Part shown: positions 1 to 64,000 of the stretch, in pieces | How the letters are laid out: each line of letters begins with the position of its first letter | How positions within the stretch are numbered: position 1 is the stretch's first letter | DNA from: Candidatus Saganbacteria bacterium | GTDB taxonomy: Bacteria > Margulisbacteria > WOR-1 > XYC2-FULL-46-14 > WPAF01 | DNA: 64,000 bases | Assembly: GCA_016223205.1 (NCBI GenBank) | Contig: JACRPM010000013.1 | Coordinates: 5,002-69,001 of the forward strand | Direction of reading: 5' to 3' | Position numbers and translations under genes: made by a program | Notes under the pieces: generated by a model | Databases searched by the model: none | Told to the model about the DNA's origin: nothing | What the model saw: the letters and a program-made list of their open reading frames with translations, nothing else

Positions 1-6
1 TTAAGC

Positions 7-426
7 GTGCTCGAGCGCACCTTCTGCATGATAAAGCCTGATGCCTTGGCGCGCGGTTTAAAGGATCAAATTTTAGGTCGCATCAAAGAAGACGGTTTTA
101 ATATCATCAAGGAAAAAGAGTTAAAGATGGGCCGGACCGACGCGCAAAAGCTCTACGCGGTGCACCAGGGCAAATCTTTCTATGCCGGGTTGGTGAATTT
201 TATCACCTCGGGACCCGCGTATCTTATGGCGCTGGAACGGGAGGATGCCGTCCTGGAACTTAGGAAGCTGATGGGCGCGACCGATCCCCGCCAGGCCGCT
301 CCCGGGACCCTGCGCTCCGACTTTAAGGAAGATAATATCTTCAATTCGGAAGGCATCATGAAGAACGTGATCCACGGCTCCGATTCGGTCGAGAACGCGA
401 AATATGAAATATCTATTTTCTTTTAG
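7..426 (+). CDS. ndk: nucleoside diphosphate kinase
   Basis: Full-length NDK-like sequence (MLERTFCMIKPD...HGSDS) with a GTG start at 7. Confidence 0.85.
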   Translation: MLERTFCMIKPDALARGLKDQILGRIKEDGFNIIKEKELKMGRTDAQKLYAVHQGKSFYAGLVNFITSGPAYLMALEREDAVLELRKLMGATDPRQAAPGTLRSDFKEDNIFNSEGIMKNVIHGSDSVENAKYEISIFF

Positions 427-1225
427 CTTAGTTTTAATGCTGCTGTGCGGAATAGCCGCGGCGGAGGAGATAAATTTTCCCGCTCTGCAGGGCTATGTGA
501 ATGATTTTGCCAACGTGATCGGGCCCGGCGCCAAAGCGGAGATCACCGCTATCTGCGCCGACCTCGAAAAGCTTACCGGCGCGGAGATCGCGGTGGTGAC
601 CATGCCCAGCACCTCGCCGCTCGATGTAAAGACCTATGCGGTAAAACTCCTGGAGAAGTGGGGCATCGGAAAAAAGAGACAGGATAACGGTCTCTTGATC
701 CTGCTTTCGCTCACCGACCGCCGGGTGGAGGTGGAAGTGGGCTACGGGCTCGAAGGGGTCCTGCCCGACGCCAAAGTCGGCGAGATCGTCGACCGGGAGA
801 TGATCCCGCTCTTTGCCAAGGGGGAATTCGGGCAGGGACTGCTCAATGCCACCCGGGTTTACGCGGAGATCATAAAGAAAAATTATTACGGCGAAAAAGA
901 ACCGCTGCCCAGCGGCAATTCCGGGATCCCCTTTCTGCTTTTGATCATCATTGTGGTGATCGTTTTGAGCATTGTGATGCGTTCCGGATTTCCCAATCTT
1001 CTGGGGGGGATACTGGGTGCGGTCTTCGGATTTTACTATATACAGACCGTGATCGGAGCTATAATTGGAGCGGTTTTCGGATTTCTATTGGGTTACGGAG
1101 GAAGTTTTGGGGGTAGAATGTGGGGGGGGCCGTTCGGAGGTTTCGGTGGTGGAGGAGGCGGAGGAGGGTTTGGGGGATTCGGCGGAGGACGCAGTGGGGG
1201 TGGGGGAGCGGGTCGGAGTTTTTAG
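404..1225 (+). CDS. TPM-domain (TLP18.3/YgcG-like) membrane protein with C-terminal TM helix and Gly-rich tail
   Basis: Signal peptide, TPM-domain motifs, TM segment and a GGFGG low-complexity C-terminus; paired with lemA. Confidence 0.7.
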   Translation: MKYLFSFSLVLMLLCGIAAAEEINFPALQGYVNDFANVIGPGAKAEITAICADLEKLTGAEIAVVTMPSTSPLDVKTYAVKLLEKWGIGKKRQDNGLLILLSLTDRRVEVEVGYGLEGVLPDAKVGEIVDREMIPLFAKGEFGQGLLNATRVYAEIIKKNYYGEKEPLPSGNSGIPFLLLIIIVVIVLSIVMRSGFPNLLGGILGAVFGFYYIQTVIGAIIGAVFGFLLGYGGSFGGRMWGGPFGGFGGGGGGGGFGGFGGGRSGGGGAGRSF

Positions 1226-1239
1226 GCCTCACCCCTGCA

Positions 1240-1265
1240 CCCCTCTCCATTTCATGGAGAGGGGA
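1240..1265. repeat. REP-like palindrome CCCTCTCCA-N6-TGGAGAGGG (copy 1)
   Basis: Perfect inverted repeat in the TPM-lemA intergenic region; same family as 1321, 9060, 9117 and 54313. Confidence 0.7.
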
Positions 1266-1320
1266 CGGCAAGGAAAGGAGAACGGTAGTTTTAGAACAGA
1301 AAATAATCTATGAGTAGATT

Positions 1321-1343
1321 CCCTCTCCACGGAGTGGAGAGGG
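1321..1343. repeat. REP-like palindrome CCCTCTCCA-N5-TGGAGAGGG (copy 2)
   Basis: Inverted repeat ccctctccacggagtggagaggg. Confidence 0.7.
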
Positions 1344-1380
1344 ATGTCCGAAGGACAGGGTGAGGAAAAGGAGGAAAAAG

Positions 1381-1944
1381 ATGAAAGGTTGGATGTGGTT
1401 AGCCGGTATCGTGATCGTGATCCTTTTGATCGGTGGATGGGTGGCAGGCATCTACAACGGCTTGGTGGGAATGGACCAGGACGCCAAACAGAACTGGGCG
1501 CAGGTCGAGAACCAATTGCAAAGACGCTACGACCTTATCCCCAATTTGGTGGAGACCGTCAAAGGTTACGCCAAGCACGAAAAAACGCTTCTGGAGAACG
1601 TGACCCGGGCGCGCTCGGCCTGGGCTGGAGCCCAGACCCAAGGCGATAAAGTGGCGGCCGCCAATCAAATGGAGGGAGCCTTAGCTCGTTTGATGGTGGT
1701 AGTGGAGAATTATCCGCAGCTGCAAGCCGCCGCCAATTTCCGCGCGCTGCAAGACGAGCTGGCCGGCACCGAGAACCGCATTGCCGTGGCCCGCATGAGA
1801 TACAACGAATCCGTGCAATCCTACAATACCCGCGCGCGTTCCATACCCACGGTGTTCTTCGTCAGGATGTTCGGCTTTGACGGCGAAAAGATATTCTTTA
1901 AGGCCGCCGAAGGGGCCAAGGAAGCGCCCAAGGTAAAGTTCTAA
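1381..1944 (+). CDS. lemA: LemA family protein
   Basis: N-terminal TM helix plus LemA-like sequence. ATG at 1381 follows an aggagg RBS; the track's 1360 GTG is less likely. Confidence 0.75.
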   Translation: MKGWMWLAGIVIVILLIGGWVAGIYNGLVGMDQDAKQNWAQVENQLQRRYDLIPNLVETVKGYAKHEKTLLENVTRARSAWAGAQTQGDKVAAANQMEGALARLMVVVENYPQLQAAANFRALQDELAGTENRIAVARMRYNESVQSYNTRARSIPTVFFVRMFGFDGEKIFFKAAEGAKEAPKVKF

Positions 1945-3320
1945 GTGAAGATCAAAGTCGCATCCGAAGCCGTAAGCGATCGCCGGATAGTCGGCCTGTT
2001 TGAGGGCGAAAAGCAGAAGGACGTTCCGGATTATTTCAAGGGCAAGCTCGGGCAGGTCGAGGTGGTGGGCCAAAAGATCGTGGTGGGGTTGGGAAAGCGC
2101 GAGAAATTCGACCTCGAAGCGGTTAGGACGGCTTCCTCGGCGGCGATAAAAAAGGCCCGGGAGATAAAAGCGGCAACCGTTTCCACGGTGATCTTCCGGG
2201 GACGCGGCCTAAGCCTTTGCGATGCCGCCAAGGCCATAGTAGAGGGCGCAGTGCTGGGTGTCTACCGGTTTGCCGGCTATGCCAAAGAAAAAGAAGAGCC
2301 GGATTTTGCGATCAGCCGGCTGGTCCTTGTTGTAAACGACAAGAAAGATCTCAAATCTGCCGAGAAGGGAGCGGAGCTCGGCCGCATCATCGCCGAGGCC
2401 GAAAATCACGCCCGCGACCTGGTGAACGAGCCCAGCAATAAGCTGACCCCCACGGCTTTCGCCAAGCTGGCGGAGCGCATCGCCAAGATCAACGACCTCA
2501 AATTCACCTCGCTCGATCCCAAAGCCGAAGGCCTGGGAGCCCTGCTGTCGGTAGCCAAGGGCTCCGATGAGCCCCCGCGCCTGGTAATGCTGGAGTACCG
2601 GGGCGATCCAAAGTCCAAAGAAAAGATCGCGCTCATCGGCAAGGGCATCACTTTTGATTCGGGCGGCATTTCGCTCAAGCCCAGCAAGAAGATGTACGAA
2701 ATGAAGTGCGATATGGCGGGGGCGGCGGCGGTGCTGGGGGTGATGAGCCTGCTCAACGACCTTAGGCCCAAAAAGAACGTGATCGGGGTAATTCCCCTGA
2801 CCGAGAACATGCCCTCGGGGCACGCCACCAAGCCGGGGGATGTGGTAACCTCCCTTTCCGGTTTGACCGTTGAGATCATCAACACCGATGCCGAGGGCCG
2901 CCTGATACTGGCCGATGCCGTGACGTACGCCAAAAACTTAGGCGCCACCAAACTGGTGGATATCGCCACCCTGACCGGGGGCTGTATCGTGGCGTTGGGC
3001 GACGATGCCACCGGGGTCATCGGCAACAACCAAAAGCTGATCGACCAGATCGTTGAGACCGGCAATGCCTGCGGGCAGAAGATGTGGCAGCTGCCGCTTT
3101 ATGACGAATTCAAGCAGAGCTTAAAAAGCAAGCTGGCCGATATCAAGAATTCTTCCGAGACCGGCAAGGCCCAACCCTCGACCGGCGCCGCCTTTATCGC
3201 CAAATTCGTGGGAGATACCCCCTGGGCGCACCTCGATATCGCCGGCACCGCCTTTTTGGACAAGGAGCACGGGTACCTGCCGGAGGGCGCCACCGGAGTG
3301 CCGGTCCGCACGCTCATCGA

Positions 3321-3336
<16 letters not shown>
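1945..3336 (+). CDS. pepA: leucyl aminopeptidase (M17 family)
   Basis: M17 signature NTDAEGRL and conserved C-terminal catalytic domain. GTG start. Confidence 0.85.
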
Positions 3337-3998
<662 letters not shown>

Positions 3999-4020
3999 AC
4001 TGCAAGGCCTGGCAGAAGTG

Positions 4021-5016
4021 GTGCTCAAGAGCATGGCCGAGGGCGTGCTGGTGACCGATGAAGACGGCAAGATCGTGCTGGCCAACCTGGCGGTGGAGCG
4101 CGTCTTTTCGGTGACCGAGCCGGAGATCAAGGGAAAGACCATTCGTTTGGCCATCCGCAATAACGAGATCGCCGACCTGGCCGCCGAAGTGATCAAGACC
4201 AAAAAAACGGTAGAGCGGGAGATCAGCATCATTTTTCCAGTGGAGGCGGATTTTCTAGCTTTGGCTTCTCCGGTGCAGAGGGAGGGGGGAGGGGTAGTAT
4301 GCGTACTGCACGATATCACGCAGCTGCGGAAGCTCGAACGCTTCCGTTCGGAATTCGCGGCCAATATCTCCCATGAGCTTAAAACCCCTTTGACCTCGAT
4401 CCGCAATTATGTGGAGACCCTGCTGGCCGGGGCGCTTAAGGACGAAAAACACAACCTGGAATTTCTAAACAAGATCGAAAAGCACGCCCTCAATCTTTCT
4501 TCCCTGATCGAAGATATTTTGGAGATCTCGAAGCTGGAATCGCGCCAGCAGATCGGGCAATTTTCCCGGGTGGATCTGGCGGTCGTGATCGACCATGCAG
4601 CCGAGACCATCGCGGAGAAGGCCAAAAAGAAGAAGATCGCTATCCAAAAGACCTGCGAGAAAGACGCCTTCCTGATCCAGGGGTTGGGAGACCATATTTA
4701 CCGCGCTATTTTGAACCTGCTGGATAATGCGATCAATTATACCAACGAAGGCGGCCGGGTTGAGATCTCTTGTTACCGTAATGACGGCCAAATTATCGTA
4801 AATGTCAAAGACAGCGGCATCGGCATCACCGCAGAGCACCTGCCGCGCATCTTCGAGCGCTTCTACCGGGTGGACAAGGCCCGCTCTCGTGAGCTGGGAG
4901 GCACCGGTTTGGGCTTGGCCATAGTCAAGCACGTTATGAACCTGCATAACGGGACGGTTTCGGCTGAAAGCAAGGAAGGTCAAGGCTCCACCTTCACGCT
5001 CACCTTCCCCGCCTAA
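4021..5016 (+). CDS. phoR: PAS-domain sensor histidine kinase (PhoR-like, no TM segment)
   Basis: PAS domain, HisKA H-box (SHELKTPL) and HATPase_c N, G1 and G2 boxes. Start is GTG 4021 or ATG 4033, not the track's 3742. Confidence 0.75.
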   Translation: MLKSMAEGVLVTDEDGKIVLANLAVERVFSVTEPEIKGKTIRLAIRNNEIADLAAEVIKTKKTVEREISIIFPVEADFLALASPVQREGGGVVCVLHDITQLRKLERFRSEFAANISHELKTPLTSIRNYVETLLAGALKDEKHNLEFLNKIEKHALNLSSLIEDILEISKLESRQQIGQFSRVDLAVVIDHAAETIAEKAKKKKIAIQKTCEKDAFLIQGLGDHIYRAILNLLDNAINYTNEGGRVEISCYRNDGQIIVNVKDSGIGITAEHLPRIFERFYRVDKARSRELGGTGLGLAIVKHVMNLHNGTVSAESKEGQGSTFTLTFPA

Positions 5017-5097
5017 AATAATTTACCTGTCGTTAACATTCAATTCATCAATCCTTAATCGCCTCCTCCGATAATAATGGCATAAGGAGGATGAAAC

Positions 5098-5706
5098 ATG
5101 CTTAAAAGATCGATCCTGATCCTGGCCTTGGTGATTATTTCAACATCCTTCGCCCGGGCGGATTCAGAATTATGGTTGACGACCACCCTGCAAAAACCCA
5201 TCAGAGAAGGCCTGGCTTTTAATGTGATCCCCGAAATTCGCGTCCGGAACAATATGAGCGACCTGTACTACCTCCGCCTCTATCTCGGCCCGGCATTCCA
5301 ATTGAGCAAGAATTGGGGTCTTAATGTTTATTACGCGCCCAATTATGTGAAAAGCGGCAGTTACTGGACCTCGCTTTATTATCTGGACGCGATCTATAAT
5401 TTGCCCTTGCCCTGGCTGGTCTTTAACAACCGAGCGCGGTTCGAATTTGACGCCGCTCCCCAGGTCCTTAAATACCGCGATCAATTTTTGTTCAGCCGCA
5501 ACGGCTGGTTCGCGGCCGATGAACTTTTTTATAATTTGAACCGGGGCTACTTCGATGAAGGACGATCTTTCATCGGCTACACCTTCAAGGTTCGGGACAA
5601 GATCGATCTTTCGCTTGGTTATCTGTGGCGCCGACAGAAGGCGACCCCAACGGCGGATTGGGTGAGGACCGGCGCATTTAATGTGGGCGCGAAAATAGTT
5701 TATTAA
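5098..5706 (+). CDS. DUF2490-like outer-membrane beta-barrel protein
   Basis: Signal peptide, alternating aromatic/hydrophobic beta-strand pattern and C-terminal aromatic residue; strong RBS aaggagg. Confidence 0.5.
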   Translation: MLKRSILILALVIISTSFARADSELWLTTTLQKPIREGLAFNVIPEIRVRNNMSDLYYLRLYLGPAFQLSKNWGLNVYYAPNYVKSGSYWTSLYYLDAIYNLPLPWLVFNNRARFEFDAAPQVLKYRDQFLFSRNGWFAADELFYNLNRGYFDEGRSFIGYTFKVRDKIDLSLGYLWRRQKATPTADWVRTGAFNVGAKIVY

Positions 5707-5718
5707 GGAGAAAATCTC

Positions 5719-6570
5719 ATGAAATTAGGTTTGGTTATTGTTTCTTGTCTCTTGGTTATTGTGTTGGTTGCCGGCTGTGGCGGCGGTAAAAAAGCCATCC
5801 AGGTCAAAGGCTCCGACACCATGGTGAACCTGGGCCAGGCCTGGTCCGAGGAATTTATGAAACAGAACCCGGAGATCTCCATTGCGATGACCGGCGGCGG
5901 TTCGGGAACGGGAATAGCGGCCCTGATCGGCGGGACCACCGATATCGCCCAGGCCTCGCGCAACATGGAACCCAAGGAGATCGAGCTGGCACGGAAAAAG
6001 GGCATCGAACCCAAAGAGATCCACGTGGCCAACGACGGCATCACCCTGGTGGTCCACCCGAAAAATCCGGTCAGCCGGCTGACCGTTAAACAGCTTTCCG
6101 ATATATATATCGGGAAGATCAAGAATTGGAAAGAGGTGGGCGGCCCGGACCTGAAGATCGTGGCGCTCTCGCGCGAAAGAAATTCCGGGACTCATGTTTT
6201 CTTTTTGGAGCACGTCGTCAAGCTGGGCGAAAAAAAGAACAAGAACGAATTCGCCCCTGCCATCCTCATGATGCCTTCCTCGCAGGCCATAATAGAAGAG
6301 GTCAAGGCCAATCCTTCGGCCATCGGCTATGTGGGCTTAGGTTACTTGACCGACCAGGAGAAAGCCCTGGAGATCGCCCGCGCTCCGGGTTCGGCCTATG
6401 TAAAACCTTCTATTAAAACCGTCACCAGCAACCAGTATCCCATTTCGCGCTCCCTGCTTTTCTATACCAATGGGGAACCGACCGGAGATGTTAAATCGTT
6501 CATCGATTATGTCTTAAGCAAGCCAGGCCAAAAGATGGTCTTGAAAATGGATTTTGTGCCTATCAAGTGA
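5719..6570 (+). CDS. pstS: phosphate ABC transporter substrate-binding lipoprotein
   Basis: Lipobox LVAGC and PstS-like sequence. Confidence 0.85.
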   Translation: MKLGLVIVSCLLVIVLVAGCGGGKKAIQVKGSDTMVNLGQAWSEEFMKQNPEISIAMTGGGSGTGIAALIGGTTDIAQASRNMEPKEIELARKKGIEPKEIHVANDGITLVVHPKNPVSRLTVKQLSDIYIGKIKNWKEVGGPDLKIVALSRERNSGTHVFFLEHVVKLGEKKNKNEFAPAILMMPSSQAIIEEVKANPSAIGYVGLGYLTDQEKALEIARAPGSAYVKPSIKTVTSNQYPISRSLLFYTNGEPTGDVKSFIDYVLSKPGQKMVLKMDFVPIK

Positions 6571-7433
6571 AAAGGGCCTTTGAATATTTCATCGAAAAGC
6601 TGATCCTGCTCTCGGGGATCGCGTCGATAATCTTCGTGATCCTGATATTCATTTTCCTGCTTAGGGAAGGGCTATCCCTTTTTGCCGCGACCAATCCGCT
6701 GGAGTTCCTTTTTGGCCGGAACTGGTATCCCATCTCGGATCCGCCGCAGTTCGGCATATTGCCGCTTATCTTAGGATCGCTTTTGGTAACCCTGGGCGCG
6801 ATCATCATCGCCGTACCCCTGGGCATTGCCGCCGCGGTCTATGTGGCGGAGATCGCCCCCCTGTGGCTGCGCGACATCTTAAAATCGGGGATCGAACTAT
6901 TAGCGGCGATACCGAGCATCGTTTTGGGTTTTATCGGCATCGCGACTTTGGCCCCAATGCTCAAGGCCGTCTTTCACCTGCCCAGCGGGCTTACCGCCCT
7001 GGCCGGCTCCATCATGCTGGCCTTTATGGCCATGCCCACCATCGTTTCGATCATCGAGGATTCCATCGTCTCGGTGCCCAAAAGTTACAAAGAAGGATCG
7101 TTAGCCCTGGGCGCCACCCATTGGCAGACCATTTACAAGGTGATCCTGCCGGCGGCTTCGTCCGGGATACTCGCGGCCATTATGCTCGGCATTGGCCGGG
7201 TGGTGGGCGAGACCATGGCGGTCTTAATGATCACCGGCAACGCCGCGGTCCTGCCCACCAGTTTCCTCCAGCCCGTCCGGACCTTGACGGCCACCATCGC
7301 CGCCGAGATGGGGGAGGCGGTGGCCGGCAGTTCGCATTATTACGCGCTGTTCGCCATCGGCATAGTGCTCTTTGTGATCAGTTTTGTTATCAACCTGCTG
7401 GCGGACATGTTCCTGCACCGGAAGGTTAAATAA
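6567..7433 (+). CDS. pstC: phosphate ABC transporter permease PstC
   Basis: ABC permease with EAA-like motif; first permease of the pst operon. Confidence 0.85.
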   Translation: MKRAFEYFIEKLILLSGIASIIFVILIFIFLLREGLSLFAATNPLEFLFGRNWYPISDPPQFGILPLILGSLLVTLGAIIIAVPLGIAAAVYVAEIAPLWLRDILKSGIELLAAIPSIVLGFIGIATLAPMLKAVFHLPSGLTALAGSIMLAFMAMPTIVSIIEDSIVSVPKSYKEGSLALGATHWQTIYKVILPAASSGILAAIMLGIGRVVGETMAVLMITGNAAVLPTSFLQPVRTLTATIAAEMGEAVAGSSHYYALFAIGIVLFVISFVINLLADMFLHRKVK

Positions 7434-8278
7434 TGGACACCAAAACCAAAGAAAAAATAGCATTTATCATCCTGCTTATCGCTACCATACTCGTAGTAAC
7501 TCCGGTGGCGCTGATCATGCTGTTGGTGCTCATAAACGGGCTCCCGGCGCTGACCCCCGAATTTATTTTCGGCTCGCCGCGCGAAGGCATGCGGGCCGGG
7601 GGGATCTTTCCGGCGATCGTCGGCACTTTGTATCTGACGCTGGGGACCGCGGTCTTCTCCATTCCATTGGGGATACTGGCGGCGATCTATTTAAACGAAT
7701 ACGCCGCCCGCAACTGGCTCACGCGCACCATTGAGCTGGCCATCATCAACCTGGCCGGAGTGCCATCGATCGTCTACGGCCTGTTCGGCCTGGGATTGTT
7801 CGTCACCTTCCTCAATTTCGGCGCCTCGATCCTTTCGGGGTCGTTGACCTTGGCGATCATGACGCTGCCGGTCATTATCACCGCCACGCGGGAGGCCTTA
7901 AACTCCGTGCCCCGCTCTTTCCGCGAGGTCAGCTTTTCTTTGGGAGCATCGCGCTGGCAGACCGTGCGGCACGTGGTACTGCCCAACGCCATACCCGGGA
8001 TATTGACCGGCACCATACTGGGGCTTTCACGGGCGGCGGGTGAGACCGCCCCGATCCTCTTTACCGTAGCCGCCTTCTATCTGCCCCGGCTGCCGCAATC
8101 GGTCTACGACCAGGCCATGGCCCTGCCGTACCATATATATGTCCTCTCCACCCAGGTGCCCAATGTCTCGGTCAAGGTCCAGTACGGCACCGTGCTGGTA
8201 TTGGTGCTCTTGATCTTTGTCCTCAACTTGGCCGCTTCGGTTTTGCGGACCAGGTTCCGCCGGAGAAAAACATGGTAA
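7433..8278 (+). CDS. pstA: phosphate ABC transporter permease PstA
   Basis: Second permease; start overlaps the pstC stop. Confidence 0.85.
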   Translation: MDTKTKEKIAFIILLIATILVVTPVALIMLLVLINGLPALTPEFIFGSPREGMRAGGIFPAIVGTLYLTLGTAVFSIPLGILAAIYLNEYAARNWLTRTIELAIINLAGVPSIVYGLFGLGLFVTFLNFGASILSGSLTLAIMTLPVIITATREALNSVPRSFREVSFSLGASRWQTVRHVVLPNAIPGILTGTILGLSRAAGETAPILFTVAAFYLPRLPQSVYDQAMALPYHIYVLSTQVPNVSVKVQYGTVLVLVLLIFVLNLAASVLRTRFRRRKTW

Positions 8279-9021
8279 AAGTCAAAATTAATAATTTGAG
8301 CGTTTGGTATAACAACCAGCCGGCAGTCAAGAATATTTCTCTTGAAGTAAAAACCAATGAGATCCTGGGTGTGATCGGTCCGAGCAACAGCGGCAAGACC
8401 TCTTTCTTAAAGACCTTAAACCGCTTAAACGAGCTTTATCCTAATTCCCGGACGACCGGGGAAGTTTTGCTTGATGGCCTGGATATTTTTAAGCAGGTCG
8501 ACAAGCACCTGCTGCGTAAAAGGGTGGGGATCGTCTTTGCCCTGCCTTTGCCCTTGCCGCTTTCTATCTTCGACAACATCGCTTACGGCCCGAGAATGCA
8601 CGGCATCAAAAGCCGGAAGAAGCTCCAGGAGATCGTGGAGAGGTCGCTTAGGTCGGCGGCCATCTGGGACGAGGTGAAGGACCGCCTGCCGGTAAACGCC
8701 TTTAAGTTGTCAGGGGGGCAGCAGCAGCGGCTGTGCATCGCGCGAACGCTGGCGGTGGAGCCGGAGGTCATCCTTTACGATGAGCCCTGCTCCGGGCTCG
8801 ATCCCATCTCGACCCTGCGCATCGAAGAAGCCATGCGGGAATTGAAAAAAAATTATACCCAGGTTTTGGTCACCAACAACGTCAAGCAGGCCGCCAGGGT
8901 TAGTGACCGCACGGCTTACTTCCTCATGGGGGAGATGATCGAGATCGGGGAGACCAAGGACGTCTTCACCCGGCCGGCCGATAAACGCACGGACGATTAC
9001 ATCACGGGGAGATTCGGATGA
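8272..9021 (+). CDS. pstB: phosphate ABC transporter ATP-binding protein
   Basis: Walker A GPSNSGKT, LSGGQQQRL signature and Walker B. Confidence 0.85.
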   Translation: MVKVKINNLSVWYNNQPAVKNISLEVKTNEILGVIGPSNSGKTSFLKTLNRLNELYPNSRTTGEVLLDGLDIFKQVDKHLLRKRVGIVFALPLPLPLSIFDNIAYGPRMHGIKSRKKLQEIVERSLRSAAIWDEVKDRLPVNAFKLSGGQQQRLCIARTLAVEPEVILYDEPCSGLDPISTLRIEEAMRELKKNYTQVLVTNNVKQAARVSDRTAYFLMGEMIEIGETKDVFTRPADKRTDDYITGRFG

Positions 9022-9059
9022 CCTCACCCACCATTCCTCATTATCATTCGGAATGGTCC

Positions 9060-9085
9060 CCCCTCTCCATCGGAGATGGAGAGGG
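9060..9085. repeat. REP-like palindrome (copy 3)
   Basis: ccctctccatcggagatggagaggg, between pstB and pstB2. Confidence 0.7.
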
Positions 9086-9116
9086 CCGAAAGGGAAGAAT
9101 GATTCAAGTTGCATCT

Positions 9117-9142
9117 GCCCTCTCCACGAAGTGGAGAGGGGG
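9117..9142. repeat. REP-like palindrome (copy 4)
   Basis: ccctctccacgaagtggagagggg. Confidence 0.7.
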
Positions 9143-9172
9143 GACCCGAGCGACGCGAAGGGTGGGTGAGGG

Positions 9173-9931
9173 ATGAAGAAAAACAAGATCGAAGTGAAGG
9201 ACCTGGACCTTTTTTACGGCGATTTCCACGCGCTCAAGGACGTCAAGGTCGGCATAGAAGAAAAGGTGATCACCTCGATCATCGGGCCCAGCGGCTGCGG
9301 TAAGTCCACCCTGCTTAGGGTCCTAAACCGCATGAACGACCTGGTGGAAGGGATCAAGATCACGGGGTCGGTTAAGATCGACGGGCAGGATGTGTACTCA
9401 CCGAATTGCGACCTGGTGGCCCTGCGCAAGCAGGTGGGAATGGTCTTTCAGCGGCCCAATCCCTTCCCGCTTTCCATTTATGATAACGTCATCTACGGTC
9501 CGCGGGTCCACGGCGAAAAGGACCGGGATCGTTTAAACGCGCTGGCGGAAGAGAGTTTGCGTTCGGTTTTGCTCTTCGACGAGCTTAAAGATCATTTGCG
9601 GGATTCGGCCTTGACCCTTTCGCTTGAGCAGCAGCAGCGCCTGTGCATCGCGCGGCTTTTAGCGGTCTGCCCGGAAGTGATACTGCTCGATGAGCCCTGT
9701 TCGGCGCTCGATCCTTACTCCACCCTAAAGATCGAAGAGTTGCTGCAAACGCTCAAAAGGGACTATACTATCCTGATAGTTACGCACAACATGCAGCAGG
9801 CGGCGCGGGCATCGGATTTTACTTTTTACATGCTTTTGGGAGAGATGATCGAGTACGGCGAGACCAAACAGGTCTTCACCTCTCCCCAGGATCCCCGCAC
9901 CGAGGAATACATTACAGGGAGGTTTGGATAA
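9173..9931 (+). CDS. pstB: second phosphate ABC transporter ATP-binding protein
   Basis: Paralogue of pstB: Walker A GPSGCGKS and LSLEQQQRL. Confidence 0.85.
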   Translation: MKKNKIEVKDLDLFYGDFHALKDVKVGIEEKVITSIIGPSGCGKSTLLRVLNRMNDLVEGIKITGSVKIDGQDVYSPNCDLVALRKQVGMVFQRPNPFPLSIYDNVIYGPRVHGEKDRDRLNALAEESLRSVLLFDELKDHLRDSALTLSLEQQQRLCIARLLAVCPEVILLDEPCSALDPYSTLKIEELLQTLKRDYTILIVTHNMQQAARASDFTFYMLLGEMIEYGETKQVFTSPQDPRTEEYITGRFG

Positions 9932-9933
9932 AT

Positions 9934-10596
9934 ATGGACGCTTTGAGAAAGACCTTTGAGCAGGAATTGAAGGACCTGGAGGAACAGGTGATGGCCATGG
10001 GCATCACGGTGATGGAGATGCTTAAGCGCGCCATGCAGGCCTATAAAAAAGAGGACGGCAAGCTTATCGAAGAGGTCATCAAGCTGGATGACACGGTCGA
10101 CAAATATAATCTGGAGATCGAGACCCATTGCCTGCAGCTTTTGGCCACCCAGCAGCCCATGGCGCGGGACCTGCGTTTTATCGCTTCCACCATGCGCATC
10201 ATCTCGGATATCGAGCGGATGGGGGATTACACCGTGGATGTGGCCAAATTTGCCCGCCGCCTCATCGGTCTTCCCAAGCTTTCGTTTACGAACTCGATCC
10301 CCGAGATGGGGGATCTGGTGATGCAAATGCTTAAGGAAACCCTGGAGGCGCTCTCCACCAAAGATCTGGGGCTGATCGTCAAGATGATCGAAGACGACAA
10401 CCGGGTGGACGCCGCCCTGCGCGATATGTTCGACAAGGTGCTCTCCGAGATCGAGCGCAATCCCAAAGCCGCCCGGGAAGCCATTTACCTGCTGTTGATG
10501 GCGCGGTATCTCGAGCGGGTGGCCGACCACATCACCAACGTAGGGGAACGCGTCCATTATTCCGAGACCGGCGAGATGAAGGAACTGCATGCCTAA
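9934..10596 (+). CDS. phoU: phosphate signalling complex protein PhoU
   Basis: Two PhoU repeats. Confidence 0.85.
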   Translation: MDALRKTFEQELKDLEEQVMAMGITVMEMLKRAMQAYKKEDGKLIEEVIKLDDTVDKYNLEIETHCLQLLATQQPMARDLRFIASTMRIISDIERMGDYTVDVAKFARRLIGLPKLSFTNSIPEMGDLVMQMLKETLEALSTKDLGLIVKMIEDDNRVDAALRDMFDKVLSEIERNPKAAREAIYLLLMARYLERVADHITNVGERVHYSETGEMKELHA

Positions 10597-11653
10597 TGGG
10601 TGGTGGAACCTGCGACTGAAGTCGCGGTTCCTATTGATTTTTTTACTTCTGTCAGTACCGGCTTCAGCTTTTGAGATCAAGATCGTGAATTCTCCCAATG
10701 GCTCGATCGAAGCCGCGGGAAATAAGATCGGGCAAGTCATCTATCCCACCACTAAGGTTAATCCCAAAGGATTTACCGCCAGCCAATGGGTGGGCTCCGG
10801 CGAGGTGGCGGCCACCGCGGTCAACGCCATCCATATCAAAGTGGATAATGACCAGACCATTTTCTCGATTTTGCCCAGGGATTTTTTGCATCAGCTGTCC
10901 GGCTACAATTCTTATCTTAGTCCGGACTCCAGCATCTATACCGATATCGAAGCCGGGAAAGGGATCTTTGGTGGGGGATTTGCTCCGGCGGTAGGGGATA
11001 GGGTGCTGATCAACCGTTCGCTCATGCCGGCGGGATATTCCCCCAAAAGCGGCGATGTCATCACTATCCAGGCGGAAAATCCGGTCAGGTATCCCCGGGA
11101 GATCGTTTTTGAGAACAAATTCGGCGGCTCGGTCACAGCCATCTTTTCTGATAATGAACAACTGGTGATCGCCGAGGTCCTGCGGCCGGTTTTGGGAGTG
11201 GGAAGGTTCGCCGGCTCCCGCTTTGTCGGGCCCGGCCGCATCCGCGCTAACCATCCCGGGGTCATCGATATCTCAACTTCGGTAGGGGATAAAGTGGGCG
11301 GTTTCCAGATCATTCCCTCCCGCCACGCGCAAAGTCCCGAAATGGGAGGGGCGCGCACGGCTACCCAGTGGATGGTGGTAGGCCCGGCCTCGGTTAATGG
11401 GGTATCGCTCGAAGGCACAGCACTGCTTTTCCGCTACCTGATCCGGCCGCAATATAATGAAGACGACCTGGTCGCTCCCGATTGGGAGGCGCGTTTGCTT
11501 AACCGTTATTTGGTCGAAGCCAAGCTGGGGGATAAGGCCAAGTGGGGGCCCCTGCCGGTCTTTAACCTCAATCCCGGGGAAGACCTGCCGCCCGAGGCCA
11601 ACCGGGCCCTCCAAAAAGTGACGCACCTTCGCATTTTGTTCCCTGTGTTATAA
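10589..11653 (+). CDS. secreted hypothetical protein (signal peptide), co-operonic with pst-phoU
   Basis: Start overlaps phoU stop by 8 nt; has an N-terminal signal peptide. I recognise no homology. Confidence 0.5.
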   Translation: MPNGWWNLRLKSRFLLIFLLLSVPASAFEIKIVNSPNGSIEAAGNKIGQVIYPTTKVNPKGFTASQWVGSGEVAATAVNAIHIKVDNDQTIFSILPRDFLHQLSGYNSYLSPDSSIYTDIEAGKGIFGGGFAPAVGDRVLINRSLMPAGYSPKSGDVITIQAENPVRYPREIVFENKFGGSVTAIFSDNEQLVIAEVLRPVLGVGRFAGSRFVGPGRIRANHPGVIDISTSVGDKVGGFQIIPSRHAQSPEMGGARTATQWMVVGPASVNGVSLEGTALLFRYLIRPQYNEDDLVAPDWEARLLNRYLVEAKLGDKAKWGPLPVFNLNPGEDLPPEANRALQKVTHLRILFPVL

Positions 11654-11660
11654 TATCCGC

Positions 11661-13190
11661 ATGGCGGATAAATTCTACGTAACCACCCCGATTTACTATG
11701 TAAACGACATTCCCCACATCGGCCACGCCTACACCACCATCGCGGCGGATGTTGCGGCCCGTTACCAGAGGATGATGGGGAAATCGGTGTGGTTTTTGAC
11801 CGGCACCGATGAACACGGCCAAAAGATCTTCAAAACCGCGCAGGATAAGGGGATCGACACGCAGGCGTTCGTGGATTCGATCGTGACCCGCTTCAAGGAC
11901 GCCTGGAAAAAGCTCGATGTCCGCTACGACGACTTTATCCGCACCACGGAGCCGAGGCACGAAAAAGTGGTGCAAGCTATCTTCCATAAATTAAAACAAC
12001 AGGGAGATATCTATAAAGGAGAATATGAGGGCTGGTATTGCGTCGCCTGCGAGACCTTTTGGGGCGAAGCCCAGATGACCGAGGACCTCGAAGGCCGCTT
12101 TTTATGCCCCGATTGCGGGCGTCCGACCGATAAATTAAAAGAAGAAAGCTATTTCTTCAAGCTTTCCAAATATCAGGAAAAATTGATCGCCCACATTAAC
12201 CAGCATCCCGATTTTATCCAGCCGGTCTCACGCAGAAACGAGGTCATTAGCTTCATCAAGGAGGGATTAAAAGACCTTTCGGTCACCCGAACCGCTTTTC
12301 CCTGGGGGGTAAAGCTGCCCGACGATCCCAAACATGTGGTTTATGTGTGGTTTGACGCGCTCATCAATTACATTTCCGCCCTGGGCTATCCCGACGGCGA
12401 AAAATTCAAGGAGTTCTGGCCGGCGGAAGTGCACCTGATGGGGAAAGAGATCGTGCGCTTCCACGCGGTCACCTGGCCGGCCATGCTCTTGGCCCTGGGT
12501 GTTCCGCTCCCCAAAATGGTCTTTGGCCACGGGTGGTGGACGGTGGAGGGGAAAAAGATGAGCAAGACCACGGGCAATGTCGTGGATCCGCTAAAGTTGG
12601 CGGATGAATATGGGGTGGATGCGGTCCGTTACTTCATTTTGCGGGAAGTTCCTTTCGGTACGGACGGGGACTTCTCCCTGAAGTCGTTTATTGAGAGGTT
12701 CAATGCGGATCTGGCCAATGATCTGGGGAATCTGTTGAGTAGAACGTTGACCATGGTCGAGAAATACAATAAATCACAAATCCCAAATAGCAAAAATCAA
12801 ACAAGTTCCAATGAATTAAAAGATCTAATCAACAAAACACCCCAGTTGGTGGACCAATACATGAACAAGCTGGCTTTCTCGGAGGCCCTGGGGGCGATAT
12901 GGGGGCTCATCAGCCGGGCTAATCAATACATAGAACAGCAAGCGCCCTGGGCGTTGGCTAAAAAGGGAGAAACCGAAAAGCTGACCGAGGTGCTCTTTGA
13001 TCTTTGCGAAACTCTCCGTATCGTTGCGATTCTGGTCGGCCCGTTCATGCCTGCGACAGCCCAAAAGATCTGGGCCCAATTAAATTTACCGCAACCGCTT
13101 GAAAAATTAACTCCCGTCCCCTTTGGCATGCCGATTGCTGGAACCATGGTCAAGAAAGGCCCAGCCCTGTTCCCAAGATTGAACAAGTAA
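11661..13190 (+). CDS. metG: methionine--tRNA ligase
   Basis: HIGH motif (PHIGHAYT), KMSKT motif and a zinc knuckle CxxC...CxxC. Confidence 0.9.
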   Translation: MADKFYVTTPIYYVNDIPHIGHAYTTIAADVAARYQRMMGKSVWFLTGTDEHGQKIFKTAQDKGIDTQAFVDSIVTRFKDAWKKLDVRYDDFIRTTEPRHEKVVQAIFHKLKQQGDIYKGEYEGWYCVACETFWGEAQMTEDLEGRFLCPDCGRPTDKLKEESYFFKLSKYQEKLIAHINQHPDFIQPVSRRNEVISFIKEGLKDLSVTRTAFPWGVKLPDDPKHVVYVWFDALINYISALGYPDGEKFKEFWPAEVHLMGKEIVRFHAVTWPAMLLALGVPLPKMVFGHGWWTVEGKKMSKTTGNVVDPLKLADEYGVDAVRYFILREVPFGTDGDFSLKSFIERFNADLANDLGNLLSRTLTMVEKYNKSQIPNSKNQTSSNELKDLINKTPQLVDQYMNKLAFSEALGAIWGLISRANQYIEQQAPWALAKKGETEKLTEVLFDLCETLRIVAILVGPFMPATAQKIWAQLNLPQPLEKLTPVPFGMPIAGTMVKKGPALFPRLNK

Positions 13191-13198
13191 GGAGTTAA

Positions 13199-13963
13199 TT
13201 GGTGTTCATCGATACCCACGCCCACCTGACCATGCCCGAGTATTCGGATCTAAGCGAAGTTTTGTCTCGCGCCCGCGATGCCAAGATCGAAGCCATTATC
13301 AATGCTTCCTTCGACCTGAAATCCTCTAAAGAAGGTCTCCGACTGGCCAAAGATCACGATTTTATTTACGCTGCAATAGGGATCCATCCCCACGATGCAA
13401 ATCTAGTAGATCAAAAGATGATCGAGGAGCTGGAAAAACTGGCTTCCGACCCCAAAGTTGTGGCGATAGGGGAGACGGGCCTCGATTATTATAAAAACCT
13501 CCAGCCCCAAGAGGTCCAGATCGCGGCTTTCCGTAAATTCCTACAACTGGCTCAAAAGCTCGATAAACCGATCATCATCCATTGCCGTGAGGCGCAAGAC
13601 GATGTGATGCGGGTGTTGCGCGAAGAAAACCAGGGGAAAATGCGCGGGGTTTTCCATTGTTTCGCTGGGGACGAAAAACTCATCAAGTTCGCGAACGACC
13701 TGGGATTTCTGATCTCCTTTACCGGAAATATCACTTTCAAGAAAGCGAACCGAACGAGGGAACTCGCTAAACTAATCCCGCTTTCTCAAATAATGGTCGA
13801 GACCGATTGTCCCTACCTGGCGCCGGAGCCCTTCCGCGGCCGGCGCAACGAGCCCGCTTTTGTCGCTTATGTCGCCAAATCCCTGGCGGAGATCAAAGGG
13901 ATCACGGTCGAAGAATTGGCAATGGAAACCACCAAAAATGCGAAGAAACTTTTTAAGATCTAA
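13199..13963 (+). CDS. tatD: TatD-family metal-dependent hydrolase
   Basis: FIDTHAHL motif and conserved His/Asp/Glu residues of TatD. Confidence 0.85.
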   Translation: MVFIDTHAHLTMPEYSDLSEVLSRARDAKIEAIINASFDLKSSKEGLRLAKDHDFIYAAIGIHPHDANLVDQKMIEELEKLASDPKVVAIGETGLDYYKNLQPQEVQIAAFRKFLQLAQKLDKPIIIHCREAQDDVMRVLREENQGKMRGVFHCFAGDEKLIKFANDLGFLISFTGNITFKKANRTRELAKLIPLSQIMVETDCPYLAPEPFRGRRNEPAFVAYVAKSLAEIKGITVEELAMETTKNAKKLFKI

Positions 13964-14942
13964 CCGGGATCCCGACTGGGCGGGTTTTTTCAGGCAAGTG
14001 GCAGCCCTTTTTAACGCCGGTCTTTCGCTATCTAAGATATTGGAATTGCTTGAAGGGAAGATCCAAGGTCTTGACCTGAAAAAAATAAGGTCGGGACTGG
14101 AGCAGGGCGGGGGACTGGCCGAGAGCTTGGGGTCATTGGGGCTCGAAAGATCCCTGCAAAACCTGGTTTCTGTGGGCGAAAGGTCGGGGGATCTGGGTGG
14201 GGTCTTAGACCGCGCGGCTGATCTTCTGGATAAAAGGCAAAGCTTCAGGAGAAACCTCCGGCAAGCCCTGACCTATCCCGCTTTTATCCTGATCGCCTGT
14301 TCTTTTTCGATCTTGGGGCTTTTCGTTTTTATTCTGCCGGTTTTTGCATCGATGTTTTCCGACTTTAACTATTCCCTTCCCCTTATCACCCGGGTGCTTA
14401 TCGGATTGCCAAATTATTGGCCGGTTATGCTTTCGGGCCTGGCTTTGCTTATTTGGTTCGCCATAAAGATCAAGACCAGCGACCGGCTAAAACACAAATT
14501 ACCGGTTTTTAACCAGATCCATCGCCATACCCAGGTCTCTTATTTTGCCCGGACCCTGGGATCACAGATCAAGAGCGGCATCTCGATACTGAACGCCCTG
14601 GAGCTTACGGCATCCGGCGCCGATCTTATCTATCGGAATGCCATAAACGATATTAAGCTCCGGGTCGAGAACGGGGAAAAACTAGCTTCCGCCTTATCTT
14701 CTTTTCCCGCGCTTTTCCCCCATACTTTCGATCAAATGGTCGCGGTAGGGGAAGAGACCGGGTCATTGGACACCCTGCTATTGCGCGCCGCCGATTATTA
14801 TGAGAGCGAAGTGGAACAAGCGGTAAAGAGGGCCGCGCTTTTGATCGAACCGGCATCGACTTTGGCCGTGGGATTGATAGTGGGGGTGGTCGCGTTCGCC
14901 ATGATAATGCCGTTGTTTTCCATAATGAATTCGTTATTATAA
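13938..14942 (+). CDS. gspF: type II secretion system F / PilC-family inner-membrane platform protein
   Basis: Two T2SSF repeats and three TM segments. The N-terminus is short; start assigned to ATG 13938, not the track's 13860 whose N-terminus looks out-of-frame. Confidence 0.6.
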   Translation: MRRNFLRSNRDPDWAGFFRQVAALFNAGLSLSKILELLEGKIQGLDLKKIRSGLEQGGGLAESLGSLGLERSLQNLVSVGERSGDLGGVLDRAADLLDKRQSFRRNLRQALTYPAFILIACSFSILGLFVFILPVFASMFSDFNYSLPLITRVLIGLPNYWPVMLSGLALLIWFAIKIKTSDRLKHKLPVFNQIHRHTQVSYFARTLGSQIKSGISILNALELTASGADLIYRNAINDIKLRVENGEKLASALSSFPALFPHTFDQMVAVGEETGSLDTLLLRAADYYESEVEQAVKRAALLIEPASTLAVGLIVGVVAFAMIMPLFSIMNSLL

Positions 14943-14954
14943 GGAGGATATATC

Positions 14955-15365
14955 ATGAAAAGAAAAGGATTCACGCTGATCGAGATCCTGGTCGTGGTGG
15001 GAATAATAGGTTTATTGGCGGTATTTTTGGTGCCCAATCTGCTGGGAGCGCAGGACCGGGCTAAGGAGACGGCGGTGAAAGCGGTGATGCATTCGCTCCA
15101 GCTGGCGGTCGAGTCCTACAATATGGAAAACGAGAGCTACCCGGTGGCGCGGGGAGCGGCAGTCGAGAGTTTGTGCAAGAATTATCTTTTGGTCGGCGGT
15201 TATGTGGGCTCGGTCCCCAAAAATCCCTTCACGGGCAAGGAATACAAGGACGCGGACGTCGCGGGAAAGATAATTTACGATTATAATGACGTCGAAGGAA
15301 GATATACTTTAACCGGATATAAGAGAAATGGAACTTCGAAAATACTCGAGCTTTCTAATATGTAG
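14955..15365 (+). CDS. gspG: prepilin-type N-terminal cleavage/methylation pseudopilin
   Basis: KGFTLIEILVVVGIIGLLA class III signal peptide. Confidence 0.8.
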   Translation: MKRKGFTLIEILVVVGIIGLLAVFLVPNLLGAQDRAKETAVKAVMHSLQLAVESYNMENESYPVARGAAVESLCKNYLLVGGYVGSVPKNPFTGKEYKDADVAGKIIYDYNDVEGRYTLTGYKRNGTSKILELSNM

Positions 15366-16863
15366 CTTATTGCTGATAGCTTCGGCCCAGGCGCTGGATT
15401 TTGACCCGCAGGGCAAGCTCATCTTATCGCTGGGCGGTGAAGTCTCGGTTTTAAACCCCATCCTCTCGACCGATACTTCATCGGGCGCAGTAGAGGGAGT
15501 CATTTTCACGGGGATGACCAAGGTCAACGAGAAGCTTGAAGTCATACCCGATCTCGCCCGATCCTGGAAGATATCACCAGACGGTAAGCTCTGGACGTTC
15601 TTTTTGCGTCGCGATGTAAAGTGGCACGACGGCCGGCCTTTCACCGCGGAGGATGTCAAATTCACCTTCGATTCCATCTTAAATCCCAAAGTCAACTCCG
15701 TCCGCCGCAGTGATTTTATAATTGATGGAAAACCCATCCAATTCAAAGTTATTGATAAATTCACCCTGCAAGCGATACTGCCCAAGCCCTTTGCCCCCTT
15801 CCTGGTGCGCTCGGGGATGAGCGTGATACCAAAACATCTCCTGTCCGGCAAGGATATCAATACCGCGGATTTCAACCGCAAGCCCATCGGGACCGGTCCT
15901 TTTAAATTTGCCGAGTGGAAGACCGGGGATTTTGTCCGGGTGGTGCGCAACGACAAATATTACGACGGCCGGCCTCGTCTGGCCGAGATCCTCTTTAAGA
16001 TCATCCCCGATGAGAACGCAACCCTGGTGGCGCTCGAAGCCGGGGAGATCGATTCGGCCGGTATCCCGCCCAAAGATCTTTCGCGCATGAAGAAGCTTAA
16101 GGGATTGAGCATATACGAATACGACGCCCTGCTTTATACCTATTTGGGATTGAATATGGATAAACCATATTTTAGGGATAAAAGAGTAAGGCAGGCGCTG
16201 GCCTATGCCACCAACAAGAAACAGCTGGTTTCTTTGATATTAAAAGGATTGGGCTCCGCGGCTTATTGTCCCTCGGCGCCTATTTCGTGGGCCTATTCCA
16301 ACGATGTGGAGAAATATCCTTATGATCCAGAAAAAGCGAAAAAACTCCTGAAAGCAGCGGGCTTTGAGAAGCTGGAGTTCACCTGCTTGGTCAATCAGGG
16401 CAATAAAGAACGTGAAAAGGCGGCCATAGTTCTTCAACAGCAATTCAAAAAAGTCGGAGTGAAGATGAATATCCGGGTTTTGGAATGGTCGGCCATGCTT
16501 AAGCTTATCAACAAGCCCACGGCCCCCAAGGATTTTGACGCGATGATCATCGGCTGGTCGCTGGGGCTCGATCCCGACAATTATTCCATCTGGCACAGCT
16601 CCCAATTCCCCCGGGGCTTTAATTTCATCCATTACCAGAATCCCGAAGTGGATAAATTACTCGAAGCCGGCCGCACCACCATGGAAAAAGCCAAACGCAA
16701 AGTCATCTATGCCAAACTGAACCGCCTCATTTCCGCAGACCAGCCATATGTTTTCCTCTGGTATCCTAAGGTGGTCACCGGGGTGAGCGATAAGGTGGGT
16801 GGGTTATCAAAACCGGGCCCGGCCGGATTGTTCCTCAATATCGAAAAGGTCTATAAAAAGTAA
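15328..16863 (+). CDS. oppA: ABC transporter substrate-binding protein, peptide/nickel family (SBP_bac_5)
   Basis: Signal peptide plus family-5 SBP sequence; cognate permeases and ATPases lie 3.2 kb downstream. Confidence 0.8.
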   Translation: MELRKYSSFLICSLLLIASAQALDFDPQGKLILSLGGEVSVLNPILSTDTSSGAVEGVIFTGMTKVNEKLEVIPDLARSWKISPDGKLWTFFLRRDVKWHDGRPFTAEDVKFTFDSILNPKVNSVRRSDFIIDGKPIQFKVIDKFTLQAILPKPFAPFLVRSGMSVIPKHLLSGKDINTADFNRKPIGTGPFKFAEWKTGDFVRVVRNDKYYDGRPRLAEILFKIIPDENATLVALEAGEIDSAGIPPKDLSRMKKLKGLSIYEYDALLYTYLGLNMDKPYFRDKRVRQALAYATNKKQLVSLILKGLGSAAYCPSAPISWAYSNDVEKYPYDPEKAKKLLKAAGFEKLEFTCLVNQGNKEREKAAIVLQQQFKKVGVKMNIRVLEWSAMLKLINKPTAPKDFDAMIIGWSLGLDPDNYSIWHSSQFPRGFNFIHYQNPEVDKLLEAGRTTMEKAKRKVIYAKLNRLISADQPYVFLWYPKVVTGVSDKVGGLSKPGPAGLFLNIEKVYKK

Positions 16864-16910
16864 CTGAAATTTCCCAAAACCCCAGCCGATATTAACCCGG
16901 AGCGATCCAG
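16864..16910 (+). promoter_or_regulatory. promoter-like CTGAAA-N18-GATATT followed by conserved 17-nt leader AACCCGGAGCGATCCAG
   Basis: Identical -35 box and leader recur at 17490-17536 in front of the next gene. Confidence 0.4.
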
Positions 16911-16923
16911 AAGGGAGAAAGAA

Positions 16924-17319
16924 ATGACAGTTAGAATGGCGCGAATGAGGTTTGCCCCCATCAGCGGAGACGGCGGAAAAGACTACCGGAGGGACAATCT
17001 TAAGGCATTGGCAGGCCAAGGGCTTAGCGTTACCCCGAACTTTTTAAGCCAAATCAAAGGAACCAACCGAATTGCCCAATTCTTTAGGATTATGGATCTT
17101 AAGGGCGTTCTGGGGGGGCGGACCGGCACGGTAGAAACGCTGAACCGACTTTTCCGCCGGTGGTACGTACTGCAGACCCACAGCAATCCGGACCCGTTTG
17201 GTGCGCAACGCCCGGGAGAAGATTGGTTTTGCCTTTCAGTAATGGCCAAAGGACCGGCCAAGAAACTTGTAAAAACGATCGATCTGGGAGCATGGTATTA
17301 CAGGCGGATCTGGAGATAG
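16924..17319 (+). CDS. hypothetical protein (island gene 1)
   Basis: ORF with gggag RBS and shared promoter/leader; no recognisable domain. Confidence 0.4.
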   Translation: MTVRMARMRFAPISGDGGKDYRRDNLKALAGQGLSVTPNFLSQIKGTNRIAQFFRIMDLKGVLGGRTGTVETLNRLFRRWYVLQTHSNPDPFGAQRPGEDWFCLSVMAKGPAKKLVKTIDLGAWYYRRIWR

Positions 17320-17489
17320 CGGCCGCAGTTAGGTAGGCAATCAAGGTGCATTGCTGTCGGGTGTTATTGGTTAGCGTTAGGCGAAACGTTTGGCGTCGTG
17401 GGTGCCGCGTGACGCATCTCACCCGACGATTCGCCTGACACAACCGCTACCGTCCAACCCCTTACCTTCCTAAAATATTTCAAATATTA

Positions 17490-17536
17490 CTGAAATTTCC
17501 TATGGGCATAACAGATAATAACCCGGAGCGATCCAG
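17490..17536 (+). promoter_or_regulatory. promoter-like CTGAAA-N18-GATAAT plus conserved leader AACCCGGAGCGATCCAG (copy 2)
   Basis: Second copy of the module; ggagg RBS follows. Confidence 0.4.
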
Positions 17537-17548
17537 GGAGGATTTAAT

Positions 17549-18190
17549 ATGGTTGAGTTAGGAAGATTGGAAAGTTCGATGGCGCGGTTTACCGGGGTGG
17601 GAGCATTACGGAGAGGGGTGGGACTGTGCAGGGCAGATGGCAGTGGATCGGTAAACACTCCACCACAAATAAATGTTCTTGGGCTGCTTATTATGAGACC
17701 AACTGGAAAGTGGGAAGTTTCCCCCGGCAATTTATTTGTTAAATTTAAAGATCGGCAGGGTGAAGCTGGAGTTATCATTGAAAATAGATATTGGAAAAGT
17801 GTGCCAAGAAATATAATGGAGAGGATATTAAAAGTCGATTCATTAATGTGGGATATAATAAGTGGAAAAGACATGATCCATTATTATCTTCCAGAGAACA
17901 TCCCTAGCATGAGAATGTTCGGGGTCGACCTCTTTCCAATCCTAAATCTAAGAGATATTGATAAGGGCGATTCGCCCGAGAAAGATGTTTTAGAAATACT
18001 CACAGCTTTAGGCGCAAGAGATGGCCGTAAGATAGTCGAGGGGGTGCCAAGCTCTTTTAGCAAATATGGGCATTCTTTTTCAGAGATCGGCCAACTCAAA
18101 CAAAGTGTTATGAGCACCTGGGCTAAACATGGTTCCTCAGCAAACAGTGTGCTAAGACGGAACCTGCGACTAAACGTCGCGGTTCCTTAA
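17549..18190 (+). CDS. hypothetical protein (island gene 2), lower GC
   Basis: 213-aa ORF with shared promoter/leader; GC is visibly lower; no recognisable domain. Confidence 0.45.
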   Translation: MVELGRLESSMARFTGVGALRRGVGLCRADGSGSVNTPPQINVLGLLIMRPTGKWEVSPGNLFVKFKDRQGEAGVIIENRYWKSVPRNIMERILKVDSLMWDIISGKDMIHYYLPENIPSMRMFGVDLFPILNLRDIDKGDSPEKDVLEILTALGARDGRKIVEGVPSSFSKYGHSFSEIGQLKQSVMSTWAKHGSSANSVLRRNLRLNVAVP

Positions 18191-18213
18191 ATCTATTGAT
18201 TTTAATCAGGAAA

Positions 18214-18253
18214 CCGCGAAGTTCATTCGCGGGTTTCCTGATTTCTCATGTCA
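18214..18253 (+). terminator. hairpin terminator after island gene 2
   Basis: aatcaggaaaccgcgaa-gttca-ttcgcgggtttcctgatt, a 17-bp stem with one bulge. Confidence 0.45.
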
Positions 18254-18324
18254 TTTTTTCTGTTAACCTGACCGCAATACTTGATAATCATATCCTGGGC
18301 GAAAAATATTATATAGCGGAAGAA

Positions 18325-18449
18325 TAGGGGCTTTTCAAGAGAAAGCGGAAAAGATTTCGGCTTTGATGTAAAAGCCCTCAAAAGGTTGGATAAGATCATG
18401 TTTCCCAATATATCAGCGGCCTTTTTAACGCTAAGCCCTCGGAGAAATC
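18325..18449. repeat. 125-bp direct repeat R, copy 1
   Basis: Near-identical to 19784-19907, with two mismatches; contains the internal inverted repeat agggctttt...aaaagccct. Confidence 0.8.
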
Positions 18450-18487
18450 CTGCATGCCTTGATGATATTGTTTGACATCGTGGTAGT

Positions 18488-19147
18488 TCATTTCCTAAAG
18501 AATATAACCGGTAAACTTTGCCCTTCGACAAACACATAATGCAGTTCCTTGAAACGCGCGCCGATTTTATTGAATCTCAAAGGCAAAGCCCAGGTATCCC
18601 GCATCGGCCTGCTTTCCACAAAATAACCGCCGGGCTTTATTATCCGATAAATGTCGCTTAGCGCCCGGTCAGCGTTGGTATGGGTTGCTCCGGTTAAGAG
18701 ATCATCAGTGTAGGCATTATATTCGCGGGAATACTGTCCCAAAAAGTAGATCATCTCCTTGTTCCAGAAAACCAGATCGATCCTTTCATCGGGGAAGGGC
18801 AGGGTGCGGATATTGGCCCGAACGACGGCCACATGGGGATATCTGGTCTGCACCCGCTGTAAGCCCTCTTGTCTTTGGTCGACTGCTAAAGAAGTTATCC
18901 CCGGGACGTTTGGCAGAAAAGAATGGTCCAGGCATCCCAACTCGACCGCGGTCTTAATGTTGCCGGCCCAGGAATAAAAGACCCCTAAAAAAGCGGAAGG
19001 GGTTTGTTCGAAAAGTCGGGGATCGGTCAGGGGAGAGCCCGACACCCGGAGGTATTTCCCCTTGGGAGCAACCCGACCTTTCACTCCTCTTATGATCTCC
19101 CGGATAAAAGCGTCCGGTTTTCCGCGAACATGCATTACGATATCCAT
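18488..19147 (-). CDS. class I SAM-dependent methyltransferase-like protein (degenerate motif I)
   Basis: Motif I-like VELGCLDHS, acidic motif II ERIDLVF and IIKPGGYFV motif. Confidence 0.5.
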   Translation of the reverse strand: MDIVMHVRGKPDAFIREIIRGVKGRVAPKGKYLRVSGSPLTDPRLFEQTPSAFLGVFYSWAGNIKTAVELGCLDHSFLPNVPGITSLAVDQRQEGLQRVQTRYPHVAVVRANIRTLPFPDERIDLVFWNKEMIYFLGQYSREYNAYTDDLLTGATHTNADRALSDIYRIIKPGGYFVESRPMRDTWALPLRFNKIGARFKELHYVFVEGQSLPVIFFRK

Positions 19148-19184
19148 GGCTGTTTAATTATCGGGCAAAGCCGTTAAGAATTTC

Positions 19185-19220
19185 ATTGACAATTTGCGCA
19201 TCTGGGGCGGGTATTATAGG
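19185..19220 (+). promoter_or_regulatory. sigma70-like promoter module TTGACA-N20-TATTAT, duplicate of oppB promoter
   Basis: ttgacaatttgcgcatctggggcgggtattatag nearly identical to 20081-20114. Confidence 0.35.
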
Positions 19221-19226
19221 AAAGGG

Positions 19227-19778
19227 CTATAGAATCTTTTTAAGGGTATTCCAGATTCTTAAATCTTCGGCCTCGTCCGATAGCTTTTGAGCCCAAGAAT
19301 CAAGATATTTCCTATCAAGCTTGCTGCGGTGCCTTTCGATAATCGATTTAATATCCAAAATATCCCTTTCCCGACCGGGGATGAGCTTTAGTAAAATCAG
19401 GTCTTCGGGAGAAGGAATGTTGACCTTTTTTCCCAGCAGAGTTATTTTCATTTTGCGTTGAAAGGCGGAATCTTCGAAGTCCGTCGACGAAACAATAAAA
19501 TCAACCCAGAGCTCTTCAAAAGATATCCTAAACGCCCCTTTGAGTTCGAGGTCCTTCTGTATAGCTGTTTGGTTAATATCAAATCCCGCTTTTTTCATTT
19601 TAGACAAAAGCGCGATAACGGAAGATTTGGGAATAAAGACAATTAGATCGATGTCCTGCGTCATGCGGGGCTCGCCCAAAACCCCCACGGCCAGCCCCCC
19701 GATCAAAAGATAAGGCGTTTTTTCTTTTTCCAGTAAGGTTATCGTTTTTTGGAAAAGTTTATCGAGCGAGCTTGGCAT
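19227..19778 (-). CDS. nucleotidyltransferase-fold protein (GG...DIDL motif)
   Basis: N-terminal LIGGLAVGVLGEPRMTQDIDLIV is the minimal NTase signature (GS/GG...D.D); C-terminal helical domain. Confidence 0.55.
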   Translation of the reverse strand: MPSSLDKLFQKTITLLEKEKTPYLLIGGLAVGVLGEPRMTQDIDLIVFIPKSSVIALLSKMKKAGFDINQTAIQKDLELKGAFRISFEELWVDFIVSSTDFEDSAFQRKMKITLLGKKVNIPSPEDLILLKLIPGRERDILDIKSIIERHRSKLDRKYLDSWAQKLSDEAEDLRIWNTLKKIL

Positions 19779-19783
19779 GTTTT

Positions 19784-19907
19784 AGGGATTTTTCAAGAGA
19801 AAGCGGAAAAGATTTCGGCTTTGATGTAAAAGCCCTCAAAAGGTTGGATGAGATCATGTTTCCCAATATATCAGCGGCCTTTTTAATGCTAAGCCCTCGG
19901 AGAAATC
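19784..19907. repeat. 125-bp direct repeat R, copy 2
   Basis: See 18325-18449. Confidence 0.8.
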
Positions 19908-20080
19908 TGCTCCTTTTCTTCTCGTTTTCCTTAAGGAATTTATTGATATTTCTTATCATATGTTTATAATTATACCACAAATGAAGACCATATATGCCCT
20001 TTTCGCTTCATAGCCCTGTCGCCTTGTCACCCTCATAGCCCTGCCTGCCCTGAATGCCTTTATAGCCTAGTTTTAAACAA

Positions 20081-20114
20081 GTGAAATTTGCGCATCTGGG
20101 TGCGGTATTATAGA
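20081..20114 (+). promoter_or_regulatory. promoter of oppBCDF (GTGAAA-N18-GTATTA/TATTAT)
   Basis: Immediately upstream of the oppB GTG start; duplicated at 19185. Confidence 0.4.
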
Positions 20115-20125
20115 ATACCGGCAAG

Positions 20126-21023
<898 letters not shown>

Positions 21024-21043
<20 letters not shown>

Positions 21044-21839
21044 CAAATTACAAATGACAAATGTTGGTATTTTTATTATATTGATCATGGTAGTTGCGGC
21101 AATATTCGCCCCAATGATCGCGCCATATGATCCGTCTGAAATCGTGGAAGACAATACGCTGGCACCGTCTATTAAACACCTATTCGGGACCGATGACCTG
21201 GGGCGCGATATCTTCAGCCGGGCGCTTTACGGGGCGCGTATCTCCTTAACGGTAGGTCTGGTGGCGGTAACCATCGCAGTCCTGATCGGCACCCTTTTCG
21301 GCGCGATCGCCGGTTATTACGGCGGCCTGGTGGATTCTGCGATCATGCGCTCGGTGGACGTGATGCTGGCCTTTCCCTCGATCTTCCTGATCCTGGCTAT
21401 CCAGGTGATGCTCACCCCCAATATATATAATGTAATGATCGTGATCGGGCTGACCTCATGGATGGGGGTGGCGCGGCTGGTGAGGGGAGAGTTCCTCCGC
21501 ATTCGCGAATTGCAGTACGTGGAAGCAGCGCGGGCTATCGGCGCCTCCGATCTGCGCATCATTTTCCGCCATATTTTGCCCAATGCTATGGCTCCCATCA
21601 TCGTGGCGGGGACGCTGGGGATGGCAGGAGCCATCTTGACCGAATCGGCCCTATCTTTCCTGGGGCTGGGAGTCCAGCCGCCCATGCCCAGCTGGGGCAA
21701 CATGCTGATGGATTCCCAGGCCTATATGCGCGATGCGCCCTGGATGGCGATCATCCCCGGTATTTTGATCCTGCTGGCGGTCCTTTCGCTTTATTTTGTG
21801 GGCGAGGGATTGAGGGAGAGGTTGGATGTTAGAGGTTAA
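21024..21839 (+). CDS. oppC: ABC transporter permease, OppC/DppC family
   Basis: BPD permease; start probably ATG 21024 rather than the track's 20991. Confidence 0.8.
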
Positions 21840-22614
21840 AGGATTATCTACGAGCTTCTATCAAGATGAGGTTGAGGTAAAAGCTGTGAATGACGTGAGT
21901 TTATCGGTAGCGTCGGGCGAATCGTTGGGCGTCGTGGGGGAGTCGGGGTCGGGTAAATCCACGCTGGCTTTATCCCTCTTGCGGCTGATCTACCCGCCGG
22001 GCAAAATTGTATCCGGAGAAGTTCTTTTTGATGGACAAGACCTCTTGAAGCTGTCGGAGCCGGAAATGATCAAGGTCCGAGGGGCCAGGATCTCCATGAT
22101 CTTCCAGGACCCCTTCACCTCGCTCAATCCGGTATTCACCGTGGGCTACCAGATCGCGGAGGCGATAGCGCTCCATCAGGGGGCAAACAGGAAACAGGCC
22201 TGGAGCAAGGCCGTTGAAATGCTCGAAACAGTCCGTATTCCGCATCCCGCACTCCGCATTCGTGATTATCCCCACCAATTTTCCGGCGGGATGCGGCAGA
22301 GGGTGATGATCGCGATGGCGTTGGCCTGCCGGCCCGAGATATTGATCGCGGACGAGCCCACCACCGCGCTCGATGTCACCATCCAGGCGGAGATACTCAA
22401 ATTGCTTAAGGACCTGCAAAAGGAGCTTAAGCTTTCCATTATATATATCACCCACAATTTCGGCATCGTGAAGCAGATGTGCGAGCGGGCGGTGGTTATG
22501 CATTTGGGTAAAGTGGTGGAAGAGGGCCGGATACAGGAAATTATGGATAATCCTCGGGAAGCTTATACCAAGAGTTTGATCGACAGTTTAAAGGTGTTGA
22601 ATGATAGAAGTTAA
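21826..22614 (+). CDS. oppD: ABC transporter ATP-binding protein (OppD-like)
   Basis: Walker [10 protein letters not shown] and FSGGMRQRV signature. Confidence 0.85.
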
Positions 22615-23320
22615 AGAGCTGAAGAAATATTTTGGAGTGGTCCGGGCGGTCGATGGCGTGAGTTTGGCGGTAGAGTCGGGCGAATCGTTGGGCCTAGTAG
22701 GGGAGTCCGGGTCGGGCAAATCCACTTTGGCCAGATTAATACTTAAGCTCATTGAACCCGACAGCGGTACCATCAACTATGACGGGATCAAGAATATCCG
22801 CAAAGATTGTCAGATCGTGTTCCAAGACCCGCAGACCTCGCTCAATCCGCGGATCAGGATCGGAGAGGCGATCGGGGAGCCGATGGCGATCCATAAGATA
22901 GTAGAAAATAGAAAATCGAAAATAGAAAATAGGATTAAGGATCTGCTGGACATGGTCAAATTGCCTGCAGAATATGCAAACCGCTACCCTCACGCCCTGT
23001 CGGGAGGGGAAAGGCAAAGGGTGGGGATTGCCCGCGCTTTAGCGGGGGAGCCACGTTTTTTGGTGCTGGACGAGCCGGTCTCGTCGCTTGACGTCACCAT
23101 CCAGGTCCAAATACTGGATCTCCTCAAAGAATTAAAGCGGAAGCTCAATTTGACCTATCTTTTCATCGCCCATGACCTCTCGACAATCGGCTATATGTGT
23201 GATAAAATAGCGGTAATGAGAGCCGGGAAGATCCTGGAAATAGGGACAACAGAGCTTATCCTTTCTGCTCCGCAAGACCCCTATACCAGGCAACTCCTAG
23301 AGTCCTCACCTAAACTATAA
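22601..23320 (+). CDS. oppF: ABC transporter ATP-binding protein (OppF-like)
   Basis: Walker [10 protein letters not shown] and LSGGERQRV; carries the heptamer tandem repeat at 22902-22930. Confidence 0.85.
   Translation: MIEVKELKKYFGVVRAVDGVSLAVESGESLGLVGESGSGKSTLARLILKLIEPDSGTINYDGIKNIRKDCQIVFQDPQTSLNPRIRIGEAIGEPMAIHKIVENRKSKIENRIKDLLDMVKLPAEYANRYPHALSGGERQRVGIARALAGEPRFLVLDEPVSSLDVTIQVQILDLLKELKRKLNLTYLFIAHDLSTIGYMCDKIAVMRAGKILEIGTTELILSAPQDPYTRQLLESSPKL
22902..22930 (+). repeat. intragenic tandem heptamer (TAGAAAA/TCGAAAA x4)
   Basis: tagaaaatagaaaatcgaaaatagaaaat inside oppF. Confidence 0.6.
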
Positions 23321-23372
23321 ATCGGGTGAAATTTTATAAATAGCGCCCCGATATAAGGACGGTGGAGAATAT

Positions 23373-23573
23373 ATGAAAGAATTCCGCTGCAAATTTTGTC
23401 ACCGGCTTTTGGCCAAGGTAGGCGAGGCCAAGAAGGTGGAGATCAAGTGTCCCAAGTGCAAGACCATGAATCTCTTCCGCGATGACGAGGTGCTGGTGGT
23501 GGAGATCGACGAGACCCACCTGCGCAAGCAGATCCTAAAAGGCAAGATCACCTACAGCGTTATCAATAATTGA
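23373..23573 (+). CDS. Com-like zinc-ribbon protein (phage Mu Com family), paralogue 1
   Basis: MKEFRCKFCHRLLAKV...IKCPKCKT, a four-Cys zinc ribbon resembling Mu Com. Confidence 0.65.
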   Translation: MKEFRCKFCHRLLAKVGEAKKVEIKCPKCKTMNLFRDDEVLVVEIDETHLRKQILKGKITYSVINN

Positions 23574-23617
23574 GTGAAATCCCGGGCTCGAAACGTCGAT
23601 AAATATAAGGACACCAT

Positions 23618-23824
23618 ATGAGCGAAGAGAACATGAAAGAATTCCGCTGCAAGTTCTGCCACCGGCTTTTAGCCAAGGTGGAAGACGCCCTCTCGGTTGA
23701 GATCAAGTGCCCCAAATGCAAGACCTTAAACCTCTATAACAGTGAAGAGATCGTGATCGTCCAGATGGACGAAGATTACCTCAAGCGCAAATTCAACAAA
23801 AACCTCGAAGCCGACCCCGTCTAG
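23618..23824 (+). CDS. Com-like zinc-ribbon protein, paralogue 2
   Basis: Same CxxC...CxxC core, about 70% identical to paralogue 1. Confidence 0.65.
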   Translation: MSEENMKEFRCKFCHRLLAKVEDALSVEIKCPKCKTLNLYNSEEIVIVQMDEDYLKRKFNKNLEADPV

Positions 23825-23989
23825 TAAGTTCAAAAATTACCTGAAATTTTTCTAAACACCCCCCGATATATTTCCGGAGACTCCGAGATGCTAAAAAGAT
23901 CCGAGAAGCCCCGACCAGTAGGGGCTTTTTTATTTGGGGGTGAGATCGAAGAAAAAAAGTGTCGATTCAATATAAAGGAGGAAAAGAAA

Positions 23990-25534
23990 ATGCCAGTAGC
24001 AGTAGCAGAAAGAACAGGGATTGGAAGGAGATTAATTCATTCGTCGGATATGGTTCGTACCCATCAAACCAGAAGTGAACTAATAGGAGCACTAAGAGGA
24101 GCCGGTATCAGCAATCAAAGATTGGTTATACATGATCGAGCAATGTTTACGCAATTTGACCTGCCAAGATTGGCAGCCAATGCGGCTGATTTTGGAGAAA
24201 AAAGCGCATCTAAAAGCGTGCAAGCGCTGTCATCTTGGATCATTGGCGAGGCCGCACCTCAATTAGGTGTCCATTTGGCTTCTCCCCAGGAAATATATGT
24301 GGCCATCGCGGAAGAAAAGATCGTAAGGACCATGTCTTTCCCGGCGGTCAATATCCGCGCCAATACCTTAGATACTGCCCGGGCACTTTTCAGGGCGGCC
24401 ATAGATAATAAGGTAGGGGCCTTGATAGTGGAAATTGCCCGTTCTGAAACCGGCTATACCAATCAAACTCCCCGCGAGTTCGCAGCGGTAGTCAAGGCGG
24501 CGGCCATGATGGAAGGATTCGCCGGGCCGCTCTTCCTGCAGGGAGATCACGTTCAGTTGGACGCCAAGAAATTCGCGAAAGGTCCTGAAGCAGCCGCCAA
24601 GGAAATCGCGGCCCACAGCGCGCTGGTGCGGGCTTTCTTGGAGGAAGGATTCGGCTCGCTCGACCTGGATATGTCACCATTCGAAAAAAGGACGCAAAAA
24701 GAACTCACTCATGATGAGCAGCAAGCTGATAACGCCCGCTTGACCGTGGAAAAGATCCAGGAAGTAAGACAGAGCGAAACTCAGCTCGGGATTCCCTGGA
24801 CCACTCTTTTGGGAGGGGAAACAGGAGAAGTCGGCAAGTTCAATACCTCTAGGGAAGACTTAGAAGCCTATGCCAGAGGGATTCAAGCGAATATGGAAAG
24901 ATTGGGTATTGATCCCAAACAGGGGATCCGCAAGATCGCAGTGAATGACGGGACTTCTCACGGTGGAGTTCCTACTCCCGACGGCAAAGTCACTGCAGAT
25001 GTGAACATTGAATTCCCGATCTTGAGAATGGCTACAGATTATGGCCGGCAATTTGGTTGGGCGGGGTCGGTCCAGCATGGTGCTTCTACACTTGGCAATG
25101 AAAATTTCTGTCTTTTCCCCCAATACCGAGCAGTAGAAGCGCATCTGGCTACTGGCTTTCAGAATAGTACTCTCGATAATGGTGCTTATCGGATAGAGAA
25201 AATGCAAGCCCGCTTAGAGAGATATCTGGTTGACAAACACCTTGCTGAATGGGAGTGGGAGAAAAAAGGCACGACCATGGCGCAATTCCTCTACTCGACC
25301 CGTAAGAAAGCGACCGGGCCGTTCAAGTTCGAGCTCTGGACCATGCCGGAAGAAGTTAGGGCGGCGGTAGCAGAAGAGCTCTATAACCAATTCTCCTTCT
25401 TGTTTGAACAATTAGGAGTCAAGGATACGGTAGAGCTGGTGGCGCAAAATACCACCATTCATGAGTTCCACAGGCCCTATCCGGCAGAAGATCAGGAAGT
25501 GGCTGCCCTGGGCCCGTCTGATACGGCGGACTAA
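23990..25534 (+). CDS. class II fructose-bisphosphate aldolase-family protein (long form)
   Basis: Matches FbaA motifs: FPAVNIRANTLDTA, LQGDH (HTDH), IAVNDGTSHGG (FGNVHG) and VQHGAS (HGGSG). Extra N- and C-terminal extensions. Start taken at ATG 23990 after aaaggagg rather than the track's 23888. Confidence 0.6.
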   Translation: MPVAVAERTGIGRRLIHSSDMVRTHQTRSELIGALRGAGISNQRLVIHDRAMFTQFDLPRLAANAADFGEKSASKSVQALSSWIIGEAAPQLGVHLASPQEIYVAIAEEKIVRTMSFPAVNIRANTLDTARALFRAAIDNKVGALIVEIARSETGYTNQTPREFAAVVKAAAMMEGFAGPLFLQGDHVQLDAKKFAKGPEAAAKEIAAHSALVRAFLEEGFGSLDLDMSPFEKRTQKELTHDEQQADNARLTVEKIQEVRQSETQLGIPWTTLLGGETGEVGKFNTSREDLEAYARGIQANMERLGIDPKQGIRKIAVNDGTSHGGVPTPDGKVTADVNIEFPILRMATDYGRQFGWAGSVQHGASTLGNENFCLFPQYRAVEAHLATGFQNSTLDNGAYRIEKMQARLERYLVDKHLAEWEWEKKGTTMAQFLYSTRKKATGPFKFELWTMPEEVRAAVAEELYNQFSFLFEQLGVKDTVELVAQNTTIHEFHRPYPAEDQEVAALGPSDTAD

Positions 25535-25547
25535 AAGGTTCTATAAA

Positions 25548-25575
25548 AGGGGGAGCTAAAAGCTCCCCCTATTTA
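25548..25575 (+). terminator. hairpin terminator after aldolase-like gene
   Basis: gggggagct-aaa-agctccccc followed by a T-rich run. Confidence 0.5.
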
Positions 25576-25597
25576 CCCTTAGAAGGAGCAGAAGAAG

Positions 25598-27109
25598 ATG
25601 GTAAGAACAAACGGTGTAGCGCCGGGGACGGAAAAGGCCGCTATGACGCTGCCTAAAAAATACAGAGAGCGATTCATTAACCTGCACAGGGGGGTCAGGA
25701 CTAATACGCTCCCCCTGCCGCGGTCACTGGGACAACCGTTGGCCCTAGTGGCGACCGATGCCCATGGCGAGGTCAATCGCTACTTAACCGGGCTTGAAAG
25801 ATTACCGGTGTTTCCTCTGGGTATAGACCTCGGAGACAAACTGGACCGCGGCCCGGAACCGCTGGCCGCCAACCATATGCTGGAAGTAGCCAATCCGCCA
25901 GTTCATAGACTGGTGGGAAACCATGATGCGATGTGGGTTGGGGCGGGATTGGGGATACCGCGCTTGGCGATCGAGCTGGTTCGCTGGCTGATGCGTTATA
26001 ACGAACAGGACTTTTTAGTCAATGAGATGGGGATCAGCCTTCAACCATTGCAGGATTTCGCGGAAAAATGTTTTGCCGATGCCCGCGGACATTATAAAGC
26101 AAAAATATCCAAACCAATGGAGGCCGCGGCGACCTATCTTAGGATAACCGCGGAAGCTGCTTATCGTTTTCCGGAACACCGGGGAACGGAACTCGATCAA
26201 TCGGATTTAAGGGTCAGGAGAGCGTTATTCCATAATACCGCACTGGCAGATCTCACTGCCGGCGAAAAGGACACCTTTGACCGGTTGACCGGTAAGGCCA
26301 AGCTGGAAGAGAGGGACGCCTCCTATTTTTACCGCTTGATGGGCGGATTAAAAGAATTCACCGAGGAAGAGCAAGCCGTGATGGATCATATTGCCGATGC
26401 CTTCCGCCGGAGCCATGCTTTTTTCCAGCTGATCGAATGCATGGTCGGCCGCGGTGATATATATACTACGCTCCGAATGTCTGAAGGCGCTCCTTTTGAT
26501 ATGTTGTTGACCCATGCCGGGGTGCCGATCACAGCCGAAGGACATTTGGCGGAGTTCAATGGGAAAAAGGGGAAGGAAGCTTTTGCCGAAATTGAAAATG
26601 ATATTCGGAAGGCGATCATCGCCTGGCGCTGGTTTATTGAAACTGGAGATAGCGCATTGCTCGAGGCCGATGCCGAAGTGATCGATCGATTGGGCGAGCT
26701 GGCCTGGGGAGAAGATTCGCCGATCTATATGCGCAGAATGCAAACCGCGGCCCGGGCCGTGCTGGAAGAAGAAACCGGTCTTTATAAAGAGCCCGAGGGC
26801 CCATTTTTTTCACAATGGACCAAGTCGGAGGACCCGCAGTTTATACATCGGGTATGCAGAGAGATCGGCTCTTCCTTTGGGCTGGATCCCCGGCGCCTGT
26901 TGATCGTCCACGGCCATAAACCGAACGAACAAGGAAAATTTGTGGTTCGGGCAGGAGGCCATGATCTGAACATCGATGCCGGTACGGCAGAAAGCTATGG
27001 CGGGAATGGCGCGTTCCTTTTGGTTGGAACAAATGCGCTCTCTCAATTTGCTTTAAACGACCATAGCTTTTCTCCGGTTGAACTTAATTTAGAATATTTC
27101 GGGCAATAG
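25598..27109 (+). CDS. fbp: fructose-1,6-bisphosphatase class 3 (Firmicute-type Fbp, metallophosphoesterase fold), short form
   Basis: DAHGE, GDKLDRGPEP, GNHDAMWVGA and C-terminal HGHKP...IDAG blocks align with B. subtilis Fbp. Confidence 0.7.
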   Translation: MVRTNGVAPGTEKAAMTLPKKYRERFINLHRGVRTNTLPLPRSLGQPLALVATDAHGEVNRYLTGLERLPVFPLGIDLGDKLDRGPEPLAANHMLEVANPPVHRLVGNHDAMWVGAGLGIPRLAIELVRWLMRYNEQDFLVNEMGISLQPLQDFAEKCFADARGHYKAKISKPMEAAATYLRITAEAAYRFPEHRGTELDQSDLRVRRALFHNTALADLTAGEKDTFDRLTGKAKLEERDASYFYRLMGGLKEFTEEEQAVMDHIADAFRRSHAFFQLIECMVGRGDIYTTLRMSEGAPFDMLLTHAGVPITAEGHLAEFNGKKGKEAFAEIENDIRKAIIAWRWFIETGDSALLEADAEVIDRLGELAWGEDSPIYMRRMQTAARAVLEEETGLYKEPEGPFFSQWTKSEDPQFIHRVCREIGSSFGLDPRRLLIVHGHKPNEQGKFVVRAGGHDLNIDAGTAESYGGNGAFLLVGTNALSQFALNDHSFSPVELNLEYFGQ

Positions 27110-27133
27110 CTGGCGGTTTTTGCAATAAGAGAA

Positions 27134-27168
27134 CCCCCCCGGCCTGCCGGGGGGGTTTTTCTTTTTAT
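27134..27168 (+). terminator. rho-independent terminator after fbp
   Basis: cccccccggcctgccggggggg followed by tttttcttttt. Confidence 0.7.
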
Positions 27169-27285
27169 GTAGTATAATATCCTCATGAAAATCACTGTGA
27201 AATGCGGGCAGCAGCCTTACAAATTACTCAATGCTTTGAGTAAATCGTTGACGGCCGCTTCCGGGGATGATAAAATATTAAAACA

Positions 27286-28509
27286 ATGCAAGAATATGTA
27301 AGAAAACCGCTATTTTCAAACCTCTGGAATAATTTACACGGATTGCCAAACCTGATTCAGGTGATAAATGGGCCAAGACAGGTGGGCAAAACGACTCTGG
27401 CGCTGCAGGTTATGGAGAAATGGAGAGGACCGAAGCTGTATGAAACCGCAGACACGCCTGATATACCGCCGCTTGCCTGGATACAAAAACACTGGCTGGC
27501 AGCGAGAGAATTGTTCGATTCCACGCAAAAAGAAACACTGCTGATTTTTGATGAAATTCAAAAGATACCGCGCTGGAGCAATATGGTCAAGAAACTTTTT
27601 GATGAAGACCGCCACGCCGGCAATAAAATAAGACTGATTTTATTGGGCTCATCGGCGCTTTTAATGCAGCGCGGTTTGACGGAAAGTTTGGCCGGGAGAT
27701 TTGAGATCCACCGGCATCCCCATTGGTCGTTTTCTGAATGTAGGCAATTGTTTTCTTTGAGTTTAAATGAATACCTGTGTTTCGGCGGATATCCGGGCGC
27801 GCTGCCGATGCGGAAAAATTGGGACCGCTGGTCTCGTTATATCAGAGATTCCCTGATTGAAACTGTATTATCCAAAGATGTTCTTTTAATGATGCCGGTC
27901 ACAAAGCCGGCTTTATTGCGTCAAATATTCTCTTTAGCTGTTTCACACCCGGCAGAAATATTGAGCTACCAAAAGATGCTTGGTCAACTGCAGGAGGCGG
28001 GTAATACAACCACAATTGCTTCTTATCTCAAATTGCTTTCCAATGCATTCTTGGCGACGTCTCTGGAACGGTGGAGCGGCAGTCGGATAAAACAAAGAGG
28101 CTCGATCCCCAAATTGCTGGTTCTAGACAACGCATTTATTTCGGCAATGTCAGGCAGGAATGTAAGGCAAATTAAAAAAGACCCGGTCTTTTGGGGCAGA
28201 TTGGTGGAGAACGCGGTTGGCGCCAAGCTTTATCCGATTTTACAGATGGAAGGCAAATCTTTATCCTATTGGCGCGACCGGCAAGAAGAGGTCGACTACG
28301 TTTTTGAAACCGGCGATAAGCTTTACGCGATCGAAGTAAAGTCAACGGCAAAAAATCAGGGAGTTGGTTCATTGCTTGCTTTTGCGAGAAAATATCCAAA
28401 AGCGCGGCTATTTTTGATCTCTCCGGCAAAATTACAAAGTATGAAAAAAATAAGGCAGATAACATTGATTGAGTTTTTTGAAGATCCGAAAAAAAGCCTT
28501 TTAATATGA
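27286..28509 (+). CDS. AAA+ ATPase (AAA_14/DUF4143 family)
   Basis: Walker A GPRQVGKTT and Walker B LIFDEIQ; DUF4143-like C-terminus. Confidence 0.7.
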   Translation: MQEYVRKPLFSNLWNNLHGLPNLIQVINGPRQVGKTTLALQVMEKWRGPKLYETADTPDIPPLAWIQKHWLAARELFDSTQKETLLIFDEIQKIPRWSNMVKKLFDEDRHAGNKIRLILLGSSALLMQRGLTESLAGRFEIHRHPHWSFSECRQLFSLSLNEYLCFGGYPGALPMRKNWDRWSRYIRDSLIETVLSKDVLLMMPVTKPALLRQIFSLAVSHPAEILSYQKMLGQLQEAGNTTTIASYLKLLSNAFLATSLERWSGSRIKQRGSIPKLLVLDNAFISAMSGRNVRQIKKDPVFWGRLVENAVGAKLYPILQMEGKSLSYWRDRQEEVDYVFETGDKLYAIEVKSTAKNQGVGSLLAFARKYPKARLFLISPAKLQSMKKIRQITLIEFFEDPKKSLLI

Positions 28510-30110
28510 AAACAATACCCGTTTACCTCTGCATCCTCGACGGCTTTGCCGTCGGCGAAAAGGCCGAGAAAAACGCCATCTATGACGCCATAAAAGAAGG
28601 GAAAGCCCCTTTTATCGCCGACCTTTTTGCCAAACATCCCTACGCCAAACTGGAATGCTCCGGCCTGGCGGTCGGCCTTCCCGCTGGGACCATGGGCAAC
28701 TCCGAGGTCAATCACCTGAACATGGGAGCCGGGCGGGTGGTTTACCAATCCATCGAGCGCATCAATGTGGCGATAAAGGACGGCACTTTCTTCAATAATG
28801 AAGCCCTTCTTTCCGCGGTGCGCAACGCCAAGCAGAACGGCTCCGCCCTCCACCTGATGGGCATCCTCCAGGGGCACGGCGGCACGGTGCACGGCGATAT
28901 CAAGCATCTTTTCGCCCTGCTGGAGCTGGCCAAAAAAGCCGAATTGAATACCGTCTATATACATCTCTTTACCGATGGACGGGATACTAATCCTAAGGCC
29001 GCCGGCGAGATTTACCTCAAGATGCTCGAAGATAAAATGCCCGCAAACGTTCGGATCGCTACGATAATGGGAAGAGAGCTGGCCATGGACCGCGATACCG
29101 CGTGGGATAAGACCTTGATCGCGATGAGGGCGCTGGTAGCGGGGGTGGGGGAAAATAAAGCGGCGACCGCGCGCGAAGCCATCGAGCAGTCCTATAAACG
29201 CGGGGAGACCGATGAATTCATCCGGCCTACCATAATCAGCGGCTACACCGGTATGGGGCCGGCCGATTCGGTCATCTACTTCAACTTCCGTCAGGACCGT
29301 ACCATCCAATTGACGACCGCCTTCTGTGAATCGGACAAAAAATACTTCAATTATAAAAAAGGCACCAAGCCCATTGACGATAAGGTTTTTAACGAGATAC
29401 AGGAGTTAAGGAAGCGGCTGAAGCAGCTGGTGTTCGTGGCCATGACCGAATATTACCCCGGTCTCCACGCCCTGACCGCCTTCCCTGAAAAAGAGATCCC
29501 GGGGACGGTGGGAGAGGTGGTCTCTAATGCGGGATTGAAACAACTGCGTCTGGCGGGACCGGAAAAATTCGCCCATGTCACCGGCTGGTTCTCGGGCCGC
29601 CGGATGGAGCCCTTCCCCGGAGAAGACCGCCATCTGGCGCAGGATATGTCCTTAAAAAATAGGACGGAAGAAGGCAAGCATTACGATTGGGTGCCGGAGA
29701 TGACGGCTTTCCTTGAGACCGACTATTCACTGAAAGCCATTGCAGAGAACAAGTATTCATTGATCGTCCATAACTTCCAGAACGGAGACATGGTGGGCCA
29801 CACCGGCAATCTCAAGGCCGCTACCGAAGCTATTGCGGATGTCTCCTCCTGTCTGGAGAAATTAGTGCCGGCCTGGACGGCCAAGGGCGGCGTTTTCATC
29901 GTGACCGCCGATCACGGCAACGCGGATGAGATGTTTTTAGGGAAGGAAGTCAGCACCCAGCACTCCTTGAATCCGGTCCCTTTCTGGGTTTTAGGGAAAG
30001 AAGTAAAAATCAGGGAAAAAGGGATCATCCCGGACATCGGGGTGACCGTGCTCGACCTGATGGGGTTGCCGAAAACCGATGCCATGACCGCCCACTCACT
30101 GATCGGCTAA
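28506..30110 (+). CDS. gpmI: 2,3-bisphosphoglycerate-independent phosphoglycerate mutase
   Basis: iPGM motifs GTMGNSEVNHLNMGAGR and DHGN. Confidence 0.85.
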   Translation: MKTIPVYLCILDGFAVGEKAEKNAIYDAIKEGKAPFIADLFAKHPYAKLECSGLAVGLPAGTMGNSEVNHLNMGAGRVVYQSIERINVAIKDGTFFNNEALLSAVRNAKQNGSALHLMGILQGHGGTVHGDIKHLFALLELAKKAELNTVYIHLFTDGRDTNPKAAGEIYLKMLEDKMPANVRIATIMGRELAMDRDTAWDKTLIAMRALVAGVGENKAATAREAIEQSYKRGETDEFIRPTIISGYTGMGPADSVIYFNFRQDRTIQLTTAFCESDKKYFNYKKGTKPIDDKVFNEIQELRKRLKQLVFVAMTEYYPGLHALTAFPEKEIPGTVGEVVSNAGLKQLRLAGPEKFAHVTGWFSGRRMEPFPGEDRHLAQDMSLKNRTEEGKHYDWVPEMTAFLETDYSLKAIAENKYSLIVHNFQNGDMVGHTGNLKAATEAIADVSSCLEKLVPAWTAKGGVFIVTADHGNADEMFLGKEVSTQHSLNPVPFWVLGKEVKIREKGIIPDIGVTVLDLMGLPKTDAMTAHSLIG

Positions 30111-30116
30111 TTTCCA

Positions 30117-30146
30117 CTGAAATATCCACAAATATTTACCGAAATA
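30117..30146 (+). promoter_or_regulatory. promoter-like CTGAAA-N18-GAAATA
   Basis: Same architecture as the other TGAAA promoters; 16 nt upstream of the 30163 ATG. Confidence 0.3.
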
Positions 30147-30162
30147 CACTTAGAGGATAGCT

Positions 30163-31086
30163 ATGATCAGAGCAACTGAAGCAAAAAGAATCACATCCTG
30201 GCGGGAAGCCTACCGGAGAAATTATGTATTAAATTCCGGAGATAAAGTTGATGAGTTCGATTGGTATGACACCCGCGGGAGAGAAATTAGAGCCAGTCGG
30301 ATATTCACCACACCGGAAGGCGGAAGATTGACCGCAGAACAAAAAGCAGAAATCCGATCCTTCGTTGATTTTGTTCGACGGCAGCAAGTGGCCCGCCATT
30401 CGGACGATGTGGAAAGAGAATGGAGGGGAATTACCGCGCTAAAAAGAGGAAGAGCTTTCCTTTATGCGCCCCGCCACTCTCATCTGCTCTTTAAGTTTAG
30501 AAGGGAATATGATTTTCTTTTTGCCGGGCGCAGGGTTCTGGATATCGGCTGTGCGGTAGAGGACGGCAGATCCGCCTTTTATAGTTATTATCGGGGGTTT
30601 GGCGCGTCGGCCGTCGGCATTGACCTATCCGTTGAAGACAATCCTAATGAAGGAATATTCAAAGGGGATGCCCGCATGCTGGCTTTTCCTGATAGAAGTT
30701 TTGATTTCGTGACCCTGCCCATGATCTATGGGTTAAACAATCCCGCTGAAACGGTGCTGGAGATAGCGGCCGGATTAAGCGAACTCCACCGGGTGCTGGA
30801 TAATGGATTGGTCCACATTGCCGACCCAATTTTGCTTCCCGGCCTGGTTTATATCGCAAATATGCTGGGATTTAGATGCTTTTATAATTATCGGTGGCAT
30901 GACAGCGCAGACGATTGGAACGGTATTCCGGTTGGAAGTTTGCTGATGAAAAAAGACGCGCCTCTTCCTGAAAACCCTTTCCAGGCGGTGGTTAGCGATT
31001 GCCTGCGAGAACGCGAGATATCTTTTTCCGCCGAGGGGACGGATGAGCTCCCTTTTAGAGAACTAATCACCACCGAGCCCGATTAA
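30163..31086 (+). CDS. class I SAM-dependent methyltransferase
   Basis: VLDIGC motif I, GIDLS and DFV motifs. Confidence 0.6.
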   Translation: MIRATEAKRITSWREAYRRNYVLNSGDKVDEFDWYDTRGREIRASRIFTTPEGGRLTAEQKAEIRSFVDFVRRQQVARHSDDVEREWRGITALKRGRAFLYAPRHSHLLFKFRREYDFLFAGRRVLDIGCAVEDGRSAFYSYYRGFGASAVGIDLSVEDNPNEGIFKGDARMLAFPDRSFDFVTLPMIYGLNNPAETVLEIAAGLSELHRVLDNGLVHIADPILLPGLVYIANMLGFRCFYNYRWHDSADDWNGIPVGSLLMKKDAPLPENPFQAVVSDCLREREISFSAEGTDELPFRELITTEPD

Positions 31087-31098
31087 ATACCCGAATTA

Positions 31099-31128
31099 TT
31101 GAAATTTTCCAGCGCTTGACACGATAAA
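31099..31128 (+). promoter_or_regulatory. promoter-like TTGAAA-N18-GATAAA
   Basis: Upstream of pfk. Confidence 0.3.
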
Positions 31129-31136
31129 AAGGTAAC

Positions 31137-32414
31137 ATGGCATTACAGATCAGAAGACCCCAGGAAGCGACCCCTTTTACAGAGAGGATGCGCCGGCTCA
31201 ACCTGCGCGTGGCAATTTTGCATTCCGGCGGGCCGGCCCCGGGCGGCAACCGCGTGATCTCGGCCGCGGCCAAGCAGTTTTTGGACCGCGGGATAGAAGT
31301 GGTGGGGGTCATCAATGGGTATGAATATCTTCAGCAGGGCAAAGCCCTCCCCCTTAGAGAAGGTACGCATTTTATCGACATTACCCCTGAAGTAGCCTCC
31401 CGGGCCATCGATCAAAATTCTCTGATCATCAATACCTCCCGCGCCAATCCGGGAAAGCCGATAGAAAAACCGCAACACCTTGACGATCTCGAAAAGACCT
31501 TCGGCCTAAGAAAAGTGCTGGACGTTTTTGAAATGCTTAGGGTAGGGGCTTTGATCTCGATCGGCGGCGATGACACCTTAAAGACCGCCAATTTTCTTTA
31601 TCGCATTGCCCGAAAAGTGGCTGAAACCATGCCGGACCTATTCTTTACCGGCGACATGGTACATGTTCCCAAGACCATCGATAATGATTATACCGGGATC
31701 GCTTTTACCTACGGCTACATGACCGCGGCGGAAAGCGCCGGCCGCATTATCCGGGGGTTATATGATGACGCTCGGGCCACCAATTGTTACCATGTGGTCG
31801 AATGCATGGGGAGAAAGGCGGGCTGGTTCACTGCCGGAGCCAGCATTTTCGGCCGAGCCACCAAAGCCCTCATCCCGGAAGATTTTGAAGGAGTGAAAGT
31901 CGTCGATCTCGAAAAGATCGCCGATGATCTGGTCGAACTAGTGATTAAAAGAGAGCAAAGGAACAAAAATTATGGTGTGATCACGGTGGCGGAGGGATTG
32001 GCGGACAAACTGCCTGAACATTTGAAAAAAGGCATGCGGACCGACCGCCACGGCCAGCCCAAGCTGGCCGACGCCAAGATCGGAGAACGGCTGGCGGAGA
32101 TCCTGGAGGAAAAATATCTATCGCGCACCGGCCGGAAAAAGAGCTTCAAACCCCAGATGGTGGGATATGAGACCCGGCAGAACTCGGCCAATCTATATGA
32201 CGCACTCCTGACCTCTCAATTGGGGGTGGGAGCTTTCCGCTTGCTGGAGAGCGGACGATCGGGAGAGATGGTGACGGTGGTTGAAGACCTGGTGCCGGAA
32301 GGCATACCCTTCGCCAATCTAATAGATCCAGCCACCTTAAGAGTGGTCAACCGCAATATCGATGTCAATGGCCCTTTTTACGCCTTGCTTCGGTCGCTTG
32401 AAGAGAGCTTTTAA
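31137..32414 (+). CDS. pfk: phosphofructokinase, probably PPi-dependent (GGDD motif)
   Basis: PFK family GGPAPGGN, IGGDDT (Asp at the ATP/PPi-discriminating position) and MGRKAGW. Confidence 0.75.
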   Translation: MALQIRRPQEATPFTERMRRLNLRVAILHSGGPAPGGNRVISAAAKQFLDRGIEVVGVINGYEYLQQGKALPLREGTHFIDITPEVASRAIDQNSLIINTSRANPGKPIEKPQHLDDLEKTFGLRKVLDVFEMLRVGALISIGGDDTLKTANFLYRIARKVAETMPDLFFTGDMVHVPKTIDNDYTGIAFTYGYMTAAESAGRIIRGLYDDARATNCYHVVECMGRKAGWFTAGASIFGRATKALIPEDFEGVKVVDLEKIADDLVELVIKREQRNKNYGVITVAEGLADKLPEHLKKGMRTDRHGQPKLADAKIGERLAEILEEKYLSRTGRKKSFKPQMVGYETRQNSANLYDALLTSQLGVGAFRLLESGRSGEMVTVVEDLVPEGIPFANLIDPATLRVVNRNIDVNGPFYALLRSLEESF

Positions 32415-33706
32415 TTAAGACCGTGCAAACTTCGCTTTAACGCCGCCAGGGCCGCTTCGTGCAGGCCTTCCGGGAACGAGGGATGGGATTGCCAGGTTCC
32501 GGCCAGCTCTTCTACGGACAATCCATTTTTTAGGGCAACAGTTGCCGCGCCGATGAGGGTAGTGGCTTCCGGTCCCAGGATATGTATACCTAAAAGCTTG
32601 CCGGACTCATCAGAGATAACCTTTACAAATCCTTCCAGCTCTCCCAAAGCGGCCGCGATACCTAAAGCGGCAAAGGGGAATTTACCAATTTTGATATTCT
32701 TGTGTTTTTCCCGTGCTTCTTTTTCGGTTAAGCCGATACTGCCCACCTCGGGGTCGGTGTAAATGCCGTAGGGGATATTTTCATCGCTGAAAGTGCGGTT
32801 CCCTCCCATAGCGTTCTCCGCCGCGATCACTCCCTGCTCATAAGCCACGTGGGCGAACATCTTCTTGCTTACCAGATCGCCCACCGCGTAGACCCCGGGC
32901 ATCTGGGTCTCAAGCTTTTCATTTACCGTGAGCCCGGGGATAGTGGGCGCGCGCCCGATGCAGATGAGGGTCTTGCCGCAGGAGTCATTTGGATCAAAGC
33001 GCACGCCGGTCTTGATCTCGACATTCATCCTTTTTAGCTTGGATTTTACCTTGGCCGCCACTTCTTCGTCGATGCCGGGCAATATCTCCGGCAGGGCCTC
33101 AAAGATCGTGATCTTACACCCCAGGGCGCTGTAGATCTGCGCGAAGTGCAAACCGATCACCCCACCTCCTACGATATCGAGTTGAGGGGGGAGGGGGTGA
33201 TATTCCAAAAGGTCATCACTGCAGAGGAATTTTTCCTTATCAAAGGACAATCCCGGCAGGCAGATGGGGGTGGAGCCGGTGGCCAATATGATCTTCCTAC
33301 TTTCTATTATCAACGTTCTACGTTCTACTGTCTCGATCTCTACTTTCCCTTCCCCTAAAACCTTCCCCATGCCCTGAATGATCTCCACGCCGCGCTTCTT
33401 GAGGAGAAATTCAACGCCTTTGACCAGTTTCTCTATTATCAAATCCTTGCGCTCGACCACTTTCTTAAAATCAATCGAGATATTATTCGTAGAAATGCCG
33501 AACTTGTCGGCTCCTTGCATCTTAAGATATAGGTTGGTGCAGGCGATCAGGGCTTTGGTGGGGATACAGCCGCGGTTGAGACACACTCCGCCCAGCTTGT
33601 CTTTTTCGATCAGTGCCACTTTGGCTCCCAATTGAGCCGCCCTGATAGCGGCGATATAGCCGCCCGGGCCTCCGCCCAAAATCGCGAGATCAAACCTATC
33701 TGACAT
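32411..33706 (-). CDS. lpdA: dihydrolipoyl dehydrogenase
   Basis: FAD motif GGGPGGY, redox-active CLNRGCIPTK and C-terminal dimerisation His-Pro-x-Glu region. Confidence 0.85.
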   Translation of the reverse strand: MSDRFDLAILGGGPGGYIAAIRAAQLGAKVALIEKDKLGGVCLNRGCIPTKALIACTNLYLKMQGADKFGISTNNISIDFKKVVERKDLIIEKLVKGVEFLLKKRGVEIIQGMGKVLGEGKVEIETVERRTLIIESRKIILATGSTPICLPGLSFDKEKFLCSDDLLEYHPLPPQLDIVGGGVIGLHFAQIYSALGCKITIFEALPEILPGIDEEVAAKVKSKLKRMNVEIKTGVRFDPNDSCGKTLICIGRAPTIPGLTVNEKLETQMPGVYAVGDLVSKKMFAHVAYEQGVIAAENAMGGNRTFSDENIPYGIYTDPEVGSIGLTEKEAREKHKNIKIGKFPFAALGIAAALGELEGFVKVISDESGKLLGIHILGPEATTLIGAATVALKNGLSVEELAGTWQSHPSFPEGLHEAALAALKRSLHGLN

Positions 33707-34391
33707 ATTTCTCCTCGTAATAAGAACGCAGGCGGAACTTGACGCCCAGCTCTTCGGCGAGCTTCTTCGCTTTTTTCAGGTCCACCAGCTCCGGCAAGTT
33801 TACCACGCTGGCCTCAACTTCGGGAATATACTTTTTGGCCTCCTTGATGAACTCGATGACCGCCGGATAAGCTCGTTTGCCGAAAAGGGAATGGCAGATC
33901 ATTTCATAGACCGAGGCGCTTTCGGCATTCAAGGACACCGATATTATATCTATCAGCCCTTTAAGCTCGGGCAGGATGTTTCTCTGGTAGAACAAGTTGG
34001 CGTGGCCGTTGGTATCCACACGAATTACGAATGACGAATCCCTCGGCGTTGCTCGGGATGCTGAGCCTGTCGAAGCATTACGAATTACGAATTTGAGTCT
34101 GGAAGCGACTTCTTTGACGGTTTCGAGGCGGATGAGGGGCTCGCCATAGCCGCAAAAGACGACCTGCTTGTATTTAAGAGGGTCGCCGATAGCCTCCATT
34201 ATCTCCTCAACCGAGGGCTCGCGGTCCAGCCAGAGCTTATATTGGCCGTGGAAATCGCGCGCCTTGTAGCGGATGCAAAAACTGCAGGCGTTGGTGCAGC
34301 GGTTGGTGATGTTCAGGTAGAGGGAATCCTCCAATTGGTAAGCGATATCCTGCTTCATCAATAAATTATAACATGAAATTTTGGCGGGCAC
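33696..34391 (-). CDS. radical SAM protein (small, TatD-associated-type), with in-frame repeat insertion
   Basis: CTNACSFC radical SAM cluster motif. In-frame tacgaat-repeat insertion at 34018-34095. Alternative start at 34358. Confidence 0.65.
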   Translation of the reverse strand: MPAKISCYNLLMKQDIAYQLEDSLYLNITNRCTNACSFCIRYKARDFHGQYKLWLDREPSVEEIMEAIGDPLKYKQVVFCGYGEPLIRLETVKEVASRLKFVIRNASTGSASRATPRDSSFVIRVDTNGHANLFYQRNILPELKGLIDIISVSLNAESASVYEMICHSLFGKRAYPAVIEFIKEAKKYIPEVEASVVNLPELVDLKKAKKLAEELGVKFRLRSYYEEKYVR

Positions 34392-34407
34392 TTATCGAAA
34401 AACATAC

Positions 34408-35850
34408 ATGGCAACAAACGGAGTCCAACTTGAGTTAAAAAGAACCACAGTCCAGCGGGCCCGCCGGGCTCGTCCTGCCCCCGCGCCGCATAGCAGTGAG
34501 GCCGGTCTGGCCGAAATGGTACAGAGGATAGGGCGGAGCTCAAAAGATCTTAGAGCGGATCCCGAGCTGGGCAATCTGGTATTCTTCAGGACGCTTTTGG
34601 CCGCGCGAGTGGAGATGTATATCATCGGCGAGGCCAAGAGCCGGGCCAGGAAGGCAGGCGACCAGGCGGCCTATCAAGCCCAAGTCCAAGCCATGCGTGA
34701 TTTTGCCGGTCGGCTGGACGCGGTCATTAAGGAATTCCCTTTTACCCAAGACGGGTTCGGCTCGAGGCTGGTAGAACAGCTGCAGATCGCCCGGGACAGG
34801 GCGCAGGAGCTGAACAATATCAACGTGGACCTGGTACTGCAGACCCTCACCCCTAAAATTGTGGAGAGGATCAATCTTGAGGAGAAAGCGCGAGTCGAGG
34901 CCTTTAAGAGGAAAGCAAGATATTCGGGATTGAGCACCTTGGGCGGCAAAGTTCGGATATTGGACACCCTGCACGGAGATTGCCTGGTCACCATGCGCGG
35001 GTACCGGAAGGGCGCCACGGGGGAAATGAGGCGCGTGATCGTTGAGCGACACGTTTCGATCCATAAAATATTGAGCATGTTCGACCATTTGCTCGAAGGG
35101 GAAGAGGCGGAAAAGCAGGAGAACCGGAAATTTATTACGGACCTGCAGGAGATCGGCCGTGACCTTTTGGCCCACAAAGAACGTCTGCGCCGCATATATC
35201 TGGGCGGAGAAGAGAGGATCCGACCGCGCAATTTTAAGGACTACGGCAAGATCAAAGCCCGCATTGAGATCTGGGGGGCGCTTAAACTTATCGAAATCGA
35301 CACCCCGCAAGCCCGGGGACTGGCTGCTTCGCTTTTAGGGTTGGCCGAAGAAGATTATCAAAGGAGGAATGAGGCCGTGGCCGCCATGCATGAGTATCTA
35401 ACCGCGGTCAAATATCATTCCGAGATGTTGATCGGCCAGGTGATCAAGTCGTTCGTGAAGCGTTGGGCCGGCTATTTTGCCCGACAGCCGAAGCTGTCCC
35501 CCAAAACCCTTGATAAGATACATAAAAATTTGGGTAAATACTTGGGAACTCTCTTCAGCGACGAAGTGCGCGAGAGCTGGTTTATGCAAGCCCGGTCCCG
35601 GATCACCGTGGTATTGCGGGCAATGACGCGGTTCCAAAGAGAGGGCGGGGATGAACGGCAGGTAACCTTGGATGCGGCGCGCCATATTTTGGGGATCGAA
35701 TTCGATTTTGGGGCGCGGCAAGTGGAATTCGAAAATCCCACACAAAAGAAGACCGCCTGGCTGGCCTTTTTAAGGGACCAGGTGAAAACTTACGGGCCGG
35801 GGATCATGCCGCAAGACAAGCCCAGCCCGCAGACGGAGTTGGGATTTTAA
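34408..35850 (+). CDS. hypothetical protein (large, predicted alpha-helical)
   Basis: Long ORF, translationally coupled to the next gene; no recognisable motif. A TTG at 34381 is an alternative start. Confidence 0.5.
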   Translation: MATNGVQLELKRTTVQRARRARPAPAPHSSEAGLAEMVQRIGRSSKDLRADPELGNLVFFRTLLAARVEMYIIGEAKSRARKAGDQAAYQAQVQAMRDFAGRLDAVIKEFPFTQDGFGSRLVEQLQIARDRAQELNNINVDLVLQTLTPKIVERINLEEKARVEAFKRKARYSGLSTLGGKVRILDTLHGDCLVTMRGYRKGATGEMRRVIVERHVSIHKILSMFDHLLEGEEAEKQENRKFITDLQEIGRDLLAHKERLRRIYLGGEERIRPRNFKDYGKIKARIEIWGALKLIEIDTPQARGLAASLLGLAEEDYQRRNEAVAAMHEYLTAVKYHSEMLIGQVIKSFVKRWAGYFARQPKLSPKTLDKIHKNLGKYLGTLFSDEVRESWFMQARSRITVVLRAMTRFQREGGDERQVTLDAARHILGIEFDFGARQVEFENPTQKKTAWLAFLRDQVKTYGPGIMPQDKPSPQTELGF

Positions 35851-35851
35851 T

Positions 35852-36856
35852 ATGGTAGATAGAATGGACGGTGCCGGTAGACCGCCTGTGGCGCCGAGAC
35901 GCAGGGGATTTAATCCATCCTGGAGTTCCATCCGGAAGAAGATCAGTAATGAAGAATTGCAGGCGAAATATGCGACCTGCCTGGCCCGCGCCGATAATCA
36001 CCTTGAGGAGGGCGATCGTTTTCGAGCCGCGGAGAATTTCAGCACTGCAGCCCGCATTTGCATGGAATTGGCCGGCCGCTTTAAGGAGGCCGAATCGGAG
36101 ATCCATTGGCTGGAAAGATCAAAACAGCCGCGGACCCTGGCGATAGAGAACTATCAATTTGTCGGTGAAGACCTCAATGAGGCCCGTGATATAAGTTTCC
36201 TGGGTAAGGCCTATTCCCGACTGGGGATATTGAAGCAAAACAAAAGATCTTTGATGCGATCGGTGGTAGAACGCAGCCTGGCCCTGGAACTGTTCATAAA
36301 AATGAACAGGAAAAACATGATGGCCGAGGAATTAAGTTATTTGGCCGATGATTTCCGCGCCCTGGGCAAACTAAGCCAGGAAGCGGAGGAGAGGCATCAC
36401 TTTTTCCGGATGGCGCACGGTTGTTCGCAAGCGGCCATAAGGCTGTACCCGCAATATCTCCGGGAAGGGGAGTTAGCGAATCGGCTGATGCACGAGGAGC
36501 AGTTCTCGGTGCTGGCCCTGGCCAATGCGACCTTTGCCTTATTTGACCTGGAACATGTGGCCGATATCCGGGCAGCCCGCGATAAGAACCTGGAAATTGC
36601 CGTTAAATTGAAAAAAATGGGTTTATTATCCACCGCCATCAACTCCCTGGGGATAGCGGCCAAGCTCCAAAGAAAGATGGCAAAAGAACTTTTGACCAAT
36701 CCGGAAGAAATTAACCTGGCGATAGAGCTTATGCTTCAATTTAGGATTTGGACCGCAGAAACGGGGGCAGAAGAAGAGCGGTTAGAGTATTCGGATAAAA
36801 AGATCCAAGAATTGGGAGAACTTTTACGATCGCTTACTGTCCCAGTTTCTGCCTAA
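35852..36856 (+). CDS. hypothetical protein (alpha-helical repeat-like)
   Basis: ATG 2 nt after the upstream stop; no recognisable motif. Confidence 0.5.
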   Translation: MVDRMDGAGRPPVAPRRRGFNPSWSSIRKKISNEELQAKYATCLARADNHLEEGDRFRAAENFSTAARICMELAGRFKEAESEIHWLERSKQPRTLAIENYQFVGEDLNEARDISFLGKAYSRLGILKQNKRSLMRSVVERSLALELFIKMNRKNMMAEELSYLADDFRALGKLSQEAEERHHFFRMAHGCSQAAIRLYPQYLREGELANRLMHEEQFSVLALANATFALFDLEHVADIRAARDKNLEIAVKLKKMGLLSTAINSLGIAAKLQRKMAKELLTNPEEINLAIELMLQFRIWTAETGAEEERLEYSDKKIQELGELLRSLTVPVSA

Positions 36857-38303
36857 GCAGTTTCTGGACCGCGTCGGGCTTGGCCCGGCCTTTGGACAGC
36901 TTCATCACTTGACCCACCAAAAACATCACCACCGCATCCTTGCCGGACCTGAATTCGCCAACCTGCTTGGGATTTTTCTCGATAACTTCATCGATGATAT
37001 TTTTGATCTCGCCTTCATCGGAAATTTGGGTCAGCCCTTGTTCGGCCACGATATCTTTGATGGTTTTGCCGGACTTTAGGGCTTCTACCAGGATGGTCTT
37101 GGCGAGCTTTCCGGAGATAGTGCCTTTATCTATCATCTGCAGCATCTCGACCAATTGTGCTGGGGTGAGGTTGATCTGCTCGATTGCCAGGTTGTTGGTC
37201 TTAAGATAGGCGGTTAGGTCGCCCATCAGCCAGTTGGCAATGGTTTTGGGGTGGTCGTAGAGTTTTAGGCATTCTTCAAAGTAGGCGGTCAGGGCGGGGG
37301 TCGCCAGCAATACCTCGGCATCGGCCTCGGGCAATTTATATTCATTGAGAAAGCGGTCGCGCTTGGCCTCGGGCAGTTCCCCCGAAGTGTTCTTGATCTT
37401 AGCCAGCCAGTCGGCGGAGGGTTCAATGGGTACCAGATCCGGCTCGGGGAAATAGCGGTAGTCGTGGGCGTATTCCTTACTGCGCATGCCGATCGTCTGC
37501 TCGGTGATATCGTCAAAAAAGCGGGTTTCCTGGTTGATCTTCCCGCCTTCGGACAAAACCTCCTCGTGCCGCTTTTCTTCGGCTTTGAGCGCCTTGAACA
37601 CCGCTTTAAAGGAATTCATGTTCTTGACCTCGGTCTTGGTGCCGAACTTTTGCTCCCCGGCCGGCCGAAGCGAGATATTGGCGTCACAGCGCAAGCTGCC
37701 TTCTTCCATCTTGGCGTCGCACACGCCGATAAATTGCAAAAGATGTTGTAAGGTCTCCATGAAGGCCTTAGCCTCGGCTGGTGAGCGCAGGTCGGGCTCG
37801 GAGACGATCTCCATCAAGGGCACTCCGGTGCGGTTATAATCCACCAACGATTCCGTAGCTCCCATTATCCGAGCGGCGCCTTTATGCACCAGTTTTCCGG
37901 CGTCTTCTTCAAGATGCACCCGGGTTATGCCGATCCGCTTCTTTTTCCCTTCCACCACGATATCCAAATGTCCCAGGGTAGCCAGGGGCAGTTCGTACTG
38001 GGAGATTTGGAAATCCTTGGGCAGGTCGGGGTAAAAATAATTCTTGCGGGCAAAGACACTGCTTTTTTCTATCTTGCAGTTGAGCGCCAGGGCGGTTTTG
38101 ATCGCCAGCTCGATGGCTTTCTGGTTCATCACCGGCAAAACCCCCGGCTGGCCGGTGCAGACCGGGCAGATATTGGTATTTGGTTTAGCTCCGAATTTGG
38201 TTGAGCAGGCGCAAAACATCTTGCTCTCGGTCAACAATTGAGCATGAATTTCTAATCCGATTATGGTTTCGTATTTCACAGGGTCGGCCTCCGCTTGTGC
38301 CAC
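36834..38303 (-). CDS. gatB: Asp-tRNA(Asn)/Glu-tRNA(Gln) amidotransferase subunit B
   Basis: GatB sequence ([12 protein letters not shown]...) with a YqeY-like tail. Confidence 0.9.
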
Positions 38304-39718
38304 TCGGTGTTCTGCTCATAGGTGTAAGCGACCTGCAAAAGCTTCTCCTCGGCGAAAGCCTCGCCGATGATCTGCAGACCGATCGGCAGGCCTCCTGAAA
38401 ACCCACATGGCAAGGAGATGGCCGGCAGGCCCGCCAGGTTCACCGGGATGGTGGCGATGTCGGATAAGTACATGGATAATGGGTCGGCCGCTTTTTCGCC
38501 GATCTTAAAGGCAGGAGAAGGGGCGGTGGGGGAGATCAGGACATCAAAATGCTTAAAGGCCTTCTCAAAATCCTGCTTGATAAGGGTCCTGACCTTTAAG
38601 GCCTTTAGATAATAGGCATCGTAGTAGCCGGCGGAAAGGGCGTAAGTGCCCAGCATGATCCGCCGTTTAACCTCGGCGCCGAACCCTTCCCGGCGGGTGT
38701 TGTAGTACATGGTCAAAAGATCGGGAGCGTCCGAACTTCGGTGGCCGAATTTTACCCCGTCAAAGCGGGCCAGGTTGGAGGAGGCCTCCGCCGGGGCGAT
38801 CAGGTAATAAGTAGGCACGGCGTATTCAAATGTAGGGAGAGAGACCTCCTCTACGATTGCGCCCAAACTTTCCAGTTTGCGGGCGGCATCCTTGATGGCG
38901 GCTTTGACGGCTTCATCGGTACCTTTGCCCATCAGGTCGGAGATCAGGCCGATACGGAATTTCTTCACGTCATTGACCAGGGCCATGCGGTAATCGGGAA
39001 CGGGAATATCTACCGAGGTAGAATCCTTGGGATCGTAGCCGGCCAAAACATTCATCAGCCAGGCGCTGTCCGTAACATCTTTGGCCAAAGGGCCGATCTG
39101 ATCGAGTGATGAGGCAAAAGCCACCAAACCATAGCGGGAAACTCTCCCGTAAGTGGGCTTTAATCCCACCACTCCACAGAAGGAGGCCGGCTGTCTGATC
39201 GAGCCGCCGGTATCCGAGCCCAGAGCTAAAATGCATTCGCCCGACGCTACCGCCGCCGCTGAACCGCCCGACGATCCTCCCGGCACGGTATTCAGGTCCC
39301 AGGGATTGTGCGTGGTATGGAATCCGGAATTCTCGGTAGAGGAGCCCATGGCGAATTCATCGAGATTGGTCTTGCCAATAGGCGCCGCTCCGGCCGCGGC
39401 GAGTTTTTCCACGATGGTGGCGTCATAGGGCGGCAGATAATTAGCCAGGATCTTTGAAGAGCAGGTGGTCAGTATGCCCTTGGTGCACATGTTGTCCTTA
39501 ATAGCAATCGGAATACCCGCCAATCCCGTGAAGTTACCGTTATTATCTGCGGCTTTGGCCCGTTTCAAGGCCTCGTCTTTGGTCAAGGTCACATAGGCCT
39601 TGAGCTTATTCTCGGTCTTTTCGATCTGCGCGAAAACTGCTTCGGTAAGCTCGACCGAGCTTATTTTTTTACTTGCCAGTAAACTGTGGGCTTCGTGGGC
39701 GGTGAGATTATTCAACAA
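38276..39718 (-). CDS. gatA: Glu-tRNA(Gln) amidotransferase subunit A
   Basis: Amidase signature [12 protein letters not shown]. Confidence 0.9.
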
Positions 39719-39986
39719 TGCGCGGCACCTTGAACATATGCTCCTCGGCCTGGGGAGCGTTCAGCAAAATGTCGTCCACATTGGCGCAGGGGATGACTTT
39801 ATCTTCGCGTAAAACGTTTTTCATCGGTATGGCGTGCGAGGTGGGCTCGACCTTATCGGTATTTAATTTTTTCAAGGTGTCGGCGTGGTCTAAAATACGC
39901 GAGAGCTGTTCGCCGAAGAGCTTTTTTTCTTCCGGTGAGAGTCCCAGGCGAGCCAGCTTGGCGACCGCTTCGACATCGATCTTCAT
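39708..39986 (-). CDS. gatC: Glu-tRNA(Gln) amidotransferase subunit C
   Basis: Small GatC-like protein completing gatCAB. Confidence 0.8.
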
Positions 39987-40023
39987 AATAATGGATTATA
40001 CCAAATATGCTATAATTTCGCAC

Positions 40024-41274
40024 ATGCTGAAGAAGTGGCTGCTGCCGGGACTGCTGGTTATACTGGTGATCGTTTTTTGGCATCCGGTGCTGTTCAATAA
40101 CGAGTTCTTCTACGACGACCTGGATTTCATCAAGGTCTTTGAGTCCGGCCAGTTCTCTCTCCCATATATGTTCACGCCGCACAACGAACATCTCATGCCG
40201 CTCTTTAAATTGAAGTTCTTCCTGCTTTATAAGCTGTTCGGCGCGAATATCGTCCCGCCCATGATACTTTCGATCGCCTTGCATATTGCCATAAGCCTGC
40301 TGTTTTTTTATCTCTGCACCCTGCTTTTCCCCGGGCGCAAGTGGTTGCCCTTTTTGACAGCCGTGTTCTTTGCGGTAAATTCGGCGTATTTTGAGGTGCT
40401 CCACTGGTTTATCGTCATCAATACCGCTTCTTCACTTTTCTTTTTGCTGGCCACCCTGATTTTGTTGCACCGTTACGCACTGGATAAGAAAAGCTGGCAG
40501 TTATGGCTATCACTTTTGGCTTCTTTCTTTATCCCGATGGGATTTTCGCTGGGATTGATCGGGGTGGCGTTTGTGATCTTGTACGCGTGGCTGGTGCTCA
40601 AGCTTCCCACGATTAAAATCGCGGTTAAATATCTGGCGGTTTGGTTGGCATTTCTGGTTTTATATGGGATCTTTGTGGTGGGGGCGGGGAGAGTGGGGGG
40701 CGGAAGTTTCACTTTCGATATTTTAAGGATCGTTCAGTATATCTTCTTCGGTTTCGTGGGGGCTTTCTTAAAGACCATGGGTTTCACGGTTATGGTATTT
40801 CCCTTCAGCACGATAACGGCCATCATCTTGACCATCCAGATGCTTTTCCTGGGATATTTCTTCGTCCTCTACTTTTTCCTGAACCGCAAGGAAGATAGAA
40901 TGCCGGTGTTGGGGGAAAGGGGGATCGTGAGGTTCTGCTTGCTCTCGGCCCTCATCTCCTATGCGGCGGTGGCGGTGACGCGGTCATCCCTGGGTGTGGA
41001 TGCCTTCCTCTCCTGGGGGCGTTATCACTATTTCCCGGTCTTTTTTCTTTCTATCCTGGCAGGCAACGCCATCACGCCTATTTATAATATTCTAAGCAAA
41101 GTATTCAATCGTAGAAGAGTGATGATCTATTTTATTCTGCTGTTCGTGCTCTATCTAGCCACGCAGTTGGTCCTGATCAGGCAGAAGTCGTTCTCGAGCA
41201 TTCGACTGGAGGGTGCGGTGCCGCCTGCCTCCATTCTGAGCGAAGCGAAGAATCTAGGCGAAGCCGCATCCTAA
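40024..41274 (+). CDS. polytopic membrane protein, GT-C-like glycosyltransferase fold (putative)
   Basis: At least 10 TM segments; TATAAT box at 40008-40013; start at ATG 40024 rather than the track's 39718, which would overlap gatC. Confidence 0.5.
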   Translation: MLKKWLLPGLLVILVIVFWHPVLFNNEFFYDDLDFIKVFESGQFSLPYMFTPHNEHLMPLFKLKFFLLYKLFGANIVPPMILSIALHIAISLLFFYLCTLLFPGRKWLPFLTAVFFAVNSAYFEVLHWFIVINTASSLFFLLATLILLHRYALDKKSWQLWLSLLASFFIPMGFSLGLIGVAFVILYAWLVLKLPTIKIAVKYLAVWLAFLVLYGIFVVGAGRVGGGSFTFDILRIVQYIFFGFVGAFLKTMGFTVMVFPFSTITAIILTIQMLFLGYFFVLYFFLNRKEDRMPVLGERGIVRFCLLSALISYAAVAVTRSSLGVDAFLSWGRYHYFPVFFLSILAGNAITPIYNILSKVFNRRRVMIYFILLFVLYLATQLVLIRQKSFSSIRLEGAVPPASILSEAKNLGEAAS

Positions 41275-41426
41275 TTAATGAACAAACGTTTCTGGTTGGT
41301 TTCAGGAGTTATCATCGCGGTTAGAGGCGGCTCGGGTCGAAAAGAAAATCAAGGGATGGGTAAGGGCCAAAAAGATGGCGATGATAAAGGAGTCAAACCC
41401 CGGGTTCAGGGATCTTTCAACATGAA

Positions 41427-41510
41427 TGCTACGCTTCGCTAGGCACTTCGCCCCGATAGATCGGGGCTCAGTGCGGTGCTGATAGATCACTTCCACAAAT
41501 AGAAATACCA
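41427..41510. repeat. about 83-bp direct repeat, copy 1 (duplicate of the GT2 gene 3' end)
   Basis: About 80% identical to 42166-42249; on the minus strand it encodes WYFYLWK-stop, identical to the real C-terminus of the 42226..42909 gene. Confidence 0.7.
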
Positions 41511-41614
41511 GCCTAGGGGGTCCACCATGTCCCCATACCTTCCTAAAACAATCTAAAAAAGCGTGAAATTATTATTTGCACCTCACGATATCTCCGTATA
41601 GGAGGGATCAACAT

Positions 41615-42160
41615 ATGGTAGAGGGAATTGGAGCGATGGGACCCTTGAGAATGGCTCATGTCGCAAAATTAATGAGCGCTAAACTTCGACCGCTCGATGA
41701 AACTAGCCAAGCTTTTTATCAAAGGAGAACAATAACCTTAGCGGGAGAGATGGCGGTAAGCTTTTCATCTAGGGGTGGGGATATAGGCGCCCGATGGAGA
41801 GCCAACTTCGGCAGATACCCGACGGATTCAATTAAAGAGGCCTTGCTCGGACTTTTGCACTCTTCAAATAAGGAAGTCGTACTTAATGCAATGAGTGTTT
41901 GTGCCATTGAAAGGATACATGAAGCGGTCCCATTTCTCACTCGAATTGTATTTGGACAATTGGGTGAAAGAGACATTGATTTCGAAATAGGAGCCGCGTC
42001 CGCCCTAGCAAAAATGGGGAAAAATTGGGCGCAAAGATATGAGGATGAATTTCTCGCACTACAGGAATTCTCAAAAATGGATATACTTCGAACAGCCGGC
42101 GTAGATAATTATATTGTTTGGGAAATCAAGCAAAATATAAGAAGAATATTTCAAGCCTAG
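41615..42160 (+). CDS. hypothetical protein, lower GC, bracketed by direct repeats
   Basis: aggaggg RBS before ATG 41615; no recognisable domain. Confidence 0.5.
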   Translation: MVEGIGAMGPLRMAHVAKLMSAKLRPLDETSQAFYQRRTITLAGEMAVSFSSRGGDIGARWRANFGRYPTDSIKEALLGLLHSSNKEVVLNAMSVCAIERIHEAVPFLTRIVFGQLGERDIDFEIGAASALAKMGKNWAQRYEDEFLALQEFSKMDILRTAGVDNYIVWEIKQNIRRIFQA

Positions 42161-42165
42161 CATAA

Positions 42166-42249
42166 GCTACGCTTCGCTAGGCACTTCGCCCCGGTTGGAC
42201 CGCGGCTCAGTGCGGTGGCGGTAGTTCACTTCCACAAATAAAAGTACCA
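42166..42249. repeat. about 83-bp direct repeat, copy 2 (overlaps the GT2 gene stop)
   Basis: See 41427-41510. Confidence 0.7.
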
Positions 42250-42909
42250 ATGCAGGTAGCGCGGAAGCCATTTCCATAACTTGAAGTTTGACTTTCCTGC
42301 AGCACGATCTCTCCAGGTAGTAGGTAATTCGGTGATCATTTTGCCCGACTTAAAAGCTTTTGCCGTCAATTCGGTTGCGATTTCGAAACCGCCCTCACTC
42401 TCGATGGTTATACTATCCAGAAACCGCTTATCATACATCCTGAAGTTGTTAGAAAGATCGTGGGTGGGGATGCGGGTTAAATAATAGGCGCTCAAGCCGG
42501 CCAATCTTGAGAGCGTTCGTTTGAGAAGAGGCCCGCCGATCTGACGCCCGCCTTTCATATATCTGCTAGCGCAGACCACCGAGTTCCCTTTTTTGACCAG
42601 TCCATACATCTGGTCAACGATGGCATACTCATCGGAGCCATCCGCCATGGTGACCAGCACCGCATCACCCTCCGCGGCCTCGATGCCGCTCTTTATGGCA
42701 TTCAAAACCCCACGGCCGTATTTGTTTTTGGTAAGGATCAGGCCGGGGAATCGGTTTAGGTTTTTCTTTATGACCGGCAGGGTTGAGTCCTCTTCAAAAT
42801 CATAGACCAGGTGGACCACTTTGGGGGTTTTTACTTCGGCATAAAGAGAGGAGAGGGTGGGCAGGATATTTTCGCCTTCGTTATAGACCGGCATTACCAC
42901 CGAAAGCAA
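42226..42909 (-). CDS. family 2 glycosyltransferase (polyprenol-phosphate sugar transferase-like)
   Basis: GT2 N-terminal MPVYNE and DGS...D motifs. Confidence 0.75.
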   Translation of the reverse strand: MLSVVMPVYNEGENILPTLSSLYAEVKTPKVVHLVYDFEEDSTLPVIKKNLNRFPGLILTKNKYGRGVLNAIKSGIEAAEGDAVLVTMADGSDEYAIVDQMYGLVKKGNSVVCASRYMKGGRQIGGPLLKRTLSRLAGLSAYYLTRIPTHDLSNNFRMYDKRFLDSITIESEGGFEIATELTAKAFKSGKMITELPTTWRDRAAGKSNFKLWKWLPRYLHWYFYLWK

Positions 42910-42910
42910 A

Positions 42911-43933
42911 CTAAATTCCTCCGATCGCTATCTGCTGTTGTATCCAGGGGATGAGCTCATCGAGCATTTGATCAAGCGTGGTCTTGGCCTCAAAACCCAG
43001 GATCTTTTTGGCTTTTTCGGTCGCGGGCACTCTTTTCTGGACATCATAAGTAAAGGGCTTATCGGAAACGTATTTAAAGGGCTTATCCTTCTTGACCTTC
43101 TTCCAGATAAGCTCCGCCAGCGCCAGAACGGTGGTGGATTGTTTGGTCGAAAGGTTGAAGTCCTCATTTACTGCTTTTTCACTTTCAATACACAGACGGA
43201 TTCCCACCGCCAGATCCCCTCCATAAGTGTAATGGCGGATCTGGGAGCCGTCGCCCAGAATGTGCAGAGGATCCTGGCCTTTCAACACTTTCTGTATCAG
43301 ATCGGGCACCACATGGCTCATGGCCAGCTTGACGTTGCCGGAATAAATTTCCCGGTCGTAGACCGCCCGCTTTTCTCCCACCCCCACGCAGTTGAAGGGT
43401 CGGATGATGGTGTAGGGCAGTTTGTATTGCTCCCAGGCGCCCTTGGCGAAATATTCGCAGGCGAGCTTTTGGAAACCGTAGGTCGAAAGGGGCGGGGGGC
43501 ATTTTAACTGTTCACCCTCGGGGGTGGGGAATTTATTGGTCGATTCAAAGACCATGGAAGAAGAAATGACGTTGATCTTCTTGAGCTTCTGGTTCTTATG
43601 CGCCCAGACGGCGGCGTCAAAGGTGGAGGCAACTATCCTTTCGTTTTCCGCCAAAAGATCGTAGGCCAGCTCGTGGAAGAGGGAAATGCCTCCGATAATG
43701 GCCGCGCCTGCTACTACCTGATCGCAGTCCGCTAAAAGCTTCTTTACCAACTCGGTGTCCTTGGCATCGCCTTCGAAGAATTTATATTTAGGATGGGAGT
43801 CGTAGCTTTTCCTAACTTTTCCGTACTTGCTGAAGTTATCAAGTCCCACCACATCAAAGCCGTGGTTGAGGAGCTCTTCTACCAGATATCCAGAGATAAA
43901 GCCGGCCGAGCCCGTGACCAGGACTTTCATCAA
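42911..43933 (-). CDS. NAD-dependent nucleotide-sugar epimerase/dehydratase (extended SDR)
   Basis: GSAGFIG Rossmann motif and YxxxK catalytic motif. Confidence 0.75.
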   Translation of the reverse strand: MMKVLVTGSAGFISGYLVEELLNHGFDVVGLDNFSKYGKVRKSYDSHPKYKFFEGDAKDTELVKKLLADCDQVVAGAAIIGGISLFHELAYDLLAENERIVASTFDAAVWAHKNQKLKKINVISSSMVFESTNKFPTPEGEQLKCPPPLSTYGFQKLACEYFAKGAWEQYKLPYTIIRPFNCVGVGEKRAVYDREIYSGNVKLAMSHVVPDLIQKVLKGQDPLHILGDGSQIRHYTYGGDLAVGIRLCIESEKAVNEDFNLSTKQSTTVLALAELIWKKVKKDKPFKYVSDKPFTYDVQKRVPATEKAKKILGFEAKTTLDQMLDELIPWIQQQIAIGGI

Positions 43934-45117
43934 AGGTTGGCTCCCTGCCCATAGAAATTCCAGATATCCACCACGCGGGAACCCTGGCGGAACTTTAGGT
44001 TTCTATATTCTTTGTGAGGCGCGCCCAGGATGAGGATATCGCTTTTCTTAAGGACGGTCTTGAGGGCGTCAAAGCCGGCCTCGCGAATATAGACATCGGT
44101 GCAGAGCACTGCCTGGGCTTCGACCTCCAGGGCTTTCTTTAACTTGTAGGAAAGGGAATCGCGGCGGTCGTCGCTATCGCCTTTAAAAGCCATGCCCAGG
44201 ATGCCTACCGTTTTTTGGCTAAGGTCGTAGTTCTCCTTGAGCTGTTTGATGATGAAATTGGGCAGGCCCTCGTTAATAAGCATGGCAGCGTGGCCGAGGA
44301 AGAATGAATTTTCGGCAAAAGCCGCGATCTGCATAGTGTCTTTAAATAAACACGGCCCGGCGGCAAAGCCAGGGGAGGGGAAATCGGCGGTGCGGGGGTA
44401 TTTGTGCTTTACGGCGTGGAAGATCTTGTAGAAATCAAGCCCTCTTCCTTCGGCGATGGTGAAGAACTGGTTGGCGACTGCGAACTGGATGTAGCGCCAG
44501 GCGTTGGTCATAAGTTTCGCCAACTCCGCTTCTTCCGGCGAGAGCACGATCACATCTTTGGCGATCTTCTTGAAAAGTTTCTCGGCGGAGGTCGCCGAGG
44601 CCTGGTCCACCCCGCTTACGATCTGGGGAAGGGACTTTAATTCTTCCATGGCGTAGCCCTGGGCCACGCGCTCGGGGGCAAAGGCCACCTTGATGTTCTT
44701 GTTCTTAACCAGGTTCTTCACCAGCCGAGTGGTCCCCGGATAGATGGTGCTGCGCAAGATGATGGTCTGGCCGGGTTTTAAATATTTCTGCAGTTCTTTC
44801 AGGGTGCGGTGGATATCCTGGATGCGCGGGTTCAAGAACTCATCGATCGGCGTGCCGATGATGATGACGACGTGTTCGCTGTCGCTGATGACCCGGGGAT
44901 TATCGGAAACCAGAAGTTTCTTATTATTTAGGGTCTTTTTGAGCCTGGGAGCGGCGCCTCTTTCCAAAAAAGGCATCTCTCCGCGGGCCACCCGGGCGAT
45001 GGCTTTTTCGTTTATGTCGTAGATTACGGTCTTTAAACCGCGATCGGCGAAAGTGATCGCCAGGGGCAGGCCCACATGGCCGCAGCCGCCCACCACGCAC
45101 ACCTGATGCTTGAACAT
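43930..45117 (-). CDS. nucleotide-sugar (UDP-glucose/GDP-mannose family) dehydrogenase
   Basis: N-terminal GxGxVG NAD-binding domain, central catalytic Cys region and C-terminal UDP-binding domain. Confidence 0.75.
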   Translation of the reverse strand: MFKHQVCVVGGCGHVGLPLAITFADRGLKTVIYDINEKAIARVARGEMPFLERGAAPRLKKTLNNKKLLVSDNPRVISDSEHVVIIIGTPIDEFLNPRIQDIHRTLKELQKYLKPGQTIILRSTIYPGTTRLVKNLVKNKNIKVAFAPERVAQGYAMEELKSLPQIVSGVDQASATSAEKLFKKIAKDVIVLSPEEAELAKLMTNAWRYIQFAVANQFFTIAEGRGLDFYKIFHAVKHKYPRTADFPSPGFAAGPCLFKDTMQIAAFAENSFFLGHAAMLINEGLPNFIIKQLKENYDLSQKTVGILGMAFKGDSDDRRDSLSYKLKKALEVEAQAVLCTDVYIREAGFDALKTVLKKSDILILGAPHKEYRNLKFRQGSRVVDIWNFYGQGANL

Positions 45118-45129
45118 ATGATTATTGTA

Positions 45130-46191
45130 TCATATTTTCAAAGAAGCGATTGGCTTGAGGTCCAGAGCAGCGAATTGCTTTTTCTTGAATTTATAGTAAG
45201 CGGCGCAGGCGATCATGGCGGCGTTGTCGGTCGAGTATTCCAGAGGCGGGAGCATAACCTCGAGGCCGTCTTTTTCTCCGCGTTCTTTCAACTGCTGTCT
45301 TAAAGCCGAATTGGCGGAAACCCCGCCCGCTAGAGCCACCCTTCCTATACCCTTGTCAAAGGCCGCCCTTATTAGTTTGTCTATCAGGGTTTCGACCACT
45401 GTTTGCTGGAAACTCGCGGCCAGGTCCTCGATCTTCACCCCGCTCAAGCGGGTAACCGCGGTCTTGATGCCGCTGAAGGAGAAATCGTAGCCAAATGATT
45501 CTTCGATCATCGGTTTCTTGAAAGTAATGGCGTGGGGATCGCCTTTTTTCGCGAGTTCATCGATGATGGGGCCGCCGGGATAGCCCAGGTTCAAAAAGCG
45601 CGCCACTTTATCGTAGGCCTCGCCCACCGCGTCGTCCCGCGTCCTGCCTAGAGTTTCATATTTGCCGTGGTCTTTCATTAGGACTAGCAGGGTATGGCCG
45701 CCGGAGACGATCAGGCAGATGAAGGGGAAACTTATACCCCCTCTGTCCCTCGGCTCCCTCGATGGGACTCGGGACAAGTTCGCTCGGGACATCTCCCCCT
45801 TATTAAGAGGGAGAGAAGAGAGGGGGTAAAGAAAGTTTGAATAAATATGGCCCTCGAGATGATTCACTCCGATCAGGGGCTTCTTCAGGGACCAGGCCAA
45901 AGCTTTGGCGGCGCACAATCCTACCAATAATGAGCCGACCAGGCCCGGACCGTAAGTGACGGCGACGGCGTCCAGGTCCTTGAACTTTTTCCCGGCTTTC
46001 TCTAAAGCTTCGGCGATCACCGGATTTATGGCCTCGATATGCTTGCGGGATGCGACCTCGGGGACAATGCCGCCGTATTTTTTATGGAACTCGTTCTGCG
46101 AAGCCACCACGCTGGAAAGGACTTTCTTTCCATCCTCTAAAACCGCCGCCGCGGTCTCGTCGCACGAAGTTTCGATAGCTAGGAGCTTCAT
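45130..46191 (-). CDS. tsaD: tRNA N6-adenosine threonylcarbamoyltransferase TsaD, with about 25-aa in-frame insertion
   Basis: TsaD motifs LAIETSCDET and GGVSAN; extra low-complexity segment encoded by the repeat-rich DNA at 45725-45830. Confidence 0.85.
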   Translation of the reverse strand: MKLLAIETSCDETAAAVLEDGKKVLSSVVASQNEFHKKYGGIVPEVASRKHIEAINPVIAEALEKAGKKFKDLDAVAVTYGPGLVGSLLVGLCAAKALAWSLKKPLIGVNHLEGHIYSNFLYPLSSLPLNKGEMSRANLSRVPSREPRDRGGISFPFICLIVSGGHTLLVLMKDHGKYETLGRTRDDAVGEAYDKVARFLNLGYPGGPIIDELAKKGDPHAITFKKPMIEESFGYDFSFSGIKTAVTRLSGVKIEDLAASFQQTVVETLIDKLIRAAFDKGIGRVALAGGVSANSALRQQLKERGEKDGLEVMLPPLEYSTDNAAMIACAAYYKFKKKQFAALDLKPIASLKI

Positions 46192-46192
46192 T

Positions 46193-47191
46193 CTAGAACT
46201 GCTTCAATTCCCCATTGGCCGGAACGAACCAGTTTGGATTAGCGATGTCCGTGGCCAGCTTTTTCGCGCCGGGCTTGAAGTCAAGTTTCTTCAAATCGAT
46301 GGCCCGCAGGTTCAGGTTCTCATCATCGATCACGTATAATATTAGATTTTTGTGGTCGCGGATCAAGCCGTATTCGGTGATATTCCCCACCCGCTCCCCG
46401 TTGACCAGGGTCACCCGGTTCAAGATGTGGTTGGCGTTATTCACCGCTTCGCGGGCGTCCTTGGACCGCTCCACGAATTTATTTAAAGTGTAGATCCTGA
46501 CGAAGCGGCTATCGGGCATGGAATCGCCGGGCAAGCCCCGCATGCCTTCGCGCGTGTTGGTCAACTTCTTATATTTTTCCAAATTCTTGACCTGGTCGGG
46601 GAAAGGCGGATCGTTGGTCACCACGTTATAGGGATTATCATAGATATTCATCTTGCCGCCGACGAATTCGACCACCAGGCTCTTTTTGTTCCGGTCATGG
46701 ATCGAGAGGTGGAGCGGGAAGTACATGTTCTTCATTTCTTTGACCGGCGCTCCGGCGACGGTTACGCTCTCTAACCCTTTTTTGACCTCGTCGACGGTGG
46801 CAAAACTGCCCAGGATCCAGCGGACCACGTCGCCGACCTGGATGACTTTATCCCGGGAGACCTTGGCTGTGTCCGGATATTTGGTCCCGGCCAGCCAGAG
46901 GGTCCCGACCGACAAACCTTTTTCGTTCAATCCGTCGGAAAAAGCGGGCAGGCGGGCGAGGTTGGTGCCGACGAAACCATACTTGGTAGGGGAGAGCGCG
47001 GAGACACCTTTTTCCCCGCGGGGAACGACGACCACCTGCGCCTGCAGAGGGATGCCGAAATCCATACTGCGGGCCGAGACGACCTGGGAGCCGGAATTAT
47101 TGAGCAGGAAGTCGGAGCACGACCAGCCGATCTGCGCCAAGGCGCCGAAGGTGAAGGTTGCGAGCAAAGTTACAATAATTATCTTTTTCAT
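46193..47191 (-). CDS. choloylglycine hydrolase / penicillin V acylase-family Ntn hydrolase
   Basis: Signal peptide followed by the N-terminal nucleophile Cys in GWSCSDF. Confidence 0.7.
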   Translation of the reverse strand: MKKIIIVTLLATFTFGALAQIGWSCSDFLLNNSGSQVVSARSMDFGIPLQAQVVVVPRGEKGVSALSPTKYGFVGTNLARLPAFSDGLNEKGLSVGTLWLAGTKYPDTAKVSRDKVIQVGDVVRWILGSFATVDEVKKGLESVTVAGAPVKEMKNMYFPLHLSIHDRNKKSLVVEFVGGKMNIYDNPYNVVTNDPPFPDQVKNLEKYKKLTNTREGMRGLPGDSMPDSRFVRIYTLNKFVERSKDAREAVNNANHILNRVTLVNGERVGNITEYGLIRDHKNLILYVIDDENLNLRAIDLKKLDFKPGAKKLATDIANPNWFVPANGELKQF

Positions 47192-47637
47192 AATGACGCC
47201 GCAAATCTCAACGCCACCCCGTTGATGCAGTATCTTTTCCCGGTAGGCGGCGGGCCGTCATCAAAGACATGGCCCAAATGCGCCCCGCAGCGGGCGCAGA
47301 CCACCTCGGTCCTTTGTCTTCCGAAAGAATTATCCGGCCTTTCTTTGACGTTGAGCGGTGAGACGGGCTCGTAAAAGCTCGGCCAGCCGGTGCCGGACTC
47401 GAACTTGGTCCCCGCTTTAAAGAGGGCGGTGCCGCAGCGGATACAGCGATAGGTGCCGTTCTCCTTGATCTTTTCATAAGTGCAAGTGAAGGGCTGTTCG
47501 GTCCCCTGGTTGGTCGTGACCTCGTACTGCTCCGGCGTTAGGATCTTTTTCCATTCTTCATTGCTTTTCTCAATGGTTTCGACCGGCATTATCCGGTTAT
47601 TGTCCACATCGAAGATCTCAATCTTCTTTTCATTCAT
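47188..47637 (-). CDS. msrB: peptide-methionine (R)-S-oxide reductase
   Basis: CxxC...CxxC zinc site and catalytic RYCINGVAL. Start at 47637 after aaggag rather than the track's 47658. Confidence 0.85.
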   Translation of the reverse strand: MNEKKIEIFDVDNNRIMPVETIEKSNEEWKKILTPEQYEVTTNQGTEQPFTCTYEKIKENGTYRCIRCGTALFKAGTKFESGTGWPSFYEPVSPLNVKERPDNSFGRQRTEVVCARCGAHLGHVFDDGPPPTGKRYCINGVALRFAASL

Positions 47638-47770
47638 ATAGCATCTCCTTGGGGACATTATACTACGATGTTGTTCCTGACGCCCCCGGCAAGAATCGCT
47701 ACACTTTTGGCTCCAATGTGACGCTTTTGGCTGGCATGGTAATTGCTGTTAGGCGGTAAGGAGGTGCTTT

Positions 47771-48196
47771 ATGGAAGAGGCGATAAATAACAAATCACAA
47801 GCATCAAAAAACAAACAAATGGAAAATAACAAAGGAACAAATATCAAACGGTACGATCTGGAGGAGAGGACGTTGAGGTTTGCCGGGCAGATCAATGCCC
47901 TGGTTAATGGTTTATCCAGGACAAATTCCAACATGGAAAACGGCAAACAGCTGATACGGTCAGCCGGTTCTGTGGGAGCCAACTATATCGAGGCCAATGA
48001 GGCATTGAGCAAGAAGGACTTCATTATGAGGGTTAAAATCGCCCGCAAAGAAGCCAAGGAAAGCCGCTTTTGGCTGAGCTTGATCGTACCACGGACCGAA
48101 AAGCTACCCATTATAAATGTGTTAATTAATGAAGCCACAGAACTGATCAAGATTTTTAGTTCTATTCTCCTCAAGTGTGGGGTGACGAAATACTAA
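47771..48196 (+). CDS. four-helix-bundle protein (23S rRNA intervening-sequence protein family)
   Basis: GANYIEANEA and KESRFWL motifs typical of the family; lower GC. Confidence 0.7.
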   Translation: MEEAINNKSQASKNKQMENNKGTNIKRYDLEERTLRFAGQINALVNGLSRTNSNMENGKQLIRSAGSVGANYIEANEALSKKDFIMRVKIARKEAKESRFWLSLIVPRTEKLPIINVLINEATELIKIFSSILLKCGVTKY

Positions 48197-48317
48197 AGAG
48201 GGAAGCATCAAGCATCAAAAAACAAAAGACAAACAAAATCCAATATTAAATATTGTTATTTTGGTATTGTTTGTTTTTTGTATTTTGTTTTGTTTGTTAT
48301 TTTGTTCACTTCCTCCC
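48197..48317. repeat. long AT-rich imperfect palindrome
   Basis: gagggaag...acaaaagacaaacaaaat-ccaatattaaatatt-...attttgttttgtttgt...cttcctccc. Confidence 0.6.
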
Positions 48318-48345
48318 CTGCTTCTCAATATAGTATGATAGCCCC

Positions 48346-48735
48346 GTGACAATATATCTGATGCGCCACGGGGAAACTGTGTCAGAGCAAGCCGATCCCA
48401 AGCGCCCGCTTTCCGACCTGGGCCGGGCCCAAGTCGAAAGATCCGCGCGGGTCCTGCTTAAGGAAAAAGCTAAAATTGATGAGATCTGGCACAGCACCAA
48501 GCTGCGCGCCCGGCAAACGGCAGAGATCGTCTCCCAAATACTCGGGGTAAAGAACGTTCTGGAAAAACCGGGTCTTACTCCCTTCGACGATCCTGCCCCC
48601 ATCGCGGAACTGCTCAAGACGGCCGACAAGAACATCCTGATAGCCGGCCATATGCCTTTTTTGGGAGAGCTGGCTTTGTTGTTTGGGAAGTCGGTTATGG
48701 GATTTGAGAACGGCGGGGTCGTGCGGTTGGGGTAG
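48346..48735 (+). CDS. sixA: phosphohistidine phosphatase SixA-like (histidine phosphatase superfamily)
   Basis: RHGE motif (LMRHGET) with a short catalytic core. Confidence 0.7.
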   Translation: MTIYLMRHGETVSEQADPKRPLSDLGRAQVERSARVLLKEKAKIDEIWHSTKLRARQTAEIVSQILGVKNVLEKPGLTPFDDPAPIAELLKTADKNILIAGHMPFLGELALLFGKSVMGFENGGVVRLG

Positions 48736-48783
48736 AGTCGGGCGAATCGTCCGGGGTCTGGCGTCCCGCGCGCCGCCCACCGC

Positions 48784-49428
48784 CTAAGGGCTAGCGGCGT
48801 TAGGGAAGATAAAGTTGCGCAAGAAGACGGTTCTGAAACCATGTTGATCGAACATTTGTCCGGCAGAGTAGACGCAACCCTCCGGCCTATGCGTGGGGCC
48901 AAAAACACCCAGTTCCCCCATCAAGTGGATGGTCGAGAACCCTAGAGGCCTTAAAGTATCGAACAGGAGATCCCATGCTTCCCCTTCCTTCATAGGCTCG
49001 CCCCACCACGGCACCACATCAGTTTCAAGAGTAGGCACCTCTATTGCCACGCCGGTCCTGAAGGGAAAATCCCGCAGGAATCCGAGCATACGATCTCTCT
49101 GCCTGCGGTCGATAAATATCAGCAGAGGCGATCTGTTACCCTGAATCTTTTGCCGGACGAATGCTTTGTACCTTTGGTACGCTTTCTCGCCGAAAGCCCT
49201 TTTGAGCGCATTGTTCCCGGGAGAGCTTAATATTTGACGCAAGTCGCGCCAATTCTCCCTCTCGTTGGGCGCGGGATGATAAATATTAATTTGGGAAAAA
49301 CCAGGATGAACCCAGGCCAGGCCGGTCCCCTCCCTGCGGGACAGGACTCCGCTTACTCTTTTGGCCTCGGCGGCATCATAACTCGGGCCGGGGCAATAAA
49401 TGCGTATCGGCCGCAACTTATCGATCAT
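48784..49428 (-). CDS. hypothetical protein
   Basis: ORF with good coding statistics; no recognisable domain. Confidence 0.4.
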   Translation of the reverse strand: MIDKLRPIRIYCPGPSYDAAEAKRVSGVLSRREGTGLAWVHPGFSQINIYHPAPNERENWRDLRQILSSPGNNALKRAFGEKAYQRYKAFVRQKIQGNRSPLLIFIDRRQRDRMLGFLRDFPFRTGVAIEVPTLETDVVPWWGEPMKEGEAWDLLFDTLRPLGFSTIHLMGELGVFGPTHRPEGCVYSAGQMFDQHGFRTVFLRNFIFPNAASP

Positions 49429-49568
49429 ATTTTATTATCGAAGCCGAAGGGGAATAATTTCAGATCTTAAGCATGAGAGCGCCCTCCGCCCGACGAAACG
49501 CACTTCGCAACCGTCCAACGCATTACGCCTCTTTGTAGTATAATTACCCTGTAAAAAGGAGGCCAAAC

Positions 49569-49745
49569 ATGACTTGTAAACCCAACGGAGCCGAAAGCGC
49601 CGTCTACGGCCTGGGCCTGATCGGCGCGCTGGTTTATTATATCCAGCACGCGACCTCGTTCTGGAATGGGATACTGGGGATCATCTATTCCTTTTTCTGG
49701 CCGGCTTTCCTGGTCTTCAAACTGTTAGAATTCTTTAAGATGTAG
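49569..49745 (+). CDS. small hydrophobic protein (58 aa, 2 TM), below the ORF-track cutoff
   Basis: ATG preceded by aaaaggagg and an upstream TATAAT; two predicted TM helices. Confidence 0.5.
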   Translation: MTCKPNGAESAVYGLGLIGALVYYIQHATSFWNGILGIIYSFFWPAFLVFKLLEFFKM

Positions 49746-49755
49746 TTGCGCCCTT

Positions 49756-50166
49756 TTATCTAATCCCCTGCTTCAGCGCCCGATCGACGGCGACCATAAG
49801 CGTGCGGCTGCTGGAGGATGCGCCAGTCACCGCATCCACTTTGGGGGACTGGGCCTTCATCATTCGATCGATGGTCACCCGTGCCTCGTAGCCCGGACCG
49901 CATTTCTGGTCAACTAGGGTGATCTTTTTTATCCGGTGGTTCTTGACCGTTACTTCAACTCTGGCAGAAACCACAAAATTGCCGAAACTGCCCACATAGG
50001 TCCCGTCGGCCACTTTTTTAAGATCGACCTTCGTGAGCTTGGCGCTTTCTTTTTCGATAGAACCAGCCATTCCCGCCAATCGATACATCAACAGCCCCAC
50101 ACCGAGAACGATCAGCAATAAGATAACTCCGACGGTGATAAGGATCTTTTTAAGCATATTATTCAC
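49756..50166 (-). CDS. FMN-binding domain protein
   Basis: N-terminal TM helix and FMN_bind motif DAVTGASSSS. Confidence 0.7.
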   Translation of the reverse strand: MNNMLKKILITVGVILLLIVLGVGLLMYRLAGMAGSIEKESAKLTKVDLKKVADGTYVGSFGNFVVSARVEVTVKNHRIKKITLVDQKCGPGYEARVTIDRMMKAQSPKVDAVTGASSSSRTLMVAVDRALKQGIR

Positions 50167-50199
50167 TCCTTAGGGCATAATGGCCCGCGCGCAGTCCAC

Positions 50200-50658
50200 T
50201 CAACAATGGCCTCCCGGATGTTTTAAGAAATATTTTTGGTGATACTCCTCCGCCCGCCAGAAGGTTCCCGCCGGGACGATCTCGGTAACTATCGGCTTTT
50301 GGTATTTTTTCTGTTCTTTCTCTTTTGAGATAAGCGCCGCCCGCTTTTGCCCTTCATCATGATAAAAGATCGCCGAGCGGTACTGCGAACCGATATCCGG
50401 GCCCTGGCGGTTGGGAGTGGTGGGGTCGTGCAGTCCCCAAAAGGTCTCCAACAGTTTTTCGTAGCTTATGATCTTGGGATCAAATTCGAGCTGGAGGGCT
50501 TCGGCGTGGCCGGTCTTATCCGAGCAAACGTTCTCATAGGTAGGATCTTTAAAATGCCCGCCGGTGTAGCCGACGGCGGTTTGGGTAACGCCCTTAAGCC
50601 GGCTGAATTGCTCCTCAACCCCCCAGAAACACCCGGCGGCGAAGGTGGCTTGCGGCAT
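50200..50658 (-). CDS. msrA: peptide-methionine (S)-S-oxide reductase
   Basis: GCFWG catalytic motif directly after the internal Met; the track ORF's first 55 residues look non-coding. Confidence 0.85.
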
Positions 50659-50660
50659 TA

Positions 50661-50846
50661 TTAGGATTTGCTGGCCTGAAAGCCGGACTGGCCCCAGTTT
50701 TCCTTCGGTATGTCCTTGATCACCACGATGACGGCCTCGGGCGGACAGCCCACCGTATCGCACACCGTTTTGGTGACGTTCTTGATGAGCTTTTCTTTGA
50801 TCTCGGGGGAACGGCCGGCCCACATCTCGATATTAATAATAGGCAT
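50661..50846 (-). CDS. 4-oxalocrotonate tautomerase-family protein
   Basis: [13 protein letters not shown] with Pro-1 and about 61 aa. Confidence 0.8.
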
Positions 50847-50850
50847 GATC

Positions 50851-51435
50851 TCACCTCGCCGGTATTATAGCAGATAACAGCAGTCCGCCCAGGGTTATGA
50901 GGCCGAAGAAAATAAAGGTCGCCGCGCCCAGCCACTTGATGTGGTTTTCCGGAATGAACTTCTTGATGAAACCTCCGGCCAGCGCGGCCGCCAGATTGGC
51001 CGCGACCATTCCCACAGTCGCTCCCAGCCAAACCAAAAAAGGCGCGCCGTATTCGGCTGATAGGGCGAAAGCGGCCAGCTGGGTCTTATCCCCCAGCTCC
51101 GCCATAAAGAAAGCCGAAAAGATGATCCAGAAGGGTTTTCCTTTGTTCTTTTTCGTTTCCTCCGCTTTTTCTTTGCCGAAGAAGGTCCACAGGCCGAAAA
51201 AGATGAACGCGCATCCGGTGAACAATTGCAGGAAAAAATCGGGCACAAAACGGTGGATAGCACCGCCCAATACCACTGCCAGCGCCATTAAGGCGGCGGT
51301 GGCCGAGCCCACCGCGACCATCACTTCCCAGAACGGATAGCGGGCGGTGAGCGCCAGGGTCAATAGCTGGGTTTTATCACCCAGTTCGGCCGCGGCAATG
51401 ATCAAAAAGCTGGAAAAAGCCGGCCACAAATTCAT
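50851..51435 (-). CDS. UPF0016/GDT1-family membrane transporter
   Basis: Two E-x-G-D-K-T motifs (ELGDKTQL x2). Confidence 0.8.
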   Translation of the reverse strand: MNLWPAFSSFLIIAAAELGDKTQLLTLALTARYPFWEVMVAVGSATAALMALAVVLGGAIHRFVPDFFLQLFTGCAFIFFGLWTFFGKEKAEETKKNKGKPFWIIFSAFFMAELGDKTQLAAFALSAEYGAPFLVWLGATVGMVAANLAAALAGGFIKKFIPENHIKWLGAATFIFFGLITLGGLLLSAIIPAR

Positions 51436-51475
51436 GGTTCGCCAATTATACTACACTATGTTATAATCCCGCCTT

Positions 51476-52807
51476 GTGGAAAGGTTATCTTTATTAAAAC
51501 TTCGGCATAATCCCAGCATCGTCATCATCGTAAGCTTTGCGCTCATCATCTTGACCGGCGCCCTGCTTTTGTGGCTGCCGTTCTCGACCGCCTCCGGCCA
51601 GACCACCTCTTTTATCGACGCTTACTTCACCGCCAATTCGGCCACCTGCGTCACCGGCCTGGTGGTGGTGGATACCGGCTCGCATTACACCTTTTGGGGC
51701 AAGCTCATCATTTTGGGGCTCATCCAGCTGGGAGGCCTGGGATACATGACCTTTTCCACGCTGATCGTGATCTTGCTTAGACAAAAGGTCTTTATCTCCC
51801 AGCGGCTGGCGGTGAGAGAAGCGCTGAACCTGTTCTCTTCCCAGGGCGCGGTGCGTTTTATCCTATACGTTTTCTCCATCGTCATCTCGGTCGAAAGTTT
51901 AGGCGCGGCTGTGTTGTTTTTTAGGTGGTGGCCGGAGATGGGGCCCGGGGCGGCCTTTAAATCCGGCGTCTTCCACTCGGTCTCGGCCTTCTGCAACGCG
52001 GGGTTCGACATTATGGGGGGGTTCCGGTCCATGACCGCTTATGTGGGAGATCCCGTGGTCAACCTGACGATCATGAGCTTGATCATTATCGGCGGCATCG
52101 GTTTTATGGTTTTGGCGGATATCATCGAACGCCGCAAATTCTCCCTGCATTCCAAGCTGGTGATCATCACCACTTTGTTCTTGATCTTCGGCGGAGCGGG
52201 ATTGTTCTTCTTGTTCGAACATTTAAATCCGCATACTTTGGGAAACCTCCCGCTGGCCGACCAGGTGTGGGCGTCGTTTTTCCAATCGGTCACGGCGCGC
52301 ACGGCGGGATTTAATACTATCGACCTGTCGCGGCTGGCCGGCCCGGCCATCTTTGTCCTGATCTCCTTGATGTTCATCGGGGCCTCTCCGGGAGGCACCG
52401 GAGGCGGCATCAAGACCACCACTTTCGCCCTCCTGCTTTTAACCATGCGGTCGGCCATTTTGGGCCGCTACCATACCGAGGTCTTCGGCCGGAGGATCAA
52501 TTACGAGACGGTGCGCAAGGCCCTGACCATCGCGCTTCTGGCTTTTTTCCTGGTGATCTTCTCTTCGGCGATCGTAAGCTACCAGGGATTTGAATTTTCA
52601 AAGATACTTTTTGAGGTCACTTCGGCCTTCGGCACGGTGGGGCTCTCGATGGGCCTTACCACCAAATTGTCAAACTTGAGCAAGATCGTGGTGGCGCTGA
52701 CCATGTTCATCGGCCGGGTGGGGCCGCTCACCTTGTTCGTGGGCTTAACGCTTAGCAAATATGAAAAGAAGACGACGTTCCCGAAAGAAGATCTATCGAT
52801 AGGATGA
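51476..52807 (+). CDS. trkH: Trk/Ktr-type potassium uptake membrane subunit
   Basis: TrkH/KtrB-like with multiple P-loop GxG segments. Confidence 0.85.
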   Translation: MERLSLLKLRHNPSIVIIVSFALIILTGALLLWLPFSTASGQTTSFIDAYFTANSATCVTGLVVVDTGSHYTFWGKLIILGLIQLGGLGYMTFSTLIVILLRQKVFISQRLAVREALNLFSSQGAVRFILYVFSIVISVESLGAAVLFFRWWPEMGPGAAFKSGVFHSVSAFCNAGFDIMGGFRSMTAYVGDPVVNLTIMSLIIIGGIGFMVLADIIERRKFSLHSKLVIITTLFLIFGGAGLFFLFEHLNPHTLGNLPLADQVWASFFQSVTARTAGFNTIDLSRLAGPAIFVLISLMFIGASPGGTGGGIKTTTFALLLLTMRSAILGRYHTEVFGRRINYETVRKALTIALLAFFLVIFSSAIVSYQGFEFSKILFEVTSAFGTVGLSMGLTTKLSNLSKIVVALTMFIGRVGPLTLFVGLTLSKYEKKTTFPKEDLSIG

Positions 52808-52839
52808 TCCCGCTAGGTCGGGATAAAGGAGAGTAAAAA

Positions 52840-53493
52840 ATGGCGAAGAAGAAACAGTTCGGGGTTTTGGGGCTGGGAAGGTTCGGACAAAAGGTGGCCA
52901 AAGAGCTGGCCATGCGCGACCAGGAAGTGATCGTGATGGATAAGGACGAATCCAAGGTCAACGTGATCAAGGACCTGGTGACCCACGCCTTTATCGGGGA
53001 CATGACGGAGGAGGGTGCGCTTAGGGAGGCCAACATCCCCAATTGCGACATCGTGGTGGTGGGCCAATCCAGCAGCATCGAAGCTAATCTTTTATCGGTC
53101 CAGCTCTGCCAGGAGCTGGGGATCAAGGAGCTGGTGGTGAAGGCGCAATCCACCCTGCACGGCAAGATCTTGAAAAAAATGGGCGTCACTTCGATCGTTT
53201 ATCCCGAACAGGATACCGCGGTCAAGCTGGCCGACAAATTGACCCTGCGCGGGGTCTTGGATTACATGGAGATCAGCAAGGAGTTCGACGTCATCGAACT
53301 GCGGGCCGGGAAAGATTTCAACAACAAAAACCTGCGGGAGCTCAATTTGCGCAAGAAATACAATGTAGCCGTGGTGGCCATCCGGCGCGGGATAGAGTCC
53401 ATCATGAATCCCGACGGGGAGACCGTGATCCTCGACGGCGATATCCTGATCCTGTTGGGCAAGATCGAGGACTTGAACCGCATTACCGGTTAA
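52840..53493 (+). CDS. trkA: Trk/Ktr system NAD-binding regulatory subunit
   Basis: GLGRFG Rossmann motif and a TrkA-C domain. Confidence 0.85.
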   Translation: MAKKKQFGVLGLGRFGQKVAKELAMRDQEVIVMDKDESKVNVIKDLVTHAFIGDMTEEGALREANIPNCDIVVVGQSSSIEANLLSVQLCQELGIKELVVKAQSTLHGKILKKMGVTSIVYPEQDTAVKLADKLTLRGVLDYMEISKEFDVIELRAGKDFNNKNLRELNLRKKYNVAVVAIRRGIESIMNPDGETVILDGDILILLGKIEDLNRITG

Positions 53494-54499
53494 ATAGGAA
53501 TTCCGCTTTCAGCCGGCACTCTTCCCATTCCCCCTCGGGGGTGGAATCCCACACTATCCCTCCTCCGACCCCCATTTCGCCCCGTCCATCTTTCAGCAAA
53601 AGCGTGCGGATGGGGATGTTGAAGAACAGGTCGCGATTAGGCGCGATCCAGCCGATGGCCCCGGTATAGATCCTTCTTTCTTCTTTTTCCAGCTCCCGTA
53701 TGATCTCCATGGAGCGGATCTTGGGAGCGCCGGTGACCGAGCCGGTGGGGAAAAGCGCGGAAAAAAGATTCAAGAGTTTTATCTGCAGATCGAGCTTCCC
53801 TCTCACGGTCGAGGTCATCTGGCATAAGGTCTTATAGCGGGCCACTTCAAATAGTTTGGGCGTTACCACCGAGCCCGGACGGCAGATCCGGCCCAGGTCG
53901 TTGCGCTCGAGATCACAGATCATCACGTTTTCCGCCCGGTTCTTTTTATCTTTATGCAACTTTCTTTTCACCCACAGGTCTTCCCATAAGGTTTTCCCGC
54001 GATGCCAGGTGCCCTTCATGGGCTTGGTCATGATGTTCTCTCCCTTTTTTTCGAGGAAGAGTTCCGGGGAAAGCGAAAGTATCTTGAATTCGTCGGTTTC
54101 GAGATAAGCGGGGTAGGGGACGGGCTGTTCTTTGAGCAGTTGGCGATAAAGTGCGTAACTATCACCTGTAAAGTCGAATTTATACTTCAGGCAATAAGTG
54201 ATCTGATAGGTGTCGCCGGAGGCAATGTGGGATTTGATGGACTCGATATCATGGGAGTAGGATTCGTAATCGATGTTCACTTTGGCACTCCTCACCCCTT
54301 CGCTTCGCTCTTCCCCTCTCCATCTTTGATGGAGAGGGGTGGGCCGACGAATGTCGGACCGGGGTGAGGCATAGATGCCGAAATGAAGCAGCGGGAAATC
54401 GTAGGTCTTGTCCTCCCGCAGGGTGTCCTCGAAGGCGTAGCCGGCTTCGTAAGATAGAAAGCCCGCCAAATGAAAGCCCTTTGCCAGTGCGGATTCCAT
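53483..54499 (-). CDS. pabB: chorismate-binding enzyme (aminodeoxychorismate/anthranilate synthase component I-like), short
   Basis: C-terminal chorismate-binding signature GGGIVWDSTPE. The N-terminal region carries an in-frame REP-like palindrome at 54313-54339. Confidence 0.7.
   Translation of the reverse strand: MESALAKGFHLAGFLSYEAGYAFEDTLREDKTYDFPLLHFGIYASPRSDIRRPTPLHQRWRGEERSEGVRSAKVNIDYESYSHDIESIKSHIASGDTYQITYCLKYKFDFTGDSYALYRQLLKEQPVPYPAYLETDEFKILSLSPELFLEKKGENIMTKPMKGTWHRGKTLWEDLWVKRKLHKDKKNRAENVMICDLERNDLGRICRPGSVVTPKLFEVARYKTLCQMTSTVRGKLDLQIKLLNLFSALFPTGSVTGAPKIRSMEIIRELEKEERRIYTGAIGWIAPNRDLFFNIPIRTLLLKDGRGEMGVGGGIVWDSTPEGEWEECRLKAEFLFNR
54313..54339. repeat. REP-like palindrome (copy 5), in-frame inside the pabB-like gene
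   Basis: ccctctccatctttgatggagagggg, encoding PLHQRWRGE on the minus strand. Confidence 0.7.
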
Positions 54500-54596
54500 T
54501 TTTTCAAATGCCGGTGCGATCTCGCGGGGATGATAGGCGACGATCAGGCCGTTAGGATCCGAAAAAGCCCGATCTTTGAATTCTATATAAATAAAA

Positions 54597-54624
54597 AGCC
54601 ACCCTTCTTACCTGGGTGGCTTTA
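54597..54624. terminator. bidirectional hairpin terminator
   Basis: aaaagccaccc-ttcttacc-gggtggcttt. Confidence 0.5.
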
Positions 54625-54699
54625 TGGCGAGCGGAGTCGAACCATTAGCCTGACATGGCGCTTGAATTATAGCATAATATAATGATAAGATATTTCACA

Positions 54700-55644
54700 A
54701 TGCCGCCTAAGACAAATCTTGAATATTTCAATGTTTCCATGGACAATCCCGAGTTTTTAATTGACGGCCATTATGCGCATCTGGAAAACATTTTATCAAA
54801 TACGCAAATAATAAATAATGTAAATGCAATTCGTGAGGAAATTAAAAGGTTAACGTCGGAAGGCGTAAAGTATCAGAAGATCGATTATTTAAAACTATTT
54901 AATCTATTAAGAGCCGAAGGCGCCCAACTAACCGAATTGTCCGCATTTGCTGTTGCTTGCGGGATGAGTCATTCTTCCCTGGTTAGTCTGCCTCAAGGAA
55001 GCGCTTTGGAGGCCCTTCAAAATATAATCGATTTATATAAGAAAAACCGCGCTATTTTATATTCAAACATTGATAATAAATACGAAATTATTCAAGCCAT
55101 GTACGATGTTCGCGCGTCTTCAAGAAGGGGCAAGATCGGGCAGGATAAAATATTGAAGATCTTATTGGAAAGAGGAGTGCCACAAACTAACATCTGGAGC
55201 AGTTTCGAGAATGACAAAAACGCAGTTGCCGTCACACAAAACGCAGGCGCCTTTTCAATTAAGAATCTGCGGAAATATCTCCGTATAAGTTTCGATTTCC
55301 GGCATCAGGAAAAAATTATCGATATTCTGCTTAAGATTAGCGGACACTATTTTCTGATTGAAGCAAAACACATCGACGAATCCGGAGGGGCCCAAGACAA
55401 GCAGATATCCGAAACCATCGATTTGATAAAACTTACCGAAAAAGGGAACGGAATTCACTACCTTTCTTTTTTAGACGGAAGATATTCAATCGGATTATTC
55501 GGCAAAAACAGTATAACCCCCAGCCCCAGAAATAAAATGGATCGGCAAAGGAATGAAATTCTGGCAACATTAAAAAGAAATAAGCAAAATTATTATTTGA
55601 ACACTTTCGGTTTTATAAAGCTTCTGGAAGATTGCGCCGGATGA
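54700..55644 (+). CDS. putative type II restriction endonuclease (PD-(D/E)xK-like), AT-rich
   Basis: IIDIL...FLIEAKH fits the D...ExK motif; cotranscribed with an NPPY methyltransferase; about 35% GC. The track start 54682 overlaps a TATAAT box. Confidence 0.5.
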   Translation: MPPKTNLEYFNVSMDNPEFLIDGHYAHLENILSNTQIINNVNAIREEIKRLTSEGVKYQKIDYLKLFNLLRAEGAQLTELSAFAVACGMSHSSLVSLPQGSALEALQNIIDLYKKNRAILYSNIDNKYEIIQAMYDVRASSRRGKIGQDKILKILLERGVPQTNIWSSFENDKNAVAVTQNAGAFSIKNLRKYLRISFDFRHQEKIIDILLKISGHYFLIEAKHIDESGGAQDKQISETIDLIKLTEKGNGIHYLSFLDGRYSIGLFGKNSITPSPRNKMDRQRNEILATLKRNKQNYYLNTFGFIKLLEDCAG

Positions 55645-57104
55645 AAGATATAATCACAAAAAAAAGAGGAAGGTTCTATACTCCGCAAGAAATATTTAAT
55701 CGTTATATTTATGGGCCGTTTCTAAGCGACCTGAAACTTTCGGATTATATAATTGTTGATTTTTTCTGCGGAACGGGAGACCTTCTAATTCCGCTGATAG
55801 AAAGGTTTGATAATATAGGAGAGAGGAATAAGATATTTCGTGAAAATATTTTCGGTTTTGACATCGACGGCTATGCGCTAAGCATATTTAAGGGTAGACT
55901 TTTACAGATGGGCATAAAAGAAAAATACATCAATGAAAATATCATAAAAAAAGATACGCTAAAGGAATTGCCTTTGGATCGCTTGCACGGGAAAAAAATA
56001 ATACATATAACTAATCCTCCTTATCTCTATAAAGGATATTATGTGAAACAAAAAGAAACCCGGGAATTGAACGGGTATTTTGACAATCTGGACATCCCAC
56101 TGCAGGACCTGTATCAAAAGGCCTTATATAATGATGTAATGGGGAATCTTGAAATGATGATTTATATTATCCCTTCAAATTATTTATTCGGTGAAGTGTC
56201 GGCCGGCGCCATTAGAGATGCGGTTTTTAATCGCTATTCAACCGATAGAATATTCTGGTTTACCAAGCAAATCTTCGATGAAACCGACATCAATACGATA
56301 ATATTGAGATTAAAGAGGAAAAAGACGGCAGTCAGGGAAATACAGGATATAAAACTCATAGAATGCAATGGCCGGGAGAAAGAAAGTAAAATTAAATTGA
56401 ACCCAAGCAATCATTATCGCGCCGGTTTTGAGTGGGACGAATGGCTTCAAAAAAAGAAAGCTAAGAATCACCCTGATTTTGAATACTACTTAAAAACAGA
56501 AGACCTAAAAAACAATAAGGGCAAAAATGAGGTATGTGTTTATGATTTTAGCATCTCGAAATGCAAAAAATATTCTGTAAATAACGAGGTGTGTAGGAAG
56601 ATTAGAAAGAATCATTTAATTATCCGTACATTGGATACCGGATCAAATAATGGAAGAATAGGTATTTATGAACATTCAAAAATATATGGAACGGCCGGCT
56701 TAACAACTTCAAAAGGATGTTTTAGGACGACGCCGATACAGATATTATTTTATAGGGAATTATCTTATACAGATCAAATATTTATCATGAAATGGTGCAA
56801 TTATTGGCTGGAATATTTCCGAGGTAAATTAAACAGCATATTCCTGACTACTTATCGCCACACCTCGAAGAATTATACCCGAAAAATTATCGGACTAAAA
56901 AAAGTCAAAGAATTAATATTTACCTGTCCGGTTTTATCTTGCGGCGCAGAGAAAAAACAAGCGATATTGAGATCAATCGAAGCTAAAAGTCACGCGGAGC
57001 TATTAAATATAATAGAAGAAAGAGATAGCGACGGCGATCTTTCTTTTCGGATACCCGAGAAGGAAGTTAATCGGATAAAATATTCAGCATACCAATATGC
57101 ATGA
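55632..57104 (+). CDS. N6-adenine DNA methyltransferase (gamma-class, type II R-M)
   Basis: GRFYTPQEI, FCGTGDLL motif I and NPPY motif IV; AT-rich. Confidence 0.75.
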   Translation: MRRMKDIITKKRGRFYTPQEIFNRYIYGPFLSDLKLSDYIIVDFFCGTGDLLIPLIERFDNIGERNKIFRENIFGFDIDGYALSIFKGRLLQMGIKEKYINENIIKKDTLKELPLDRLHGKKIIHITNPPYLYKGYYVKQKETRELNGYFDNLDIPLQDLYQKALYNDVMGNLEMMIYIIPSNYLFGEVSAGAIRDAVFNRYSTDRIFWFTKQIFDETDINTIILRLKRKKTAVREIQDIKLIECNGREKESKIKLNPSNHYRAGFEWDEWLQKKKAKNHPDFEYYLKTEDLKNNKGKNEVCVYDFSISKCKKYSVNNEVCRKIRKNHLIIRTLDTGSNNGRIGIYEHSKIYGTAGLTTSKGCFRTTPIQILFYRELSYTDQIFIMKWCNYWLEYFRGKLNSIFLTTYRHTSKNYTRKIIGLKKVKELIFTCPVLSCGAEKKQAILRSIEAKSHAELLNIIEERDSDGDLSFRIPEKEVNRIKYSAYQYA

Positions 57105-57993
57105 GCATCGAGCCGACCAAAAACCTCTGTTCATCGCCTTAAGCATCACTTTCCTTATGATGATCGTGGAATTTGCGGGCGGCTTGCTTTCGAATTCCCT
57201 GGCCCTGGTCTCGGACGCGGGGCACATGCTTACCGATACCTCGGTTTTGGCCCTGGCGCTATTGGCCTTCTATATTTCCCGCAAGGCCGAGGCCACGCCC
57301 GAAAAAACCTTCGGCTATCACCGATTGGAGATCTTATCCGCGCTGTTTAACGGCGCGGCCCTGCTGATGGTCGCCGGGGTCATTTTATTCGAATCCTATC
57401 AGAGATATCTTCATCCCGCGCAGGTGCACAGCCAGCTGATGCTGGTCGTTGCGGCGGCCGGCCTGCTGGCCAATCTTTTGGGAGCGTGGGTCCTCTCTTC
57501 CGGCCGCAGCGAGAACCTCAATATCAAGGCCGCCTTCTGGCATATACTCTCTGACGCGGTCTCCTCGGTGGGGGTGATCGTAGGCGGGCTTATCATCTAT
57601 TTTACCGGCTGGCAGGCGGTCGATCCCATCCTCGGCGCGCTTATCGCCCTGCTCATTATCCGCGGGGCCTGCGATATACTTTCCGAAGCGGTGGAGATCT
57701 TGCTCGAAGCCACTCCGCGCGATATTAAATTAGATGAGGTGATCGAGGCGGTCAAGGGGATCGAGGGGGTAAGGGGCCTGCACGATGTGCATATCTGGAC
57801 GATAACTTCGGGATTCAGGGCGCTGGCCGCCCATGTGGAGATCGAAGATGCCCAGGTCTCGGCCTGCGGGGAATTGTTGGAAAAGATCAACCGGCGGCTG
57901 CACGATAAATTCAACATCGACCATGCTACCTTACAGCTTGAATGCCGGAATTGTTCCGCTGAAAGGGGCTGTATCAGTCCGCATAAACATTGA
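57097..57993 (+). CDS. cation diffusion facilitator family transporter (CzcD/ZitB-like)
   Basis: Six TM segments, HxxxD motifs and a C-terminal CTD; Cys/His-rich tail. Confidence 0.8.
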   Translation: MHEHRADQKPLFIALSITFLMMIVEFAGGLLSNSLALVSDAGHMLTDTSVLALALLAFYISRKAEATPEKTFGYHRLEILSALFNGAALLMVAGVILFESYQRYLHPAQVHSQLMLVVAAAGLLANLLGAWVLSSGRSENLNIKAAFWHILSDAVSSVGVIVGGLIIYFTGWQAVDPILGALIALLIIRGACDILSEAVEILLEATPRDIKLDEVIEAVKGIEGVRGLHDVHIWTITSGFRALAAHVEIEDAQVSACGELLEKINRRLHDKFNIDHATLQLECRNCSAERGCISPHKH

Positions 57994-58831
57994 ATTTCTT
58001 TACGAAATGATGGGGATGATAGGAAAGCTTGGCGGTGCGCAAACCGGCGATCCCCATATCCTGTTCGCGATTAATATATTTTAAATCCGCCCACTCATTT
58101 TTCACGAACTCTTGGTTCATCAGCTGGGCCAACCCCTCATAGCCGGGATGGGCGATCTCAAAATATACAATGGCGGTCTCGTCATTTAGTTTTTCCCCGA
58201 TGGTTACCGCCACGATCTTATCTCCGGCTGCGATCGCTCCCCCGGTCAAGCCCAACTCCTCATAATTTTTTAAAAGTTCCTCCCAGATGGTGCGCTGGGC
58301 GCTCTTCCCCTTTATCCATTCCTCGAATAGGGCGGTGCAATCTTTGAGGCGGGCCGCGGTCAACTTTACATATTGATAAGCGTGCTGGCGGGTGAATTTG
58401 CGGATGCGGTTGCGCTTGCCGTCGTATTTTTTCCCTTTTAACTCGGCGAGGTCCCGCGCCAGATACACATAATCGAAATTGTCGCGGTCGGGCTCCACCC
58501 TTAAATTGCCGCAATATTTTTTAACGAACCATTCGGGGACGCGGGAAAGCCGGGGCGCGTCGCGCAGGCAGATCTTAAGAGTTTTTTCCACTTCGTTCTC
58601 GCCCAGCGGCGGCAGGAAAAAGGCGGGCTCGTTTATGGGTTTAAGCAGGAGGCAGAGATTGCCGTGGACCAGGGAAAATTCGGCGTGGTCGAAGCACCGC
58701 CACAAGAAGGAATTGGCGAAGGTCAGCTCTCCGCTCACCGGCGGATATTTCTTCTGGAATTTTTCAAAAAGCTCCCGGTCTTTTACGTCCAGCAGTTTGA
58801 ATTCGGGGTATTTGGGAGGGTGACCGGTCAT
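57974..58831 (-). CDS. DUF2156/FemAB-like acyltransferase-fold protein (tentative)
   Basis: About 285 aa, co-oriented with a GNAT gene; the domain call is from memory and uncertain. Confidence 0.35.
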   Translation of the reverse strand: MTGHPPKYPEFKLLDVKDRELFEKFQKKYPPVSGELTFANSFLWRCFDHAEFSLVHGNLCLLLKPINEPAFFLPPLGENEVEKTLKICLRDAPRLSRVPEWFVKKYCGNLRVEPDRDNFDYVYLARDLAELKGKKYDGKRNRIRKFTRQHAYQYVKLTAARLKDCTALFEEWIKGKSAQRTIWEELLKNYEELGLTGGAIAAGDKIVAVTIGEKLNDETAIVYFEIAHPGYEGLAQLMNQEFVKNEWADLKYINREQDMGIAGLRTAKLSYHPHHFVKKFNVYAD

Positions 58832-59229
58832 GGATGGACCATCACGGTGCAGTTTTGCTTTGAGCAGCCCTCGCACCAGTCGGATTTTTTAACCATGGAG
58901 GGCGGGACTTTCTCCGCTTTGATAAATCCCTGTTTGGCGAAGTAACCCGGGATGATGGTCGCCAGATGGACCGGGCCGGCGGCTTTGTTTCTAAGCTCCT
59001 CAATTAGCTTTCCGCCGAGGCCCTGTTTACGGAAGTCCTCTTCCACGCCGAAAGTGGCGATCTCTGTGCAGTCCGGGTGTTTTATCAGGCGGCCGATGCC
59101 GACGATCTTCTTTTGGTCCTCGGCCAACAAAAATTCCTCGGCCTGCATATCGTTGGAGTCCAGATAGAGTTTTTCCGCCAAGGCGCGGATCGCCGGAAAA
59201 TCTTCCATCCGGGCGGAGCGGATGACCAA
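58828..59229 (-). CDS. GNAT family N-acetyltransferase
   Basis: RKQGLGGKLIE acetyl-CoA binding motif. Confidence 0.75.
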   Translation of the reverse strand: MVIRSARMEDFPAIRALAEKLYLDSNDMQAEEFLLAEDQKKIVGIGRLIKHPDCTEIATFGVEEDFRKQGLGGKLIEELRNKAAGPVHLATIIPGYFAKQGFIKAEKVPPSMVKKSDWCEGCSKQNCTVMVHP

Positions 59230-59230
59230 T

Positions 59231-59773
59231 TTAGAGGTTGAAGCTCTGCAGGAACGAGCCGGTCATGTAAGCGTTGTAGCTCATGCTCCCGGTGCCGGAA
59301 GCTCTGGTATCGGGCAGCATATAGCGGGCTTCCACTCCTGCGTTAAAACCGCCGAGTGAAAAAATAAGACCGGTTTCCGCCTGCACGCCCATGGTGGAGC
59401 TGGTCAGGGGGCCCACGGTGGCGGTGTAATAGCCGATGCCCGCGCCCACATAAGGAGTAAGCATTCCCAAAAGCGACTGGCGGTAGATGAGGTCCACGGT
59501 TATCGGGGTCAAGCTGGTCTGGACGCCGGCCACGCTATAGGTGGTGGTCTCAACCGCCGCTCTAGCCGAAAGGAAACTGGTGATCGCGTATTCTGCGCCC
59601 AAACCGTACATCACCGAGGCGCTGGCGCCGACTCCCGGAGGGGAATACAATCCCGCGCGGCCCGAGACCGTAAGGTTGCCGGCGAAAGAGGGAGAGACCA
59701 AAAGGAGAAGTAACAGAATACCCGCGAATGAATTCGCGGTTAAATTTAGGCGAGAATTTATTCTCGGCTTCAT
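59231..59773 (-). CDS. outer-membrane beta-barrel protein (OmpW/OmpA-like small barrel)
   Basis: Signal peptide, alternating beta pattern and C-terminal ...SFNL ending. Confidence 0.6.
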   Translation of the reverse strand: MKPRINSRLNLTANSFAGILLLLLLVSPSFAGNLTVSGRAGLYSPPGVGASASVMYGLGAEYAITSFLSARAAVETTTYSVAGVQTSLTPITVDLIYRQSLLGMLTPYVGAGIGYYTATVGPLTSSTMGVQAETGLIFSLGGFNAGVEARYMLPDTRASGTGSMSYNAYMTGSFLQSFNL

Positions 59774-59789
59774 ATGATACCTCCTTGGC

Positions 59790-59818
59790 TTGAATTATAT
59801 CATCTTATACCATATAAT
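59790..59818 (+). promoter_or_regulatory. canonical sigma70 promoter TTGAAT-N17-TATAAT for hppA
   Basis: Hexamers at 59790-59795 and 59813-59818 with a 17-nt spacer, 38 nt upstream of ATG 59856. Confidence 0.5.
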
Positions 59819-59855
59819 GAGCAGGTTTTGCAATTTTAAGAAAGGGGAAAATAAC

Positions 59856-61865
59856 ATGTTAGCTTTGTTGTCTTTGGCCTGCGGGATCGTCGGTCTGCTG
59901 TTTTCGTTCTATCTTCTCTGGGCGGTGCTCAAAGAGCCCGCCGGGAATGCCCGTATGCAGGAGCTGTCGGGCTATATATATGAAGGGGCCATGACCTACT
60001 TAAAGAGGCAATATACCAGCATTGCCGTCTTTATGGTGGTGGTCTTTGCCGCGATCGCTTATTTCGTTAATATCTATGTGGCGGCGGCCTATGTGGGCGG
60101 CGGCCTGTTCTCCATGCTGGCGGGATTTATCGGCATGAGCTCCGCCACCCGCGCCAATGTGCGCACTACCGCGGCGGCCGAGACCAAAAACCAGGGGCGC
60201 GCTTTGGGCACGGCCTTTAAGGGCGGCGCGGTAATGGGGATGGCAGTGGCCAGCTTGGGCGTGATCGGATTGGTGCTCATTTGGCTATTATTCCCGACCG
60301 CAGCGCAAAGAGCGCTGGTGGTTACCGGATTTTCCATGGGAGCTTCTTCTATCGCGCTGTTCGCCAGGGTGGGCGGCGGCATTTACACCAAATCCGCCGA
60401 TGTGGGAGCGGACCTGGTAGGCAAAGTGGAAGCCGGCATTCCCGAAGACGATCCGCGCAATCCCGCGGTCATTGCCGACAACGTGGGGGACAACGTGGGG
60501 GATGTGGCGGGGATGGGCGCCGATCTTTTCGAATCTTATGTGGGCTCCGTGGTGGCGACCATCGCTTTGGGCGCTTTGATCGTGACCAACACTTTCAATT
60601 GGATGATCCTGCCTTTGGTCTTGATCGCGGCGGGCACTATCGCCTCGCTGTTCGGCGTCATCTTCCTCAATTTTATCCAAAATATCAATCCCCAGGCGGC
60701 TCTGCGCTACGCGACTTATGTGGCCATGGGACTTTTCATCATTGCGGCGTATTTTATCAATCAATACATCCTGCCCGGACAGCTGGGCGTCTATTGGGCG
60801 ATCCTTTCCGGGATTTTGGTAGGCATGGCGGTGGGCCTGCTTTCCGAATTCTACACTTCCGGCAAGACGGTCGAGGGTTTGGCCAACTCCGCCAAGACCG
60901 GCGCGGCTACCACCATCATAACCGGCCTGGCGATAGGCATGAAGAGCACGGCCTTCCCCATGCTTTCCATTTGCGCGGCTATCCTCATCTCCTATAATTT
61001 TGCCGGGCTTTACGGGGTGGCCATTTCCGCGGTGGGGATGCTCGGCACCATCGGCATCATCATGTCGGTCGATGCCTACGGGCCGATCGCCGATAACGCC
61101 GGCGGCATCGCCACCATGTCCAATCTTCCTCCCGAGGTCCGCCATATCACCGACAAGCTGGATTCACTGGGCAATACCACCGCAGCGATCGGCAAAGGAT
61201 TTGCCATCGGCTCCGCCGCCTTAACGGCGTTGGCCTTATTCGCGGCTTACACCCAAACCATCGGCATTTCGGTAATAAATCTATTGGATGCCCGCGTGGT
61301 GGTGGGCTTCTTTATCGGGGCGCTCATGCCGTTCGTCTTTTCCGCCTGGACGATGCAGGCGGTGGGCCGCGCGGCCTATGCTATGGTGGAGGAAGTTCGC
61401 CGCCAGTTCCGCGAGATCAAGGGACTGATGGAAGGCAAAGCCAAACCCGAGATCAATAAATGCGTGGATATCTCGACCAAAGCCGCGCTTAAGGAAATGC
61501 TGGTGCCGGGGATCTCCGCAGTGATAGTACCTTTGATCGTCGGCTTATTATTGGGTCCCATCTCGCTGGGAGGTTTTTTAGCGGGCTCATTGGGAACCGG
61601 GGTCTTGCTGGCGGTGATGATGGCCAATTCCGGCGGCGCCTGGGACAACGCCAAGAAATTGATCGAGGACGGATATTTGGGCGGCAAGGGCACGCCGATC
61701 CACGCGGCGGCGGTGGTGGGGGATACGGTGGGCGATCCTTTTAAGGATACTTCCGGCCCTTCGATCAACATCCTGCTTAAACTTATGAGCATCGTGTCTT
61801 TGGTCTTCGGCGCGACCATTGCCCGTTTCCATCCGCTGATCCTGGCTCTATTCAATATTAAATGA
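59856..61865 (+). CDS. hppA: H+(or Na+)-translocating membrane pyrophosphatase
   Basis: [19 protein letters not shown] and DNVGDNVGD motifs. Start at ATG 59856 after aaagggga; the track's 59790 start lies in the promoter. Confidence 0.9.
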
Positions 61866-61872
61866 ATATGAA

Positions 61873-62730
61873 ATGATCGGAAAATTCAGGGAGATCCAAA
61901 AAACCCTTATCCAGATCCTGATATTGAACTGGGGCGTGGCCATTGCCAAGATCGTCGTGGGATCCATGTTCGGGGTTTATTCCATGGTGGCCGACGGCTT
62001 CCACTCTTTCTCCGATGGCAGTAGCAACATCATCGGCCTGGTGGGACTTAATGCCGCCAGCAAACCCACCGATGAGGAACATCCTTACGGCCACAAGAAA
62101 ATAGAGAGCTTTACCGCGCTCGGCATCATAGTGCTTTTGCTTTTGGTCTGCTACGAGATGGGCGAAGCCGCCCTGCGCCGCCTTTTTGATCCCGCCGTTC
62201 CGGAGGCCAATCTTTTGACTTTTACGGTGATGATCATTACCATGGCGGTGAATTATTTCGTCATGACCTCCGAGCACCGGAGGGGCAAGGAACTAAAAAG
62301 CGATATCTTGGTATCGGATTCCTTGCACACCAAAAGCGACATTTATACTTCCTTTTCGGTTTTGATCTCGCTTTTTGCCATCCGCCTGGGATTCCCGATG
62401 GTCGATACCCTGGCGACCTTCCTGATCATCGGGTTCATCCTGTGGGCGGCCTTCAATATCGCGCGCGAGGTGTTCAACGTGCTGGTGGATAGGGCGGTGG
62501 TGGACCGCAAAAAGATCGAGCAGTTAGTGACGGCCATCCCCAATGTCAGGGTTTGCCATAAGATCCGGACGCGGGGCCGCACCGACGATATCCATATGGA
62601 CCTGCATCTCTGCGTGGATAAATCCATGAGCGTGGAAGAATCGCATCGGCTTTCCCATCTGGTCCAGTCCGAGATCAAGACCAAGATCCCCGGGGTGACC
62701 GACGTCATCATCCACATCGAGCCCTGCTAA
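61873..62730 (+). CDS. cation diffusion facilitator family transporter (second copy)
   Basis: CDF TM domain with HSFSD and HxxxD motifs plus a C-terminal domain. Confidence 0.8.
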   Translation: MIGKFREIQKTLIQILILNWGVAIAKIVVGSMFGVYSMVADGFHSFSDGSSNIIGLVGLNAASKPTDEEHPYGHKKIESFTALGIIVLLLLVCYEMGEAALRRLFDPAVPEANLLTFTVMIITMAVNYFVMTSEHRRGKELKSDILVSDSLHTKSDIYTSFSVLISLFAIRLGFPMVDTLATFLIIGFILWAAFNIAREVFNVLVDRAVVDRKKIEQLVTAIPNVRVCHKIRTRGRTDDIHMDLHLCVDKSMSVEESHRLSHLVQSEIKTKIPGVTDVIIHIEPC

Positions 62731-63086
62731 AAGATCAGCATCTGCAGGGCGATCAAAAGCAGGTATACCGCGAATATCTTTTTAAGCCAGAGGTCGGGGA
62801 CGGGCTGGGCAAAGACCGCTCCGATCCAGGCGCCGATAAAAAAGCCCACCGCCAGCAATAACGCGAATTTAAGATTAACATTTCCGGTCTGCCAATATTT
62901 GATGACCGCTAAAAGCCCTACCGGCAAAAGCAAGGCCGCCAAAGAGGTGCCCTGCGCCAGGTGCTGGGACGATCTGTATATAATGATAAGGGCGGGGATC
63001 AAGATGGTGGCTCCGCCAACTCCCAAAAATCCGCTCAAGGTTCCCGCGACTGCGCCGATAGCCAAAAGACCCAGGATCTCCATCAT
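62727..63086 (-). CDS. TauE/SafE (TSUP, DUF81) half-size membrane protein
   Basis: Four TM segments with a GVGGA motif; about half the normal TSUP length. Confidence 0.55.
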   Translation of the reverse strand: MMEILGLLAIGAVAGTLSGFLGVGGATILIPALIIIYRSSQHLAQGTSLAALLLPVGLLAVIKYWQTGNVNLKFALLLAVGFFIGAWIGAVFAQPVPDLWLKKIFAVYLLLIALQMLIF

Positions 63087-63520
63087 TTAAGAAGTTCACG
63101 GACGAACTGGTTCACTTTTCCGCCGTCTATCCCGGGATGCTTGCCCATCACGGCCTTAATGACCTTGCCCATCTCTTTGGCGGAAGTTGCTCCGGTCTCG
63201 GAAATGGCGGCTTGGACTGCGGCTTTGACCTCGTCATCTGAAAGTTGTTTGGGCAGGTACTCGGAGACGATGGTTAATTCTTTTTCCGATTGCACCGCGG
63301 CATCCGGGCGGTTTACTCTTTTCATTTCTTCGATCGTTTCCTTAAGCTCCTTACCGTATTTGGCTACGATCTTCAATACCTCGGCATCCGGCAGGTCGCC
63401 CCGGGCGTTGACATAAAGGACCCGGCTCTTCACCATGCGTAAGACCGAGAGCCGCTGTTCGTTCTTTTCTTTTAATGCTTTTTGCAGGTCGGAATTTATC
63501 TTTTCAAATAGTGTGGCCAA
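63083..63520 (-). CDS. yqeY: GatB/YqeY domain protein
   Basis: YqeY-like sequence throughout. Confidence 0.8.
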   Translation of the reverse strand: MATLFEKINSDLQKALKEKNEQRLSVLRMVKSRVLYVNARGDLPDAEVLKIVAKYGKELKETIEEMKRVNRPDAAVQSEKELTIVSEYLPKQLSDDEVKAAVQAAISETGATSAKEMGKVIKAVMGKHPGIDGGKVNQFVRELLK

Positions 63521-63522
63521 TT

Positions 63523-64000
63523 TTATCCTCCTTTGACCTTAGCGATGATGGCATCCGCCATCTCTGATGTGCCGACGGCAGAAGGGTCGTCGCGGTGGGG
63601 TTTTAGATCGTAAGTCACGCTTTTTCCTTCGGCGATGACCGCAGCGACCGCGTTCTGGAGCTTCCGGGCGGCATCTTTTTCTCCCAGATAATCCAGCATC
63701 AAGACCGCAGAGAGTATCAAAGCCACCGGATTCACCTTATTCAATCCTTTATACTTGGGGGCGCTGCCGTGGATGGCCTCAAAAACTGCCAGGCCCTCGC
63801 CGATGTTGGCGCCGGGAGCCACGCCCAATCCACCGATCAGCCCCGCGCACAGGTCGGATAAGATATCGCCGTAGAGATTGGGCAGGCAGAGCACATCGTA
63901 AAGCTCCGGCTTCTGCACCAATTGCATGCACATGTTGTCGATGAGCCGTTCTTCGTATTCTATTTTCCCCTCATATCCCTTGGCCACTTCCCGCGCCGCG
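63523..64000 (-). CDS. isocitrate/3-isopropylmalate dehydrogenase family protein (C-terminal part; N-terminus beyond window end)
   Basis: NLYGDILSD motif and a conserved C-terminal region; ORF runs off the window edge. Confidence 0.8.

Follow-up and report, generated by a model that had tools for sequence, protein, structure and literature searches.

What occupies the gap between oppA and oppB in the Candidatus Saganbacteria MAG from which the 64,000-nt window analysed here is taken, and did its contents arrive as one unit? The left border of the gap is oppA (15328-16863, + strand), which encodes a family-5 solute-binding protein (Pfam SBP_bac_5, E 8e-103) with orthologues of 72-94% amino acid identity at the related loci L004, L005, L086 and L089. 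The right border is the permease gene oppB (20126-21043, + strand; Pfam BPD_transp_1, E 2e-46), whose product is 97-98% identical to those of L086, L089 and L095 and which is followed by oppC, oppD and oppF, reaching 23320. The original prediction, that 3.2 kb with borders at 16863 and 20126 separates the two genes and that this segment is accessory, was borne out: in Saganbacteria bin.592 (L005) the two genes overlap and there is no insert of any kind, and the content of the gap differs among relatives. From the gene content, homologies, synteny, repeats and hairpins observed at the locus, we consider it fairly probable (roughly 0.7) that the gap is a permissive, recombination-prone slot rather than one island, holding four unrelated kinds of content that include a mobile toxin-antitoxin cassette.

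The enzyme of this putative cassette is a 183-aa nucleotidyltransferase encoded on the - strand at 19227-19778 (Pfam DUF6036, E 6e-9), a candidate toxin that had been counted among four proteins resembling no characterised system. For this protein that description was wrong, since profile, hhalign and Foldseek searches all led to MenT1. Its family profile matched PDB entry 8an4 (MenT1) over residues 6-151 with an E value of 4e-13, hhalign gave a probability of 96.3%, and the best five Foldseek matches to its AlphaFold2 model (pLDDT 95) were all MenT1 entries (TM 0.62-0.69). Identity between the two proteins is only about 20%; residues T40, D42, K131 and D142 align with the key MenT1 residues T39, D41, K137 and D152 (PMC11375011) and are invariant across 40 homologues. 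Judged by profile E value, hhalign, the TM score of 0.69 for the predicted structure and these key residues, the nucleotidyltransferase is a distant MenT1 homologue. Against the AbiEii/DUF1814 Pfam cut-off of 22.5 bits it scored 16.5, below the threshold, whereas MenT1 scored 36.4, above it, and the AbiEii matches returned by PADLOC for the locus were all sub-threshold.

A fifth gene, missed in the original prediction, lies immediately upstream. This 66-aa ORF (19759-19959, - strand), the putative antitoxin gene, overlaps the start of the nucleotidyltransferase gene by 20 nt, as do its orthologues, likewise of 66 aa, in L084, L086 and L087, so that the same overlap is seen in four different genomic contexts. 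The partner family is present at 17 loci and the gene has a dN/dS of 0.095 against L086; no sequence similarity was found between the family and MenA1 or any PDB chain. More widely, in 63 of 84 loci with relatives of the nucleotidyltransferase an ORF of 44-105 aa abuts the gene start, and these ORFs form eight recurrent sequence families that have been swapped between loci. A recurrent small upstream partner is typical of a toxin-antitoxin cassette, and a conserved overlapping partner together with swapping of partner families is a hallmark of toxin-antitoxin pairs. By analogy, the nucleotidyltransferase would have toxin activity and the 66-aa protein would function as its antitoxin. An enzyme of this fold might instead modify small molecules such as antibiotics, in the manner of LnuA or ANT(2'')-Ia, with the small ORF incidental or regulatory; Foldseek did return LnuA (E 8e-7, TM 0.55-0.62) and ANT(2'')-Ia (TM 0.61-0.65), and there was a weak LnuA profile match (E 0.08). 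We regard this as unlikely, since MenT1 is the best match in both sequence and structure, the C-terminal Lys and DxxD corresponding to MenT1 K137, D149 and D152 are invariant, and the tightly overlapping partner is so widely kept while its families are exchanged.

If the pair is, as we prefer, a mobile two-gene toxin-antitoxin cassette with the 66-aa gene first and the DUF6036 nucleotidyltransferase second, homology to MenT1 suggests that the enzyme would add nucleotides to the 3'-CCA ends of tRNA, by which aminoacylation and translation would be blocked. The small, probably helical partner would neutralise the toxin, perhaps by binding and possibly also by inducing auto-phosphorylation of the conserved Thr40, and loss of a labile partner would release the toxin to arrest growth, leading to locus stabilisation or abortive infection. 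An AT-rich, putative divergent promoter region lies at 19943-19977. On the + strand, TTGATA-16-TATAAT (19943-19970; 11/12 positions match) faces oppB, and on the - strand an extended -10 element, TGGTATAAT (19977-19969), can be read directly just upstream of the 66-aa gene.

The 125-nt direct repeats said to bracket the gene pair are real (18325-18449 and 19783-19907, 97% identical), but they are a piece of the antitoxin gene and a truncated copy of it, not the ends of an element. Repeat B (19783-19907) is an internal piece of the 66-aa gene, while repeat A (18325-18449, - strand) comprises codons about 18-59 only and, relative to the family, is missing 17 codons at the start and 7 at the end. 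The 104-aa ORF that encloses repeat A has a codon score of 0.004 and no gene call on record, and repeat A is most likely a pseudogene scrap.

Repeats of this kind also raise the question of whether the assembly path was mis-threaded, through the 125-nt copies or a repeated hairpin, between co-existing strain variants, which would make the arrangement partly an artefact. Logan short-read contigs do break at the repeated hairpin (18158) and within the 125-nt repeats (18399/19886); independent contigs leave 18159-18398 and 19886-20085 unbridged, the deposited contig being the sole source of the joins there, and by our own reasoning from graph logic the short contigs would fit an alternative pairing of repeat flanks equally well. 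We nevertheless think such an artefact very unlikely. Two stretches, oppA-ORF1-ORF2 and repeat A (part)-methyltransferase-P'-nucleotidyltransferase-repeat B (part), are each confirmed by independent Logan contigs, the sole alternative topology is an implausible 1.46-kb circle without a replication function, and the two repeat copies differ at four positions and are therefore resolvable.

A further - strand gene encodes a divergent, 219-aa protein of the class I SAM-methyltransferase fold (18488-19147; Methyltransf_11, E 9.5e-10) with an atypical motif I, ELGCLDHS. Just six protein clusters of this family are known, and its best PDB match is RlmA with an E value of only 0.0017. ORF1 (131 aa, 16924-17319, + strand) has an orthologue of 79% amino acid identity in L089 and a distant homologue, P0129 (35% identity, E 7e-12), between oppA and oppB in L095/L096; it found no match in Pfam, PDB or PHROG. 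Nucleotide identity between ORF1 and its L089 orthologue starts at 65% at the 5' end and rises along the gene, reaching 94-97% at the 3' end. That the ORFs of the segment are coding is supported for ORF1 and the methyltransferase-like gene, with dN/dS values of 0.27 (against the L089 orthologue) and 0.22, and is less clear for ORF2, with a codon score of -0.05 against 0.33 +/- 0.10 for host genes. On this comparative evidence, ORF1 is a real lineage-specific gene that occupies the slot in relatives too.

ORF1 is preceded by leader 1 (16862-16923, + strand; direct repeat D2), which includes ACTGAAATTTCC ... TAACCCGGAGCGATCCAG together with a ribosome-binding site of GGAG type and also precedes the L089 orthologue. 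Leader 2 (17477-17548, + strand) duplicates the ORF1 leader in diverged form and is joined to ORF2; it is 78% identical to L089 7929-7854 and retains an upstream ATTTCAAATA that is present in L089 and absent from leader 1. The two had been described as identical promoter and leader modules, which overstates the case: leader 1 and 17482-17536 are 76% identical over 55 nt (79% over 48 nt), with one exact 18-mer and one exact 12-mer in common.

ORF2 itself (17549-18190, + strand) is an orphan of 213 aa without a Pfam match, and it matched only itself among 5.8 billion proteins and nothing in phages, plasmids or IMG/VR. Its AlphaFold2 model has a pLDDT of 32. With a GC content of 0.438, ORF2 may be chimeric, the 5' end of ORF1 having been joined to foreign low-GC DNA. 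By our own estimate, however, 213 codons without a stop would arise by chance with a probability of about 4e-6; ORF2 is too long for a chance ORF at its GC content and therefore may be a real gene, so that the label 'scrap' may undersell it. The spacer between ORF1 and ORF2 holds a 39-nt fragment (17364-17402, + strand) that is 85% identical to 21901-21938 in the 5' part of oppD. This spacer had been called hairpin-rich, yet 17310-17550 folds no better than shuffled sequence (z -1.46). A strong hairpin (dG -26.6 kcal/mol, z -6.6) does lie between the convergent gene sets at 18204-18243; it is a repeated element, with a 29-nt copy at 59714-59741 and a 24-nt match in L007, and is probably a bidirectional terminator.

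A further hairpin (20085-20136, + strand; dG -26.8 kcal/mol, z -5.1) spans the ribosome-binding site of oppB and its GTG start codon (20126) and is followed by a U-run. It is near-invariant in L086, L089 and L095, with 21/21 pairs kept and no compensatory changes in the pairs among these three. The supposed second copy of the oppB promoter is a partial copy of this hairpin, 5' arm and loop only, at 19191-19219 (+ strand): the 29-nt duplication exists (26/29 nt match 20085-20113, 90%; 30/31 nt match the L086 element), but what was half copied is the conserved start-codon hairpin. From these alignments, 19191-19219 is a scar left by recombination rather than a demonstrated promoter.

Whether the segment is nonetheless one island is best judged from what fills the slot in relatives. 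Between oppA and oppB, L095/L096 carry the ORF1-like gene alone, L089-L091 carry the methyltransferase gene on the opposite strand and then ORF1 (87% and 79% amino acid identity to the window copies), and L086 carries the nucleotidyltransferase (79%) and 66-aa genes alone on the opposite strand; in L092 the methyltransferase gene (58%) is convergent with oppA. The window combines all of these parts with orphan ORF2 and sequence scraps, and the complete 3.2-kb block was found in no relative compared. GC content, which averages 0.519 (SD 0.052) over the window, had been predicted to drop across 17.5-19.8 kb; it is low in two separate troughs, from ORF2 to repeat A (0.40-0.44) and over the nucleotidyltransferase and small gene (0.38-0.43), while the methyltransferase gene (0.506) and ORF1 (0.528) are host-like. 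Given their host-like GC content and presence at the same slot in relatives, the latter two genes look like long-standing residents rather than recent arrivals.

A single, recently acquired accessory or defence island in which ORF1, ORF2, the methyltransferase and the nucleotidyltransferase cooperate, as originally proposed, would account for the low-GC parts, the direct repeats flanking the methyltransferase-nucleotidyltransferase pair, the absence of the full block from relatives and the juxtaposition of a methyltransferase and a toxin-like enzyme, which bears a superficial likeness to modification-dependent defence systems. We give it very little credence: most components occur singly at the same slot, the host-like methyltransferase and ORF1 genes have their orthologues there, other genomic contexts hold the nucleotidyltransferase pair but not the methyltransferase, the direct repeats turn out to be part of a gene and one half of a hairpin, and the syntenic annotated locus L089 has no recombinase within ~8 kb to the left or right. 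Nor is an undescribed defence-like module supported: the nucleotidyltransferase pair resembles MenAT1, and we found no evidence that the segment's four or five genes form a single system. It is scarcely credible that the pair is instead a HEPN-MNT type VII system, with the nucleotidyltransferase as antitoxin and the small protein as toxin: although the enzyme has a minimal Pol-beta fold, as MNT proteins typically do, and shares a two-gene operon with a small protein, that 66-aa protein has half the length of a HEPN domain, its alignment shows no Rx4-6H motif, and the nucleotidyltransferase has the extra C-terminal helical region and Lys/DxxD of MenT/AbiEii-type toxins.

The slot is, then, an ordinary mosaic accessory region that includes a further, putative MenT1-like cassette of toxin-antitoxin type. 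Beside that cassette, it would comprise a lineage-restricted methyltransferase-fold gene long in place, the lineage-restricted, fast-diverging small gene ORF1, also a slot member in relatives, and a ~1.2-kb low-GC patch of scraps (the oppD fragment, the fusion of the duplicated ORF1 leader to ORF2, the repeated terminator hairpin and the truncated antitoxin gene). Rather than functional borders, the direct repeats of 125 and 29 nt would be by-products of these rearrangements.

Such a slot recalls integron cassette arrays and accessory-gene hotspots, in that differing small genes occupy one fixed position among relatives and its junctions carry short repeated sequences. It differs in having no integrase or recombinase nearby (as checked in L089), no recognised attC-like sites and genes in mixed orientations. 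Stem-loops between binding-protein and permease genes are familiar from ABC-transporter operons, e.g. malE-malF and hisJ-hisQ. The very stable, conserved hairpin between oppA and oppB is similar and by analogy could set the OppA : OppBCDF ratio, although it overlies both the ribosome-binding site and the GTG start of oppB and its U-run falls inside coding sequence.

Among nucleotidyltransferases, LnuA and ANT(2'')-Ia share the compact fold (TM 0.55-0.65), but their sequence signal is much weaker and they lack a conserved small partner gene. AbiE (AbiEi-AbiEii), a type IV toxin-antitoxin and abortive infection system, and MenAT3 and MenAT4, which have COG5340 antitoxins, involve the same nucleotidyltransferase superfamily, with weak AbiEii matches in Pfam and PADLOC, and resemble the present pair in being two-gene operons that begin with the antitoxin. 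AbiEii toxins are, however, about 250-300 aa against 183 aa here, their antitoxins are transcriptional regulators of about 200-300 aa rather than a 66-aa partner, and the AbiEii matches fall below curated thresholds. The comparison is closest to MenAT1 (Rv0078B-Rv0078A) of Mycobacterium tuberculosis, in which the nucleotidyltransferase toxin MenT1 (PMC10435456, PMC11375011) is encoded with MenA1, a 68-aa helical antitoxin (PMC10435456). The present pair differs in its Pfam family (DUF6036 against AbiEii/DUF1814 for MenT1), in its low identity to MenT1, in a partner without detectable similarity to MenA1 and in its host, an uncultivated Saganbacteria lineage. The two agree in size, each pairing a nucleotidyltransferase of ~185-195 aa with a small protein of ~66-68 aa; MenT1 came out best in the sequence-profile, profile-profile and structural comparisons, and the phospho-acceptor Thr and catalytic Asp, Lys and Asp are kept.

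The gap between oppA (15328–16863; SBP_bac_5, E 8e-103) and oppB (20126–21043), the latter followed by oppC, oppD and oppF, has the borders described in the original prediction, but the set of genes reported within it was incomplete. ORF1 (16924–17319, 131 aa) and ORF2 (17549–18190, 213 aa) lie on the plus strand, and a methyltransferase-like gene (19147–18488; Methyltransf_11, E 9.5e-10) and a nucleotidyltransferase gene (19778–19227; Pfam DUF6036, E 6e-9) on the minus strand, together with a fifth, previously missed gene of 66 aa (19959–19759), recognized from homologous loci, whose end falls 20 nt inside the nucleotidyltransferase gene. Scans of all island ORFs against NCBIfam, PADLOC and PHROGs gave nothing for ORF1, ORF2 and the small ORFs and only sub-threshold matches for the methyltransferase and the nucleotidyltransferase, and the antisense ORFs beneath ORF2 had no family matches. 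The direct repeats reported earlier do exist: a 125-nt pair (repeat A, 18325–18449, and repeat B, 19783–19907; 97% identical), a 55-nt pair forming the leaders of ORF1 and ORF2 (16856–16910 and 17482–17536) and a 29-nt pair (19191–19219 and 20085–20113). No third copy of any of these repeats, leaders included, exists in the window, and none of the island genes has another copy there. The leaders, described as identical, are merely similar (76%), and the supposedly hairpin-rich spacer between ORF1 and ORF2 folds no better than shuffled sequence (z −1.46); within this spacer, a stretch of 39 nt matches the 5′ part of oppD at 85% identity. An Rfam covariance-model search over 16500–20500, covering leaders, spacer and hairpins, gave no match at E ≤ 1. 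The low GC content noted at 17.5–19.8 kb is real but forms two separate troughs rather than one continuous drop, the first running from ORF2 to 18487 (0.40–0.44, against a window mean of 0.519, sd 0.052) and the second covering the nucleotidyltransferase and small gene (0.38–0.43), with the methyltransferase (0.506) and ORF1 (0.528) being host-like.

The state of this slot in other genomes was established by an OppA scan of one genome per species, along with look-ups of homologues. In Saganbacteria bin.592 (L005, ~69% nucleotide identity to the window) the gap is empty and oppA overlaps oppB. In the related loci L095/L096 (OppA 90% and OppB 97.6% identical in amino acid sequence) it holds one ORF1-like gene on the same strand, the product of which (P0129) is 35% identical to ORF1. 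In loci L089–L091, from a Margulisiibacteriota MAG (~87% nucleotide identity in the flanks), the order is methyltransferase (87% aa identity, convergent with oppA), the same leader as in the window with ORF1 (79% aa identity), and oppB; locus L092 (~70% nucleotide identity) also carries a methyltransferase (58% aa identity) convergent with oppA. In locus L086 (~84% nucleotide identity) the gap contains only the 66-aa gene and the nucleotidyltransferase (79% aa identity), on the opposite strand. The window slot therefore combines the contents of all these relatives, plus ORF2 and scraps; its separate parts recur at this position in relatives, but the whole block does not and is unique to the window genome among the relatives compared. 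An integron or IS element is ruled out, as the syntenic annotated neighbourhood (that of L089) holds no recombinase or transposase and no meaningful inverted repeats were detected. Tandem duplication of a 1458-nt unit is likewise rejected because the copies share only 125 nt. We find no support for reading the block as a single, recently acquired island or defence module, since its parts occur singly in the same slot of relatives, GC content is host-like in the methyltransferase and ORF1, no recombinase was found in the L089 neighbourhood, and the repeats represent a gene fragment (125 nt) and half a hairpin (29 nt). The gap thus does not show the full combination of features that defines a recently acquired genomic island, namely absence of the whole block from relatives, atypical composition throughout, and mobility genes or element ends. 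Both the methyltransferase and ORF1 appear to be long established in the slot. The original observation is largely real, but what it took for a possible undescribed defence island is a permissive, mosaic accessory slot with one interpretable module, a putative MenT1-like toxin–antitoxin cassette, beyond which it contains lineage-specific genes and recombination debris. In this uncultivated phylum, the transporter operon accommodates extra DNA between the gene for the binding protein and those for the permeases, and these findings leave current understanding intact.

Other variable or unusual regions were observed in the window. A second variable spot lies 1–2 kb upstream of oppA (window 14029–14663, L089 10625–11942), where only L089 has a gene for a 139-aa 23S_rRNA_IVP-family protein between the T2SS-F-like and pilin-like genes; the 3′ part of the window T2SS-F-like gene is far more diverged from L089 (55% aa identity) than its surroundings. 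Directly 3′ of oppF are two tandem small genes (23373–23573 and 23618–23824) encoding Mu Com-like zinc ribbons (PF10122), which are kept in L089. The most pronounced low-GC stretch in the window is at 54500–57100 (0.33–0.40 versus 0.52), where genes for a Tsp45I-like type II restriction enzyme (54682–55644) and an N6 DNA methylase (55632–57104) are flanked by a gene for a chorismate-binding enzyme and one for cation efflux; as a candidate acquired defence island, this region is more convincing than the opp gap.

The element described as an oppB promoter, with a near-exact copy inside the island, is a 52-nt hairpin (20085–20136; ΔG −26.8, z −5.1) over the oppB ribosome-binding site and GTG start, where a promoter scan gave no flag. 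In this hairpin ATTTGCGCA pairs with the GTG start together with the AAGG that precedes it; the hairpin is followed by UUCUUUUUU, with a U-run. The internal copy (19191–19219) does match it over 29 nt at 90% identity but comprises only the 5′ arm and loop. The complete hairpin is nearly invariant in the window, L086 (2163–2112), L089 (7446–7395) and L095 (880–931; coordinates approximate), four genomes with synonymous divergence of 0.7–0.9, and no compensatory changes were found in L086, L089 or L095. It may exert translational or attenuation control over the OppA:OppBCDF ratio, or may be a palindromic operator. The promoter scan also detected a sigma-70-like site matching at 11 of 12 positions (19943–19970, plus strand) inside the toxin–antitoxin cassette and directed toward oppB; this cassette-borne site and the conserved hairpin probably keep oppBCDF expressed.

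A further hairpin (18204–18243; 17-bp stem, ΔG −26.6, z −6.6) separates the convergent gene sets. The core of this terminator-like structure (18212–18240) recurs inverted ~41 kb away at 59714–59741 and in L007, another Saganbacteria MAG (45–68), and may represent a small dispersed palindromic repeat family. Its recurrence probably explains a break in the independent support for the assembly: independent Logan assemblies of two runs reproduce oppA-ORF1-ORF2 up to 18158 and, separately, 18399–19886 (from within repeat A to within repeat B, through the methyltransferase, the 29-nt copy and the nucleotidyltransferase), and look-ups found no contigs spanning 18159–18398. The joins across 18159–18398 and 19886–20085 are known from the deposited contig alone; the deposited protein entries for the nucleotidyltransferase, ORF2 and methyltransferase come from a Candidatus Saganbacteria MAG, in which they lie on a contig of 91.7 kb.

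The 125-nt repeats had been described as bracketing the nucleotidyltransferase–methyltransferase pair. Repeat B corresponds to codons ~18–59 of the 66-aa gene, and repeat A is a copy that is missing 17 codons at its start and 7 at its end and continues into unrelated sequence; the 104-aa ORF enclosing repeat A has a codon score of 0.004 and no coding signal. The repeats are therefore the 66-aa gene and its truncated duplicate, and the duplication appears recent because the two copies are 97% identical to each other versus 81% to L086. As to the other junctions, ORF1 directly follows oppA in the window, as in L095 and differently from L089, the window methyltransferase is joined directly to the half oppB hairpin, and the toxin–antitoxin cassette is flanked by this half hairpin and the complete one. 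A 10-nt repeat (AATTTGCGCA) is present twice in L089, and it could have mediated exactly the deletion that took ORF1 out of the methyltransferase–oppB gap. We infer that several illegitimate events would be needed to produce the slot, in an order that is ambiguous from L086, L089, L092 and L095.

ORF1 is a real gene, as shown by purifying selection against its L089 orthologue (dN/dS 0.27). Its nucleotide identity to that orthologue (7856–7461) is 65% at the 5′ end and 94–97% at the 3′ end, with flanks at ~87%, and its identity to the L095 copy (447–866) is 33–37% in local and global alignment where the neighbours share 90–98%. These alignments point to mosaic recombination or to rapid N-terminal divergence, and may reflect diversifying selection on the N-terminal half. 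An exhaustive HMMER search with ORF1 found one distant homologue only, and a three-sequence profile matched nothing in PDB or Pfam, that is, no known domain or solved relative. ORF2 found only itself among 5.8 billion proteins, phages, plasmids and IMG/VR; its codon score is −0.05 (host 0.33 ± 0.10), and a single-sequence AlphaFold2 model was uninformative (pLDDT 32). At its 5′ end, the leader and initial codons are a duplicate of the ORF1 ones, and ORF2 may be a chimera or may have formed or been acquired recently; by our own estimate, its length argues against a pure chance ORF.

Class I SAM methyltransferases have a Rossmann-like domain with a glycine-rich motif I (E/DxGxGxG), an acidic residue after strand 2 and further motifs beyond. 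The slot methyltransferase scores above the Methyltransf_11 threshold (39.4 versus 21.2 bits) and has a conserved acidic residue (D90) and KPGGY motif, but motif I is atypical and throughout its family reads ELGC[LW][DN]xx (ELGCLDHS in the window), with the second and third glycines replaced. Only six protein clusters were found among 5.8 billion sequences; dN/dS is 0.22, RlmA is its best match in PDB with an E-value of only 0.0017, and a 38%-identical homologue elsewhere lies beside an 879-aa gene of unknown function. No functional link with the toxin–antitoxin pair is seen, since L089 and L092 carry the methyltransferase without the nucleotidyltransferase. The dS between the window gene (18488–19147) and its L089 orthologue is 0.30, compared with 0.71 and 0.94 for the flanking oppA and oppB, which hints at more recent exchange between the two lineages.

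The claim that no island protein resembles a characterized system fails for the nucleotidyltransferase, which has at least 146 homologues. A profile of 40 sequences matched PDB entry 8an4, the Mycobacterium tuberculosis toxin MenT1, with E 4e-13 over residues 6–151, hhalign gave a probability of 96.3% against MenT1, and the five best Foldseek matches of an AlphaFold2 model (pLDDT 95) were all MenT1 entries (TM 0.62–0.69), with LnuA and ANT(2″) ranking below. The Pol-beta nucleotidyltransferase motif I (G-[GS], 9–13 residues, D-x-D) is present, with G27, G28, D42 and D44 invariant or nearly so in the 40 homologues. MenT1, which extends tRNA 3′ ends (PMC10435456, PMC11375011), has four residues singled out in earlier work, the phospho-acceptor T39, D41, K137 and D152 (PMC11375011), and these align with T40, D42, K131 and D142, none of which varies within the family.

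The 66-aa gene is called in all homologous loci (a 73-aa ORF listed for the window starts 7 codons too early), and its 20-nt overlap, found also in L084, L086 and L087, provides the short co-transcribed partner gene that characterizes MenAT1-like systems. An extended −10 (TGGTATAAT, 19977–19969, minus strand) lies 9 nt upstream of its ATG, a position that suggests a nearly leaderless antitoxin mRNA. Across 84 loci, comprising the window and 83 others with relatives of the nucleotidyltransferase, a small ORF (44–105 aa) abuts or overlaps the nucleotidyltransferase start in 63. By sequence, these partners group into eight recurrent families, of which that of the window gene is found at 17 loci, and at two other loci (L084 and L087) the pair lies in unrelated neighbourhoods. 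A conserved toxin with swappable small partners in a mobile context is a signature of toxin–antitoxin systems. In the same two loci, 1–1.5 kb from the cassette, a DUF5674 gene is followed by a gene of ~100–110 aa (L084 6224–6870, L087 2183–2853), which may together be another two-gene module travelling in these neighbourhoods.

There is also a more ambitious reading, which we consider unlikely. The oppB-start hairpin and the shared ORF1-type leader might serve as recombination or capture sites, so that the oppA–oppB gap would be a recombinase-independent cassette slot, ORF1 a diversifying gene tied functionally to peptide uptake, and ORF2 a chimera of recent origin that uses a second copy of the ORF1 leader for its expression; separately, DUF6036, with about eight interchangeable small partners, could be a large uncharacterized branch of MenT-like tRNA-targeting toxins, with antitoxin mechanisms that could differ from that of MenA1. 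The low identity of ORF1 (~35%) between genomes in which the flanking opp genes share 90–98%, and its 5′ to 3′ gradient against L089, fit this reading.

Within the mosaic accessory slot that we favour, it is the cassette that can be compared with a known system. Its nucleotidyltransferase passes the threshold of Pfam PF19502 (DUF6036; 36.3 bits versus a cut-off of 23.6) but fails that of AbiEii (PF08843; 16.5 versus 22.5), which MenT1 passes with 36.4 bits; it is in the same superfamily as MenT1 but in a sister family, DUF6036. We found no paper naming DUF6036. The MenT1-like reading gives this family a testable function, with at least eight small partner families flagged as candidate antitoxins. 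MenT1 is neutralized by MenA1, a helical antitoxin of 68 aa; one MenA1 contacts two protomers of the toxin and triggers their auto-phosphorylation at T39 (PMC10435456, PMC11375011). The 66-aa family has no detectable sequence relationship to MenA1: a profile of 13 partner sequences found no PDB chain below E 0.17 and missed the MenA1 chain of 8an5. By analogy, the pair most likely works like MenAT1, and the module would be a new instance of the MenT/AbiEii-type nucleotidyltransferase toxin–antitoxin kind, equipped with a partner other than MenA1.

Follow-up and report, generated by a model that had tools for sequence, protein, structure and literature searches.

The stretch of Candidatus Saganbacteria DNA analysed here (64,000 nt, henceforth the window) carries two near-identical copies of a 125-nt sequence to either side of a nucleotidyltransferase (NTase) gene and a methyltransferase-like (MTase) gene, which raises the question of what this repeat is and whether its copies delimit a cassette. 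Copy 1 (R1) was located at 18325-18449 and copy 2 (R2) at 19783-19907, i.e., with a start-to-start spacing of 1458 nt. The original prediction of near-identical direct repeats was correct in substance (121 of the 125 positions, or 97%, are identical, and the two copies have a perfect stretch of 60 nt in common), but it had placed the start of copy 2 at 19784. It had also counted two differing positions, whereas four were found over the full 125 nt (18330/18331, GC in R1 versus AT in R2; 18392, A versus G; 18429, C versus T); the lower count holds for the 118-nt core 18332-18449 alone, within which two of the four differences fall. The phasing of one of the four, at 19850, in the Logan contig L006 is not as in the window. 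Searching the 64-kb window with a 60-nt core returned exactly two copies of the repeat, with none expected from shuffles.

Both copies are coding sequence, or derived from it. R2 comprises, in frame on the minus strand, codons ~18-59 of an intact and conserved 66-aa gene (sORF; 19759..19959, minus strand). This third gene had been overlooked; the NTase and MTase genes are indeed bracketed by the repeats, but copy 2 lies inside a gene instead of completing a flank around exactly two. R1 is a truncated internal copy of the same gene, also on the minus strand, that lacks the first ~17 and the last ~8 codons. It is positioned 38 nt past the MTase stop and 81 nt ahead of a hairpin (18204..18243). 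Its homology to the sORF is confined to residues ~18-59, with unrelated sequence on either side, and no residual homology to the toxin-antitoxin (TA) module formed by the sORF and the NTase was found in its flanks when compared against shuffled controls.

The differences between the copies also give the polarity, with R2 as the source copy. Three of the four are nonsynonymous (I25V, S37L, and S58P), and all three are derived in R1; S37 and S58, both altered in R1, are invariant in sORF orthologs, and R2 keeps the ortholog-conserved residues at all three sites. With four R1/R2 substitutions in all, the decay signal in R1 is statistically weak. The copies have diverged by 3.2%, compared with 17-25% at the nucleotide level when the sORF/NTase DNA is set against its orthologs in the nearest relatives, which agrees with the expectation of a fairly recent duplication that is too long for a transposon target duplication. 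We consider it probable that R1 and R2 both represent the central coding portion of a single small gene, that R1 is a rearrangement scar, and that the parent gene belongs to a MenAT1-like module. R1 is presumably inert.

An inverted repeat noticed inside copy 1 had suggested an internal hairpin, and could point to a regulatory RNA with a defined structure or to a dispersed repeat of the REP/MITE type. The left arm of this hairpin (GGGCTTTT), however, exists in copy 1 only, copy 2 having GGGATTTT at the same place, and on both strands the folds of the two copies were no better than those of shuffled controls (z between −0.88 and +0.26). Rfam covariance models run on both strands of 16700-20300 gave no match at E ≤ 1, and substitutions in the orthologous repeat region track codon positions. 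Apart from the two copies in the window, none was found in the GTDB representative genomes or the JGI metagenomes, two collections that contain neither the source genome nor its closest relatives. These were searched with an 80-nt degenerate pattern that matches R1, R2, and the related locus L003, tolerates the differences between the window and L003, and was validated. The hairpin was thus not retained as a property of the repeat, and a generic REP element or a regulatory RNA can practically be dismissed.

The identity of the parent gene directs attention to its neighbour. The last 20 nt of the sORF overlap the start of the NTase gene (19227..19778, minus strand, 183 aa), and we propose that both genes are co-transcribed as one two-gene module. 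An extended −10 element of the sORF (TGGTATAAT, 19977..19969) has a conserved counterpart, TGATAAAAT, in L001, L003, and L004. In L001-L005 and L024 this 66-aa gene was called as well, again overlapping the NTase by 20 nt, sORF homologs of 64-76 aa were found in L014-L017, where the NTases are 39-50% identical and stem from other phyla, and the sORF-NTase pair recurs in at least ten loci from several phyla. The pN/pS values of the sORF (0.16-0.38) show that it is under purifying selection. The sORF itself had no match in Pfam, NCBIfam, or PADLOC, and a phmmer search against all PDB chains returned nothing below E = 1. Its AF2 model is all-helical with three helices and of modest confidence (pLDDT 68.7), because the prediction rests on two sequences, the homolog search having yielded the L003 protein alone.

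The NTase was assigned to Pfam DUF6036 (best match, 36.3 bits, E 6e-9), followed by DUF2204. Its match to DUF1814/AbiEii (PF08843) remained below the cut-off (16.5 versus 22.5 bits, E 0.008), PADLOC gave a weak AbiEii match (E 0.009) and no significant call, and none of the NCBIfam matches was significant. A profile of the NTase family, for which 146 homologs were found, matched MenT1 in the PDB (8AN4, E 2e-12, profile positions 6-150). The AF2 model (pLDDT 95.7) is predicted to have the minimal NTase fold of the MenT type, and the top five Foldseek hits in the PDB were all MenT1/MenAT1 structures (8AN5, 8AN4, 8RR5; TM 0.62-0.69, E 9e-10 to 1e-7). T40, D42, D44, and K131 are invariant in 51 NTase homologs; the MenT1 residues aligned with T40, D42, and K131 are T39, D41 (of the DxD motif), and K137 (chain numbering +1), residues whose roles have been described (PMC10435456, PMC11375011). 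The candidates for the counterpart of MenT1 D152, namely D139 and D142, fall beyond the sequence alignment. The active-site loops read EPRMTQDID in the NTase and EPRFTRDVD in MenT1, at an identity between the two proteins of ~19%. Profile, predicted fold, and aligned residues together show the NTase to be a remote homolog of MenT1 and, by this homology, a putative toxin. The original placement of the NTase in a toxin-antitoxin-like module was borne out; the MTase assumed to be its partner was replaced by the 66-aa upstream gene that contains repeat copy 2, a putative antitoxin.

Since an uninterrupted ORF of 104 aa (18537..18223) runs through R1 in the sORF frame, R1 could also be part of a functional chimeric protein, i.e., an orphan antitoxin-like or decoy protein modulating the NTase. 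That truncated MenAT1 antitoxins can still neutralise the toxin (PMC10435456) is compatible with such a role. However, R1 lacks the N-terminal helix, which would be the part that counts by analogy to MenA1, where residues 1-32 are active (PMC10435456, PMC11375011). The N-terminal 41 residues of the 104-aa ORF are the MTase 3′ end read out of frame, each of the three amino-acid substitutions is a derived state of R1 at an otherwise conserved position, and no such protein was among the homolog search results. A functional chimera is hence very unlikely, and a non-functional scar remains the preferred reading of R1.

The location of the repeats was analysed by comparing gene orders. The slot in question is the gap between the substrate-binding-protein (SBP) and permease (oppB) genes of an Opp/Dpp peptide-transporter operon. 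In related loci, its content was SBP / NTase / sORF / D7 / oppB (L003), SBP / MTase / ORF131 / D7 / oppB (L007), or SBP / two ORF213-type genes / D7 / oppB (L022), and in the window the contents of all three are combined. The MTase (18488..19147, minus strand, 219 aa) is class I SAM methyltransferase-like (Pfam Methyltransf_11 at 1e-9) and belongs to a small family (6 clusters among 5.8 billion proteins). Its glycine motif, at first regarded as degenerate, turned out to be a family trait (ELGC[LW]D, invariant at E69, G71, and C72). The gene has a host-like GC content of 50.6%, and L007/L009, L010, and L012 carry it alone in the slot, where it converges with the SBP gene. Conversely, the NTase occurs without the MTase in L001, L003, L004, L024, and L013-L017, and the two were never found together in the relatives compared. 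Judged by these gene orders, the MTase is shown to be the usual resident of the slot in relatives, independent of the NTase; it is not the partner of the latter, because relatives carry either the MTase alone or the sORF-NTase pair alone in the same gap. The adjacency of NTase and MTase is an accident of rearrangement and not the functional cassette that had been proposed.

The same maps bear on the proposal that the repeats serve as att-like ends for site-specific recombination of a cassette, either integron-like or a small mobile element, with the NTase and MTase as cargo. Long near-identical direct repeats placed exactly around two genes, and a TA module whose context varies between genomes, would suit such an element. 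Against it, the repeat comes from the interior of a conserved coding sequence and forms no significant structure, no other copies occur in the window or the two collections, and NTase and MTase never travel together in relatives. What is conserved across contexts is the sORF-NTase pair on the one hand and the MTase by itself on the other: L003 combines sORF and NTase but lacks the MTase, L007 carries the MTase and no R, and the R-to-R segment was present in no locus compared. In addition, no recombinase, integrase, or transposase was annotated in the syntenic 16.6 kb of L007 (mapping to window 14663-23996), which encode only PhoU, a tRNA synthetase, TatD, T2SS/pilin, SBP, OppBCDF, and Zn-ribbon proteins as well as FBPase. 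Site-specific recombination sites, as originally considered, are therefore highly improbable.

Comparative maps against L003, L007, and L022 delimited a minus-strand guest block at 18241..20084 with the order p, sORF (containing R2), NTase, D7a, MTase, x, R1, and an 84-nt spacer. Its TA part has 39-43% GC as opposed to 52% in the window, which fits an acquisition from elsewhere. Next to the block, the oppB leader hairpin (D7b and 3′ arm; 20085..20136, plus strand) encloses the GTG start at 20126, folds stably (−26.8 kcal/mol, z −5.08; z −3.34 for its ortholog in L003), and is kept directly upstream of oppB in L003, L007, and L022. D7a (19190..19219, plus strand), in the interval that separates the MTase start from the NTase stop, duplicates the 5′ arm of this hairpin but is dead and does not fold (z 0.07). 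By its sequence it is a second local relic, a half-copy of the oppB leader hairpin; the region upstream of the MTase in L007 natively has TTGATAATTTGCGCA and thus AATTTGCGCA in common with D7. At the other end, the hairpin at 18204..18243 lies between the convergent ORF213 (plus strand) and the minus-strand guest block and is a putative bidirectional terminator (z −6.6 on the plus and −7.7 on the minus strand), which a simple terminator scan missed because of the lack of an adjacent T-run. Further resemblances seen by eye, namely of x (18450-18487) to the 3′ end of the SBP gene or the 5′ end of the sORF, of the 84-nt left flank to D7 or the NTase, and of 17320-17371 to D7, did not exceed shuffled controls (p 0.06-0.65). 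For this reason, the reading of x as the tail of a duplicated SBP gene was abandoned.

Based on these maps, the following origin of the repeat is proposed. A local segmental duplication or rearrangement in the hypervariable SBP-permease gap of the Opp/Dpp operon of this Candidatus Saganbacteria genome would have put a fragment of the sORF (codons ~18-59) downstream of the resident MTase gene; R2, as part of the intact sORF, is the source of the duplication, and R1 would have been non-functional and decaying since then. Event-by-event reconstructions were attempted as well: several multi-step models, among them a tandem duplication with deletions and a templated patch insertion, fit parts of the map, and none was uniquely supported. 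None of the relatives compared shows an intermediate haplotype.

The most serious competitor concerns how R1 arose and whether the pair is still dynamic, not what the repeat is. Here, a unit of 1,458 bp made up of x, MTase, D7a, NTase, and R would have been duplicated in tandem or integrated as a circle via R (Campbell-type), and it may still loop out through RecA-dependent recombination between the two copies. A single-crossover integration is expected to leave direct repeats around the insert, and a tandem duplication would have newly created the R1|x junction. Contig L006 of the Logan collection fits this model in that it measures 1,488 nt (1,458 + 30), has identical first and last 30 nt, and shows no break at the left-flank fork; a de Bruijn contig with k = 31 that is bounded by a repeat, however, looks alike with or without circles. 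In the window assembly, both sides have distinct unique flanks, the four copy-specific differences indicate that the copies diverged in place, and no "empty" site with a single R was found among the relatives or in the two collections searched. An origin by tandem duplication or circle integration is accordingly rated as unlikely. The circular-looking L006 could reflect excised circles or tandem amplification in a natural population, and a homologous-recombination switch, in which a crossover in the 60-nt stretch of R1 and R2 excises a 1,458-bp circle with NTase and MTase, is a rather more doubtful idea still. If true, it would leave an sORF-derived ORF in the chromosome, and thereby a safe exit from an addictive module.

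Finally, the duplication could be absent from the organism and an artefact of assembly. The source is a metagenome-assembled genome, identical repeats of 60 nt can mislead assemblers, and exact-protein look-ups of the sORF and ORF213 returned nothing, leaving the outer junctions without independent confirmation. Yet false duplications are normally identical, whereas the two copies differ at four positions and have different unique flanks, and L006, the contig of a second assembler (99.93% identical), links the R2-type copy to the NTase and the MTase to the R1-type copy. An artefact thus appears most improbable, and a genuine local duplication of a sORF fragment is the reading carried forward.

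In this reading, the repeat is an ordinary rearrangement scar for which no new biology is needed. The analysis yielded two by-products, both of modest value. One is the SBP-permease gap, clearly a hotspot of rearrangement: relatives sharing 83-87% identity show four different gene contents there, which illustrates how guest genes and local relics accumulate inside an otherwise conserved operon. The other is the DUF6036 NTase with its ~66-aa upstream partner, a module conserved across several phyla and remotely homologous to MenAT1, of which no mention was found in the searchable literature. As a candidate, it may add another family to the NTase toxins that target tRNA and are paired with small helical antitoxins, in lineages without cultivated members such as Saganbacteria and FCPU426.

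R1 resembles gene-fragment duplications and pseudogene relics of other bacterial genomes in being a sharply bounded, recently copied internal fragment under relaxed constraint, and rearrangement relics in lying near another local relic, D7a, where gene order varies between close relatives. It differs from them in that it derives from a putative antitoxin gene and, together with its parent, brackets the toxin gene; otherwise, nothing about it is unusual.

With respect to the module, systems of the AbiE (AbiEi/AbiEii) and MNT-HEPN types were considered and rejected. AbiE is a type IV TA and abortive-infection system in which the AbiEi/COG5340 partner is a winged-helix protein of 200-300 aa. The NTase is of the same superfamily as AbiEii, as the weak Pfam and PADLOC matches reflect, but both matches are below threshold, the NTase falls ~100 aa short of the profile models for AbiEii, which have 238 and 310 positions, and its partner of 66 aa has no family match and is not AbiEi/COG5340. 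An MNT-HEPN type module was not retained because the sORF, the MTase, and the ORFs around them gave no HEPN match, the neighbours being the MTase and Opp genes.

In MenAT1 of M. tuberculosis (Rv0078B-Rv0078A), the 3′ ends of tRNA are extended with nucleotides by the NTase toxin, which a small helical antitoxin from the gene directly upstream neutralises; 8AN5 is the MenA1:MenT1 complex. The module described here differs in that its NTase belongs to Pfam DUF6036/DUF2204 instead of DUF1814 and is under the AbiEii gathering score, and in that its hosts are uncultivated Saganbacteria/Margulisiibacteriota, FCPU426, and others. The sORF has no sequence similarity to MenA1, the agreement consisting of size and a predicted all-helical nature; MenA antitoxins are themselves diverse, and MenA1 is a helical protein of 68 aa encoded upstream of MenT1 (PMC10435456). 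The architecture is the same, i.e., a two-gene operon with a small, predictedly helical protein (66 versus 68 aa) directly upstream of a minimal NTase of ~185-195 aa, and the NTases are remotely homologous by profile (E 2e-12) and fold (TM 0.67-0.69). By this analogy, we infer a toxin-antitoxin function and a tRNA target for the sORF and the NTase, which most likely form a MenAT1-like toxin-antitoxin pair.

The direct repeat of the original prediction is real in this Candidatus Saganbacteria sequence, with two 125-nt copies, R1 (18325-18449) and R2 (19783-19907), that start 1,458 nt apart and are identical at 121 of 125 positions. The four differences between R1 and R2 (GC vs AT at 18330/1, A vs G at 18392, C vs T at 18429) replace the two claimed initially, a count that holds only within a 118-nt core. 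As predicted, the copies bracket two genes on the minus strand, a nucleotidyltransferase (NTase, 19778..19227) and a methyltransferase-like gene (MTase, 19147..18488). The proposed internal hairpin was not borne out: its arm is intact in R1 only, and folding of either copy on either strand was no better than that of shuffled sequence (z -0.88 to +0.26), with an Rfam search returning no match at E<=1. A 60-nt core of the repeat occurs exactly twice in the window (0 expected), and a degenerate 80-nt pattern, designed to match R1, R2, and their ortholog in the related locus L003, had no matches in GTDB representative genomes or JGI metagenomes. Paralogs of the two genes or of the small gene that contains R2 were not found elsewhere in the window.

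On the minus strand, small open reading frames read R1 and R2 in one common frame. The one running through R2 (hereafter sORF, 19959..19759, minus, 66 aa) shares 20 nt with the start of the NTase gene, and a 66-aa gene with the same overlap is called directly upstream of the NTase in all six closely related loci (L001-L005, L024), whose NTases are 75-79% and whose 66-aa proteins are 62-85% identical to those of the window. Upstream of the NTases of L014-L017 (FCPU426 and other MAGs), which are only 39-50% identical to the window NTase, there are homologous ORFs of 64-76 aa as well. Pairwise pN/pS of the sORF between close orthologs was 0.16-0.38, and an extended -10 box just 5′ of it is kept in relatives; the ORF running through R2 is a real gene. 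R2 corresponds to codons ~18-59 of this gene. Homology of R1 is confined to the internal part of the sORF and its flanking sequence is unrelated on both sides; sensitive local alignments of the R1 flanks against the rest of the putative toxin-antitoxin (TA) module did not beat shuffles. Three of the four differences change an amino acid, in each case with the derived state in R1 (I25V, S37L, S58P; S37 and S58 being invariant across five close orthologs), while the fourth is synonymous. Because only the internal part matches, the flanks are unrelated, and the changes are derived in R1, R1 is a truncated sORF copy, and copying ran from R2 to R1. The substitutions, only four in number, are suggestive of R1 evolving without the constraint that acts on R2. 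The idea that the repeats are recombination sites is not supported: R2 is coding sequence, the annotation of the syntenic neighbourhood includes no recombinase, and no further copies were found in the window or in the two collections searched.

A Logan contig (L006, SRR12113407; 1,488 nt, 99.93% identical) covers 19886..18399 and connects the NTase with R2-type sequence (AT at 19788/9) and the MTase with R1-type sequence (C at 18429); these inner joins support two distinct repeat copies. Its first 30 nt equal its last 30 nt, a pattern given by a k=31 graph at any repeat. At the R2 position 19850 the contig carries the R1 allele (A; G in the window), which may come from bubble collapsing in assembly, or else from true gene conversion or polymorphism between R1 and R2; it also shows no break at the left-flank fork. 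Because of the identical ends, the 19850 allele, and the unbroken fork, this support is limited and does not extend to the outer junctions, and circular or tandem forms of the locus are a less probable possibility.

The repeat lies in a gap (slot) of an Opp/Dpp operon between the substrate-binding-protein (SBP) gene (15328-16863) and oppB (from 20126). This slot (16864-20084) is hypervariable, with four gene contents among relatives whose flanking genes are 83-87% identical. In the window, the SBP gene is followed by ORF131, a hairpin element, ORF213, a strong hairpin (18204-18243; fold z -6.6/-7.7), 84 nt, R1, 38 nt, the reversed MTase, D7a, the reversed NTase, the reversed sORF with R2, D7b, and oppB. 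In L003 (83% nucleotide identity), the SBP gene is followed by the reversed NTase (stop codons 4 nt apart), the reversed sORF, D7, and oppB, with no MTase. In L007/L009 (87%; a 340-kb Margulisiibacteriota contig), the reversed MTase, a D2 leader with ORF131, and D7 lie between the SBP gene and oppB, with no NTase, sORF, or repeat; the side of the MTase on which ORF131 lies differs between the window and L007. The MTase is likewise convergent with the SBP gene in L010 and L012 (~70%), and L022 (83%) has a hairpin element, two ORF213-type genes, and D7 in the slot. The window slot combines gene contents of the slots of its relatives, and the NTase and MTase, first taken for one cassette, do not form such a unit.

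The MTase (219 aa, class I methyltransferase-like; Methyltransf_11, 1e-9) is from a family of very small size (only 6 clusters among 5.8 billion proteins) that has a motif I variant ELGC[LW]D, in which E69, G71, and C72 are invariant. Since all MTase relatives whose context was examined (L007/L009, L010, L012) are in the SBP-oppB slot, its GC content is host-like (50.6%; window 52%) compared with 39-43% in the TA part, and the sORF-NTase pair is also found in unrelated contexts (L001, L004, L024), the MTase is resident in this slot, and the pair was apparently acquired as a guest.

A second relic favours past local rearrangement. D7b (20085-20113) forms the 5′ arm of a conserved strong hairpin enclosing the oppB GTG start, and D7a (19190-19219), between MTase start and NTase stop, is a copy of this arm alone and shows no structure (z 0.07). 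The native MTase upstream region of L007 is TTGATAATTTGCGCA, and therefore AATTTGCGCA is common to it and D7; this 10-nt homology is offered as a candidate for the MTase/D7a joint. R1 could have arisen by a 1,458-bp tandem duplication, with a novel joint between the repeat and the 38 nt next to the MTase, and subsequent deletion of the larger part of the proximal copy, or by insertion of a templated 125-nt patch during repair. Both routes fit the data, and no intermediate haplotype was found among relatives. The repeat arose when part of a putative antitoxin gene was recently duplicated in a slot prone to rearrangement, and is a scar of an ordinary type.

Several further elements were observed around the slot. 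The oppB leader hairpin (20085-20136, +) is two-tiered (-26.8 kcal/mol, z -5.08), contains AAGG and the oppB GTG start in its 3′ arm, and is kept in L003 (2100-2165, -; z -3.34); in L007 and L022 its sequence is conserved immediately before oppB. It may be a translation control or mRNA-processing element. Upstream of the sORF promoter, the window is ~54 nt longer than L003; this extra stretch holds two direct TCATAGCCCTG repeats (20008-20018 and 20033-20043, +; 25 nt apart) and a third copy that is degenerate. GGGCTATAG likewise overlaps the NTase stop (19222-19230), and these sites may be operator-like. A near-consensus sigma-70-like promoter (19943-19970, +; TTGATA, 16 nt, TATAAT; 11/12 matches) lies antisense in the sORF 5′ end and is directed at oppB. 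It could drive oppBCDF, now split from the SBP gene by the guest block and strong hairpin, and would then run head-on with the sORF promoter.

An imperfect long hairpin after ORF131 (17355-17449, +) has a counterpart directly after the SBP stop in L022 (3866-3954); the two fold at -40.8 and -45.2 kcal/mol (z only -1.25 and -1.96), and the arms of the former resemble, in direct and inverted orientation, Walker-A coding stretches of oppD (21891-21938, 77%) and oppF (22660-22693). Its possible roles are intercistronic stabilisation or pairing with oppD/oppF mRNA. ORF131, ORF213, and a gene starting near 23888 each have in front of them a ~50-nt leader, ACTGAAATTTCC...TAACCCGGAGCGATCCAG and then an RBS (16856-16910, 17482-17536, 23829-23881); this leader recurs in L007 (2331-2383, ~7860-7918) and L022 (3995-4042, 10164-10212), and looks like a promoter or 5′-UTR element common to the lineage. 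ORF213 (17549-18190, +) and the two L022 slot genes (4056-4919, 5001-5717) share a conserved N-terminus of ~30 aa (MVxLxxLESSxARFTGVGAxRRGVGxCRA) and diverge beyond it. For ORF213, 1.84 billion representatives gave only 3 homolog clusters, among them an 807-aa protein matching residues 10-39 in 11 separate stretches; there was no match in Pfam, NCBIfam, or PADLOC. After oppF, two tandem paralogous small genes (23373-23573 and 23618-23824, +; 66 and 68 aa) share the motif KEFRCKFCHRLLAKV...IKCPKCKT; their orthologs, both conserved in L007 and L022, are annotated as Zn_ribbon_Com.

The NTase (183 aa) matches Pfam DUF6036 (6e-9) and DUF2204 (5e-6). Because its AbiEii score (16.5 bits) is below the 22.5-bit threshold and PADLOC gave no significant match, it is DUF6036 and not DUF1814 on strict family criteria. 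Its family profile matched MenT1 (8AN4) at E 2e-12 (single sequence, 8e-4), and the five best PDB matches of its confident AlphaFold model (pLDDT 95.7) are MenT1/MenAT1 (TM 0.62-0.69), followed by LnuA, ANT(2'')-Ia, JHP933, and TglT/MenT3. The loop EPRMTQDID aligns to EPRFTRDVD of MenT1, and T40, D42, and K131, invariant in 51 homologs, align to MenT1 T39 (the phospho-acceptor), D41, and K137. MenT1 adds CMP to tRNA 3′ ends. MenA1, a helical protein of 68 aa encoded directly upstream, neutralises it both by blocking the active sites of a pair of MenT1 protomers and by inducing auto-phosphorylation of T39; MenA1 residues 1-32 are enough for this (PMC10435456, PMC11375011). By analogy with MenA1, the lack of the N-terminal helix in R1 argues for R1 being inert. 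The sORF product resembles MenA1 in size (66 aa), predicted helicity (three helices, pLDDT 68.7), and its gene in position upstream of, and overlapping, the NTase, but has no sequence similarity to it, and the NTase differs from MenT1 in being DUF6036 instead of DUF1814. From the NTase-MenT1 homology and the small helical upstream partner, we infer a MenAT1-like TA pair. The searchable literature makes no mention of DUF6036 as a TA component, and, together with the sORF, the DUF6036 NTase makes up a plausible, as yet uncharacterised MenAT1 relative.
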